Of a stretch of DNA of 49,279 nt, positions 1 to 49,279 are shown piece after piece (within the stretch, counting starts at the first letter, position 1; each line of letters begins with the position of its first letter). Both the position numbers and the translations under genes were made by a program. This DNA is from Desulfurococcales archaeon. Its GTDB lineage: Archaea > Thermoproteota > Thermoprotei_A > Sulfolobales > NBVN01. The stretch covers positions 1 to 49,279 of the forward strand of contig JALVVU010000066.1 of NCBI GenBank assembly GCA_027023255.1. The letters are read 5' to 3'. The notes below the pieces were generated by a model. It had not been told where the DNA came from and did no database searches. It saw nothing but the letters and a program-made list of their open reading frames with translations.

Positions 1-495
1 CCGGAGGACATGGTTTACGTGCCTTTCGATATGGAGCCCCAGAAATCATTAACGGGTAAGAAGGCGTCGATGGAATGGAGGATGCATAAGTACATATACC
101 AAGCTCTCCCTGAGGTTAACGCCATAATACATACGCATAATCCCTTCACGCTGGCACTATACTCTGCCGGGTTAAGCGTGAACCCTGAAGACTATATCGA
201 GGCTTACTCCATAGGGAAGTGCGTCGCGACAATCCCCTACATACCTCCAGGGAGTGAGGAACTCGCTAAGGCGGTCGCGAACGCCGTGAGGAAGTGCAGA
301 GTCGTGGTGCTACTTGGTCACGGGGTAGTTGCCGCGGCAAGAACCCTCTACCAAGCGTTGGACGCTGTTGAAGCCCTCAACGATATCTGCATGGCTGAAG
401 CGCTAAAGCATGTGATAACCTCCTCCGAGAAGGCCAGGATGATTGGGAGGGAGTTCATGCAGGGGACAGGCAAGTATAGGAAGGTCACGCCTTAA
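1..495 (+). CDS. Class II aldolase/adducin-family protein (fuculose-1-phosphate aldolase-like), 5' end cut by window edge
   Basis: Frame 1 is open from nt 1. The translation IIHTHNPFTLAL...LLGHGVVAA resembles the metal-binding core of FucA/AraD-type aldolases. Only about 164 C-terminal residues are present. Confidence 0.8.
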   Translation, partial: PEDMVYVPFDMEPQKSLTGKKASMEWRMHKYIYQALPEVNAIIHTHNPFTLALYSAGLSVNPEDYIEAYSIGKCVATIPYIPPGSEELAKAVANAVRKCRVVVLLGHGVVAAARTLYQALDAVEALNDICMAEALKHVITSSEKARMIGREFMQGTGKYRKVTP

Positions 496-1667
496 TGCAG
501 GAAGTTAAGGAAGCCAATAACCAGTAATACTATCGTCGCTATGACGGTCCCTCCTTGAATTAAGTGGTTAACCCATGATGGGGCACGTCCTTTCAGAGCC
601 TCACTGACGAGCCTACCGCCGTCCGAGATGTAAAGGGGTGCGGCGTTGATCATGCTTAAGGAGATGTTAACTATACTTAACCAGAATAGGAACCTAGCGC
701 TGTAGAGGGCTAAGGCCGGGGTTTTCCAGGAAGGTAGGTCAGCGATGTATATCCCTATTTTCTCGTTCGCCGGTTTATGAATAACGAACACTTGGGTATG
801 GTTCTCCACAGGCTTAACTAGCTCTCCTCCTATGACCTCTGCCCTAACGACTTCAAACACGAGCGTAGCGTTCCTCGGGTATATGGGGGCGAGGAATTGC
901 TGTAGCTTCTGAATCGAGTCTATCCTAGTCCCGTTGATTGAGACTATAATGCTTGGTGCCGGTAGCCCGGCCTTAACCGCCGGGGCCTCCGGATTATTCA
1001 CGAGTGAAACAATTGTTAGCTCGGTCGTTATCTGCGCTGACACCACGGGCATTAACCCCATAGCTATGAGGAATAGGACAGTATTCGCCAGCACCCCAGC
1101 AGTGAGGACTGCGGCTTTCGCCTTAAGCGACGCCTTCTCGAAGTCCTCCTCACTCGGACGTACGTAAGCCAAAGGGAATATAATGAACAAACCCACCCCC
1201 CATGCCTCAACACGCCAGCCCTCAGCGTAAGCTACTATGGCGTGCATTAGCTCGTGGGCTGCGACACCAATCGAGAGGGCTAGCAGAATGTAGAGGAAGG
1301 ACCTCAGGCCTATGGTCACGCCAGGTATTATGGGTACGAACGGCGATGAAGCTTGCGCCGCACCATGAACGAATAGCGAGGATATTATGCGACATATTGC
1401 GGGGAGCACCTGCCAGTAGAAGAGTGCGAGGACAACGGCGAAGTTCACGAGTCCGGCAATGAGGACGCCCATCCTGAAGGCACGGGATTCGCTTAGCCGC
1501 TTGAACCTCGGCACCTTACCCATATCAACAAGTATCATGAGCGGCATCACATTAACGCCGCGTTTCCTAAGCCTCTCCGCCGTACCAGGCTTCAGCATTA
1601 CTGTGAGCGATACCGCAACCTCGGCAACGATGATCGCTATCATCACCGCGTACGCAGGATCTAGCAT
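492..1667 (-). CDS. Site-2 protease family (M50) membrane metalloprotease with PDZ-like insert
   Basis: HExxH zinc site (AAHELMHAIVA), multiple hydrophobic helices and a PDZ-like segment (NNPEAPAVKAGLPAPSIIVSINGTRI). Confidence 0.85.
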   Translation of the reverse strand: MLDPAYAVMIAIIVAEVAVSLTVMLKPGTAERLRKRGVNVMPLMILVDMGKVPRFKRLSESRAFRMGVLIAGLVNFAVVLALFYWQVLPAICRIISSLFVHGAAQASSPFVPIIPGVTIGLRSFLYILLALSIGVAAHELMHAIVAYAEGWRVEAWGVGLFIIFPLAYVRPSEEDFEKASLKAKAAVLTAGVLANTVLFLIAMGLMPVVSAQITTELTIVSLVNNPEAPAVKAGLPAPSIIVSINGTRIDSIQKLQQFLAPIYPRNATLVFEVVRAEVIGGELVKPVENHTQVFVIHKPANEKIGIYIADLPSWKTPALALYSARFLFWLSIVNISLSMINAAPLYISDGGRLVSEALKGRAPSWVNHLIQGGTVIATIVLLVIGFLNFLH

Positions 1668-1769
1668 TAAGTTAGCCCCTCACCTACACTAGCGGTAGCG
1701 TTAATTAATTTACAGGTGGAACGCAATGACTTATAAGGTAGCCTCGATAACGTGAATGGTTGATAAGGA

Positions 1770-2030
1770 ATGTCAAGAAGGAAGAGAGGAAATGACAATA
1801 CAGCGGTCGGCATACTCGTGCTTGCTGTGCTAATGGTGATAGCCATAGCGCTAGGTTGGTATGGCCTACAAATAGAGGAAGCAGGCAAGACAACGTCAAC
1901 ACCTACATCAACACAGACAACACCCACCACCCCATCAACAACGCCAACCCCAACTAACACAACAAGCCAGCTATTCACAGTGGTTAACATGACTACAACT
2001 ACCTCCGCAACAAATACTAGCACTAGCTAA
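1770..2030 (+). CDS. Small membrane-anchored Thr/Pro-rich protein, possibly type IV pilin-like (class III signal peptide-like N-terminus)
   Basis: MSRRKRG followed by a roughly 22-aa hydrophobic helix, then a T/P/S/N-rich tail. A TTATAA box lies at 1731-1736. The competing antisense ORF 1667-2023 translates to a V/G repeat that looks like a mirror artefact. Confidence 0.5.
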   Translation: MSRRKRGNDNTAVGILVLAVLMVIAIALGWYGLQIEEAGKTTSTPTSTQTTPTTPSTTPTPTNTTSQLFTVVNMTTTTSATNTSTS

Positions 2031-2171
2031 TCCCTCCGGCAGGGCGGTAAGGGGCCTCAAGCCGCGCCGTAATGAAGCCGAGGGTGACTGTAAACGGCCC
2101 TAAATTACCTTAAATGCCCACTCTCGGGTGAATGGTGAGCCCGCCCTTAACTTAGTTTGAGCTTCACTAAC

Positions 2172-2912
2172 TCACAGGTCCTTACGGGTCCCCCGGCAGG
2201 GGTTCTTAATACGTCCCTCGTAATCCGAGAGTTCACCGACGTAGTAATCTAGATTGAGGAGGAAATCCCTGAAGGCGTGTATGGGGACTATAAATGATCC
2301 GTTAACGTATCCCCGCACGCTCCCAGTAAGGGCCACTATTACGGGCACCACCCACTTGGCTTTAGCTAGGATCCTAGCCCCTTTCCTGAGTTCCGCGCAC
2401 TCACTACACATTAGCTCTACCTTAGCTCTATGGGATTTCGCTACCTCCCTCAACTTCCATGATTTGCTGTAGCCCGGCGACCAGTGCTTGCAGTCAATCG
2501 CTAAGGAATAACCGGATACCGCATCAACTGCTAATACATCGATCTCGAACCTACGGCTCCGAAGCCTGACGGACCTCACCCCCTCGAACCCTGACCTACT
2601 CAAGTACTCAAGCACTAACTCCTCGAAATCCCTCCAGTCGAGTAGGGCCGCTACTCTGAATGGATCTGCCCCCAGCTCCATCGCCTTCAGGGCTACCGGA
2701 ACTAATGACTTAAGGCAATACTTACCGTCAAGACCCACGTAGAACGTGTCGAAGGACTTCATCATGTTAAGCGAAACCTGCCCTCCTTCATCGGGGTCGA
2801 CGCACCTGCCCCTCCTGGACAGCGTCTCTATTAACTCGACGAGCTTACGGAAATCATCAGAAAACCCCCTAGGGCTCGTCACCGATCCGAGATCACCTCC
2901 CTCATCATCCAC
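2172..2912 (-). CDS. Restriction-endonuclease-fold (Mrr_cat-like, PD-(D/E)xK) protein
   Basis: WRDFEELVLEYLSRSGFEGV...FEIDVLAVD...LAIDCKHW follows the Mrr catalytic-domain pattern (W..FE..v...l...Gf / D / (D/E)xK). Confidence 0.6.
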   Translation of the reverse strand: MDDEGGDLGSVTSPRGFSDDFRKLVELIETLSRRGRCVDPDEGGQVSLNMMKSFDTFYVGLDGKYCLKSLVPVALKAMELGADPFRVAALLDWRDFEELVLEYLSRSGFEGVRSVRLRSRRFEIDVLAVDAVSGYSLAIDCKHWSPGYSKSWKLREVAKSHRAKVELMCSECAELRKGARILAKAKWVVPVIVALTGSVRGYVNGSFIVPIHAFRDFLLNLDYYVGELSDYEGRIKNPCRGTRKDL

Positions 2913-2983
2913 GAAGTTCGATTCACTGGTTCCTTAAAATGAGTTTTTAACACTCCCATCATTTAGAGAGAAGCTAAGCTTAT

Positions 2984-3619
2984 ATGCTTAGGAGGCAGTG
3001 GTTAGGGAGGGACTGGGTGCAGGTATTCAGGGAATCGTATGCCGCTATATCGAGATTCATTATGAATGCTTTAGACCGCATATCAGATAATGAGATAAAG
3101 CAATTAGTCGATACTCTCGTCAACGCATACAACGACGGTAAGAAGGTTCTCGTCATAGGTGCTGGCCGCTCAGGCCTCGTGGGCAGGGCATTCGCGATGA
3201 GGCTAATGCACTTGGGCTTTAACGTTTACGTGTTAGGGGAGACGATCGTTCCTGCCCTACACCCGGGTGACGTAGTTATCGCGATATCTGGTTCTGGGCG
3301 TACGAAGCTCGTCGTTACGGCGGCTGAGGTGGCGAAGTCCGTTGGCGCGACGGTCGTGTCGCTGACTACGTTCCCTGAGTCACCGCTTGGGAAGCTTTCA
3401 GACCTGATAGTGCAGATACCGGGTAGGACTAAGGTGAGTTCGGAGGACGACTACAACGTTAGGCAGCTCATCGGTATTTACGAACCCCTAGCACCTCTCG
3501 GAACGCTCTTCGAGATAACCACGATGGTCATTCTTGACTCCGTGGTCTCCGAACTCATGATGAGGCTAGGGAAGACCGAGGAGGATCTTAAGAAGAGACA
3601 CGCTAACATCGAAATATGA
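2984..3619 (+). CDS. phi: 6-phospho-3-hexuloisomerase (SIS domain)
   Basis: [29 protein letters not shown]...ISGSGRT...KKRHANIEI closely parallels archaeal PHI (MJ1247-type) along its whole length. Confidence 0.9.
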
Positions 3620-3638
3620 TAACGGGGAACTGACTGGT

Positions 3639-4040
3639 ATGAGCACTAACTTAAGTGGTGAGGCTCCAGGGAAGCTGAGGTCCTACGGGGATTCTCTACG
3701 TCTGTTCAACGAGGCCGTAGACCTCCTATCGAAGGTTAAGGATGATAACTGGAGGGAGATCATGGGGGAAGTGCTGAGGAAGTTACTGCAGGCTCTAATA
3801 CTGCTTAAGGGAGGGGGTTTCCGACCCCCTTCAGACCTCACGTACTTAGCTGCCCAGGCGTTGGAGGTAGGCGCCATAGACGATAAGCTATTCGCGTTAA
3901 TTGTCGAGGCTAACTTAACGCTAAACAACTACTCGCGCTCAGGAAAGAACTTCGTCATCATGGTTGCGTCCGCCCTGCTTGAGAGAGCTGCTCAGCTTGA
4001 CCCATACTTAAGCCAGCAGATGCTTTTATTCAGATACTAG
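3639..4040 (+). CDS. Hypothetical all-helical protein (HEPN-like helix pattern but no Rx4-6H motif)
   Basis: 133-aa ORF starting 19 nt after PHI on the same strand. The sequence looks helical, contains no histidine at all and shows no motif I recognise. Confidence 0.5.
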   Translation: MSTNLSGEAPGKLRSYGDSLRLFNEAVDLLSKVKDDNWREIMGEVLRKLLQALILLKGGGFRPPSDLTYLAAQALEVGAIDDKLFALIVEANLTLNNYSRSGKNFVIMVASALLERAAQLDPYLSQQMLLFRY

Positions 4041-4055
4041 CCACCTTATACCATA

Positions 4056-4125
4056 GGCAGTGATGACTAATTAATGAGCAGTCCCGACCGCTGAGTTCGT
4101 GAGGAGGCGGTGGCTGTCTGAGCCC
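4056..4125 (+). ncRNA. Candidate C/D-box sRNA
   Basis: C box GUGAUGA 4060-4066, D' CUGA 4091-4094, C' GUGAGGA 4099-4105, an exactly 12-nt spacer 4106-4117 and D box CUGA 4118-4121. GGC (4056-4058) can pair with GCC (4122-4124) as a terminal stem. It lies in a convergent intergenic gap. Weakness: the C-to-D' spacer is 24 nt instead of about 12. Confidence 0.4.
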
Positions 4126-4809
4126 TTACTTACTGCCCCTAACTATTGCTTCAACAACCTTCGTTACTTCAGACACGTGTATGGCGTCGCGCGGCGGTCT
4201 CTTCCCCAGCATTTCCTTCGGTAGTGGGTCGCTACAGTACATCGCCTCACTCACGACGCCGAAGAACTCCTGGGGAGGTAGGATCGCGGCCGCCCTAACC
4301 TCGCCTTTCTTAATGTTTAGTATGTTAGTAACTATGGTTAACCCAAACTTCTCCGTCCCAGCCTTAGTCACGTAGAGTCTCTCCGCCTCAGGATGCCTCA
4401 TCACGGAAACAACCTCCACCGCCACAATATCCACGGCGTTCTCGGGCAGGTTCTCCTCCCCTAAAGCCAGCCTTGCCCTCAGGTTGAGTAGCTGGAGTAG
4501 GGAGTACTTTATCTCGGCTAGGAGGAACCTCGACCTACCCTCAACCCTAACCCCCTTAGGCGGGAGGAGCTCTGTCGAGAGCTTGCGGGCGACCTCCGTC
4601 AGCTTAGATAGTGGCTCGTACTTAAGGAGGTACTGAAGCGGTAGGTATGAGTGCTTGATCGCTTGAAGGTATCCGTTCACCTCACGCAGAAGGTCAAGAA
4701 CTTTATTCTTATGTATCGGGTAACTCAGCGACCACGACTTAACCCTCTTGTCGAGCCTCCGCAGAGCATCCTCCGCAAGTAATATGCGGTAATCCTTTGA
4801 GGTATCCAA
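4126..4809 (-). CDS. tRNA-binding (Trbp111/CsaA/EMAP-type OB-fold) domain protein with helical N-terminal domain
   Basis: The C-terminal half, VVSVMRHPEAERLYVTKAGTEKFGLTIVTNILNIKKGEVRAAAILPPQEFFGVVSEAMYC, matches the tRNA-binding OB-fold pattern. Confidence 0.75.
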   Translation of the reverse strand: MDTSKDYRILLAEDALRRLDKRVKSWSLSYPIHKNKVLDLLREVNGYLQAIKHSYLPLQYLLKYEPLSKLTEVARKLSTELLPPKGVRVEGRSRFLLAEIKYSLLQLLNLRARLALGEENLPENAVDIVAVEVVSVMRHPEAERLYVTKAGTEKFGLTIVTNILNIKKGEVRAAAILPPQEFFGVVSEAMYCSDPLPKEMLGKRPPRDAIHVSEVTKVVEAIVRGSK

Positions 4810-4906
4810 TACCGCACCCCAAGATTAAACTGCCCAGCGATTATATTGAGTTATGTTACTGCAGGGCATGCCGCGTTAACCGTTTTAGCTCACATTCATA
4901 AACTCA

Positions 4907-5671
4907 ATGATAATACAACATGCTAAGGTGTGGGCAATGCAACCAAATCGCAAGGCCGCATTTGAGGTCACGTCATCGAGAACTAGGGAGATAGCACTGC
5001 TTAACCTAGTGATTAATGGTGTGGAGTCCATCATCGCTGAGTATGGGTGTGGGTCCGTAGGCGTTGAGCTTCCTGAAGCCTCCAGCGGCAGGCTAATGGT
5101 GTACTGCAGCAGCTGCGAGGAATTCCCGGAGGAGGGCTTCGAACTAGATCAGGCCGTAGAATACGGCTTGATTAAGGAGTACGAGTTCATCCCGGGTAAG
5201 GGAGGGCGGGGACTTCGGGAGCTGTACAGGAGGGTACGGGAACTCATTGCTAAGGAGGTGACGTCCACGCTCGCACCCTACGCCCTGAAGTGCGCGTTAA
5301 CTGAAGTGGAGTATATGCTGGTGATCCTGCAGAATGGTTCAGCCGCCCTCCTCGAGGGGGAGCAGGACAGAGTAGTGATCCCCAATATCAAGGCGTCCCT
5401 GAGCGCGCATACTCATCCCAGAGGATGCACTCCCTCACCGCACGACATGAAGAGCCTTATTAACCTGCTTTTCGAGGGCGGACTAGGCTCAGCAATAATA
5501 TCCACGGAGTGCGGACTCCTAATAGTAAGAGACGGGCCATTCACAGAGGACGACCTACTGGCACTGTCTAAATTACGTGACAGTCTCAGCGGGAGAGACA
5601 TCGAACCGCTTAGGAAAGCCCTCCGGGAAGGACGCGTGGGCCCCAACTTAATGGTTGCGTTAATCTCGTAA
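4907..5671 (+). CDS. JAB/MPN+ (JAMM) metalloprotease-like protein with unknown N-terminal domain
   Basis: E-x(n)-HTHPRGCTPSPHD (nt 5408-5446) matches the JAMM E...HxH...S-x-x-D signature, with 6 rather than 7 residues between HxH and Ser. About 125 aa upstream are unassigned. Confidence 0.65.
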   Translation: MIIQHAKVWAMQPNRKAAFEVTSSRTREIALLNLVINGVESIIAEYGCGSVGVELPEASSGRLMVYCSSCEEFPEEGFELDQAVEYGLIKEYEFIPGKGGRGLRELYRRVRELIAKEVTSTLAPYALKCALTEVEYMLVILQNGSAALLEGEQDRVVIPNIKASLSAHTHPRGCTPSPHDMKSLINLLFEGGLGSAIISTECGLLIVRDGPFTEDDLLALSKLRDSLSGRDIEPLRKALREGRVGPNLMVALIS

Positions 5672-6442
5672 CTTAGGAGACCCCGCGCAACAGAATCTTG
5701 CGATCGTGTTAATCACTGCCTTGAACGCATCATCCGTTGCTCGAGCCTTATACCTCCTTAGAACTTCCCTTAGCTCCGTCTTCAAGCGCTCGGGGTCCTT
5801 ACAGCACTCCCTACCGAAGGCTGACCTGTAAATGAACCATGAGCACACCCTGCATACGTTACAGGGTGCCTCACTAAGGGAGGCGCTCTCATAGTCAATC
5901 ACCCTCACCTTCCCGTCCCTCGTTACTAAGACGTGTTCCCTAAGCAGTGAGAGTTCCTTATGGTCAACACCCACGAGGTCTAAGTACCTCGCAGCCCCAA
6001 GCACCTTTAGAACCAGCGGTAAAGCACTACCACAACCCTCCATTATGACTTTATCCATAACCTCACCGATGGGGGCACCGTCAACGTACTCCATTATAAT
6101 GAAGTCATCCTCACAACGATACACCTTAGGCGCTATTGGATGTGCAGCCCTCATGACCTCACACTCAAGCCTGAGTGAGTCCCTCTTGGAGTCGGTACGC
6201 CTCACCTTGATGGCGACGGTTAGGGAGGGCTTAAGCACCGCCTTAATAACCACTGATGCGTGTCCCTTCCCCAACACCCTTAAGCCCCCTATGTCCTCCC
6301 TCCCCTCGCTTAGCAGGGTTAACACGCCAGCATTAACTAATCTCTCAACCCTAATTCGGACGCAGTCTTCACCAGGGTGGGGAAAGCATAGCACGTGCTT
6401 CCATTTATCCTTATCAATACTATTTAGAGTAGTATTAGCCAT
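5660..6442 (-). CDS. Predicted Ser/Thr protein kinase (RIO/Bud32-like fold, COG2112-like)
   Basis: Gly-loop LGKGHASVV, VAIK lysine, VDHKEL...VIDYESA catalytic/DFG-like segments and a Cys-rich C-terminus. Its 3' end overlaps the JAMM gene's 3' end by 12 nt (convergent). Confidence 0.65.
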   Translation of the reverse strand: MANTTLNSIDKDKWKHVLCFPHPGEDCVRIRVERLVNAGVLTLLSEGREDIGGLRVLGKGHASVVIKAVLKPSLTVAIKVRRTDSKRDSLRLECEVMRAAHPIAPKVYRCEDDFIIMEYVDGAPIGEVMDKVIMEGCGSALPLVLKVLGAARYLDLVGVDHKELSLLREHVLVTRDGKVRVIDYESASLSEAPCNVCRVCSWFIYRSAFGRECCKDPERLKTELREVLRRYKARATDDAFKAVINTIARFCCAGSPKLRD

Positions 6443-6570
6443 GACACCACATTACCCCTGATGGATATAACTGGTTAATACCTTAATTGCATTGCTTGCT
6501 AAAAACCTTCTTACTACGATGTGTTTTAGCATGAAGAGCTCTAGTATGTATTGATTAAAACAAGTAGAGC

Positions 6571-6600
6571 AAAGTATAAATTACTCGGCGTGATATATAC
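6571..6600 (+). promoter_or_regulatory. Putative gdhA promoter (two TATA-like boxes)
   Basis: AAAGTATAAATT (6571-6582) and GATATATAC (6592-6600) lie 35-60 nt upstream of ATG 6635. Confidence 0.3.
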
Positions 6601-6634
6601 TTGGTGCTTAATCGTGGCATCCTATCTAGAATGG

Positions 6635-7882
6635 ATGTTGAAAGTTCTCAGAGAAGCAGTAGATCTAGGCGGCATGCCTGAAGAAGTATATACAATGTTA
6701 AGCAAGCCCGACAGGATCCTCACCGTGAAGATACCTGTAAGGATGGACAACGGCAAGCTCGTGATCTTCGAGGGCTATAGGGTCCAACACAACAACGCCC
6801 TAGGTCCCTACAAGGGCGGCATCAGATTCCACCCCGAGGTCACCCTCGAAACCGACATCGCCCTTGCCACCGGTATGACCCTCAAGAACTCACTCGCAGG
6901 GATACCCTACGGCGGCGGTAAAGGCGCCGTCAGGTGCAACCCCAAGCAGATGAGCATGCGTGAGCTAGAGCAGCTCAGCAGGGGCTACGCTAGGGCCATA
7001 GCCCCCATAATCGGTCCTGAGAAGGACATCCCTGCACCCGACGTGAACACTAACCCGCAGATCATGATCTGGATGGTTGACGAGTTCAGCAAGCTTAAGG
7101 GCTACAACGTGCCCGGCGTGTTCACAGCTAAGCCACCAGAGCTCTGGGGCAACCCCGTCAGGATGTACTCCACAGGCTTCGGCGCTGTCGTCATTGCTAA
7201 GGAGGCTGCCGAGAGGTGGATGGACGGGTTTGAGGGTAAGAGGATAGCGATTCACGGCTTCGGCAACGCTGGTCAGTGGGCTGCTTACTGGGCCTCGAAG
7301 TGGGGAGCTAAGATCGTCGCCATTAGCGACACCTCAGGCGCTGTGTACGACCCGAACGGAATTGACGTGGAGCTAGCGATGAAGGTAAAGAACGAGACCA
7401 GGAAGGTCATCAACTACCCGAAGGGCGAGAAGATACCTGACCCCAGCGCCCCGCTATTCGTGGACTGCGACATCCTCATGCCCTCAGCCATTGAGAACGT
7501 GATAACTAAGGAGAACGTGAATAAGGTCAAGGCCAGGCTCATCGTCGAGCCAGCCAACGGCCCTGTAACGCCCGAGGCCGAGAAGATACTGTATCAGAGG
7601 AAGGACTTCATAGCGGACGTGCCCGACATCCTTGCCAACGCTGGCGGCGTAGTGATGTCCTACCTAGAGTGGGTCGAGAACCTGCAGTGGTACTTCTGGG
7701 ACGAGGAAGAGACGAGACAGAAGCTAGCTGCGATAATGAAGAGGAACTTCCACAAGACCGTGGACGGCTGGGAGAAGCTTAAGGCCAAGCACCCAGACAA
7801 GCTAATCACGATGAGGGACGCGGCCTTCGTAATCGCCGTAGACAGAGTCTATAGGGCTATGAAGCTAAGGGGCTGGATATAA
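6635..7882 (+). CDS. gdhA: Glutamate dehydrogenase
   Basis: Full-length match to the hexameric GDH pattern ([31 protein letters not shown]). ATG 6635 gives a typical 415-aa product; the TTG at 6551 in the ORF track is probably too far upstream. Confidence 0.95.
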
Positions 7883-8055
7883 CACGCTTAAAAGGAAATC
7901 CCTCAAAGCTTTTTCCAACTTCATACCACAACTTTCTTCGAATTTCAGCAATAGTAAAGTAACTAAATGCTTTGTATAGCAACGAACCCCTTCCCTAAGC
8001 AGTCCAGCCACGCGTAATGAAAAATAATTAATTCTTACCCCTACTTACTTAAAAG

Positions 8056-9165
8056 GTGGTGATAATGTACCGAAAATTCGCCAAGTTACTCACAGATTAC
8101 TGTACAGGCGTTAGGAAGGGAGACGAAGTCTTTATAAACGCCAGCTTCGCGGCGTATCCTCTCGTTAGGGAATTATGGCGAGCCGTCGTTGAGAGGGGAG
8201 GCTACCCGTTCTTTAACCCAAGGGATGATGTCCTAAGTGAAATATTCTACCGCTACGCTGATGAGGACTTACTGAGGCACTACTCGAAGATTGAGGAAAC
8301 CATTTACGAGCTAGGGGACGTGTTCATCTCGATAATATCGCCGACACACACGAAGCCCCTCGCGAGCGTAGATCCTGTTAAGATAAAGATTAGGTCGCAG
8401 GCCCGCAGGAAACTAACTGAGATATTCATGAAGAGGGATGCCGAAGGCAGCCTTAGGTGGGTTGCCACCGCCTACCCCACTAACGCGCTCGCGCAGGAAG
8501 CAGGTATGTCGCCCCTAGAATATGAGGAGTTCGTGTTCAAGGCCCTCAAACTGCATAAGGAGGACCCCATAGCGGAGTGGGTCAACCAGGCAGAATGGCA
8601 GGAAAGGATAGCGAACTTCCTCAATAAGGTCTCAGAACTACGCATAGTTTCAGAAGACACGGACCTAACGTTAAGAGTTGATGGGAGGATCTGGATAAAC
8701 GATGACGGGAAGAACAACATGCCGGGAGGCGAAGTATTCACGGGTCCTCACGAGGACTCCACCGAGGGGTATGTGACGTTCACGTACCCTGCCGTATGGC
8801 GCGGTGTTGAGGTTGAGGGCGTTAAGCTAGTCTTCAAGCGCGGAGCTGTGGTCGAGGCCCACGCGATTAAAGGTGAGGAATTCCTTAAACGAATGCTAGA
8901 GACTGATGAGGGTGCTAGAAGGTTAGGTGAGGCCGCCTTCGGCTTGAACTACGACATTAAGAGGTACACCAAGGAAATATTATTCGACGAGAAGATCGGC
9001 GGGACTATACACTTAGCGCTTGGAGCATCATACCCGAAAACAGGAGGAAAGAACGTCTCAGCAATACACTGGGACATGGTCAAGGACATGAGGAAGGGGA
9101 AGGTGTACGCTGACGGTGACCTAATATACGAGGGAGGTAAGTTCCTAGAGGATGTGATCTCATGA
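8056..9165 (+). CDS. ampS: Aminopeptidase, M29 (AmpS/PepS, thermophilic metalloprotease) family
   Basis: Length and pattern (NMPGGEVFTGP...EAAFGLN...GGTIHLALG) are typical of the M29 family. An alternative ATG start lies at 8065. Confidence 0.85.
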   Translation: MVIMYRKFAKLLTDYCTGVRKGDEVFINASFAAYPLVRELWRAVVERGGYPFFNPRDDVLSEIFYRYADEDLLRHYSKIEETIYELGDVFISIISPTHTKPLASVDPVKIKIRSQARRKLTEIFMKRDAEGSLRWVATAYPTNALAQEAGMSPLEYEEFVFKALKLHKEDPIAEWVNQAEWQERIANFLNKVSELRIVSEDTDLTLRVDGRIWINDDGKNNMPGGEVFTGPHEDSTEGYVTFTYPAVWRGVEVEGVKLVFKRGAVVEAHAIKGEEFLKRMLETDEGARRLGEAAFGLNYDIKRYTKEILFDEKIGGTIHLALGASYPKTGGKNVSAIHWDMVKDMRKGKVYADGDLIYEGGKFLEDVIS

Positions 9166-9626
9166 AGGTGGGGATAGTTGACACGACCTTCGCACGCGTG
9201 GATATGGGTGCCGAAGCTGAGAGAGTGCTTAAGGAGGAACTACCAAACGCCATAATAATTAGGTATACTGTACCAGGAATAAAGGACATCCCAGTAGCGG
9301 CGAAGAAGCTAATCGAGGAGGAGGGGTGCGAAGGAGTCATAACGCTCGGCTGGGTAGGCAAAACACTAACCGATAAGTTCTCGTACATAGTTGCTAGTAT
9401 GGCCCTCCAATTAGTTCAACTAACAACGAACAAACACGTGATAGACGTAACTATCCACGAGGACGAAAGTGGGGAAGAATCCGAGCTTCTGAGAATAGCC
9501 CTAGACAGGGCAAGAAAGCATGCAAGGAACCTAGCAATACTCCTGCTAAAGGGCGGTGAAGGCCTAAGACCGTATGCCGGCAAGGGTTTAAGACAGGGCC
9601 GTCCGGACGCGGGTCCTATAGAGTAA
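9162..9626 (+). CDS. ribC: Archaeal-type riboflavin synthase
   Basis: MKVGIVDTTFARVDMG... and a 154-aa length match archaeal RibC. An ATGA overlap (9162-9165) joins it to ampS. Confidence 0.85.
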   Translation: MKVGIVDTTFARVDMGAEAERVLKEELPNAIIIRYTVPGIKDIPVAAKKLIEEEGCEGVITLGWVGKTLTDKFSYIVASMALQLVQLTTNKHVIDVTIHEDESGEESELLRIALDRARKHARNLAILLLKGGEGLRPYAGKGLRQGRPDAGPIE

Positions 9627-9711
9627 TTGATCTTATAAAACAGAACTCCCCGACTTATCATTACTTAGTTCCCTACAGCAACTAACCCTACATCCGCTTA
9701 CTATTAGTTAA

Positions 9712-9749
9712 GAAAGATATCATTTATAACGTTAACAACACTATCTTTC
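9712..9749. repeat. Perfect 8-bp inverted repeat GAAAGATA-N22-TATCTTTC, with a TATA-like TTTATAA and AACGTT/GTTAAC palindromes in the spacer
   Basis: Read directly: the arms are at 9712-9719 and 9742-9749. It lies in the 275-nt A/T-rich spacer upstream of the unknown operon. Confidence 0.6.
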
Positions 9750-9901
9750 ATGTGTAAGGTAATGAGCCCCAACAATCAAGTATTCGTTCGACACACTATT
9801 GTGAAAGCATATACGCCTATGCTCAGACTTATGGGCAACTCTGAATTACTATCTCTTAATAGCATGGGTCTCATCTCTTTAAGGGATGGGGTGGTAGCAG
9901 C

Positions 9902-10921
9902 TTGAGTGCAGCTATTGACATGTTTAGCCGCCTATTCTCCCTAATAGATTTGGTGGACTATGACATGATGATAATTCTCCCCCAAAAACATGTAATTAAC
10001 ATAGAAGGAATTACGCGCAACTTACAGAGCCTCGTGATTCTTTTCGGTAATGAGGAGGAGTCCAAGATACAATATGAATCCAAGGATATTTACTTCTTCT
10101 CAACTAAGGGGTTACCGGACACAGCGTTCTGGATAGACTTGATTAAAGGCAATACGCATCACGATACATTAGTGAAGATCAAATCGTTGATCACCAAGGA
10201 TCTTAAGGAAGTAAACATAGTTGCTCGCGAATCATCCCAGGATACGTTACTCGCATACGAATCACTTAATGAGTTACGCCGCGTTAACACTGAGGCTAAG
10301 GTTAAGGTACTTCTCGACGTATCAAGGCTAGACCACGTGCTTAATACCGCCACATTCATGGCACTCGCACTCGACAAGGGCTTACTTGACATCGCTACTA
10401 TAGCCAATGTAAGCAGAATGATAGCTAAGATGCATGCCCTCAATAATTTAGAGAGAGCTCAGGAACTGAGATGGTGCCTAGCGAACCTAATGCGCGCAGC
10501 AGATAGGGCGCTGGAGAACGATGTACACGTTACCGCCGCAGTATGCTACTCAACAAGCGTCCCGGAAATATTTAAGGACTTGCTAGGGTTTATCCGCTTC
10601 TCCAGGTTCGCATCTTGGGGATCGGAGTATCAGTCTAGCGGAATGTACGGAATTATAGAAGGACCCACATACATAGTTAATGGTGACCAACTAAGGGAAT
10701 TATCAAGGAGGGAGGGCTGGGTTCATGAGGGGGTAGAAATTAGGGAGGGTAATAGATTGAGGATAGCGGCTCTCGATGTGAACGCACAGGTACTGCGTGA
10801 GTTCCTGCAGTCAGCACTAACACAGACGTCGGGACGAGAAGGGGATACGATAACTGGTTATGTTGAACTATACAAGGTTGCGGGCCACATTGAATCCTTA
10901 ATTAAGAAGTTGTGGGGATGA
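9902..10921 (+). CDS. Hypothetical protein A of unknown operon (alpha/beta N-domain, helical middle, beta-rich C-terminus)
   Basis: 339-aa ORF with a TTG start; the first ATG is at 9920. No recognised catalytic motif. The next ORF follows after 6 nt. Confidence 0.7.
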   Translation: MSAAIDMFSRLFSLIDLVDYDMMIILPQKHVINIEGITRNLQSLVILFGNEEESKIQYESKDIYFFSTKGLPDTAFWIDLIKGNTHHDTLVKIKSLITKDLKEVNIVARESSQDTLLAYESLNELRRVNTEAKVKVLLDVSRLDHVLNTATFMALALDKGLLDIATIANVSRMIAKMHALNNLERAQELRWCLANLMRAADRALENDVHVTAAVCYSTSVPEIFKDLLGFIRFSRFASWGSEYQSSGMYGIIEGPTYIVNGDQLRELSRREGWVHEGVEIREGNRLRIAALDVNAQVLREFLQSALTQTSGREGDTITGYVELYKVAGHIESLIKKLWG

Positions 10922-10927
10922 TCAGGT

Positions 10928-13108
10928 ATGCCCGTAGAGAAGGATTCCATTATTGTCTCTGCGGTGCTCGCTGCTTGGGTACTACTTTATGGGTATGCGT
11001 TAAGTGTTGTAAGATATCCCTTTAGTATGGCCGTTTGTGGTGCATTCATAATCCTTATCGTGAGCCACGCTATCCTAGTTAGAAGCGATAGGAAGGGCAC
11101 ACCCTTTACTATGGCGTATGCTGCCTACGTTATCCTAACGCTTTTCTCCTTAGCTAAAAATATTCACCCGGCTGTACGGTGGGCATCGGAGTTCCTGGTG
11201 TTCTCTGTCCTTAGTGTAGTGTTCATCGCTTTCTATGACATGCTTGTAAAGGTCAGTAACCGGGACCTCCTACCGCAGTTAGTTCTACTGTACGCCTTAG
11301 CTATATCATTACTAGGGGCTAGTGGTTGGGTGCTAATCTCTTTACTAGGTTTAGCTACGGCGCTTGTCTGCAGTATGAGGTCACTCATAGGTTACCTCAT
11401 GTCGCTTGTCTTCGCTCTATTACCGTTCATTGGGATTCCAGCAGTGGTTTATAATGCTGGGAATCTTCCCCACATAACGCTACCCGGTCTCCACGTCGGG
11501 AGCATGGCCTACGTAACTGCCCTTGTAGTAACGTACGTTGCGTTGGCAATTGCAGGCGGGGTAGGTGGGATCCTCGCAATAACTTTCTGGAAATCCTTAA
11601 CTAGGCCTGAGAAGGTTCCTCGTACGTTAATGAACTCATTCTCAATCGCGATATCTGGCATAGTATTCAACGCATTAGTAATAGTCCTTGTTTACTTACT
11701 TGCACCGTGGCTAAATGGAGTTCTCGTTGTGAAGTCCGTGACACTGACATTAATATCAACATTCACAGCCGCGTTGCTCACAAATACAACCCTATTCCGA
11801 AGGGAAATTAAGAGACTTTTGAAGGACTTTGAGGAACGCAGTGAACACATTCTTCGCGTGCTAGATAATGTTAGAGATGCCGTGAATGCGCTCACATCTG
11901 TAGGTGTGACTAACGAAAAGACAGAGGAACTGCGTAGCCGAACCAATGAAATAATCGTGAATTTAAGGAGGATAAAGGAACGTGTCTCGAGCAATCCCTC
12001 TCCAGACACTTTGAAATCTGCACTCAATGAACTCGACATTATTAAGAAGGACACCGCTGAGGTTGAGAGGGAAATCGTAGACACATTCACGTCCCTCACA
12101 ACTACAGTACAGAGTCTTAAGCCCATCATGGACCCGTACGTAAGGATCCCGGAGGACCTGTGGCTTAAGGCCGTGACTGCCACAAAGGTTGAGGGAATAG
12201 AGGACATCTTGATCAAGGCAAACGCCCTTCGTAGGATCGCGGAAAGGCTCTGTACTTATTTAGAGAAAGCCATAAACCAGAGTCTTGCAGAGTTAGAAAA
12301 AGTTCTAGGCATTAAGGCTATTCCTGAGGAACCCATGAAGTGTAGTAACTGGCGTAACCCCATCTCAGCACTAAAGGGAATAGTGAGGGAGTACACTTTA
12401 ATCCTTGCCAGAAATAAGCACGCGATACAGGAAACCTACAATAAGCTCTTGAAGCTTAAGGAGTTTTTCTTGACTCTTGAGAAGGATGTAAAGGAAAACG
12501 ATCTACAAAACACTAACTTCGGCATGCTCCTGTCAGAAGCTTCAAGTATACTCTCGGAGGTTCCGGACGTCATACCATCAACACATTCCGCAACACGTGT
12601 AATTAAGGACGTTACGGAGAAACTCCGAGAAATCATTGCCAAGTTACCTGAAGCCCTTAAGGCTGACCTGAACTTACTGCTTGAAGGCTCAAGAACAAAT
12701 ACCGCCACAGAGGTGGCGTCAACACTTCATGCACTCAGCGACGTTGGTGAGAGGCTAAATTACCTTTGTGAAACCCTTGAGAACCTAAATAAGGAAGGGA
12801 CTGAGGGAAGCTATGCACAGCTAATAACAGCGTACGATTCGGTATTACCTAAGCTGCTGAAGAAGATCGTGGATAACCTAAAGGAATTAGCGGCAATGCA
12901 TCGGAGAACCGGATTAATACCTGTTGTAATGGAGTACATCGACTACCTACTCATGAAGAAGGGAGGAGTACTGAGTCTGGAGGACTTACCATTCAAGAGA
13001 GACGCTTCAATTCACTTCATCCAGCTCTACGCTATAAGCAGGAAGGACGTTGAGGTGCTGGAAGGAGGGATTAGAATTAGAGGAGGTGCGCAGAATGCCC
13101 AGAAGTAA
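10928..13108 (+). CDS. Hypothetical polytopic membrane protein with long coiled-coil cytoplasmic tail (protein B)
   Basis: About 9-10 hydrophobic segments in residues 1-290 (judged by eye). Roughly 430 aa of K/E/L-rich heptad-like sequence follow, then a short C-terminal globular segment. The antisense ORFs are Ser-rich mirror artefacts. Confidence 0.8.
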   Translation: MPVEKDSIIVSAVLAAWVLLYGYALSVVRYPFSMAVCGAFIILIVSHAILVRSDRKGTPFTMAYAAYVILTLFSLAKNIHPAVRWASEFLVFSVLSVVFIAFYDMLVKVSNRDLLPQLVLLYALAISLLGASGWVLISLLGLATALVCSMRSLIGYLMSLVFALLPFIGIPAVVYNAGNLPHITLPGLHVGSMAYVTALVVTYVALAIAGGVGGILAITFWKSLTRPEKVPRTLMNSFSIAISGIVFNALVIVLVYLLAPWLNGVLVVKSVTLTLISTFTAALLTNTTLFRREIKRLLKDFEERSEHILRVLDNVRDAVNALTSVGVTNEKTEELRSRTNEIIVNLRRIKERVSSNPSPDTLKSALNELDIIKKDTAEVEREIVDTFTSLTTTVQSLKPIMDPYVRIPEDLWLKAVTATKVEGIEDILIKANALRRIAERLCTYLEKAINQSLAELEKVLGIKAIPEEPMKCSNWRNPISALKGIVREYTLILARNKHAIQETYNKLLKLKEFFLTLEKDVKENDLQNTNFGMLLSEASSILSEVPDVIPSTHSATRVIKDVTEKLREIIAKLPEALKADLNLLLEGSRTNTATEVASTLHALSDVGERLNYLCETLENLNKEGTEGSYAQLITAYDSVLPKLLKKIVDNLKELAAMHRRTGLIPVVMEYIDYLLMKKGGVLSLEDLPFKRDASIHFIQLYAISRKDVEVLEGGIRIRGGAQNAQK

Positions 13109-13997
13109 GTGTAGATACTTAGGTGAAGAAACTCCTTGCGATGTAGAAGTAAGTAATAGGGAAATCACCCTAAGAAGCCTTGAAGGGCAGTTAGTGATTG
13201 CCCTAAAACTCGAGGATATTCTCTCTATTGAGCAGAGGGGCAACGAATTCACAATAATGATGAAGAACGGTGATCGAGTATCCATAATGATAACTAGGGA
13301 GTTATTGAAGAGAATCATGTATGTGACCACGTTACTGGAATTAAAGAATTCTGCAAGGAAGGCACTGTTGACGCTAAAAGCGTGCCTGTTAACATTATCA
13401 AGAGTGCTATCCTTACTCGAGGAAATCATGACGAAACTACGTCGGGGCAATATACCTGACTGGGACAGGATCAACGAAGTCAGTGCTGAGCTTAAGAAGG
13501 TAGTATTGAATGAATTACCGGAGAGAACCTCTGGAGTAAGGGCAGGCGAGATAATTGACGTCCTTGAGGAACTCTCCAGAAACGCTAGAACAAAGTACGT
13601 CAATGGTATCAGAATGAATGCTAGGAAACTTGTTGGGATAATGTCTAACGAGTGTATAGTGAAACTATCTCACATATTAGCCTCAGTTAACTTTGCTGTT
13701 GCCGTTGATGTAGTACTGTACATTCATTCTTATTGCTTTGCCAAGAAATTCGACATGCGTTTAGAGGCGAATACCTCCAAAGCTAGGATCGTGGATACCC
13801 TCTCTGAACTCCTCGACAACGTGTTCTGGCTTGGCGGAGGCGAGCCGGAAAAGGTTATGACTGCCGTCCTTAAGTCGCTTGATGACGCTGACGCGGATAA
13901 GAGTGTTGAGGTATTCGTGAATGAGCTGATTAAGGGTATCTGTAGCCACTATTCTATAGCCTGTGAAGGTATAATGAGTCTTAGTGTTGAAGGATGA
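13095..13997 (+). CDS. Hypothetical protein C of unknown operon (about 70-aa beta-rich N-domain plus helical domain)
   Basis: ATG 13095 is preceded by AGGAGGTG (13081-13088) and overlaps the upstream stop by 14 nt. The ORF-track start at 13050 is probably too early. Confidence 0.7.
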   Translation: MPRSKCRYLGEETPCDVEVSNREITLRSLEGQLVIALKLEDILSIEQRGNEFTIMMKNGDRVSIMITRELLKRIMYVTTLLELKNSARKALLTLKACLLTLSRVLSLLEEIMTKLRRGNIPDWDRINEVSAELKKVVLNELPERTSGVRAGEIIDVLEELSRNARTKYVNGIRMNARKLVGIMSNECIVKLSHILASVNFAVAVDVVLYIHSYCFAKKFDMRLEANTSKARIVDTLSELLDNVFWLGGGEPEKVMTAVLKSLDDADADKSVEVFVNELIKGICSHYSIACEGIMSLSVEG

Positions 13998-14946
13998 TCG
14001 CCTCTATTTCCTTCAATATGGTGTCCATATTTCTTAGGGCGACATCTCTGGAGGGATAGTTAAACATTCGTGTTCTCGGGGATTCATTGTAGAAAGGTCT
14101 ATTGCAACCTGGGCAACCACGCACCATGACGCACCTTATGATCTCATCCACTCTCTCTAGATCTAAGTATTCAGGCCTTATGTAGGGTAAACCGTTCTTG
14201 AAGACCGTGAATGACCTCCAGTCTTCACCTTCCATAATGAGGTGCGTCGCTAGTTGCGCGAACCTGTAGTACCTTATGCTTGGGGGGCTACGGGTACCGT
14301 ACATCGGTGTGCCCCTCACGGGTGTGAAGGCGAAGAGGGATACTTCTGATCCGAGATCCCTCACCCTCTCTATGGTCTCAAGTAGCTCTCTCGGTGTCTC
14401 ACCCAACCCCACTATGATGTGTGTAACCACATGGCCTTCCCCGAATACCGTGATGCCATCCTTGATGAATTCCCAGTAACGGTTCCAAGGGTAAGGCTTA
14501 CTGACGGCACGCACTACCCTAGGGGAAGCAGCGTCTAACCCCACGCCTAGATAGTCGGTACCTAGATCCCGTAGCTCCTTAAGGTACCTTAGAGGGACAG
14601 GAGTTATCGATACCGATACGTTAAGGCCATACTCATGGAGGGTCTTAACAACCTCCTTGGTTTCGCTCATGAAATTCTCCTTGATCACGGTCTGCACGCA
14701 GACCCGCTTTATCCCTGCTTTAGCGAGGGACGTGGCTAGGGTCTCTAAGTCGCTTTCAGGCCATGTAATGCGTGAGAGAAGTTCCTTGGATGAGCTAGCA
14801 TCCCTAGATTGAGGGCAGAAGGCGCACGTGCCGTTACACCCATGGTTACTGTCCAGCATGACGTAACCTATGGTTGGTAGCGCATCAACCCTAGCGTTTT
14901 CAAGTCCAGCAACCACTAGCGTTCCGAGGGACGCTCTAATCCTCAC
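13981..14946 (-). CDS. Radical SAM protein, biotin-synthase-related; candidate LipS1/LipS2-type lipoyl synthase subunit
   Basis: CNGTCAFC CxxxCxxC motif (nt 14815-14838), TIM-barrel-like length and a C-terminal CPGC. It is divergent from lplA. Confidence 0.7.
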   Translation of the reverse strand: MRIRASLGTLVVAGLENARVDALPTIGYVMLDSNHGCNGTCAFCPQSRDASSSKELLSRITWPESDLETLATSLAKAGIKRVCVQTVIKENFMSETKEVVKTLHEYGLNVSVSITPVPLRYLKELRDLGTDYLGVGLDAASPRVVRAVSKPYPWNRYWEFIKDGITVFGEGHVVTHIIVGLGETPRELLETIERVRDLGSEVSLFAFTPVRGTPMYGTRSPPSIRYYRFAQLATHLIMEGEDWRSFTVFKNGLPYIRPEYLDLERVDEIIRCVMVRGCPGCNRPFYNESPRTRMFNYPSRDVALRNMDTILKEIEAIILQH

Positions 14947-15018
14947 TTCCTAGCCCTAGGTAGTTATTACTAGACGTGCAATTAACTTGTGCGGGTGGAT
15001 GAGGTGCCTCGAGACGCT

Positions 15019-15762
15019 ATGAGGTTAATAGTAGATGAGGGGACCCCGTTCTTCAACATGGCTATGGATGAGGCGATGCTCCTGCTACGTGGTATCAACG
15101 CTGTGGAGGACACGCTAAGGCTATACGTCATGAGACCATCCGCAGTAACCATAGGTTACTTTCAGTCCCTAAGCCAGTCCGTCAACTTAGGGTACGTTAG
15201 GGAGCACGGCATACCTGTCGTGAGGCGTGTCAGTGGTGGTGGTTCCGTGTATCATGACTCGTTGGGTGAGGTGACGTACGCTATTGTCCTTAGCGCCGAC
15301 TCTGTTCCGAGGGATTATGTGGAGTCCTTCAGGCTTATTTGTGAGGGTGTCGTGCGTGCAGCTAGGCGTTTGGGTTGCGAGGCAAGTTTCGCCCCGTTGA
15401 ATGATGTTGTCGCGCATGGCCGTAAGCTTTCGGGGAGCGCGCAGGCCCGTAGGCTCGGGGCTCTTCTTCAGCATGGGACGTTTATGTATGCTACGGACAT
15501 TAACACGTTGGCTAATTCCCTACGCGTTCCCGGGGTTAAGTATGGAGGCGCGTCAACTATAAGGAAGCGAGTAATAACAGTTTCTGAATGTGTTGGCAGA
15601 TGCATCAGTAAGGAAGAGGCTATCGAAGCCCTAATCGAGGGGTTCTCGGACGCGCTTAACGTTGAGTTCGTGCGGGGTAAGTACTCTCCTGCCGAGTTAG
15701 AGCTTGCGAAGAGTTTAGAGTGGAAGTATAGGTCGCGGGAGTGGACAGCTCTTAGGCCATGA
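15019..15762 (+). CDS. lplA: Lipoate-protein ligase A, catalytic (N-terminal) subunit
   Basis: MRLIVDEG...MDEAML...TIGYFQS...RRVSGGGSVYHD...RKLSGSAQ fits the LplA/BPL_LplA_LipB domain. ATG 15019 is preferred over GTG 14989. Confidence 0.85.
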   Translation: MRLIVDEGTPFFNMAMDEAMLLLRGINAVEDTLRLYVMRPSAVTIGYFQSLSQSVNLGYVREHGIPVVRRVSGGGSVYHDSLGEVTYAIVLSADSVPRDYVESFRLICEGVVRAARRLGCEASFAPLNDVVAHGRKLSGSAQARRLGALLQHGTFMYATDINTLANSLRVPGVKYGGASTIRKRVITVSECVGRCISKEEAIEALIEGFSDALNVEFVRGKYSPAELELAKSLEWKYRSREWTALRP

Positions 15763-15763
15763 G

Positions 15764-16090
15764 GTGAGTGCTGTGGGGGTCATTGAGGCGTCAGCTAAGA
15801 GGAAGGGCGAGAAAGTCATAATGATCAGATTAGTGCTTAATGAGAAATGCGTTATCGAGTCTGCTGAAGCGCTCGGCGACTTCTTTGCTACGAATCCTGA
15901 GGCTTTAGAGGAAATGCTGCGGAGCTTAGCAGGCGCTAGGGCAGCGAATGTTGAGTGGAGAGAGTTCCTTAAGGATATGGCGAGGGCTTCGGGACTGTAC
16001 GGTGTTTCGAGGGAAACTTTAGATAGCTTAGCCGTAAAGCTTGCTGAGGAGGTAAGCAGGGTTTGCGGGGAAGGAGCTGCGGTAGAGTAG
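15764..16090 (+). CDS. lplB: Lipoate-protein ligase C-terminal-domain protein (LplB-type accessory subunit)
   Basis: 108-aa ORF starting 2 nt after the lplA stop. It resembles the separate LplA C-terminal domain (..ALGDFFATNPEALEE..), as in the Thermoplasma-type split ligase. Confidence 0.7.
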   Translation: MSAVGVIEASAKRKGEKVIMIRLVLNEKCVIESAEALGDFFATNPEALEEMLRSLAGARAANVEWREFLKDMARASGLYGVSRETLDSLAVKLAEEVSRVCGEGAAVE

Positions 16091-16752
16091 GTGTTTTGGC
16101 CTTCGACATGGATGGTGTACTCATTGTAGAGAAGTCCTCTTGGAGCGTGCTTCACGAGTACTTCGGTTCGAAAGCGATAGTGGATGAAGCTGGTGACGCG
16201 CATCGATTCGAGCGCGGGGAGATAACGTACTCAGAGTGGATGAGGCGCGATACGGAGGCCATGGTTCGCGTTGCTGGACGGTGCATCACTAGGGATGAAA
16301 TCCTCAATGCCCTCCTAGGTAGGGTCACAATAAGGGACTCAGCGAGGAGGGTTGTGGAGCTAGCTAGGGGTTACGGGATCGTGACTGCTGTGGTTAGCGG
16401 GGGCGTGCACGTGCTCGCGGAGTACGTTGCGAGGGAGTTAGGTATTGATATGGCGTTCGCGAATAAGTTGACGTTCGATAGGAACGGCTGCCTAGTGCCG
16501 GGCGGAGAGGAAGTAGTTAATCCCCTCCGCAAGGGAGACGTGTTAAGAAGGATATCTAAGGTTACGGGTGTCCCACTCAGTGAATTCATGTACGTTGGGG
16601 ACAGCGCATGGGACGTGAGCGCCTTCCGCTATGTTGGTTACCCAGTATTCCTTAAGGGAAGTGATGATCCGCCAGACCTTGACGGGCTAATAGTGATCAA
16701 TGATCTCTCGGAGTTAAGTACGTTGCTTAAGGAGCTTTGTGAGGAGAGGTAA
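16063..16752 (+). CDS. HAD-superfamily hydrolase, phosphoserine-phosphatase-like
   Basis: FDMDGVL (motif I), VVSGG (II), RKGD (III) and GDSAWDV (IV). The start is uncertain: ATG 16063 overlaps lplB by 28 nt, and TTG 16096 lies just after its stop. Confidence 0.75.
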   Translation: MRGRSCGRVGVLAFDMDGVLIVEKSSWSVLHEYFGSKAIVDEAGDAHRFERGEITYSEWMRRDTEAMVRVAGRCITRDEILNALLGRVTIRDSARRVVELARGYGIVTAVVSGGVHVLAEYVARELGIDMAFANKLTFDRNGCLVPGGEEVVNPLRKGDVLRRISKVTGVPLSEFMYVGDSAWDVSAFRYVGYPVFLKGSDDPPDLDGLIVINDLSELSTLLKELCEER

Positions 16753-16753
16753 T

Positions 16754-17584
16754 TTAAGCAAACAGGTGTTCGTACTTAGGTTTTAGTGAGCAGCAGGCTT
16801 TAATCACCTGCAAATCGTACTCCCTGACCAATGCTGGCTTAGGTACGGCTATTCGATCCACTAAACACTCACGTAACCATACCTCGTCTAGGGCTTTGAA
16901 CCTCGGTGACCTCATACACCCTAACGCGACTTCCCTGAAACTCACACGTGCTAGCCTCAACGCGTCCCTAACTCTTCCCTCATCATTATTCGTTCCCCTA
17001 ATCTCAACCAACACCACGAACACGTAAGGGTCTAGCTCCGCTATCGCCTTAATCATCCTTTGTTCCTCCTCAGGCGTTGCATATGCTGAGTCCAGTATGA
17101 GGTGTGGAGCTATGAAGTCCTTGCCGTAGGTATCGCGGATATACGCAGCAAACTCAAGGTAGTCGTTGACGCTATGGTGTCCTAACCCCTTAACATGTTT
17201 CAGGTAGCCATTGCTGGGAGGCACCTCAAAATCAATAACGTCTACACCAGCAGACCAAACACTATGGAGTAGGTCGCGAGGAGCTAAGCCTAGGTGTATG
17301 GAGAAAACCGCTTCGTGATCTCTTAAGAAGTTCTTGACAACCTTAAGGTGTTCGTTCCTTATCAGGAGGTACCCGTCTTTGCTGTACCCGCCGCTTAGGA
17401 GGTATCCCCTAACACCTTGCCTGTACAGTTCATTGAGCACTAGCCTCAGCTTTTCTGGGTCACTGACGTCCACCATCCCCTTTAGGTACGCGGCATTACA
17501 TCCTTTGCATGAGAGGTAGCATACAGTACCTGACACGCTTAAGGGGACGTACTTACTGCCTGGGTAGTATGCTTTAGCAGTCAC
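16754..17584 (-). CDS. Radical SAM protein, biotin-synthase homolog (COG1856-like); second candidate LipS-type subunit
   Basis: CYLSCKGC CxxxCxxC motif (nt 17498-17521). It is convergent with the HAD gene, with the stops 1 nt apart. Confidence 0.65.
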   Translation of the reverse strand: MTAKAYYPGSKYVPLSVSGTVCYLSCKGCNAAYLKGMVDVSDPEKLRLVLNELYRQGVRGYLLSGGYSKDGYLLIRNEHLKVVKNFLRDHEAVFSIHLGLAPRDLLHSVWSAGVDVIDFEVPPSNGYLKHVKGLGHHSVNDYLEFAAYIRDTYGKDFIAPHLILDSAYATPEEEQRMIKAIAELDPYVFVVLVEIRGTNNDEGRVRDALRLARVSFREVALGCMRSPRFKALDEVWLRECLVDRIAVPKPALVREYDLQVIKACCSLKPKYEHLFA

Positions 17585-17588
17585 TGCG

Positions 17589-18218
17589 CTAGCCTTGCAC
17601 CACCTTATTTTCCTCAGCCCACTTAATCCCCGCCTTATACGCCGCCACCGAGGTTTCTCCTCTTCTCCCAGGCAGGAGCGTTAGTATGGCATTAATCACT
17701 GCGTCATCGCTGAGGATCCCGAATATCCTGTTGAACACGCCGAGCATGACCATATTCGCTGCTCTCGGGTTGCTGACATCGTAGGCTATCTTCCTGGCAG
17801 GCACTATCACTGCTTCGGGGTCAACGCTGGTTAAAGCACCCACTAATTCATCCTTGCTCGGCATTCTTGCCGTGCCTATGCTTGCCGTGATGGGCGGCTT
17901 CACGGTGTCGGCTACTAGGATCTTGCCGCCTTCACTCAGATAGCGTAGGTTGCGGACACTCTCGGTGAGTTCAAGACCCACCATGACGTGCGCCATCCCC
18001 TCAGAGAACGTGGGGGACATGACGGCGTTCTGCGGACCCATGCGCACGAAGCTAGTGACGGAACCAAATCTTTGGGACATCCCTAAGGTCTCCCCGGTCC
18101 TCACAGAGAGGCCTTCACTAACCGCAGCTATAGCTATCGTCCTAGATAGCGTTAGTCCGCCTTGCCCCCCAACCGAAGCTATGAGGATATTGAATACTTC
18201 CTTAATCCCCCTGCTCAT
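17589..18218 (-). CDS. iorB: Indolepyruvate:ferredoxin oxidoreductase, beta subunit
   Basis: NILIASVGGQGG... follows the POR-gamma/IorB pattern. ATG 18218 overlaps the iorA stop as ATGA and is preceded by GGAGGTGAGG. Confidence 0.9.
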   Translation of the reverse strand: MSRGIKEVFNILIASVGGQGGLTLSRTIAIAAVSEGLSVRTGETLGMSQRFGSVTSFVRMGPQNAVMSPTFSEGMAHVMVGLELTESVRNLRYLSEGGKILVADTVKPPITASIGTARMPSKDELVGALTSVDPEAVIVPARKIAYDVSNPRAANMVMLGVFNRIFGILSDDAVINAILTLLPGRRGETSVAAYKAGIKWAEENKVVQG

Positions 18219-20119
18219 TCGTGCCTCACCTCCTTTATCGCGTCTCGCGGGCAGAAGTAAGCGCAGAGCCCGCAACCCGTGCAGTCCTCCTCAATGATGG
18301 CTGCCTTACCGTTCTCATCAACGTACATCGCAGGGCACCCGGTGCCCCTAATACATGCCATGCACCCTATGCATGCCTCGGGATCAACCCTATAGACCGC
18401 CTTAACACCCTCTGCCCTAACCTTCATTAAGGCACATGGTGCGCGCGCTATTATGACGTTCACGCCCGGCTTCCTCAGGTACTGAGCTACTACGTTAGCC
18501 ATGTCGTCAACGTCGAATGGGTCGATTACCGCTAAGTTATCCACGCCTAACGCCTTGACGACGTCCTCCAGTAAGACAGGCTTAGCTTTCCTGCCCGTCT
18601 CGGTCACGCTCCATGATGGCGTTGATTGATGTCCCGTCATCGCAACCACGGTGTTATCGAGTATTATGACGAGCATGTTAATCCTCTTGTGCACAGCCTC
18701 CAGTAAGGCGGGTATTCCTGAGTGGAAGAACGTTGAGTCGCCTATCGTGGCGATCACCGGTTTGTCATTCCCGCCTAACTTCATGCCTGCCGCCATGCTT
18801 ATGCTTGCACCCATGCTATGCTCGGTCCATATGGCGTTTAGCGGCGGCTCAACGCTTAAAGCGTAACATCCTATGTCTCCGAATATTGGTACCTCGTCCC
18901 TCCTGAAGCCCGCCTTACTTATGCCTTTAAGTATGGCGATATAGGACGCGCGGTGAGGGCACCCAGGACACAGTGGTGGGGGTCTCGGAGGTAGTGCTGG
19001 GGTTTCACGGCTGACCTGCAGGGTCCTAGGGAGTGGGACACCAATCACGCGCGATAACGCTTTAGCTACCATGAGTACGTTTAACTCTCCCTCCATAGGC
19101 AGTAACGAGTCGTGCTTACCGTGAATATCAATGCTGATACCTTCATCATAGAGCAACGTCTTCACGGTTTCCTCCAGGTACGGGTCGAGTTCCTCAACCA
19201 CCACTACTTTCCCGCATCCGCGTAAACCTTTCTTCAAGAATTCCTTAGGCGGTGGGTAGAGTTGCCCTACCTTGAGGACACGCACACCCTCCTTCACACC
19301 TAGGAGGTTTAGGGCTTCGGTAACGTAATTGTACGTGACTCCCTCCGTAACCACGCAGACGTCTCCGTCACCATGTACCTCGTTAATGCTTATCCCCAAC
19401 TCGTTAAGGATGCCTTCAACCTTCTCTAACTGCTTGTTTAGCCACTTGTGGCGCTCCAAGTTCCACCTCATACCAGCCCGCACGAATCGCGGCGGGTCCC
19501 TCTTGAATCCCTTGAACTTCCTAGGTTGCTCTGTGGCGCCTAGCACTACATCGCCCACTGTGTGGTTAACTCGCGTCGTTGTCCTGAGAATTACTGGTAG
19601 CTGGAGCCTCTCGCTCAGCATCACCGCTACCTTAACGTAGTCCTTAGCTTCCTGCGGGTTTGAGGGCGTTATCGTTGGTAGTTTAGCGAGTTTCGAGAAC
19701 CATCTGTCATCCTGCTCTGTCTGCGTTGTTATGGGGCCCGGATCATCCGCGACAAGCATTACTAGGGCTCCATTAACACCGCAGTATGCCGCGGAGAGTA
19801 TTGGGTCGGATGCTATGTTGACGCCCGGTGCCTTCATGGTGGCTAAGGACCTCGCACCACCTATCGAGGCACCTAGCGCCAGTTCAAACGCTACCTTCTC
19901 GTTGACAGCCCACTCAACATACATGTCTAAGTCCTTACCAAATCTCTGGAGCGTCATGATGACTTCGCTGGAAGGGGTGCCTGGGTACCCCGTAACTACG
20001 TAAATACCTGACTCAACCGCTCCGCGGGCTATGGCTTCATTACCCATGAGCGCTAACCTAGTTCCTGCGGGGGCTTTCAAGGGGTTAATTCTTTCAGGCA
20101 AGTCCCTCACCCCAGCCAC
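18215..20119 (-). CDS. iorA: Indolepyruvate:ferredoxin oxidoreductase, alpha subunit
   Basis: 634 aa with TPP-binding regions and two C-terminal 4Fe-4S motifs (CIGCMACIRGTGCP, CTGCGLCAYFCP). Confidence 0.92.
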   Translation of the reverse strand: MAGVRDLPERINPLKAPAGTRLALMGNEAIARGAVESGIYVVTGYPGTPSSEVIMTLQRFGKDLDMYVEWAVNEKVAFELALGASIGGARSLATMKAPGVNIASDPILSAAYCGVNGALVMLVADDPGPITTQTEQDDRWFSKLAKLPTITPSNPQEAKDYVKVAVMLSERLQLPVILRTTTRVNHTVGDVVLGATEQPRKFKGFKRDPPRFVRAGMRWNLERHKWLNKQLEKVEGILNELGISINEVHGDGDVCVVTEGVTYNYVTEALNLLGVKEGVRVLKVGQLYPPPKEFLKKGLRGCGKVVVVEELDPYLEETVKTLLYDEGISIDIHGKHDSLLPMEGELNVLMVAKALSRVIGVPLPRTLQVSRETPALPPRPPPLCPGCPHRASYIAILKGISKAGFRRDEVPIFGDIGCYALSVEPPLNAIWTEHSMGASISMAAGMKLGGNDKPVIATIGDSTFFHSGIPALLEAVHKRINMLVIILDNTVVAMTGHQSTPSWSVTETGRKAKPVLLEDVVKALGVDNLAVIDPFDVDDMANVVAQYLRKPGVNVIIARAPCALMKVRAEGVKAVYRVDPEACIGCMACIRGTGCPAMYVDENGKAAIIEEDCTGCGLCAYFCPRDAIKEVRHE

Positions 20120-20132
20120 TAAAGGATATTCA

Positions 20133-21521
20133 TCAGCTACTATTATGGGTGATCCTTAATCTGAGGTACTTACCCCTATTCACTAAGGCCGATACGGCCT
20201 TAGCAGCATTCCTGGCTGAAGTAACTGCGGGAAGTAAGCTCGAAACCTTCATGGTGACCTCATGGCTTCCCTCACCGTCGAAGTACGCTATGACAGGGAG
20301 TGAGAACTCATCGACATGTTCCCTCAATGCCTTAGCCATCTCCTCCGGCCCTTCAGCAGCTGTAGGTACGTACACGAACAACGCAACATCAAAGTATCTA
20401 CTTAGGTCGCCTAGCGTCAATGCCTTAGCTACTTGCTCCGCACTCGCGTCACCACCGAAGTCAACGGGGTTTCTACCAGTGAATGACTTCCCAGCCTGCC
20501 GGGTTAAGACCTCAGCGAGCTTTGGAGGTATTGGCGGTAAGTCTAAGCCGTGTTCCTCAATATGGGATGCTGTCACCACACCCAACCCGCCAGAATTAGT
20601 TACTATTAGCACTCTTGACCCGTTAAGATGCTCCACACGCCTTAGCGCCTCCTCAACTTCAACTAAGTCTGACACATCATCGGCTAGGTACGCGCCTATC
20701 TTACGCACCGCTTCCTTGAATATCACGTAACTACCTGCTAGCCCGCCGGTATGGGATCTCACGGCTTCACTGCTTCTCTCGCCCCTACCTCCCTTAAGGA
20801 TGCATAGGGGTTTAACGGCCGCTAACTTCGAGCCTTTCTCCAGGAACGCCTTACCGTCACGTACCCACTCCACGTAAGCTATTAGTGAATCGGTTGCGTC
20901 ATCCTCAAGTGCGTACTCAAATACGTCACTTATTTCAACGTCAGCCATGTTTCCGAGGCTCATGAAGAAGGAAATACCTGATGAGAGTTCCTTGAGGCGT
21001 GAAATCACCACCCCACCCATGGCTCCACTCTGCATTGCTAAGCCTACGCGCCCAGGGGTGGGTGGGGCCTCAATGCTCGCATGAAGTTTAACAGCCGAGA
21101 TGGTGATACCGGCCGAGTTGGGCCCGAGAACCCTCATTTGCCGTGCTGAGTTCATTGTCTCCCTTAACCTTCTTTCAGCTTCCTCGTTACCGGCTTCCTT
21201 GAACCCCGACGTTATGATTACTGTGAGACCCACACCGATTTCTGAAGCTTCCGCTACTACCGCAGGAACGGTCTTGGTCGGGACAGCAACTACTGCGATA
21301 TCTGGAACTTCAGGTAGATCCCTGAGTGAGGGATACGTCCTTAAGCCAAGTATGTCTTTGTATTTGGGATTCACTGGGTATACCCTTCCCTCGAACCCGT
21401 AGGAAAGTATGTTTTGGAGGATCGTGTTGCCAACTTTACCGGGCTTGGGGGAAGCCCCGACAACGGCGACTGAATCAATATTTCTTAAGATATCTGAGAG
21501 CTTACGCTTCGTGGCATCCAC
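20133..21521 (-). CDS. acdA: ADP-forming acyl/acetyl-CoA synthetase, alpha subunit
   Basis: CoA-binding N-terminus (VAVVGASPKPGKVG) and a phosphohistidine loop (SHTGGLAGS). Its start is 13 nt downstream of the iorA stop on the same strand. Confidence 0.88.
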   Translation of the reverse strand: MDATKRKLSDILRNIDSVAVVGASPKPGKVGNTILQNILSYGFEGRVYPVNPKYKDILGLRTYPSLRDLPEVPDIAVVAVPTKTVPAVVAEASEIGVGLTVIITSGFKEAGNEEAERRLRETMNSARQMRVLGPNSAGITISAVKLHASIEAPPTPGRVGLAMQSGAMGGVVISRLKELSSGISFFMSLGNMADVEISDVFEYALEDDATDSLIAYVEWVRDGKAFLEKGSKLAAVKPLCILKGGRGERSSEAVRSHTGGLAGSYVIFKEAVRKIGAYLADDVSDLVEVEEALRRVEHLNGSRVLIVTNSGGLGVVTASHIEEHGLDLPPIPPKLAEVLTRQAGKSFTGRNPVDFGGDASAEQVAKALTLGDLSRYFDVALFVYVPTAAEGPEEMAKALREHVDEFSLPVIAYFDGEGSHEVTMKVSSLLPAVTSARNAAKAVSALVNRGKYLRLRITHNSS

Positions 21522-21576
21522 CCTGAATTTTTCATCTGTCGGGAAATTAAGTCGTTATCCTTCATGTGGGAAGAAG

Positions 21577-21583
21577 TTTATAA
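21577..21583 (+). promoter_or_regulatory. TATA-like box for the PRTase gene
   Basis: TTTATAA ends 30 nt upstream of ATG 21613, consistent with a very short or absent leader. Confidence 0.3.
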
Positions 21584-21612
21584 CTCAGATGTAAGCCTAG
21601 AATGTGGGAAGG

Positions 21613-22212
21613 ATGGAGTTACTGGTAGCGACTTGGGAGGACATTCACGTAGGTTCGTTAAAACTTGCTTTGATGTCCCTTCAAGACGGGTACATGCCTG
21701 ATGTAATTGTTGGCGTGCTACGCGGTGGCTACATAGTCGCTAGGATAGTTGCTGATGCCTTAGGAGTAAGTGACATAGGGGTTGTTGAGGTTAAATTCTA
21801 TAGGGGGATAGGGGAGCAGGCGGAGAGGCCTGTCATAACTCAGCCACTAACGACCGAGATCCGGGGGCGGAGGGTACTCATCGTAGATGATGTCGTTGAT
21901 TCGGGGAGAACCCTTGAAGTCGTGAGTGAGCAGGTTCGCTTGAGGGGCGCGTCCGAGGTGAGGACAGCTGCCCTGTATTACAAGCCAAGGTCGATCATAA
22001 AGCCCGACTACCTTGTTGTTGAGACAGATAAGTGGATTCTCTTCCCTTGGGAGTTAGGTGAGTTCGTGAGGGAGTTAATGCCTGCTAAGGGGTTAGAGAT
22101 GACTAAGGAGAACATCAAGGAGTTCTTGGGTAGCTTGGGTGTGGAGGCCAGTGATGATGTAATAACTAGGCTCGCCGAGTCCATAAAGCTCTGTAATATG
22201 TTAAGGAAGTGA
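21613..22212 (+). CDS. Purine phosphoribosyltransferase (xanthine/hypoxanthine-guanine type)
   Basis: PRPP-binding loop RVLIVDDVVDSGRTL, plus a roughly 50-aa C-terminal extension. Confidence 0.8.
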   Translation: MELLVATWEDIHVGSLKLALMSLQDGYMPDVIVGVLRGGYIVARIVADALGVSDIGVVEVKFYRGIGEQAERPVITQPLTTEIRGRRVLIVDDVVDSGRTLEVVSEQVRLRGASEVRTAALYYKPRSIIKPDYLVVETDKWILFPWELGEFVRELMPAKGLEMTKENIKEFLGSLGVEASDDVITRLAESIKLCNMLRK

Positions 22213-22252
22213 AGCTGCTTCGCATGACTGGTTGACAAAATTCTCCTCTCTT

Positions 22253-23404
22253 TCAATCCTTAACTATTTCACCAGGTTCAAGGACGGAGAGTTCCGGTAC
22301 CTTAGAGCCTACGGGCACGGTGCACCCTATCTTGTACCATTCCTTCCTACGCTTCACGACCTTTATTGCCTTGATACCGACCTCCTCGGGCTTCGTGATT
22401 AGCTTCGTCAGTGCTCCGGGCCCGACGGTTGCGCCGTCGCCAACGACGCTGTACCCCAGGAACGTGTTTCGACCTATGGTTGCTCCTCTCCCGATTAACG
22501 ACCAGACAACCTCACTGTAGCTGCTGACCACCGCCCCTGCCTCCACATCCGTGTAGGGTCTAATGAACGTGTGTGCCCCTATGAGGGCACCTCGACCTAT
22601 GTAGGCTGGTCCCCTTATGACGGCGTAGTGATCTATCATGACATCATCCTCGATTATCACCGGCCCCTCAATTACTGCTGTTGACGCTATCTTGGCGGAC
22701 GACGCTACCCTCATGGTTTTCCAACCCATCATTACGTAGTATATTGCTTCGAGGAGGTTTATCGGGTAACCCACATCGACCCACCAGTCACTCCATAAGG
22801 CGGTCTTCACCGCGTTTCCTGACGCAACGTACCCGTTTATTGCGGATTCTATGCTTTCGTCCCGCTCTATGAGGTCCACTAATTCCTTGTTCAGAACGGC
22901 AATACCTCCGAATGCGTAGGCACCCTCTATCCTCTCACGCGGTGCTTCTTTGAAGTGCTTAATGAATCCTCGACTGTCAACGAAGACCGCACCGTAGAAC
23001 CTCACGTCTTCCTCAGGAACCACCATGAGTGTGGGGACCCCGTACTCGGTCGCTGCTACGTAGGTCATCTCGTATGCTTCAGCACTTACTAGGGTGTCAC
23101 CATACACGAGTAGCGCCCCATTACTTAACTCATCCTTAGCCTCCAGCATCGCACCAATTATCCCTCCTGAACTCTGCTTCCTCACCTCAAATTCCAGTAG
23201 TCTCCCAAAACGCACGGTTATGTCTTCAAACTCTGATGGCTTATCCGTTACTAGCGTGACTTTCTTTGCACCAATGCTAACTAAGTTCCTGAGCACCCTC
23301 TCAATCACTGCCTCGCCGCAGACCTTAAGCAACACCTTGGGTTTACCGCCGGTTAGAGGTATTAACCCCTTCCCCGACCCACCGGCTAGTACTACAGCCC
23401 TCAT
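22253..23404 (-). CDS. Sugar-1-phosphate nucleotidyltransferase with left-handed beta-helix acetyltransferase domain (GlmU/ST0452-like)
   Basis: MRAVVLAGGSGKGL N-terminus and C-terminal hexapeptide repeats. ATG 23404 is preceded by GGAGGTG and lies 13 nt after the glmS stop. Confidence 0.8.
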   Translation of the reverse strand: MRAVVLAGGSGKGLIPLTGGKPKVLLKVCGEAVIERVLRNLVSIGAKKVTLVTDKPSEFEDITVRFGRLLEFEVRKQSSGGIIGAMLEAKDELSNGALLVYGDTLVSAEAYEMTYVAATEYGVPTLMVVPEEDVRFYGAVFVDSRGFIKHFKEAPRERIEGAYAFGGIAVLNKELVDLIERDESIESAINGYVASGNAVKTALWSDWWVDVGYPINLLEAIYYVMMGWKTMRVASSAKIASTAVIEGPVIIEDDVMIDHYAVIRGPAYIGRGALIGAHTFIRPYTDVEAGAVVSSYSEVVWSLIGRGATIGRNTFLGYSVVGDGATVGPGALTKLITKPEEVGIKAIKVVKRRKEWYKIGCTVPVGSKVPELSVLEPGEIVKD

Positions 23405-23417
23405 AATTAGGCACCTC

Positions 23418-25280
23418 CTAAACAACCGTCACGGTCTTCGCTAAGTTCCTGGGTTTGTCCGGGTCGTGACCCTTACGTACGGCCGTGTAGTACGCTATTA
23501 ACTGGTAAGGTATGATGTACGCAACTACTGCGGCCACCTCGGGAAGGTCAGGCATCTTGAAGGCGACGTCAACAGCTCTCAGCACCTCCTTAAGTGACTC
23601 GGGAGCTACGGCTAGGGTCCATGCTAACCTAGCCTTCATTTCCTCTATGTTGCTCCTGATCATCCCTCCGTCATCCCTGCCGACGGCCGTGAAGAGTACC
23701 GGGAAGTTCTCCTCAACTAGCGCTATCGGGCCGTGTTTGGATTCCCCGGCTGGGTAGGCCTCAGCGTGAACGTAGGCTATTTCCTTAAGTTTCAGCGCTC
23801 CCTCCATGGCTATCGGGAGCGAGTACCCTCTGCCAAGGTAGAAGGCATTCGTCCGTTCAGCCATTCTCCTCGCTACAGCCCTAGCTTTAGCTTCATGCAT
23901 CGCTATGATTGTGGCCGCCGTATCAGGCACCTTCCTTAACGCTGCTACGTACTCGCTGGCTTCGCGGGCGCTTATCGCGCCAACACGTTCAGCGACCTTA
24001 ACCGCGAGGTAGGAAAGAACCGCCACCTGCGTTGTGAACGTCTTTGTCGCCGCCACCCCTATCTCGGGTCCTGCCCTGGTGTAGATGGTCATGTGTGACT
24101 CGCGAGGTATTGCTGAGTCCACAACGTTGGATAACGCTATTGTTAGGGCACCTGCGGCTTTAGCCTCTCTCACCGCTAGTAGTGTATCTATGGTCTCGCC
24201 TGATTGACTCACAGCTATTACTACGTCACCCTCTCCTAAGGACCTGAGGTGCCACCTCGCCTCGGACGATATTATCGCTACGGATCTCTTTCTAGCTAAG
24301 TTACTCATTAGCAGGGAACCTAAGTATGAGGCGTGGAAAGAGGTTCCTGCTCCCACAATCACCACGGATTCTGCCTTGCTTAAGGCCTTAACCACGTCCG
24401 TAACTTGATCCTCTATGCCGGCGAGGGTTGAGGCCAGGGCATTTGGTTGTTCGTGGATTTCCTTAAGCATGAAGTGAGGGTAGCCGCCTTTCATTGCCAT
24501 CTCAGCGGTCCACTCAACGACCCTAACCCTGCCCGTTAGGTTGATTGGTGCCCACAACGCTTCACTATTCCCTGCCTTAGGGCGATACTCTACAACCACG
24601 TTGTCAGCGGTTAAGTAACCTACCTCCCCATCCCTCAGTACTATGACCTTACGCGTGAATTCAAGGAAGGCCGGTATGTCGCTGGCTAGGAAGTTCGCGC
24701 CGTTGCCTAACCCCACCACTAAGGGTGATGTGCTTCTGGCGAAGTATATCCTGTCTGGGGTGCTGACGTCTATCACTGCTAAGGCGTACGCCCCCTTGAG
24801 GCGGGAGACGGTCTTCTTGAAGGCTTCGTAGGGGCTCGCACCTTGCCTCTTGAACTCCTCCATTAGGTGAGGTATTACCTCGGTGTCCGTGCCGGAGATG
24901 AAGCGGTGACCCAGTCTGGTTAACTCGGCTCTTATCTCCTCGTAATTCTCTATTATACCGTTATGAACTACGGCTATGGTACCGCCACAATCTACGTGGG
25001 GATGGGCGTTCACGTCACTAGGCTTCCCATGTGTTGCCCATCGCGTGTGACCTATCCCAACAAACCCGTCGAAGCTGTCGAACCCTAACTTAGCCGATAC
25101 GTTATCTATCATGCCTCTGGACTTACGCACAATGAGTCTGCCGTCACGAGTCAGTATCGCGAACCCCACTGAGTCGTAGCCTCGGTACTCAAGCTTCTTC
25201 AGCGACTCCCTTATCACTCTCCCGAGCGGCTTCCGCAATACACCCTCCTTAGCGACGATCCCGACTATGCCGCATGCCAA
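23418..25280 (-). CDS. glmS: Glutamine-fructose-6-phosphate aminotransferase
   Basis: (M)ACGIVGIV..., RWATHG, two SIS domains and a KPRNLAKTVTV C-terminus. The only possible start is TTG 25280. Confidence 0.95.
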   Translation of the reverse strand: MACGIVGIVAKEGVLRKPLGRVIRESLKKLEYRGYDSVGFAILTRDGRLIVRKSRGMIDNVSAKLGFDSFDGFVGIGHTRWATHGKPSDVNAHPHVDCGGTIAVVHNGIIENYEEIRAELTRLGHRFISGTDTEVIPHLMEEFKRQGASPYEAFKKTVSRLKGAYALAVIDVSTPDRIYFARSTSPLVVGLGNGANFLASDIPAFLEFTRKVIVLRDGEVGYLTADNVVVEYRPKAGNSEALWAPINLTGRVRVVEWTAEMAMKGGYPHFMLKEIHEQPNALASTLAGIEDQVTDVVKALSKAESVVIVGAGTSFHASYLGSLLMSNLARKRSVAIISSEARWHLRSLGEGDVVIAVSQSGETIDTLLAVREAKAAGALTIALSNVVDSAIPRESHMTIYTRAGPEIGVAATKTFTTQVAVLSYLAVKVAERVGAISAREASEYVAALRKVPDTAATIIAMHEAKARAVARRMAERTNAFYLGRGYSLPIAMEGALKLKEIAYVHAEAYPAGESKHGPIALVEENFPVLFTAVGRDDGGMIRSNIEEMKARLAWTLAVAPESLKEVLRAVDVAFKMPDLPEVAAVVAYIIPYQLIAYYTAVRKGHDPDKPRNLAKTVTVV

Positions 25281-25308
25281 GTATTATCCCTCCTGAGACC
25301 TAGGTAAG

Positions 25309-25337
25309 TAATGTTGGTGAGAAACATTAACGTTTCT
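25309..25337 (-). promoter_or_regulatory. Two overlapping, mutually exclusive hairpins in the herA-glmS spacer
   Basis: Stem A pairs 25309-25315 with 25323-25329 (7 bp). Stem B pairs 25320-25325 with 25332-25337 (6 bp). Both were read directly; function is unknown. Confidence 0.3.
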
Positions 25338-25358
25338 GAGACGTGGTTCCTTGCAGCA

Positions 25359-27194
25359 TTACTTAACGGATAGGCGCCCCATGTCGAAGTGACCTAGTAG
25401 AGGCTCGCTCGTTCTGAATAGGGCGTAGCCAGAGCGAACCACGGATGTCCTTATTAGCGCCACCCTATCGGGTGCGAGCTCCATTAACCTCAGGTACTCT
25501 CTCGGGACGTCCAGCATCTCAAGGAATTCCCGTTCACTTCTGAGTATCACTTTCGTGTTCGTTAACTGGATCACTATCTTATGAACGTCCTTGGGGGAGT
25601 GCGTGGAGAATATTAAGCCAAGCCCCCTTGACCTACCTAACCTCGCTATCCTTGCTATGAAGTCAGCCAGCATCTCCACCTCTTCCCTACTCGTTCCTTC
25701 CGATGGGAAGAACCTGTGGGCCTCATCAAGTATCATGAGTATCGGGGTGGTGGCACCAGCAGATTTCTTCCACGCGTAGACCTCCCTAAGTATCTCGTAC
25801 GCTATCAGGTTGAGGACTAGGAAGTGCGCGCCTCTAAGTGCGGCATAGTCCAAGTCTATTATTACCGGCCCCCTATAGTTCTCCATGATTCGTCCAGCAG
25901 GCGGTATGCCTATTACGTTCCCCTCAATCCTCACGTCGACTTCGTCTGCACTGGCTATGAAGTTTAGCGTCCTCTCGATGTTCTCAAGAGTTCTGCGGTG
26001 CAACTTCATCACTTTCAGAATCTCCTCGAATTTCTCCTGAAGGGATCTGTATAGGTACGTGAAGTTAGTTATGCTACCGACCTTATGCTCCAAGTACCCA
26101 ATCACATTCCTCAGGTATACCTTAGCCTGTCGTGAAAAGAGGGGAAGTATTTCTAGGTGGTCGCGAAGCTGCGTGTATGTTAGGGACGTCGGGACCACTT
26201 CAACCGTGAATTCATAGCCATTCAAGTTACAGTGGACAAGGATGGACCTTACGGTCTCGAAGTCCCGAGCAGGTGCCTCAACACTAATCATTGGGTCCTT
26301 ACCATAGAATGCCTTAGCTACCTTACCTATGCGCTCCATTACATACTTCAGCGCCAGCTGCTTGAGCTTCCTGTCCTCCCTGCGCACCGGCAGTAGGACT
26401 GTTATCCATGAGGGATAATTACTCCTGAATTCCTCAGCACTCCTGTAGATCGCAGGGGCAGCGTCAGAGGGTAGCGAGGGCGGGGGTAGCACTATCTGTG
26501 CGTAGTCGCCGGCAGCGTCAACCACCAATACCTTAGCTTCCTTCCAGTCCCTTCCAACAACATATAGTAGGTTCTTTATTAGGGTGGTTTTGCCGGAGCC
26601 CGTAGTCCCTATCACGAGCATGTGCTTGAAGAATTCCTGCCTAGGTAACTTCATGGGTACTGCCCCGCCCGCTACTGGTGCTGAGCCTGTGTGGAGATAG
26701 CCGAGCGTTATCCCTTCCTTGGGTATGCCCGCAACGGATAGCAGTATCTCTGGGTTATCGGGTACGACGACCGGTGACTGCGGCTCCAACGGTGTTGAGA
26801 CTGGGGCACCATCTTCATTCAGGAGCGGCGTGACCTCGATTAGGGCATTAGTGAGTAGCCCCTCCTCATCCTCCCCCAACCCTATGGGGGCTAAGGACTC
26901 CAGCGTCGAGGCTATATCAGCCCGCAGAACCCCAATTATCCTGAGACCAACGGCCTTCAGCGTCCTGAGGTCCACAGCAACTAAGTAGTTCCCAACCCCC
27001 AGCATTTCCCCGTACTCGTAGTACGTTGCCGGGTCTATTTCGACGACCGTGGCTGTTAAGTCTCCTGTTAGTTTCGACGGGTTCTTTCTACTAACTACAC
27101 CAACGATCCTGCCGATGTCTTCTGCCTTTTTCTTCGCCTCAGTTATTCTTGACGCTATTAACTCGCGTATCGTGCTTAATGGGTCGTTACTCAA
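25359..27194 (-). CDS. herA: HerA-like (FtsK/HerA superfamily, DUF87) ATPase
   Basis: Walker A GTTGSGKT (nt 26586-26609), Walker B ILMILDEAH and an N-terminal beta-barrel-like region. The TTG start is preceded by GGAGGTG (27201-27207) and overlaps nurA by 8 nt. Confidence 0.8.
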   Translation of the reverse strand: MSNDPLSTIRELIASRITEAKKKAEDIGRIVGVVSRKNPSKLTGDLTATVVEIDPATYYEYGEMLGVGNYLVAVDLRTLKAVGLRIIGVLRADIASTLESLAPIGLGEDEEGLLTNALIEVTPLLNEDGAPVSTPLEPQSPVVVPDNPEILLSVAGIPKEGITLGYLHTGSAPVAGGAVPMKLPRQEFFKHMLVIGTTGSGKTTLIKNLLYVVGRDWKEAKVLVVDAAGDYAQIVLPPPSLPSDAAPAIYRSAEEFRSNYPSWITVLLPVRREDRKLKQLALKYVMERIGKVAKAFYGKDPMISVEAPARDFETVRSILVHCNLNGYEFTVEVVPTSLTYTQLRDHLEILPLFSRQAKVYLRNVIGYLEHKVGSITNFTYLYRSLQEKFEEILKVMKLHRRTLENIERTLNFIASADEVDVRIEGNVIGIPPAGRIMENYRGPVIIDLDYAALRGAHFLVLNLIAYEILREVYAWKKSAGATTPILMILDEAHRFFPSEGTSREEVEMLADFIARIARLGRSRGLGLIFSTHSPKDVHKIVIQLTNTKVILRSEREFLEMLDVPREYLRLMELAPDRVALIRTSVVRSGYALFRTSEPLLGHFDMGRLSVK

Positions 27195-28266
27195 CAGTCA
27201 CACCTCCGTAGAGGAGTGGAACACCCTTCAGCCTGAGCATGGCTTCAAGCATGGACGCGTTCTTAGTCACGACCTCCTTGGAGAGCGCGTCAGCAACATG
27301 TAGTCTGTGTGGGACGTACGTCCCGTAGGAGGACGCTGAATACGATATCGCGGCTACTAACTCAAGGAACCTCCCCTCGCCCAGTAATTCCTGAACCGCT
27401 TTTAGCACCTCGATTCTGAATATCGTGTATAGCCTGACCGGCATAGCTACGGGCGTCAACACGTAAGCCATGACCCTAGGTGGTGTGTTGGTAGAACCGC
27501 TGACTTCCCAGGGTCCTATCACGAGTGGCTTGTCGGGAACGCCGCTCAATCCTAAGGCATTCATGATCATCTTCACGTCAGTCAGAAGTTCACTCAGCCC
27601 CAGCGCCCTAATTAAGTGCTTCGATCTCCACACACGCTTAACCACGCATACCGGAATTATGCCTTCCTCAATGAGGTTACCCATCATGGTGACCCTGTCC
27701 TCGTTCAGCCCGCCTAGCTCGGCGTTCCACACACTACCCTCCACGGGATGCGTGTAAGGATAGGTTACGGGTCCGTCTATGAGTAGTACTGTGCCACTAC
27801 CTAACCTCTCTTTAGCTACGCTCAGTAAGTATGTCTCCATATGTATTCGAAGATCGTGAGATAAGGCGCCCTCAGGCAGGTCCGGATCATTAACGTACTT
27901 GAGGCCAACCTTCACGTAGCGGTTGGAAACAAGGCTCAGGTCCTCCTCAATGGGGGCACCGAGGAAGGGAGGACCGTTAACCCTAGCAACAATACCTGTT
28001 CCGGGGTAGAGGTAAGCGCTTCTCACATCACACAGTGCCCCAGCAACGACGCTTACCTCACCGGCCGGCACGTGAAGCGTTGCGGCGGCAGCATCGAGAG
28101 CGGCAAAGACGTAACGCTTGCTCGGTTTCTTAAGGCTCTCACGCCTTAATTCCTCTGGTATCGTGTAGCGTGTTTCGTCCTCTAGGAGCTTATACCTCGG
28201 TCTAAACCTCGCTGGCCTAGCTAGCTCCGCTACCAGCCTGCTTATCGAGTCCTTCATAATCCTCAC
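27187..28266 (-). CDS. nurA: NurA-like 5'-3' nuclease
   Basis: FAALDAAA, LLIDGPV, CVVKRVWRSK and VPHRLHVADALSK resemble the NurA conserved blocks, and the gene is coupled to herA. GTG 28266 and ATG 28257 are both possible starts. Confidence 0.65.
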   Translation of the reverse strand: MRIMKDSISRLVAELARPARFRPRYKLLEDETRYTIPEELRRESLKKPSKRYVFAALDAAAATLHVPAGEVSVVAGALCDVRSAYLYPGTGIVARVNGPPFLGAPIEEDLSLVSNRYVKVGLKYVNDPDLPEGALSHDLRIHMETYLLSVAKERLGSGTVLLIDGPVTYPYTHPVEGSVWNAELGGLNEDRVTMMGNLIEEGIIPVCVVKRVWRSKHLIRALGLSELLTDVKMIMNALGLSGVPDKPLVIGPWEVSGSTNTPPRVMAYVLTPVAMPVRLYTIFRIEVLKAVQELLGEGRFLELVAAISYSASSYGTYVPHRLHVADALSKEVVTKNASMLEAMLRLKGVPLLYGGVTVE

Positions 28267-28434
28267 TACTCCCTAATATGTTTACGAAGCTTAATTAGGT
28301 AATTAACGAGGTCTTCACGCCCTTCATAACATTAATGACTTCCAAGCCTCAATAACTACATCGCTGAATACCGCGGATTAATTAAGCAATTCTTAATAGC
28401 GCTATAGAACGTCTTAACACTAAGTGATGAGGCT

Positions 28435-29262
28435 ATGCAGAAAGAAGATCACTTCAAGATACTCTTAGTGAACGACGACGGATTCGTTACGAGGGCACTC
28501 CCCCTTACCTACGAGATACTTAAGGAATTCGGTGATGTACTGGCTGTCGTGCCTGAGACGCCAAAGTCTGGTGGGGGGCACTCACTAACGCTCCACAAGC
28601 CGCTATTCCTGCGGGAACTCGGCATATATGGGTTAAGGGTATTCGCTATCAATGGCACACCCGTTGACGCCTTCCATGCGGCTAAGGACATACTGGGGTT
28701 TAACCCTGACCTCGTCGTTTCGGGAATAAACATAGGTGAGAATACGTCATCGCAGAACATACTTTACTCTGGCACGGTGGAGGCCGCGATCGAGGCTGGG
28801 CTCTTTGGTTACCCCTCAATAGCTCTTTCCGCTGATGTCCTAACCGATGATGAGTTCGAGAACCCTAAGTACTCATTCATGGTTAGGAAGGTTGTTGAAG
28901 CCTTGATAGAGTATATTAAGGATAATGGCTGGTTTGATGGCGTGGATACGCTTTCAGTGAACCTACCCCGCACACCGACACCTAAGGGCGTGGTTATGCC
29001 GAAAACACAGAGGATAAGATTCATTCAGAGATTCGAGAGGAGAATAGATCCTAGGGGTAGGGAGTACTACTGGCTTGTTGGGGAACGTGTGGTTGAGGAG
29101 GGTACTGACTCATACTACTTAAGCAACGGGTACGTGACCATCACTCCCTTAGTTGCTGACTTGACTCACCCGGCAATCAGCGGTTGCAAGGAGTTAACGG
29201 AGAAGATTAATGACTTGCTAAGATATATAGAGAAGGCGTTAGAGAGTATTAGAGCGGTTTAG
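28435..29262 (+). CDS. surE: 5'/3'-nucleotidase SurE
   Basis: ILLVNDDG..., GINIGEN and YSGTVEAA are SurE signatures. Confidence 0.92.
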   Translation: MQKEDHFKILLVNDDGFVTRALPLTYEILKEFGDVLAVVPETPKSGGGHSLTLHKPLFLRELGIYGLRVFAINGTPVDAFHAAKDILGFNPDLVVSGINIGENTSSQNILYSGTVEAAIEAGLFGYPSIALSADVLTDDEFENPKYSFMVRKVVEALIEYIKDNGWFDGVDTLSVNLPRTPTPKGVVMPKTQRIRFIQRFERRIDPRGREYYWLVGERVVEEGTDSYYLSNGYVTITPLVADLTHPAISGCKELTEKINDLLRYIEKALESIRAV

Positions 29263-29275
29263 GGTGCTTTGAGGA

Positions 29276-30559
29276 TTGCCTCGACGGAAGCTCAAGGGCT
29301 TCACAAGCTTTGAGTCTGTGGAGAGTGCCTTACGTAAGTTCTTAAAAGCCGTGACTATTGAACCAGGCGTCGAGACCCTAGATATTGTTGATGCTGTGGG
29401 TAGGGTCGCTTCTCACCAGGTTAAGGCACTACGCGATTACCCACCTTTTGATAGGGCAGCGATGGATGGCTTCGCCGTCAGGTCGGAGGATGTCATTAGC
29501 GCTAGTGAGAGGGAGCCCGTCGAGTTAAGGGTTGTTGGGAAGGTAGAGGCTGGGAGTAAGGAGCACGTTAGGATAGGGGAGGGGGAGGCAGTCATGATAT
29601 TCACCGGCGGCAGGATGCCGGAGGGTGCTGATGCTGTCGTGCCTTTCGAGTACAGCACGTTACTTGGGGATCACGTCTTAGTGCTCAAGCCGGTGCCTAA
29701 GTACGGTAATGTCAGCCGTGCTGGGGAGGACTTTCACGCAGGCGACGTTATCCTAGAGCGAGGTACCGTGATACGCCCGTGGCACATTACGGCACTCGCT
29801 GAATCAGGTGTCACGAAGGTGAAGGTTTTCAAACCCCTGCGAATAGCTATCGTAAACACTGGTGATGAGCTCAGGGACTATAGGCAAGTATGGAGTAAGG
29901 ATGAGGTAGTGAATTCCTCAGGTCCGTTGATAGAGAGTTACGCTAAGGAGATAGGGTGCGTGGTCGCCTGGTCACGCATAGTTAGGGATGACGTTAACGA
30001 GGTCAGAGCGGCTATTGAGGAAGGATTAAGGGACGCAGACATCGTGATCACGACCGGGGGCTCATCCATTGGCGGGAAAGACTTAGTGCCTGAGGCGGTT
30101 GAAGACATACCTGGCTCGGAACTCGTTTTTCACGGCGTTAACCTGCGTCCTGGGCGGACTGCTGGTGCGTACGTAGTTAACGGCAAGCCTATCCTTATGC
30201 TCTCGGGGCTTCCGGTGGCGTGCTTCATAGGGTTAGAGGTTTTCCTCAAGCCTCTTGTGCGTAAGCTCTACGGTGTTAGGGAAGTGCCTGAACCTACTGT
30301 ACGGGCGCGACTCACTAGGAAGGTAGCTAACGTTGTTGGCTTTCGTTCCTATTACCGCGTCGTCCTTTACAGGGAGGGTAGCGTGATTTACGCTGAGCCG
30401 CTGAGGCTAACTGGCTCAGGCATTATATCCACACTGATTAGGGGAAACGGCATACTGGAGATTGAGGAGAATGTGGAGGGATATGAGGAGGGTAGTGAGG
30501 TTATTGTTAAGGTGATAGCCCCTATATACGAGGGTAAGCCGCACTTCATTAATTGGTGA
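29276..30559 (+). CDS. moeA: Molybdopterin molybdenumtransferase MoeA
   Basis: PPFDRAAMDGFAV, ITTGGSSIG and LSGLPVA follow the MoeA pattern; 427 aa. Confidence 0.9.
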   Translation: MPRRKLKGFTSFESVESALRKFLKAVTIEPGVETLDIVDAVGRVASHQVKALRDYPPFDRAAMDGFAVRSEDVISASEREPVELRVVGKVEAGSKEHVRIGEGEAVMIFTGGRMPEGADAVVPFEYSTLLGDHVLVLKPVPKYGNVSRAGEDFHAGDVILERGTVIRPWHITALAESGVTKVKVFKPLRIAIVNTGDELRDYRQVWSKDEVVNSSGPLIESYAKEIGCVVAWSRIVRDDVNEVRAAIEEGLRDADIVITTGGSSIGGKDLVPEAVEDIPGSELVFHGVNLRPGRTAGAYVVNGKPILMLSGLPVACFIGLEVFLKPLVRKLYGVREVPEPTVRARLTRKVANVVGFRSYYRVVLYREGSVIYAEPLRLTGSGIISTLIRGNGILEIEENVEGYEEGSEVIVKVIAPIYEGKPHFINW

Positions 30560-30576
30560 TTCCGTTAATCCGGGAA

Positions 30577-31161
30577 TCACGGGAGGTTCTCGAGGAGTCT
30601 CCTAAGCGTTGCCTTCAAGTGCTTCGGGACTGTTGATACGGGGTCGTTTTTCGAGTCTATTAGAAGTACGTTTACCCCTTCACTTCCCCCTGCCTCCAGA
30701 TCCCACATGGTGTCGCCGAGGAAGTACGTTTGGCTTGGTTCAGCACCCAGTATCCTCATCACGGTTCTGAGTTGCGTTTTTCTATCGTAACTATCCTCGC
30801 GAGTCACTAGAACATCTACTAAGTCACTAATCCCTAGCGACTCCAGAACCTTAACGGCTGTTTCACGACCTCTCAGCGTAACTACCGCTATCCTAACTCC
30901 CCTGCTCTTGAATTGTGAGAGAAGATCTCGGAGCTCGGGGTCCTGCCTTACTCTCTCTGCGCTTCGCCGCTCTATACCGACTATTTCATCCTCAACGCTC
31001 TTGGCTAGCCTAGGATTATGCACCGCTACCCTAGCTAGGATCTCGGCAACAGGCTTATGGGGAACGTTGATTCCTAGCTCGGAAAGCCTCCTCCTAACAT
31101 ACGCCCAGTCGATGTCCGGCTTTACTAGCGTACCGTCAATGTCCAGTACTAGCGTATGCAT
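30577..31161 (-). CDS. HAD-superfamily hydrolase
   Basis: LVLDIDGTLV (motif I), VTLRG and GDTMWDLE. Confidence 0.75.
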   Translation of the reverse strand: MHTLVLDIDGTLVKPDIDWAYVRRRLSELGINVPHKPVAEILARVAVHNPRLAKSVEDEIVGIERRSAERVRQDPELRDLLSQFKSRGVRIAVVTLRGRETAVKVLESLGISDLVDVLVTREDSYDRKTQLRTVMRILGAEPSQTYFLGDTMWDLEAGGSEGVNVLLIDSKNDPVSTVPKHLKATLRRLLENLP

Positions 31162-31300
31162 GACGCATCACTCTGGGTGACCTGCTCGGCATTTACTCCG
31201 CTCGTAGCTAAAGAGTTTTAACCTAATGGGGATAGTGGAGTGGGTTAAGTATTAATTACCTCCACCTTTACCTTTGTAGTGAAGTTTTAGGTGCATCACG

Positions 31301-32323
31301 ATGTCTCAGGGTGCAGGAATACCCTACAGTACCAAGCCTCCTCCACCGCCCTCACCGCTAGGGGAAGCGGAAGTATTTAAGTGCCCTAATTGTGGGGCAC
31401 CAATTGAGGTCACGCCTGACTCGCTGGTTGTTAAGTGCAGGTACTGTGGATATATCGAGTATCGTGATCCGGGTTACGACGTGTTTGTCTTCCCTTCCCT
31501 CAGTAGGGAGGAGATAACGCGTAGGTTCTGGGGTAGGATGAGAACAGACAGTGACATGGGCAAGTACATCAACAAGATAAGCATAGATTCCATAACGAAT
31601 ATATTTGTACCCTTCTACGTTGTCGACTACGACGCGCAGTACTTCTTCATAGGTGAGAGGAAGGAGACTAGGACAAGGACAGTGAACGTTAGTGGGAGGG
31701 TCGTAACACAGACAGAGGTCAGGGTAGTTAAGGTGAGGGACTCCGGAAGCGTTAGCGGGGTCGATGCGATCCTAGGTAGAAGACATATCGAGGAGTTAGG
31801 CGTTAAGGAACTTTCAACGCAGGTCAAACAACTCGATACTTCAGCCACCGTCCACGCATCTAAGTACAAGTGGGGAAAGGAAGTGCACGCGGTAATGGGC
31901 TTCGATATCGAGCCTAAGGAAGTAAACGCAATAGCTAGGGACGTCATAGCTGAGAGGTTGAAGGTCTGGGTTAAGCGTAAGTACAGGCTCGACAGGCTTA
32001 ACGTTTACCTATGCAGAGTGAACGTCAAGGACTTCAAAGCCGTCTTAGTCCCAATGTACATTATCACATATAAATTCAGGAACGCCATTTACTCCATAGC
32101 GTTCTCAGGTGTTGATGGAAGGCAATTAGTGGCTATAGAGCCTGTGCTAACTAAGCACCTAGTGATGTACTTAGGGGGTGCGGCAGCAGCGACCTTCGTT
32201 GCGAGTTTAGCGTTGCCTTTCGCGTTCCGGTGGGGTCACCTGGTATTTCTGAGCGTCGCTCTCATAATAGGTGCTGGGTACCTAGTAAGTAGGGCGCTGG
32301 GGGGCGTTAGGTTTGAGCGGTGA
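31301..32323 (+). CDS. Zinc-ribbon protein with C-terminal membrane anchor (paralog 1)
   Basis: CPNC...CRYC (nt 31382-31447), a Pro-rich N-terminus, a globular middle ending LVPMYIITYKF...GVDGRQLVA, and two C-terminal hydrophobic helices. Confidence 0.7.
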   Translation: MSQGAGIPYSTKPPPPPSPLGEAEVFKCPNCGAPIEVTPDSLVVKCRYCGYIEYRDPGYDVFVFPSLSREEITRRFWGRMRTDSDMGKYINKISIDSITNIFVPFYVVDYDAQYFFIGERKETRTRTVNVSGRVVTQTEVRVVKVRDSGSVSGVDAILGRRHIEELGVKELSTQVKQLDTSATVHASKYKWGKEVHAVMGFDIEPKEVNAIARDVIAERLKVWVKRKYRLDRLNVYLCRVNVKDFKAVLVPMYIITYKFRNAIYSIAFSGVDGRQLVAIEPVLTKHLVMYLGGAAAATFVASLALPFAFRWGHLVFLSVALIIGAGYLVSRALGGVRFER

Positions 32324-32327
32324 GGCA

Positions 32328-33323
32328 ATGCTTAAGTGCCCGTACTGTGGTTCGAAGTTCAGAGTCCCACACGCTGTGAGCGTAGCGACATGCCCATACT
32401 GTGGTTACACGTTCAAGGTCAGTACGGGTGAAGCCATTACTGAGCACTACTACTTTAAAGTGGTCTTTAGTTCAAGTAGTGCCTTCGATAGGTTACTGAG
32501 ATTCATTCTCAGGAACTACGGAGCGCCCTCCGACTTCCATACAGCGGCCGAACTACGTAAGGCGTCACTACATTACGTCCCGATACATGCCGTTCACGCT
32601 GAAGCCACTGGTGAATGCATATATACTGAAGGAATGTGGTTCTGGAGTAAGTCCTACGAAGGCGACTTCTATGAGGTAGGGGACTACTTCATCCTTGCTA
32701 ATAGGGAGCCTTGGTTCTCACACATAGTTGAGAACTACAGGTTCAGTTTGAGAGGAAGGGAGTACTTCAAGCCTAAGATGCTTAGAATGGGTAGGTACTA
32801 CAACATAGCGGTGTCGAAGGAGGACGCTATTAGGGTAGCGTCAGATGCCGTGGTGCAGGACCTAATGAAGGACCTCAACACAGGGTGTAGCGGCAATAAG
32901 ATCGTTAAGGACGTTAAGACAGAGTACTTAGGTGTGACGCACTATCCGATTTGGGAATTCACTTACAGGTACGGTAACGTAGAGATGAAGGCCTTAGTGG
33001 ACGCCAGCTCGGGTAGGGTCATCTACGCGGAATATCCTCAGACGCTGAAGGCTAGGGAGGAGGCAGGATTAGTTGCTGGCACTCTCATAGGCATTGGTGC
33101 CGTGGGCGGCGGGATAGGTGGCTTAGTTGCCGCGGGCGGGCTTATGGCGGCGGTGATGGCTGGGGCTGGGGCTGTTGTTGGCCTTATAGCGGCTCTACCA
33201 GCGATTAAGAGGGCTTTCGAGAAGGTTGTGAAGACCTCTGAGAGGGTAGAGGATTGGAACCTACTGCTTAAGGCAGGCAAGCTACTTGAAGAGGAAAGCA
33301 TTTTCAGTATAACCCTAGGTTAA
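32328..33323 (+). CDS. Zinc-ribbon protein with C-terminal Gly/Ala-rich membrane anchor (paralog 2)
   Basis: CPYC...CPYC (nt 32337-32402), then HYPIWEFTYRY...DASSGRVIYA and G/A-rich TM segments. ATG 32328 is preceded by GGTGAGG; the TTG 32313 in the track would overlap paralog 1 by 11 nt. Confidence 0.7.
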   Translation: MLKCPYCGSKFRVPHAVSVATCPYCGYTFKVSTGEAITEHYYFKVVFSSSSAFDRLLRFILRNYGAPSDFHTAAELRKASLHYVPIHAVHAEATGECIYTEGMWFWSKSYEGDFYEVGDYFILANREPWFSHIVENYRFSLRGREYFKPKMLRMGRYYNIAVSKEDAIRVASDAVVQDLMKDLNTGCSGNKIVKDVKTEYLGVTHYPIWEFTYRYGNVEMKALVDASSGRVIYAEYPQTLKAREEAGLVAGTLIGIGAVGGGIGGLVAAGGLMAAVMAGAGAVVGLIAALPAIKRAFEKVVKTSERVEDWNLLLKAGKLLEEESIFSITLG

Positions 33324-33388
33324 GTAGTTGACGGCAGGTGAATGTAACGCATTTTTACGTTACCCTCCCTAAATGAAAGGGGATACTC

Positions 33389-34798
33389 ATGAGTTTACCT
33401 ACGAAGGAAGTATTCAGCAAGTTCTTTTCCCCGAAATCCATAGCCGTCATAGGTGCCTCGATAAAGAGGGGAACCGTTGGACGGGCAATCATGGAGAACC
33501 TTAAGGAAAGGTTCAAGGGCCGCATATACCCTGTAAACGTGAAGTACGATGAGGTTCTAGGGTTTAAGTGTTATAAGTCCATCCTGGAGATACCTGAAAC
33601 GCCTGACTTAGTGGTTGTAGCGGTACCTGCCCGTGTTGTTCCATCAGTTCTTGACGAGTGCGGTAAGAAGGGCGTTAGGGCGGCCATAGTGATCAGCGCG
33701 GGCTTCAAGGAGGTTGGAGAGGAAGGAGCTAAGAGGGAGGAGGAGCTAGTTAAGGTCGCCAGGAAGTGGGGCATGAGGGTAATAGGGCCTAACTGCCTCG
33801 GCGTTTACGATGCCCACTCAGGCCTCGACACGATCTTCAACCCCAACGACAGGCAGGCTAAGCCGGGACCAGGTAGCGTCGCCCTGATCTCACAGTCCGG
33901 GGCTCTCGGAGCAGCGATCCTCGACTGGCTTGCGGAGGCAGGCGTTGGGATGAGTAAGTTCGTGAGCTACGGGAACGCCGCGGACGTGCAGGAATGGGAA
34001 CTCATAGAGTACCTAGCAGAGGACCCCGCAACTAAGGTAATCATGGCCTACATAGAGGGAGTGTCGGACGGCAGGAAATTCCTTAACGCATTAAGGAAAG
34101 CCACAGAGAGAGGGAAGCCTGTCATAGTGCTTAAGGCTGGCAAGTCCGAGAAAGGCATGAAGGCCGTCGCCTCACACACGGGTTCACTAGCAGGTCAATA
34201 CGCTGTATATGAAGCCGCGATAAAACAGTTCGGCGGGCTGTTAGTTAATGAGTTGAATGAATTGGTAGTGGCTGCCAAGACACTCTCATGGCTACCGGCC
34301 CCATCCGGTGACAGGATAGCTATAGTGACTAACGGTGGTGGTGCGGGAGTCCTAGCCACGGATGCCGTAGAACTACTTGGTTTACGGATGGCTGAACTTT
34401 CGGAGCAAACTAAGGCCAAGTTGAGGGAGGGCCTACCACCTGCAGCCGCTGTGAACAACCCGGTAGACGTCCTAGGTGATGCGCCGCCAGAGAGGTATAA
34501 GGTTGCGTTAGAGGCTGTATTGAGGGACGAGAACGTGGATGCCGTGCTCCTCATAAGCATAATGCAGTCACCGGCATACGACCCGGGAGGGGTTCTGGAG
34601 GCCACTAAGGAACTAGTTGGTAAGTACGGTAAGCCCGTAGTAATGGCTGCACCCGGAGGTAAGTACACGCTAGATAAGCTGCGGATGTTCGAGCATGAGG
34701 CGAGGATACCGTCATTCCGGACACCGGAGGAGGCTGCCAGAGCTCTCTCCTACATGGTTGCCTGGGCCCGTGTACGTCAGAGGATGAAGAAGGAATGA
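33389..34798 (+). CDS. acdA: ADP-forming acyl/acetyl-CoA synthetase, alpha subunit (second paralog)
   Basis: IAVIGASIKRGTVG and SHTGSLAG; collinear with the 20133-21521 product. Confidence 0.88.
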   Translation: MSLPTKEVFSKFFSPKSIAVIGASIKRGTVGRAIMENLKERFKGRIYPVNVKYDEVLGFKCYKSILEIPETPDLVVVAVPARVVPSVLDECGKKGVRAAIVISAGFKEVGEEGAKREEELVKVARKWGMRVIGPNCLGVYDAHSGLDTIFNPNDRQAKPGPGSVALISQSGALGAAILDWLAEAGVGMSKFVSYGNAADVQEWELIEYLAEDPATKVIMAYIEGVSDGRKFLNALRKATERGKPVIVLKAGKSEKGMKAVASHTGSLAGQYAVYEAAIKQFGGLLVNELNELVVAAKTLSWLPAPSGDRIAIVTNGGGAGVLATDAVELLGLRMAELSEQTKAKLREGLPPAAAVNNPVDVLGDAPPERYKVALEAVLRDENVDAVLLISIMQSPAYDPGGVLEATKELVGKYGKPVVMAAPGGKYTLDKLRMFEHEARIPSFRTPEEAARALSYMVAWARVRQRMKKE

Positions 34799-35490
34799 TT
34801 GCTCACTCGGACCTCCACATTCACACGCAAGCTAGTGACGGGAGGGCACACCCGCGGGAGGTTGTCCTACGTGCTAGGGCCGTCGGATTAGATGTCATAG
34901 CGATCACTGACCACGACACGTTTGCCGGATCCGTGATCGCTAGGAGGTACGTGAGTGGTAGAGTGCCTTTAGTAATTACTGGTGCCGAAGTCAGAACCGT
35001 GTGGGGGGACGTGCTGGTGCTCTGCAGGGACCCCATACCAGTAATTAAGGATCCTAGGGCGCTCCGCGAACTCGCCAACGACAATGGCTGTGTCCTCATA
35101 CCTGCTCACCCTTTCGATGTCATGAGATTAGGTATAGGGTGGCGGGTAAGGGAAGATTTATGGGACTGCATAGAGTGCTTTAACATGGGCAGCGACCCGA
35201 TCACCAACACCATGGCTTGGATGCATTGCCGCGCAACTGGGAAGCCATGCATAGCGTGTTCAGACGCCCACGTGCTTGAAATGGTGGGTGTGGCTAGGAC
35301 ACTCATTGAGGTTCCGGACCTTGCGTTAGATAATGTCTTAGAGTCTCTCCGGAAGGGCCTAGTAACTCCCCGCCCAAAGTACTCGGTAACGGGGCTGGCT
35401 AGGAAGGTCGCCTGGGGTATTCAGCGAAAGCTACATGGTCACACCCGGTACCCTGCACTCAGCGAGGATCTTTATTTAAAAACAGTGTAA
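34795..35490 (+). CDS. PHP-domain metal-dependent phosphoesterase
   Basis: DLHIHTQASDG, ITDHDT and PAHPF are PHP motifs. An ATGA overlap (34795-34798) joins it to the upstream gene. Confidence 0.8.
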   Translation: MIAHSDLHIHTQASDGRAHPREVVLRARAVGLDVIAITDHDTFAGSVIARRYVSGRVPLVITGAEVRTVWGDVLVLCRDPIPVIKDPRALRELANDNGCVLIPAHPFDVMRLGIGWRVREDLWDCIECFNMGSDPITNTMAWMHCRATGKPCIACSDAHVLEMVGVARTLIEVPDLALDNVLESLRKGLVTPRPKYSVTGLARKVAWGIQRKLHGHTRYPALSEDLYLKTV

Positions 35491-35538
35491 TAATGGGAAC
35501 CGTGAAAGTAACGTGTCGTCTGCGGTGATGCTGAGGCC

Positions 35539-36201
35539 TTGGGGAAGGAGCAGGATAGGAAGGAGATCGTAGTCACGCCAAGTGAGCTAAGGAAGCTAGG
35601 CTTCTGTCCTACACTTTACTTCTTTGATGTCCACACCCCCGTTCCTCAACCCCTAGCACTACGTCTTAGGGCGTGGTTGGGGCGTTTAGCTCACGCAATA
35701 CATCACATACTGCGTCCTGGATGGGTTAAGGAGGAACTGCTTAGGGCTAGGGTTGATGAGTTAGGCGTAGTGCTTGTAGGTAAGCCCGATAGCTATAGGA
35801 TTAACAACACTAAGGGCACGCTAATTGTTGAGGAGTTCAAGAGCAGGAAAGCCCCCAGGTTCGAATCCCCCTGCGTGGTTAACGGCGTGTGGTTGGGGGA
35901 CGCACTACAGGTTATGGCGTACGCCTACATATTGAGTAAGGTTCATGACGTCAAGATAGAGCGGATCGAGTTGAGGCTCCGATACATAAACAAGACAGTG
36001 AGCCTCAGGTACGATGATGACCTGCTAGTTAAGTACCTTAAGTTATTGAAGGACATAAGGGACGGGATATTTCCCGAGCCTAGGTGGGTAAGTAGGAGGA
36101 AGTGTCGGTTATGTCCCTACAAGGAGGTCTGTCCCTACTCACCATTTAGCGTATTGGAGGATCTTGGAGGCGAGCGAGGCGTTGACTCCTCCGAAGCGTG
36201 A
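35539..36201 (+). CDS. Cas4-like / RecB-family PD-(D/E)xK exonuclease with 4-Cys cluster
   Basis: N-terminal Cys (GFCPTLYFF), GKPD...IVEEFKSRK (D/ExK), QVMAYAY (QxxxY) and a C-terminal CRLCPYKEVC. Confidence 0.7.
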   Translation: MGKEQDRKEIVVTPSELRKLGFCPTLYFFDVHTPVPQPLALRLRAWLGRLAHAIHHILRPGWVKEELLRARVDELGVVLVGKPDSYRINNTKGTLIVEEFKSRKAPRFESPCVVNGVWLGDALQVMAYAYILSKVHDVKIERIELRLRYINKTVSLRYDDDLLVKYLKLLKDIRDGIFPEPRWVSRRKCRLCPYKEVCPYSPFSVLEDLGGERGVDSSEA

Positions 36202-37512
36202 AATCAGTTCCTGAGCCCTCTTACGCGTTATGATGATTACTCCTAAATCCCTTAACCTGGCTATGGACGCGGCTAGTCTTTCCTGTGCTTCCCACTGACC
36301 ATACATAGCGCCCTTTCCCAGCAACTTGAAGAGTTCTTTCCTTAACCATTCACTAATTTTCCCGGGTTTTTCAAAGGAGTAAGGCGTTCCTGGGAGAGGA
36401 AGGAACACGTGTGCGTGCACCCTAGCGCCCAGCCTAGTTAATTCCTTCATGTGCTCTAGGGTCTCCCTTACATCTTCCTCGGTTTCCTTGGGGAGACCGA
36501 AGATGTAGTCCACGTCAACGTCGAAGCCCGCACTCCTTAAGTGAATTACCGCGTTAGTAACGTCCTCAACCGTGTGTCCCCGATGTAATTCCTTAAGCAT
36601 TCTGTTTGACCCTGATTGAGCCCCAACTATCACCCTCCTATTGTCGACGCTCTCCTTGAGGAGTAGAGCCGCCTCTCTATCCACGAATTCCGGCCTTACC
36701 TCTGAGGGAAATACGCCGAAGAATATCCTAGCCCCCTTCGTCCTAAGTTTCTGGAGTTTCCCCAGGAGCTCAGCCACCTTACTTAAGTCGCGTTTCCCAT
36801 TCTGCGCCCCGTAGCCTAAGGCGTTAGGCGTTATGAACCTCAAGTCTCGGATGCCGTTACTCACCATTAATTCAGCGTGGTGTATTATGTTATCTATGCT
36901 CCTGTGCCTGTATCTCGCGCCGAAGGCGTAGCTAACTTGACAGTACTTGCAGGCGTGAGGGCACCCGCGAGTCACTTCTATGGGGTTAAACAACCTGTGC
37001 TTTAAGGCGAACGCGGGGAACCTATCTAAGTCACATACCCTGCCCTTGCCAGTTATTATGAACTCCTCCTCATCGATATAGGCGAGTCCTGGCCTCACGG
37101 ACTTAGGGTCGCCTCCTTCGACAATTTCTCTTAGGAATTGAGTGAAGGATTCCTCCGAATCCCCCATGAAGACGTACTCAAAACCAAGTGAAAGTAGTGT
37201 CCCGTAAGGATCCCCGGTGGCGTGAGGACCTCCGGCAACAGGTATTGCGCCAATTCTCCGAGCCGTAGTTACTGCCTTAATGATATCGTTAATTGTCTCA
37301 GGTAGTTCAGTCGTGATTAGTGTTTGACCATATATTACCCGCTTCTTACCGTATTCCTTAACGAGGCTCACCAGCAGGTTAGGGATAGCCTTCAGAGGGG
37401 TCACGAAAATATCTACTGAGTCCCCTAACTCTTGCTCAATAGCCCCCACTAACACATTTACGCTATACTTCACCCTTCGCCCGTAACCAAACACCAACGC
37501 TACTGAGCCCAT
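36139..37512 (-). CDS. Radical SAM protein with N-terminal B12-binding-like domain
   Basis: CPHACKYC CxxxCxxC motif, a Rossmann-like N-terminal third and 457 aa. Its 3' end overlaps the Cas4-like gene by 63 nt. Confidence 0.8.
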   Translation of the reverse strand: MGSVALVFGYGRRVKYSVNVLVGAIEQELGDSVDIFVTPLKAIPNLLVSLVKEYGKKRVIYGQTLITTELPETINDIIKAVTTARRIGAIPVAGGPHATGDPYGTLLSLGFEYVFMGDSEESFTQFLREIVEGGDPKSVRPGLAYIDEEEFIITGKGRVCDLDRFPAFALKHRLFNPIEVTRGCPHACKYCQVSYAFGARYRHRSIDNIIHHAELMVSNGIRDLRFITPNALGYGAQNGKRDLSKVAELLGKLQKLRTKGARIFFGVFPSEVRPEFVDREAALLLKESVDNRRVIVGAQSGSNRMLKELHRGHTVEDVTNAVIHLRSAGFDVDVDYIFGLPKETEEDVRETLEHMKELTRLGARVHAHVFLPLPGTPYSFEKPGKISEWLRKELFKLLGKGAMYGQWEAQERLAASIARLRDLGVIIITRKRAQELISRFGGVNASLASKILQYAKW

Positions 37513-37707
37513 TAACCATTCACCGCATGCGTCGCTAAAGCCCGCCAGACATCATCGCGTGGGCTCAGCTACGACCGCACCGCTCATCCACGCTATTTGC
37601 CTGGTCGAGGGTGATAAATTTAATCCACCACTCCCAAGCTTCATATGGCCTTATGATTTGGTGATGTTTAAAAGTATTAAGCGCTGAAGGCATTGATATA
37701 GAAGAGG

Positions 37708-38742
37708 TTGGATTCCTTGCCTATGATTAGGGCCCTCACCTTCAACGTCAAAGACACAGGTGATGTTGAAGGAGCCCTTTCCGTAGCGATGAGTATCAAG
37801 GATAGCGTTGAGAATAGGGGTATTAGGGTATGGGACGTTAGGTTAACGTTGAGTAGCGGTGTGAACAACAAGATCCTTGATAGATTATGTGGCGAGAACA
37901 TAATTTTCTCAGCTTACCAGTCTAGGATGTACCGTGTTGAGATTGAGGAATTGAAGAATGCGCTCAGGTGCAGTAACTCTTACGCCTCAATAATAGTTAC
38001 GAGAAGGAAGGATATTCGAAAGGCCGTGAACATACTTAGGGAAGTCGCCCACGACTTAGGGGTCGAGGCGACCACTAGGCTTGCCTTCTCTATCGGTGCA
38101 CCTATCGAAACACCATACTACCCATTATCTGTTCCTTTAAGGAGCGGGGTTACCGTTGCTTTAAGGTACGTGGATTTACTAGCCTCAAGCCCCATGAGTA
38201 AGTGGGTTGATGTGGTGGCGGAGTTCTTGAGGAAGGTGGAGAGTGCCGTGAGGGACGCTGCCGAGGAGCGCGGTGTGAGCTACTTAGGTATCGATGCTTC
38301 ACTCTCGCCATGGATGGAGGAGTCCGTGGTACCTATAATAGAGCGCGTTCTGAAGCTCCCGTTCCCCTCCGCTGGGAGTGCATGGGCAATACGACATATC
38401 AATAATGAAGTAATCGCGGCAGCAGTAAAAAAGGCTGGGGTGAGGAGCATTGGTTTCAACGAGCTCATGCTTCCTGTAGGTGAGGATAGCAAGTTACTCG
38501 AACTTGCCGATAAAGGGAAAATATGTTTGCGTGACCTCACTTACTTAGCTGCTTACTGTGTTGCTGGCATTGACATGATTGCCGTTCCCGATGACCCAAC
38601 CTTACTGGCTTCGGTGATGCTTGACGCGTTAGCCGCCCATAAGGTTAAGGGTAGGGTGGTGGGTGTGCGTGTCTTGCCTGACGTGGATGGAACCGGCTTC
38701 ATTGAAACAAGAATGTTTGGGAGGATTCCTGTGATAAGGTGA
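37708..38742 (+). CDS. Hypothetical protein, possibly DUF711/UPF0210 family
   Basis: The N-terminal IRALTF... resembles the IRTIT motif of UPF0210 proteins. The assignment rests on memory only. An ATG alternative lies at 37723, and TTTAAAAG at about 37658-37665 could be a TATA box. Confidence 0.5.
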   Translation: MDSLPMIRALTFNVKDTGDVEGALSVAMSIKDSVENRGIRVWDVRLTLSSGVNNKILDRLCGENIIFSAYQSRMYRVEIEELKNALRCSNSYASIIVTRRKDIRKAVNILREVAHDLGVEATTRLAFSIGAPIETPYYPLSVPLRSGVTVALRYVDLLASSPMSKWVDVVAEFLRKVESAVRDAAEERGVSYLGIDASLSPWMEESVVPIIERVLKLPFPSAGSAWAIRHINNEVIAAAVKKAGVRSIGFNELMLPVGEDSKLLELADKGKICLRDLTYLAAYCVAGIDMIAVPDDPTLLASVMLDALAAHKVKGRVVGVRVLPDVDGTGFIETRMFGRIPVIR

Positions 38743-38797
38743 TGCCCTCTGGATTGATGCGGGCGTAACGCAGGAAAAAGGTTCCAAGGGAACCTAA

Positions 38798-39523
38798 CTA
38801 ACTAGTGCTTGACCCGCTTCCCTCGCCGCCAGTCTGTACGGTACCTTCACTTGCTGATGGCGCATACCCGTACGCGTAGTACTGCTGTTCCTCGGGCTCC
38901 TTAGCTGTTAGGAATCCTATGCCGGCAAGTATGTTCGCTATGAACAGCAGTATCCCAGCAGTTATAACACCTGCCAGCAAGCCACCGACGAACATCCCTC
39001 CAGCCCCGCTTGCGGCATGCGACGTTGCTTGAGTAATGACGAGAACCACGAATAGTATCGCCACCACTATCCCAACGATGTAGAGGATGGCGGATGCTCT
39101 TATGAGGCCGGACCTGTAGAAGGATCCTGCCTGGTAGAGTGACGCTAGCATAAGTATGAAGTAGACCACGTAGAGTAGTGAGGCTACAGCTATGACGGCT
39201 ATCCCAGCTAGCCCTACTGGCATCTTCTTAAGTAATTCCTCAGTGAAGTTTCCAGGAAAGGTTTGCGGGGGCTGACCCTGTCCTGCGGTGATTTCATGTT
39301 GTAGGGAACTTATTAAGGGGAACAGCGCGCCTATTAACGCCACCATGCCTACGATGATTAGTATTATTGATATTAGACCAAGTATGCCGGTAGCTGTCCA
39401 GAGCCCTCTTTTCCTTCGGCGGCCTTCAATGATCCATGCTATGGGGAGCAGGATTACACCTATGATGTTGATGTAGGGTATTGCTAAGAGTATATAGGAT
39501 ATCCCCAGTAACGTCTTACTCAC
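38798..39523 (-). CDS. Integral membrane protein (about 6 TM), unknown function
   Basis: Hydrophobic throughout, with a Gly/Ser/Tyr-rich C-terminal tail. Confidence 0.7.
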   Translation of the reverse strand: MSKTLLGISYILLAIPYINIIGVILLPIAWIIEGRRRKRGLWTATGILGLISIILIIVGMVALIGALFPLISSLQHEITAGQGQPPQTFPGNFTEELLKKMPVGLAGIAVIAVASLLYVVYFILMLASLYQAGSFYRSGLIRASAILYIVGIVVAILFVVLVITQATSHAASGAGGMFVGGLLAGVITAGILLFIANILAGIGFLTAKEPEEQQYYAYGYAPSASEGTVQTGGEGSGSSTS

Positions 39524-39707
39524 TACCCATCACCTCTTCTCTTTTTGGTCTCCTTGATACTTGTTTACATTCAAGTACTTTATATCTGTTCTCAATAAAT
39601 GAACTGCTGTTAGCTTGGTAATACCTGAAGTCAACCTCGAGCGATTACCTTGGACCTAACCTTAATTTACGCTGAGTCAGATATGGCTGAAGCGGGGCCA
39701 CAGGTAA

Positions 39708-41834
39708 TTGAGTGATGAAGAAATGTTCGTCGACGTAGAGTCCCTGACGCAGGAGGGGCTCCCTGAGAGCGTTGTAAACCTACTGAAGGAAAGGGGAATA
39801 CGTAAGCTCACACCTCCTCAGTCAAGCGCGATTAAGGCAGGACTACTTAAGGGAAGGAACATACTAGTTACGGCACCCACAGCAAGCGGGAAGACGTTAA
39901 TAGGTGAGCTTGCCTTGCTGAGAGCCTTCTTAGATGGGCACATAGGTATTTACGTCACACCCCTGAAGACCTTAGCTAGTGAGAAGTACGAGGAATTCAA
40001 GTTCTGGGGGAGATTAGGGCTTAAGGTTGGCATAACTACAGGCGACTATGACGAGCCGGGTGAGTGGTTGGGTAAGTATGACGCGATTGTTGCCACGTAC
40101 GAGAGGCTGGACTCAATACTTCGGCTGAAGCCCTCCTGGCTAGCGCGTGTCGGTGTCGTGGTAGTTGATGAGATGCACATGATAGGTGACAGGGATCGAG
40201 GACCCATAGTGGAGTTAATCGTCGTTAAGGCTTCCCGCATAGGTGCGCAAGTAGTTGGGTTGTCCGCAACCATAGGTAACCCTGAAGAGATAGCTGAATG
40301 GCTTGATGCTGAGCTAGTGATTAGTGACTGGAGGCCCGTGAAGCTCATTGAGGGCTTCTACAACAAGCGTCGCCGCGAGATAATCTTCGAGGACGGACGT
40401 GTGGAGAAAGTCAAGGATGGGAACCTAATCAAGCATACCGCCCTTCAAGCCCTGAAGGAATCCTATCAAGCAATAATATTCCTGCAGGCCAGAAACAGGG
40501 CTGAATCAGCTGCGCGCATCCTGAGTAAGTTGCTTCCTAACGAGCCGGGTGCCTCCCAACTCATCAGTGAGCTCAAGGAAGGCTCGCCGAGAACGGAGGT
40601 TGAGTCACTCGCGCCCCTCATAATGCACGGTGTCGCGTATCATCATGCAGGGCTCTCGATGAATGCTAGGAGAGTGATTGAGAAAGGCTTTAGGGAAGGT
40701 TTAATCAAGGTTGTAACAGCCACACCAACGCTCGCCGCAGGTATTAACATGCCTGCCCGCAGAGTAGTCATCTACACTAGAAGGTACTCTGAGGGTTACA
40801 TGCGCCCCATCTCCATCTCGGAGTACAAGCAGATGGCTGGCCGGGCCGGTAGACCTCAGTACGATCCCTACGGGGAAGCCGTACTGGCTGACGTGAAAAA
40901 CGAGAGTGAAGGGTGGAGATACATTAACGGCACACCCGAAGTAGTTCATTCCTCACTGATTAATGAAAGAGCTATGCGTATACACGTGCTAGCACTAATT
41001 GCTTCGGGGGATGCCGGAAGCCTCAGGTCACTTCATGACATCATGAGCAGAACCCTAGCGTACAGGCAACTAGGTGAGGAGGCCGGTGAAAGCTCCGTTG
41101 AGTACATCCTAGATCGACTCATAGAGATGGGGATGGTCAGCGTAAATGGGACCGAGCTGCGGGCCACTAGGTTAGGGGGTTACGTGAGTAGGCTCTACAT
41201 AGACCCAATCACCGCAATAATTATTATTGACGGTCTCAAGCAGACGTTGCCAGTAGTCCACCCAATGTATTATCTTGCTTTGATAGCCATGACACCTGAC
41301 TTTAGCAGGGTTAGGGTAGTTGGTTACAGGACGCTTGAGGAGGAAGCGAACGCTGCAGTAGAGTACGGCCATATACCTGAACCAGTTACTGGTGTTGACT
41401 ACTTTGAGTGGCTTAGGGCATACAAGGTTGCCAGGATCCTGAATGCATGGATTGAGGAGGAGCCCGAGGAGCGCATTATTGAGGCCTACAACATAGGTTC
41501 AGGTGACTTGAGAACACTTGTTGAGACAGCCGAGTGGTTAACTTACGCTGCCTCAAGGGTGTGTGAGGCAGTCAACCTCACGTATCATGCTAAGGCCTTA
41601 CGGACCCTCTCACTAAGGGTTAGGTACGGCGTCAAGGAAGACCTCCTAGACCTGACTAAAGTGAAGGGCATCGGTAGGGTGAGGGCTAGGGCACTCTACA
41701 ACGCAGGCATCAGAAGTATCGAGGAGCTAGCTGCCGTAGATCCCGCAAAACTAGAGGGCTTACCGGGCTTCGGGCCTAAGGTAGCGAGGGATGTGGTTGC
41801 TGAAGCCCGGAAGCTCATCAAGCAGAAGCCGTAG
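39708..41834 (+). CDS. hel308: Hel308/Hjm Ski2-like DNA helicase
   Basis: TAPTASGKT, VVDEMH, SAT, TPTLAAGINMPARRV, QMAGRAGR and a C-terminal HhH-like domain. The first ATG is at 39723. Confidence 0.92.
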   Translation: MSDEEMFVDVESLTQEGLPESVVNLLKERGIRKLTPPQSSAIKAGLLKGRNILVTAPTASGKTLIGELALLRAFLDGHIGIYVTPLKTLASEKYEEFKFWGRLGLKVGITTGDYDEPGEWLGKYDAIVATYERLDSILRLKPSWLARVGVVVVDEMHMIGDRDRGPIVELIVVKASRIGAQVVGLSATIGNPEEIAEWLDAELVISDWRPVKLIEGFYNKRRREIIFEDGRVEKVKDGNLIKHTALQALKESYQAIIFLQARNRAESAARILSKLLPNEPGASQLISELKEGSPRTEVESLAPLIMHGVAYHHAGLSMNARRVIEKGFREGLIKVVTATPTLAAGINMPARRVVIYTRRYSEGYMRPISISEYKQMAGRAGRPQYDPYGEAVLADVKNESEGWRYINGTPEVVHSSLINERAMRIHVLALIASGDAGSLRSLHDIMSRTLAYRQLGEEAGESSVEYILDRLIEMGMVSVNGTELRATRLGGYVSRLYIDPITAIIIIDGLKQTLPVVHPMYYLALIAMTPDFSRVRVVGYRTLEEEANAAVEYGHIPEPVTGVDYFEWLRAYKVARILNAWIEEEPEERIIEAYNIGSGDLRTLVETAEWLTYAASRVCEAVNLTYHAKALRTLSLRVRYGVKEDLLDLTKVKGIGRVRARALYNAGIRSIEELAAVDPAKLEGLPGFGPKVARDVVAEARKLIKQKP

Positions 41835-41864
41835 ATTCCAAAGAAACTTATGGGCAACTAGCCT

Positions 41865-43526
41865 CTACTTGCGCTCAATGATCTCACGAAGGATCTTAGT
41901 TAGGTTAAATTCACCGGCAACCACAGGCTTCGTTAACCTTAGCTCCACCAGGACCTCTGGGTGTACCTCCCCTACTCGTCCGACCTCTACATCGTTGAGG
42001 AAAACCTTTGCTGCGCGCCCACGGATGTATGGTTTACCTTCGTATGGTTCGAACCTGTACTCTAGCCCTAGTGTTAGGGCTACGGACTTAGCCGTTACCA
42101 GTCCATCGGTGAGCGTGTACTTATCGCCCATGAGCAGGAACGCCATACCACGTACGCTTTCGGCATCATGTTGCTTAGGGATGACGTAGTCCCCTACCTC
42201 GAAGACCTCAACCTCACCCATCTTCTCCGAGTTTACCTTACCGGCAATCAGTATTGAGGCAAGCATGCAGTTTCTGAGAGCAGAGTAGGTCTTCATTTTC
42301 GGGTTAGCGACGGTGACGAAGGGTTCATCGGTGACTAATTTCAAGATATCAGGATCTATTAACATGAAGTTCACAACCTCATCGAATCCTAGCCCAACCA
42401 TTATATCTCTAATAATCCTTGTTAGGTGCTCTATGCTCGACCTACCGCTAAAGTGCGTTGGAGGTAGTGTTTCCGTGGGGAGCTCATTATATCCATACGA
42501 GATGGCGAGATCCTCGATTATGTCTACAACACCATGTACATCAACCCTGTATGGCGGCACCCAGACCCTGACGCCGTCTGAGGTAATGGAGGTAACAGCG
42601 TATCCCATGCGCTTCAGCAGTACTGGTATGTCCTCAGCGCTCACCCGTAGACCGAGAAGGGACTCTGCATCCTCAACGTGAACGCTGAATAACTTCCCTT
42701 CTAGATGAGGGGTTGTTGGGTAGGGGTTGTCTGGGGCTCCGCCGACCACCTTCGCCCTCATTATAAGGGCTTTGCCGTAGCCTCTTTCAAGGACTGCGTA
42801 GGTCATGACGTTCAGTACACGCATCATTAGGTGGGGTTCCGTACCGGTCACGTCTATGATTATGTTCTTTGTTTCTGGGGTGACCTTATTCCACTCCGCA
42901 TTTAGGATTGGAGGGAATGATAGCACCTGTCCCTCGGAGTCCGTGAGGAGAGGGTATTCTCCCTCTTTAACTAGGTGGGCGTACTTCACGCCTTTCTCGG
43001 TTTTCTCAAGGATTTCCTTGAGGCTCATCTCCTCAGAGTAGCCTAGCGGGACGTAACGGCCATCGCTAACTGACGTGTAGATTATTGGGGGCTTCACCTT
43101 GTCCAGATCGTAGAGACCTATGGATACTAACGCCCTGTCACGGCAGTACGTGGCGTGTAGTTTCTCTTGAAGCTGGAATAGCTGCCTTATGGCTTCATCG
43201 TCTAGTTCAACACCCTTAACTATGGATATGTATGCGTAAGGCCTGTACCTTGGGGGATTAACTATCCTAAGCTCAGTCATATCGCCACTCACAGGGGGTG
43301 CACTAGGAGGTTCCTCCACCCCTAGTAAGTACCGTAGCGCTCTCCCAAGACCTTCAGCTGAAAACAAGTCTGGCCTGTCATGGCTTGCCTCAAAGACTAT
43401 GCTGTCACCGCTAACCTCCTCCACCTCACCTTTCATTAGCTCCAGTGCTTTCAGTAGTTCCTCACTACTAATGTTCTTCCTAGCAAGTCTTTGAAGATCC
43501 GTGAATGAGACCTCAACTATCGGCAT
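41865..43526 (-). CDS. pheT: Phenylalanine-tRNA ligase, beta subunit (archaeal type)
   Basis: 553 aa with B3/4 and B5 domains. It is coupled to pheS by a TAATG overlap at 43526. Confidence 0.93.
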   Translation of the reverse strand: MPIVEVSFTDLQRLARKNISSEELLKALELMKGEVEEVSGDSIVFEASHDRPDLFSAEGLGRALRYLLGVEEPPSAPPVSGDMTELRIVNPPRYRPYAYISIVKGVELDDEAIRQLFQLQEKLHATYCRDRALVSIGLYDLDKVKPPIIYTSVSDGRYVPLGYSEEMSLKEILEKTEKGVKYAHLVKEGEYPLLTDSEGQVLSFPPILNAEWNKVTPETKNIIIDVTGTEPHLMMRVLNVMTYAVLERGYGKALIMRAKVVGGAPDNPYPTTPHLEGKLFSVHVEDAESLLGLRVSAEDIPVLLKRMGYAVTSITSDGVRVWVPPYRVDVHGVVDIIEDLAISYGYNELPTETLPPTHFSGRSSIEHLTRIIRDIMVGLGFDEVVNFMLIDPDILKLVTDEPFVTVANPKMKTYSALRNCMLASILIAGKVNSEKMGEVEVFEVGDYVIPKQHDAESVRGMAFLLMGDKYTLTDGLVTAKSVALTLGLEYRFEPYEGKPYIRGRAAKVFLNDVEVGRVGEVHPEVLVELRLTKPVVAGEFNLTKILREIIERK

Positions 43527-45040
43527 TAACGCATCACCTCCTTCGGAAGCGGTGTTGACCTAATTATGCCGACATCGTTTGTGTAGAGGTTACGGATGTC
43601 GTTCATGTTTAGAACCATCATCGCTATCCTGTCAATACCTATACCCCACGCCGCAACGTTATGGCCCTTCAGCCCGACAGCGTAGAGTACCTCTGGCCTA
43701 AACATGCCTCCGGGGAACACCTCTATCCACCCTAGCTTAGGGTGTTTTATGTAACCCTCAACGCTGGGTTCCGTGAACGGGAAGTAGGCGGGCCTAAACC
43801 TTACTTCCCCTAACCCTAACCTCTTAGCGAATTCCTTGAAGAACCCCAGTAAGTGCTTGAACGTCACGTGCTTCCCAACAATTATGCCTTCGAGCTGATG
43901 GAACTCCATTAAGTGGGTTGGGTCAGGCGTGTCTGGTCTGAAGACCCGGTCTAGCGAGTATACCCTGTACTCTCCCTCCTTCCTAGAGTATATGGTTCTC
44001 ATGGACACAGGAGTTGTGTGGGTTCTCAGAACGAGCTTCAGGGCTTCCCTAGGATCCCACCTGTACTTCCACACCCTCTCATGAACCTCCCGCGTCCTCT
44101 CCAGCACGTCAGAGGGTGCAACACCTACGGTCTCCCCAGCGACGAAGTAAACATCGCTCTCCCTCCTAGCCGGGTGGTATTGCGGGACGAAGAGGACGTC
44201 GAAGTTCCAGAGGGCTGTCTCCACGTGAGGCCCCTTAGCTTCGACGAACCCCATTGACTCGACAACCTCTCTGACGTGGTTGAGGAACTCGACGTACGGG
44301 TGCTTCCTGCTGGGGTACTTCACAGGGACCTCGATGCTGAGGTCGAACTCCTTAAGTATCGCCCCTCTCCACTTACCGCTTACGATGACCTCTGACGTGA
44401 TCCTAGTTATTAGGGGGGCTTCGGATACCCTTCCCGCCTCCAGTAATTCCCTAAGGGTTTCCGTAGCCTCAACCTCTACGACCCTACTCTCAGTAACCTC
44501 AACCATACCACGTCGCTTGAGCTCCGCCACCCATTCAGGTAACTCACGCACATGAATGCACTCTGAGATATTCCCCAGTAGCTCTCTCGTTCTCCTTATG
44601 TCGCTTAGTAACTTCTCGACACCGTCGCCAGAGTAAATCACCTTACCAGAAACAACCTTAACCGCACCGTACTTCCTAAGCCTGCCGAAAGCCGCCGCGA
44701 ATTCATTCCTGCTTAGACCGCAGGCCTTAGCTAACTCCTTAACTGACGGGAACTCTCTTCGCACCCCAACGATTTTGAGCAGTCTCTCCTCCGGTAACCC
44801 TTCCTTTAAATACCTTCTGCCGTCGGGTGAAAGGCACACATGCCAGGTCTTAACCCGGAGAACCTTAACTAGGTTTTTAGACTCAAGCTCAGCTAGGTCT
44901 CTCATTATGTCACTTTGCTTCCTGCCGACAGCTTCCGCAAGTCGTGAGGCTTCGGCTCTTCCTCCCATGCCCGCTAACGCTTTAACCAATCGGTATTGTC
45001 GCTCGGGGAGGAGCACCCTTTCCTCTTCCATGAGTCCCAC
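43526..45040 (-). CDS. pheS: Phenylalanine-tRNA ligase, alpha subunit
   Basis: Class II aaRS motifs (FRPD..D.THL.EFHQLEG, GIGIDR) and N-terminal winged-helix repeats. Confidence 0.95.
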   Translation of the reverse strand: MGLMEEERVLLPERQYRLVKALAGMGGRAEASRLAEAVGRKQSDIMRDLAELESKNLVKVLRVKTWHVCLSPDGRRYLKEGLPEERLLKIVGVRREFPSVKELAKACGLSRNEFAAAFGRLRKYGAVKVVSGKVIYSGDGVEKLLSDIRRTRELLGNISECIHVRELPEWVAELKRRGMVEVTESRVVEVEATETLRELLEAGRVSEAPLITRITSEVIVSGKWRGAILKEFDLSIEVPVKYPSRKHPYVEFLNHVREVVESMGFVEAKGPHVETALWNFDVLFVPQYHPARRESDVYFVAGETVGVAPSDVLERTREVHERVWKYRWDPREALKLVLRTHTTPVSMRTIYSRKEGEYRVYSLDRVFRPDTPDPTHLMEFHQLEGIIVGKHVTFKHLLGFFKEFAKRLGLGEVRFRPAYFPFTEPSVEGYIKHPKLGWIEVFPGGMFRPEVLYAVGLKGHNVAAWGIGIDRIAMMVLNMNDIRNLYTNDVGIIRSTPLPKEVMR

Positions 45041-45098
45041 TACCTCGCCACCCTACGTGTCATGAAGAAAAATAAAACGGTTAGCTCTCCATAAATAC

Positions 45099-45107
45099 CT
45101 TTAAAAG
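45099..45107 (+). promoter_or_regulatory. TATA-like box positioned for a leaderless transcript starting at GTG 45128
   Basis: CTTTAAAAG is centred about 25 nt upstream of GTG 45128. ATAAATA immediately upstream could serve the divergent pheS. Confidence 0.35.
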
Positions 45108-45127
45108 CTGTAGGAATCCTCTCAACG

Positions 45128-45796
45128 GTGACAACGACGTTCATATGGGCTGAGCCAAGTAGTGCTATTGACCGACGTGAGTTAGTATTCTTTTGGTTGC
45201 CGGCCGCAATAGCTGAGTTCAGTGGATGCAGGGGGCGGAGGGATAAGTACCTTATTGACTGTTACGTCGCCCCCAAACTTAACTCCAGCATCGCTAGGTT
45301 CCTCCTTATTAGGAGGTTACCTAGGAACATTCAGGTCGTGGGGGAACCCTCGTTCAGCGCGAGAATAGTTAAACGTGTCGAGCAAGGCATGTCGGGGCTG
45401 CTTTCTGACGCGTCAAGGATGTGGAGCGCCCTCTCAAACCCGTCAACAGCTCTCAAGTTACTGGAGGAGGACATCCCTGAGGAGTACGTGGAGCCCCGTC
45501 AGCAGAGGAATATTCTTCGATTTCCGTTCGTGGATCCGAACGTTAGAGTGCGGGAGCGCATTCTTCACGTGAACCTAGGAATACTTAGGGACATACTGAA
45601 GGGGCTATGCCTAGATAAGCCAATACCGCCAACGACATGGCAACCGGTGCACGTCCTCGTAGGTTTAAACGTAAAGGACAGTCAAGCGTACTTATTTGTG
45701 GGTAAGTCGAGGATCACTTCTAAGGCACTAAGCGTTTTCATATTCAAGACAAACCTACGTGACGAGCTCCTAGGCTCGGCAAACATTCTGAAGTAA
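45128..45796 (+). CDS. Hypothetical protein
   Basis: 222-aa ORF with a GTG start and no recognised motif. It is divergent from pheS. Confidence 0.55.
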   Translation: MTTTFIWAEPSSAIDRRELVFFWLPAAIAEFSGCRGRRDKYLIDCYVAPKLNSSIARFLLIRRLPRNIQVVGEPSFSARIVKRVEQGMSGLLSDASRMWSALSNPSTALKLLEEDIPEEYVEPRQQRNILRFPFVDPNVRVRERILHVNLGILRDILKGLCLDKPIPPTTWQPVHVLVGLNVKDSQAYLFVGKSRITSKALSVFIFKTNLRDELLGSANILK

Positions 45797-45862
45797 CGCG
45801 GAGTTAGCAATACTTTAAATTCCGTAGAGACACTTAGGTTGAAGGAGGTTTGGAAGAGCAGG

Positions 45863-47110
45863 ATGAGTAGATGGCCTAGTAAAGATGAGGATTTACATAA
45901 AAGATTACACCTAAAACACGAACCTGTAAGGTATGAACCCATAACCGTCACTGACGCCCTACATGCGCTGAACCTTTACCTGAAAACCATAATTGAGCTT
46001 GGTACGTACTCCTATCTTTCGGGAGAGGAAACCGTAGCTAGACACATTATCGAACTCGAGAATACCATCGACAACACTGCCTACCAGTTACTCATCCATG
46101 CCTCACTAACTGTGGGTCACAACATAAGCAAAGCTATGGGCTCGCTCCCCCTTTACATTTACGTCTTAGGAGTAGACAAGATAACGGATGCCTTCAAGGA
46201 CCTAGCGTTCTTAACGTTAATGGGTTACAGACCAAGTAACGAACTCTACCGGTACTACGTTTTCTTAAGCGACGTGATCAGAGCTAAGGTACCCGGGAAT
46301 AAGTTGGCAGGCAAGACGATGGGCTGGATCCAAGAAGAATACGCTGTCGAGCCAATAGCCATACTAAGGAAGTCGGCGTGGATCCTAATCCCTGATGAGA
46401 ATGAGGTCGTGCGTCCAGGCGACGTGGTTTACTTCTCAGGTGTGAAGGAGAACGTGAATGACCTACTGAAGTCTATAGGGTTAGAAGAAATAACAGGTAT
46501 GGAGCCACCGCCAGGAATAGAGACAATTATGGGTCACATAGACTCCATGATAGATATAATAAACCTGCTCAATGACTTAGCCCACTATCAACTCAAAGCA
46601 CAGGATCCTGAAATGATTGAAGAAGTCATGGAGATAGAAATATTCTTCGACAAGCTAAGGCTGAAGGTCTCGGAAATGATCATGGACTCCAACAACCTCG
46701 ACTCCAAGGACAAGTTCTCACTCCTTACGCTAGTGACTAGGCTTGAGGACGTTACGGACGCGTTCGCATACGCGTTAACGCTTCCTGCGAAGGACGAGTA
46801 CAAGGAAGTGCTTTCACGTATGGTTGAGGGATCAGGTGAAAAAGTTCGGCTATTCTACGTTGCATCAAAAGTGAACATAGCCAAGCTAGCCGACGAGCTT
46901 GAGGAACTAGGAGCGACTGTCTTGGCCGTTAAGAAGCAGGGTGACTGGATAGCTATCACACCATACAATATCGGCAAGCTCGTCGCTGAACCGGGAGACG
47001 CGCTCCTAATAATGTACCCAATAGTGCTAGAGGAGGATCTAATGGATTTCATGAAAAGGTATAGTACCGAGTCAGAAGAGGTTGGCGGCGAAGAGGAGGA
47101 AGAGGAGTAG
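45863..47110 (+). CDS. PhoU-like / TrkA-C (RCK_C) repeat protein (COG3273-like), poly-Glu C-terminus
   Basis: Two TrkA-C-like segments (VRPGDVVYFSG..., AEPGDALLIMYP...) are separated by helical PhoU-like regions. ATG 45863 is preferred over TTG 45839 because a TATA-like box lies at about 45816-45824. Confidence 0.7.
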   Translation: MSRWPSKDEDLHKRLHLKHEPVRYEPITVTDALHALNLYLKTIIELGTYSYLSGEETVARHIIELENTIDNTAYQLLIHASLTVGHNISKAMGSLPLYIYVLGVDKITDAFKDLAFLTLMGYRPSNELYRYYVFLSDVIRAKVPGNKLAGKTMGWIQEEYAVEPIAILRKSAWILIPDENEVVRPGDVVYFSGVKENVNDLLKSIGLEEITGMEPPPGIETIMGHIDSMIDIINLLNDLAHYQLKAQDPEMIEEVMEIEIFFDKLRLKVSEMIMDSNNLDSKDKFSLLTLVTRLEDVTDAFAYALTLPAKDEYKEVLSRMVEGSGEKVRLFYVASKVNIAKLADELEELGATVLAVKKQGDWIAITPYNIGKLVAEPGDALLIMYPIVLEEDLMDFMKRYSTESEEVGGEEEEEE

Positions 47111-47113
47111 AGA

Positions 47114-47971
47114 TTACCTCGGTAGCAACATCTTAGTAGCTGCACCCAGGAAGGTCACTAGCTCCACGAACCTAAGCACATCGACAGCGTCCTTAGCCTT
47201 GAACCTAATGGTGAACGCGTCGACACGTTCAGCGCCTGGGATAAGACTCGCGAGCTCAGCCACAATCTCCCTCTTAACCTCAACCATCACTTCCGCACCG
47301 TTAGCGAGTTTAAGTGGACGTGCCTTACCGGATTTTAGGACGTTCCACGCCTCCTTCACACCCTCCTTAAGTTTCTGCACTATCTCATGTAGCGGCGGAT
47401 TAAGGGAGGCTGACCACGCCACACCCTTCTTTAGCGGAATGAACACTGCCCACGGCGTGTGCTTTTTCACGTGCTCCCTTAACGCCTCGTCGCCAGCAAC
47501 CATCACTACGGGCACACCGTACTTACCTGCGTACAAAGCATTAAGGTAGTACTCACTCGCCAGTTCCCCATTCACGTAGACCCTCTGAATAGTGGATGAA
47601 CTCATCGTGTGGCTGAGGTACGCTTCGCTTGAACCTGCTGGGGCATGGTAACCAATGAAGAGGACGGCATCGTACCTCTCCTTCTCTAAACCATGCACCA
47701 TCGAGAAAGGCCTTGGGAATCCCTGAAGGAGCCAAGCGCTAGTTTTGAGTTCCGTGTAGATAACGTTAGTCATGTATCCGTGACTATCAGCTATGACCAC
47801 ATGCTCGAATCCACAATTATAGAGTTCCTCAGCAACCGAATCCGCGATTAAAGTAATTAACTTTCTCGCATCCCCGTAGAGAGGTTGACCAGGGATTAGC
47901 TGCAGTAGGCCTGCAACGCCCGGAATGCCTTCAAGATCAACTGAAATGTATGCCTTCAACCCGGCACTCAA
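47114..47971 (-). CDS. Peptidase M55 (DppA-type D-aminopeptidase) family
   Basis: LKAYISVDLEGIPGV parallels the MKLYMSVDMEGISG N-terminus of B. subtilis DppA; the length is also compatible. Confidence 0.8.
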   Translation of the reverse strand: MSAGLKAYISVDLEGIPGVAGLLQLIPGQPLYGDARKLITLIADSVAEELYNCGFEHVVIADSHGYMTNVIYTELKTSAWLLQGFPRPFSMVHGLEKERYDAVLFIGYHAPAGSSEAYLSHTMSSSTIQRVYVNGELASEYYLNALYAGKYGVPVVMVAGDEALREHVKKHTPWAVFIPLKKGVAWSASLNPPLHEIVQKLKEGVKEAWNVLKSGKARPLKLANGAEVMVEVKREIVAELASLIPGAERVDAFTIRFKAKDAVDVLRFVELVTFLGAATKMLLPR

Positions 47972-48031
47972 GACTAACTCCTCCGAGAATATGCTGTGGC
48001 TAGGGAAAATAATTAACTACGTTGCGGATTG

Positions 48032-48544
48032 CTAGGACTTCCTGGTCTCGTACACGAGGTGCCTGACCTCAGGCAGAATTAATTCGTTAAGTGCCATCTT
48101 AACGGCGTCCTTGGAGCCCGGCGTAACGAAGATTAATGCAGAGTCAGTAACGCAGGCGAACGCACGAGTAGCTATTGCCGCCGTACCATGCCTTGTGAAC
48201 GTTAAGTATCTGAAGAGCTCTCCAAACCCAGGTAAGTCCTTAACGCATAATTCCTTCGCGACATCCACAGACAAGTCCCTCCGACTTATCCCCGTACCTC
48301 CTGTGACTATGACCACATCACATTCCTTTGCTGCCACAGTAATAGCTCTCCTTATCTCCTCACGCTTATTCGGAACGATGACAGCATTAACGAGTATGTG
48401 TCCAGCGTCAGTCACTAAGGAAGCCACGAGCGGCGTTACCTCATCTCGTCGCCGCCCCTCATAAACAGCGTCGCTGGTTACGACAGCGCAGAAGCGAACC
48501 ACTAAGCTTTCTGCGGCTTTCCTGTGCTCTTCAACAGGGCTCAA
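48032..48544 (-). CDS. moaB: Molybdenum cofactor biosynthesis protein B (MoaB/Mog family)
   Basis: VVIVTGGTGISRRD and PGSKDA motifs; 170 aa. Confidence 0.85.
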   Translation of the reverse strand: MSPVEEHRKAAESLVVRFCAVVTSDAVYEGRRRDEVTPLVASLVTDAGHILVNAVIVPNKREEIRRAITVAAKECDVVIVTGGTGISRRDLSVDVAKELCVKDLPGFGELFRYLTFTRHGTAAIATRAFACVTDSALIFVTPGSKDAVKMALNELILPEVRHLVYETRKS

Positions 48545-48909
48545 CTTCCTCCCCTCCTGCTACTCTCATACGCTTCAACAATGTCGTATCCCATTAACTC
48601 CTTGAACTTCCGGCGCCCTTCAGGCGTCATCCTAGTTGGATCCCAGGGAGGATCGAACACTACATCCACATTCACGTTCTTAACGCCTTCGACGCTTTGT
48701 GCCGCTAAGTAAACCTTGTAAGCTATCATGTTTGCAAGGGGGCAGCCAGGCGCTGTGAGCGTCATCTTAATATTCACGACCCCATCATCGGTGACGTTGA
48801 CATCGTAAATTAACCCTAGGTCCCACACATTGATCGGTATTTCCGGGTCGTAAACTTGCTTCAGAGCCTCTATGACCCTTTTCCGTATTTCCTCCTTGTT
48901 CACAGCCAA
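48541..48909 (-). CDS. DUF59/MIP18-family Fe-S assembly protein (SufT/PaaD-like)
   Basis: VYDPEIPINVWDLGLIY...MTLTAPGCP signature. A 4-nt overlap joins it to moaB. Confidence 0.85.
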   Translation of the reverse strand: MAVNKEEIRKRVIEALKQVYDPEIPINVWDLGLIYDVNVTDDGVVNIKMTLTAPGCPLANMIAYKVYLAAQSVEGVKNVNVDVVFDPPWDPTRMTPEGRRKFKELMGYDIVEAYESSRRGGS

Positions 48910-48982
48910 CCTTTAACGCACCTAAAGAACTTGGTCGAGCACCCTAATAAGGACAATGCGGTACCTCACACTAAGCTCCGTG

Positions 48983-49279
48983 CTAGGTCGTGGCGCTGTG
49001 TTTTTGCTGATTGCTGCCACCACCGAAGGCTTGACTTATGAAGGACTTAACACTGTACCCCAGAGCCGCTACCGACGCTATGAATAACGGGTACTCACCG
49101 ACAACGTAGTATATCCTCGACACTATACTCATTGTCGCCGCTTCCTGTACCCCAACACCTATGTAGCTTAAGAGGAGCATCTGGATGAACTCGAATATCC
49201 CGATACCTCCGGGCGTTATGGCTGGCAACAGCCAGATTATCGTGTATAGCGAGTCAAACGTTAGAAAAGCCTGCGGCAT
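48983..49279 (-). CDS. Membrane protein, flippase-like/UPF0104 (LPG-synthase TM-like) C-terminal part; 5' end outside window
   Basis: PGGIGIFE motif and hydrophobic helices. The ORF runs to the window edge. Confidence 0.6.
   Translation of the reverse strand: MPQAFLTFDSLYTIIWLLPAITPGGIGIFEFIQMLLLSYIGVGVQEAATMSIVSRIYYVVGEYPLFIASVAALGYSVKSFISQAFGGGSNQQKHSATT

Follow-up and report, generated by a model that had tools for sequence, protein, structure and literature searches.

A chromosomal three-gene operon of Desulfurococcales-type archaea encodes a protein with ten predicted trans-membrane helices and two soluble partners without recognisable relatives

Three adjacent genes within a 49,279-nt stretch of DNA from a Desulfurococcales archaeon (the whole stretch analysed, in the following called the window) belong to a chromosomal operon that is restricted to a small clade of hyperthermophilic Desulfurococcales-type Thermoproteota. 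The operon encodes a membrane protein (ORF2) and two soluble proteins (ORF1 and ORF3) and, judged from the sequences, the three most likely assemble into one complex at the cytoplasmic membrane. Its function can be named more tentatively: the reading we favour, held at somewhat less than even confidence, is that of a complex without enzymatic activity, anchored in the membrane and serving as scaffold or adaptor.

The coordinates of all features are listed in Table 1. The junctions described in an earlier, sequence-only reading of this DNA can be read directly in the sequence: ORF1 and ORF2 are 6 nt apart, ORF2 and ORF3 overlap by 14 nt, and the Shine-Dalgarno-like motif upstream of the ORF3 ATG lies where it had been placed. 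Of the three protein lengths given there, those of ORF1 and ORF2 are right, but ORF3 has 300 and not 315 aa: 315 aa is the length of the maximal frame, which opens at TTG 13050 and would overlap ORF2 by 59 nt, and the 14-nt overlap is a property of the 300-aa protein. ATG 13095 is taken as the real start of ORF3 because all distant homologues open with M-x-x-T-[KR]-C, which lines up with MPRSKC. Two observations speak for the TTG start of ORF1: an ATG at the same position in a related locus (L005) and a conserved GGGGTG 7-9 nt upstream. The flanking genes are also as first assigned: a gene of the DMRL_synthase family (archaeal ribC-type) upstream and, downstream, the convergent radical-SAM gene beside LplA.

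Table 1. Features of the operon and its borders, in positions of the window
Feature	Position	Strand	Description
Promoter block (putative)	9700-9749	+	conserved; TATA-like TTTATAA at 9723-9729, purine-rich BRE-like stretch just 5' of the TATA-like box
Leader ORF (MCKVMSPNN...)	9750-9905	+	51 codons; TGA overlaps the TTG start of ORF1 (TTGA)
GGGGTGG	9888-9894	+	5' of the TTG start of ORF1
ORF1	9902-10921	+	TTG start, 339 aa
GGGGATGATC	10914-10923	+	Shine-Dalgarno-like (putative function); spans the ORF1 stop codon, 4 nt 5' of the ORF2 ATG
ORF2	10928-13108	+	ATG start, 726 aa, stop codon 13106-13108
ORF2, residues 1-290	10928-11797	+	predicted membrane domain, 10 TM helices, N-in/C-in
ORF2, residues 291-662	11798-12913	+	predicted all-helical cytoplasmic region, ~370 residues
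ORF2, residues 663-726	12914-13108	+	winged-helix-like module, alpha-beta-alpha-alpha-beta-beta; most conserved part of the family
AGGAGGTG	13081-13088	+	Shine-Dalgarno-like; within the end of ORF2, 6 nt 5' of the ORF3 ATG
ORF3	13095-13997	+	ATG start, 300 aa
ORF3, N-terminal module (residues ~1-75)		+	beta-rich; C6 and C15 near-invariant
ORF3, remainder		+	helical; invariant W123 within an LRRGxIPxW motif
Radical-SAM gene	13981-14946	minus	convergent; 17-nt overlap with the 3' end of ORF3

Homologues of ORF2 are rare: when 1.84 billion representatives were searched exhaustively with HMMER, only 18 proteins were returned, nearly all of them 690-734 aa long and matching over their full length. 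The carriers of the trio are uncultured Desulfurococcales-type Thermoproteota, Zestosphaera among them. Gene-neighbourhood conservation, a check that had been set beforehand, was strongly positive: the trio is present with its gene order kept in all 14 lineages examined, even where ORF2 identity has fallen to 16-25%, and the neighbours of distant ORF2 homologues are truly homologous to ORF1 and ORF3. The tight coupling into one unit, proposed from the window alone, extends to the whole family, as the junctions overlap or have gaps of 0-58 nt in 14/14 lineages (mostly ≤6 nt). Each of the three genes has a dN/dS of 0.05-0.24, indicating purifying selection; given this selection and the joint occurrence in 14 lineages, the trio consists of real genes, beyond chance.

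The same blocks of GDH-M29-ribC and rSAM-LplA-HAD-POR genes are encountered repeatedly next to the trio throughout the family, and relatives of the trio were not found on the viral contigs scanned. Because of this old housekeeping neighbourhood and the absence from the scanned viral contigs, the trio looks vertically inherited. It would be very surprising if it were what is left of a domesticated virus or mobile element, or a set of functionless genes: the lower GC content relative to the neighbouring DNA, seen in the window and in locus L009, and the absence of known homologues would fit such an origin, but the GC dip is missing in loci L015 and L018, the genomic position is the same over deep divergence, selection is purifying and the called genes at the borders show no integrase, repeats or tRNA, nor is there a match to PHROGs or viral contigs.

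At the sequence level, the three proteins co-evolve and diverge far faster than the products of neighbouring genes. Their identities fall in step (33/37/32, 27/26/28 and 24/23/23%) against 47-94% for the flanks; in one genome, the trio is 32-37% identical and the flanks are 55-94% identical. Such divergence, in which the trio outpaces every neighbour and dS is raised as well, could mean conflict with viruses or symbionts instead of loose structural constraint: the trio, located at the membrane, would then be an interface or defence module for contact with, or resistance to, viruses or DPANN ectosymbionts, caught in an arms race. The carrier genus Zestosphaera is known to host a nanoarchaeal symbiont, and the literature that mentions this genus consists largely of DPANN studies. 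We nevertheless consider this explanation improbable. The dN/dS values show overall no sign of positive selection, the outer loops of ORF2 are short and conserved rather than variable, inheritance is strictly vertical with no defence genes nearby, and the proteins have no significant PADLOC or PHROG match and no nuclease, NTPase or protease. Vertical inheritance amid syntenic housekeeping genes, together with the lack of matches on viral contigs and in PADLOC and PHROGs, speaks against both defence and mobile-element readings.

The three proteins had been called unrecognisable by eye and they are: nothing significant was found in Pfam, NCBIfam, PADLOC, PHROGs or PDB sequence profiles ('no match' refers throughout to Pfam-type HMMs, PDB and BFVD). 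PADLOC and PHROGs gave no match better than E 6e-4, and this on coiled-coil-like sequence only. Regular-expression searches for P-loop, HExxH, CxxxCxxC and DxD likewise found none of these catalytic motifs in any of the three ORFs, and there is no conserved polar residue of a catalytic type. The sequences thus disfavour an enzymatic function of the trio.

ORF2 yielded a confident AlphaFold2 model (pLDDT 86.2), for which Foldseek found no neighbour in PDB or BFVD. The predicted TM helices span residues 5-24, 31-51, 58-75, 86-106, 115-128, 133-145, 150-173, 193-222, 230-258 and 264-290; by hydropathy and K/R positions, about 16 K/R lie inside and 4 outside (our count). A protein with 9-10 TM helices and a coiled-coil tail had been expected: the model has the helices and a large helical cytoplasmic part, but this part consists of helical bundles with a winged-helix-like end and not of one long coiled coil. 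TM10 continues as one unbroken helix up to residue 325, and the bundles follow. Within the helical region C442 and C472 are invariant; its matches in PDB and Pfam are generic coiled coils and helical bundles only, and there is a weak internal repeat signal (hhalign probability 24-29%). A secondary transporter or ion-coupled membrane enzyme was considered for ORF2 and is not supported, as the protein has neither an internal repeat nor a conserved charged intramembrane residue: comparison of TM1-5 with TM6-10 found no duplication (hhalign probability 1.1%), and conservation within the four last TM segments and the loops between them is limited to P166, P181 and H182 (the latter at 75%), none of them a charged intramembrane residue. 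Foldseek identified no neighbour of ORF2 among solved transporters (best E 0.045, TM<0.2); ORF2 could still have a novel transporter fold.

This architecture also bears on whether ORF2 is a sensor or a regulated channel or transporter, with the 10-TM domain sensing or conducting. The helical bundles, like those of long-helix transducers, would relay the signal to the C-terminal module, and the two soluble proteins would act as cytoplasmic regulators or effectors. A polytopic domain with conserved outer-loop motifs, such as the LPH motif with its invariant P181 in an outside loop, and the unbroken helix from TM10 through the stalk into the bundles are what one would expect of such a protein, and the membrane domain could work via its backbone or non-conserved side chains. 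A methyl-accepting chemotaxis protein (2ch7) is among the weak PDB profile matches, but at E 0.27 it is not significant. We regard a sensor or channel as unlikely, if worth keeping in mind: Pfam identified neither a HAMP, MCP or kinase domain nor any other signalling domain in 21 members, the membrane domain lacks conserved charged or polar residues and an internal repeat, and neither an output enzyme nor a DNA-binding partner could be recognised.

The C-terminal module of ORF2 contains an invariant proline (P688) in a (D/E)(L/I)P(F/L) motif. In the model, the order of its elements (H664-677, E681-683, H684-686, H691-704, E708-711, E714-717) fits alpha1-beta1-alpha2-alpha3-beta2-beta3, and by this secondary-structure order the C-terminus appears winged-helix-like; Pfam returned no HTH family match and Foldseek no match at the level of this domain. 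A winged helix could bind DNA, either kept at the membrane or freed by intramembrane proteolysis of the site-2 protease type; ORF1 and ORF3 would then be its co-regulators. The strong conservation of the module would agree with this, and a gene for an M50 protease is divergently adjacent in loci L008 and L013; however, it is not adjacent in the window or in L009, L011, L015, L018 or Zestosphaera (L021). As the putative recognition helix reads as mostly hydrophobic rather than basic, and the module with its lack of an HTH family match is ~370 residues away from the membrane, there is little to recommend a membrane-tethered regulator.

Neither ORF1 nor ORF3 has a TM segment or signal peptide, and by sequence the two are new protein families. 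W77 and N148 are the only invariant residues of the ORF1 family. ORF1 has weak matches over residues 80-198 (PADLOC REase_II, E 6.6e-4; PDB 1kea, E 0.65). A PD-(D/E)xK nuclease and an HhH-GPD glycosylase were rejected, since the deep alignment does not retain the candidate residues D114, E131 and K133. The structure prediction for ORF1 is of low confidence (pLDDT 36.6), and a known fold could be concealed in either ORF1 or ORF3.

Several known systems resemble the trio in parts. Like CdvABC, which uses a winged-helix interaction module, it is a three-gene operon of Thermoproteota that would build a membrane-associated, largely helical assembly, and the C-terminus of ORF2 may be a comparable module. 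Unlike CdvABC, neither the trio nor its distant homologues have a PRC-barrel CdvA, an Snf7/ESCRT-III or a Vps4 AAA+ ATPase (Pfam and NCBIfam; no Walker A): there is no energy-using component, and ORF2 is integral with its 10 TM helices whereas Cdv proteins are peripheral. The passages searched in a 2024 ESCRT census hold nothing that matches the trio. The bacterial protein EzrA resembles ORF2 in that its N-terminus anchors it in the membrane and several hundred residues of non-enzymatic cytoplasmic helical bundles then form a platform; it has, however, one TM helix instead of ten, spectrin-like repeats and FtsZ as partner, and there is no sequence match. To our knowledge, the archaea that carry the trio have no FtsZ. 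In MCP/HAMP transducers, too, a helix runs without a break from the membrane domain into long helical hairpins in the cytoplasm, but Pfam found no MCP or HAMP domain in 21 members (E≤0.01), and Che-type partners are absent nearby.

Two further likenesses come from profile searches. The helical region of ORF2 has weak profile similarity to the SMC-like proteins LmuB of Lamassu (PADLOC, E 6e-4) and JetC of Wadjet (E 1.7). These matches are limited to coiled-coil-like sequence; in contrast to LmuB, JetC and Rad50, ORF2 has no Walker A or ABC ATPase head and its N-terminus is a 10-TM domain, and the trio is set in vertical housekeeping synteny rather than in a defence island. SlaB, the coiled-coil membrane stalk of the S-layer in the related order Sulfolobales (PDB 8QOX chain B), has a helix-plus-TM arrangement and, at E 2.8e-5, is among the lower PDB E-values. 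However, the match covers a TM helix and coiled coil only, and SlaB is extracellular with beta-sandwich domains. The TM and coiled-coil elements of SlaB are in the opposite order to those of ORF2. The similarity is compositional and does not reflect homology.

A membrane-anchored scaffold or machine, for membrane remodelling, cytoskeleton, signalling or defence, was also what the sequence-only reading had suggested; of that reading, the coupled unit, the unrecognisable proteins and the 10-TM ORF2 are borne out, while the length of ORF3 and the single coiled-coil tail had to be given up. In the scaffold model, ORF2 would be both membrane anchor and cytoplasmic platform, and ORF1 and ORF3 would dock onto its helical region and C-terminal module. 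Ribosomes would move from cistron to cistron via the stop/start overlaps and Shine-Dalgarno-like motifs and, we propose, thereby fix the subunit proportions. The cysteine pairs (C442/C472 of ORF2 and C6/C15 of ORF3) may form disulfides that make the fold more stable, or may together bind a metal. As scaffold or adaptor, with no enzyme or pump role, the complex would connect a partner in the cytoplasm with the membrane and with the short, conserved loops outside it. Going one step further, we can imagine, with roughly one chance in three of being right, an undescribed archaeal membrane-associated machine that couples the envelope to the cytoplasm, for example an envelope or cell-shape scaffold or a host-side interface for viruses or nanoarchaeal symbionts.

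The trio is a real cellular component of a hot-spring archaeon, made from three families without known relatives, and ORF2 has a membrane-protein architecture with no counterpart in PDB or BFVD. If the three proteins form a self-contained membrane complex without relatives, this would be a new kind of component for archaeal cell biology. Few studies deal with the Desulfurococcales-type carriers, and little is understood of their envelopes or of how they interact with viruses and nanoarchaeal symbionts; being conserved, presumably stoichiometrically coupled, enzyme-free and fast-evolving, the operon offers defined targets for research on these topics. Its practical value is limited at present, as the carriers are almost all uncultured.

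In the close clade of the source archaeon, a translated leader ORF probably precedes ORF1 as a leaderless first cistron; it was not found in distant lineages. The block at 9700-9749 is nearly invariant across five loci, the coding regions of which have diverged to 56-89%, and the centre of its TATA-like box is ~24 nt upstream of ATG 9750. By the geometry generally known for archaeal promoters, we infer that this block is the promoter: transcription would start ~24 nt downstream of the conserved TATA box and the leader ORF would be translated first. Each of the five close loci has 0 stops in the frame of the leader ORF, whereas the other frames contain 4-7 (probability of an open frame by shuffling 0.01-0.07 per locus), indels are in-frame and its end always coincides with the start of ORF1. 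The dN/dS of the leader ORF is 0.7-1.3, indicating that the frame is constrained and the peptide is not.

The trio comprises genes for a soluble protein (ORF1), a membrane protein with ten transmembrane (TM) helices and a helical cytoplasmic region (ORF2) and a second soluble protein (ORF3). When re-read in the sequence, the three ORFs lie on the same strand, as previously noted, with 6 nt between ORF1 and ORF2 and an overlap of 14 nt that places the ORF3 ATG inside the 3' end of ORF2, preceded by a AGGAGGTG motif; a GGGGATGATC motif lies across the ORF1 stop, 4 nt ahead of the ORF2 ATG. The third protein exists, but the 315 amino acids given to it in the sequence-only reading correspond to the maximal ORF from TTG 13050. 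The real length is 300 amino acids, because the protein is called with this length in the most divergent close relative and the distant homologues are in register: all start with M-x-x-T-[KR]-C, matching MPRSKC. The TTG start of ORF1 is an ATG in L005, one of the trio loci of related genomes, and is preceded by a conserved GGGGTG motif.

Coordinates of the trio and associated features
Feature	Position	Strand	Remark
TTTATAA	9723-9729		within conserved upstream block
Leader ORF	9750-9905		ATG start, 51 codons
ORF1	9902-10921	+	TTG start, 339 aa
ORF1/ORF2 junction	10919-10930		TGA plus two codons between the genes
ORF2	10928-13108	+	ATG start, 726 aa
ORF2 C442, C472	12251-12253, 12341-12343		invariant
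AGGAGGTG	13081-13088		precedes ORF3 ATG
ORF3	13095-13997	+	ATG start, 300 aa
ORF3 C6, C15	13110-13112, 13137-13139		near-invariant, C-x8-C
Radical-SAM gene	13981-14946	-	convergent with ORF3
o108	15764-16090		108 aa, between LplA and HAD hydrolase

In the window ORF1 and ORF2 share one reading frame; in other lineages the frames differ and the overlap is 1-4 nt, which makes it unlikely that readthrough of the stop codon into a fusion protein is a conserved feature. At the other end, the radical-SAM gene shares 17 nt (13981-13997) with the 3' end of ORF3, so that each transcription unit has to end within the other; this convergent layout is also present at L009, L011, L015 and L018.

ORF1, ORF2 and ORF3 are real genes, with dN/dS values of 0.05-0.24 for all three in comparison with four related genomes. 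A large protein collection holds 12-15 clusters per protein, all unnamed and all with at least 56% identity, and an exhaustive HMMER search of 1.84 billion representatives with the ORF2 profile found only 18 proteins. Nearly all of these are full-length matches of 690-734 aa, down to E ~1e-6, indicating that the ORF2 family is rare but deep and has kept a single architecture. Carriers are metagenome-assembled genomes (MAGs) labelled Desulfurococcales, Desulfurococcaceae, Sulfolobales and Zestosphaera sp., almost all of them uncultured, and the trio proteins are annotated as hypothetical in every source. One MAG, GCA_964399035.1, has two divergent copies of the trio (L004 and L005, with ORF2 73% and 57% identical to that of the window); the L004 copy lies on a contig of 3.3 kb, and either the bin is mixed or this is a second copy.

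The trio evolves far faster than its neighbours. In close genomes, flanking genes are 81-100% identical (GDH, M29 peptidase and ribC 94-100%) versus 56-89% for the trio, and the difference persists with distance: 32-37% for the trio versus 55-94% for the flanks at L015 (except 38% for the downstream ORF o108), 26-28% versus 54-90% at L009 and 23-24% versus 47-77% at L018 (o108 36%). The three proteins diverge at a matched pace, as expected of interacting partners. Synonymous divergence is raised too, in comparisons that include L003, L005, L006 and L007: dS of the trio rises from ~0.3-0.55 for the two closest genomes to roughly 2 or higher, close to saturation, relative to L007, L005 and L004, and in general exceeds several-fold the values of the flanking genes (0.07-1.3). 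Weak codon constraint is one possible cause; another is recombination that exchanged older allelic lineages. The likewise fast-diverging o108 is syntenic in relatives and has no Pfam family.

The sequence-only reading had proposed gene-neighbourhood conservation as a check, and the trio indeed recurs together with an ancient housekeeping block: GDH, M29 peptidase and ribC upstream and radical-SAM, LplA, HAD and POR downstream are found in the window and at L015, L009 and L018, and partly at L017 and L011; the segment of HAD, POR and acetyl-CoA synthetase is retained even in Zestosphaera. The GC content of the trio region (0.44-0.46 versus about 0.51-0.54 around it) hinted at recent horizontal transfer, which we reject: the window and L009 show the dip, L015 and L018 do not, and the synteny is ancient. 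We read the dip as fast-evolving genes lying closer to mutational equilibrium. That the trio is the remnant of a mobile element is disfavoured and scarcely credible. A viral origin found no support either: a scan of viral contigs, sensitive to close relatives only, detected no relative of the trio, and the proteins had no match in PHROGs. The fast divergence would fit an interface to a virus or symbiont, or a defence module, but the trio is under purifying selection, is vertically inherited and lacks any defence hallmark, which makes this reading improbable.

ORF2 was modelled by AlphaFold2 with confidence (pLDDT 86.2, pTM 0.55) from an alignment of 31 sequences with 15-90% identity; the ORF1 model, built from a shallow alignment, was discarded (pLDDT 36.6). 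The ORF2 model has ten TM helices, of which TM10 continues unbroken through residue 325, and is all helical between residues 291 and 662. By our own count, about 16 K/R residues lie inside versus 4 outside, which puts the two termini and the large domain on the cytoplasmic side. No 5+5 repeat indicative of an internal TM duplication was found, and helical repeats are weak at best. Foldseek found no structural neighbour of the model in the PDB (best E 0.045, TM<0.2) or in BFVD (best E 0.085).

The best conserved region of ORF2 is its C-terminal module, with a modelled order of elements (alpha-beta-alpha-alpha-beta-beta) typical of winged-helix-type domains. A membrane-tethered winged-helix regulator is nevertheless very unlikely, since adjacency to an M50 site-2-protease gene is limited to two lineages, both of low GC: the gene lies divergently beside the trio at L008 (5681-6862) and L013 (1-900); neither Zestosphaera nor the clade of the window has it there. 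A general partnership of the trio with the protease was rejected accordingly.

Across 16 lineages, the invariant residues of ORF2 are P181, L369, C442, C472 and P688, and its membrane domain has no conserved charged or polar residue. ORF1 has W77 and N148 as its only invariant positions; ORF3 has W123 and L160, plus the near-invariant C6 and C15. Aside from the cysteines, ORF2 and ORF3 have almost no invariant residues. The ORF2 and ORF3 cysteines could form disulfides, or a four-cysteine metal site shared between the subunits.

Regular-expression scans for Walker A, HExxH, CxxC and similar motifs gave no occurrence at a conserved position, and together with the conservation profiles they bear out the earlier remark that the trio has no catalytic signature. 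ORF1 was considered as a nuclease or glycosylase and rejected because the candidate residues are unconserved; paralogy among the three proteins was dismissed on hhalign probabilities of only 0.2-18%. The window proteins have no significant match in Pfam, NCBIfam, PADLOC or PHROGs, and neither has any member of the deep alignments in Pfam. The libraries returned nothing beyond coiled-coil noise below threshold (GIT1_C, ATG17_like, Baculo_PEP_C, LmuB). PDB sequence profiles at three depths gave no match for ORF1 or ORF3 and only generic helical ones for ORF2 (designed coiled coils, viral spike heptad repeats, SMC, cavin, SlaB); the match to the S-layer stalk SlaB (8QOX_B) reflects helix composition only.

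That the three genes always occur together, have coupled junctions and diverge at the same pace argues, indirectly, for a single complex; the proteins show neither conserved catalytic residues nor NTPase motifs or hallmarks of a transporter, which points to a scaffold or adaptor role. We therefore tentatively favour a non-enzymatic scaffold/adaptor complex with ORF2 as membrane anchor: ORF2 would hold a heteromeric complex in the membrane, ORF1 and ORF3 would be its cytoplasmic partners, and translational coupling would set fixed proportions of the three. A sensor or channel complex is rather unlikely, as no signalling domain was detected. Of known systems, CdvABC is likewise a membrane-associated operon of three genes from the same phylum, but the likeness ends there, all three of its defining domains being absent from the trio; EzrA-type scaffolds and MCP-type transducers are alike in gross layout only. 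The retrieved passages of a 2024 ESCRT census contain nothing resembling the trio, and literature searches returned no account of the operon. The proposal of an undescribed system thus stands within the profile, PDB/BFVD and literature searches, while the function assigned to it is our interpretation.

Some 150 nt ahead of ORF1, a block at 9700-9749 with a TATA-like element is almost invariant across five loci. Rfam recognised no known RNA between 9000 and 15000, and a scan for bacterial-type promoters and terminators was uninformative, as expected for an archaeal host. About 24 nt past the TATA centre, an ATG opens a leader ORF, which is open in all five loci (0 stops versus 4-7 in the other frames, with in-frame indels) and has a TGA that overlaps the ORF1 start in each. 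Its dN/dS of 0.7-1.3 indicates that the reading frame is kept and the peptide is not. We read this as a probable leaderless transcript start with a translated leader that would pass ribosomes on to ORF1; in the close clade, the operon may thus have four cistrons. The leader ORF is confined to this clade, and L013 and L020 carry unrelated short ORFs at the same position.
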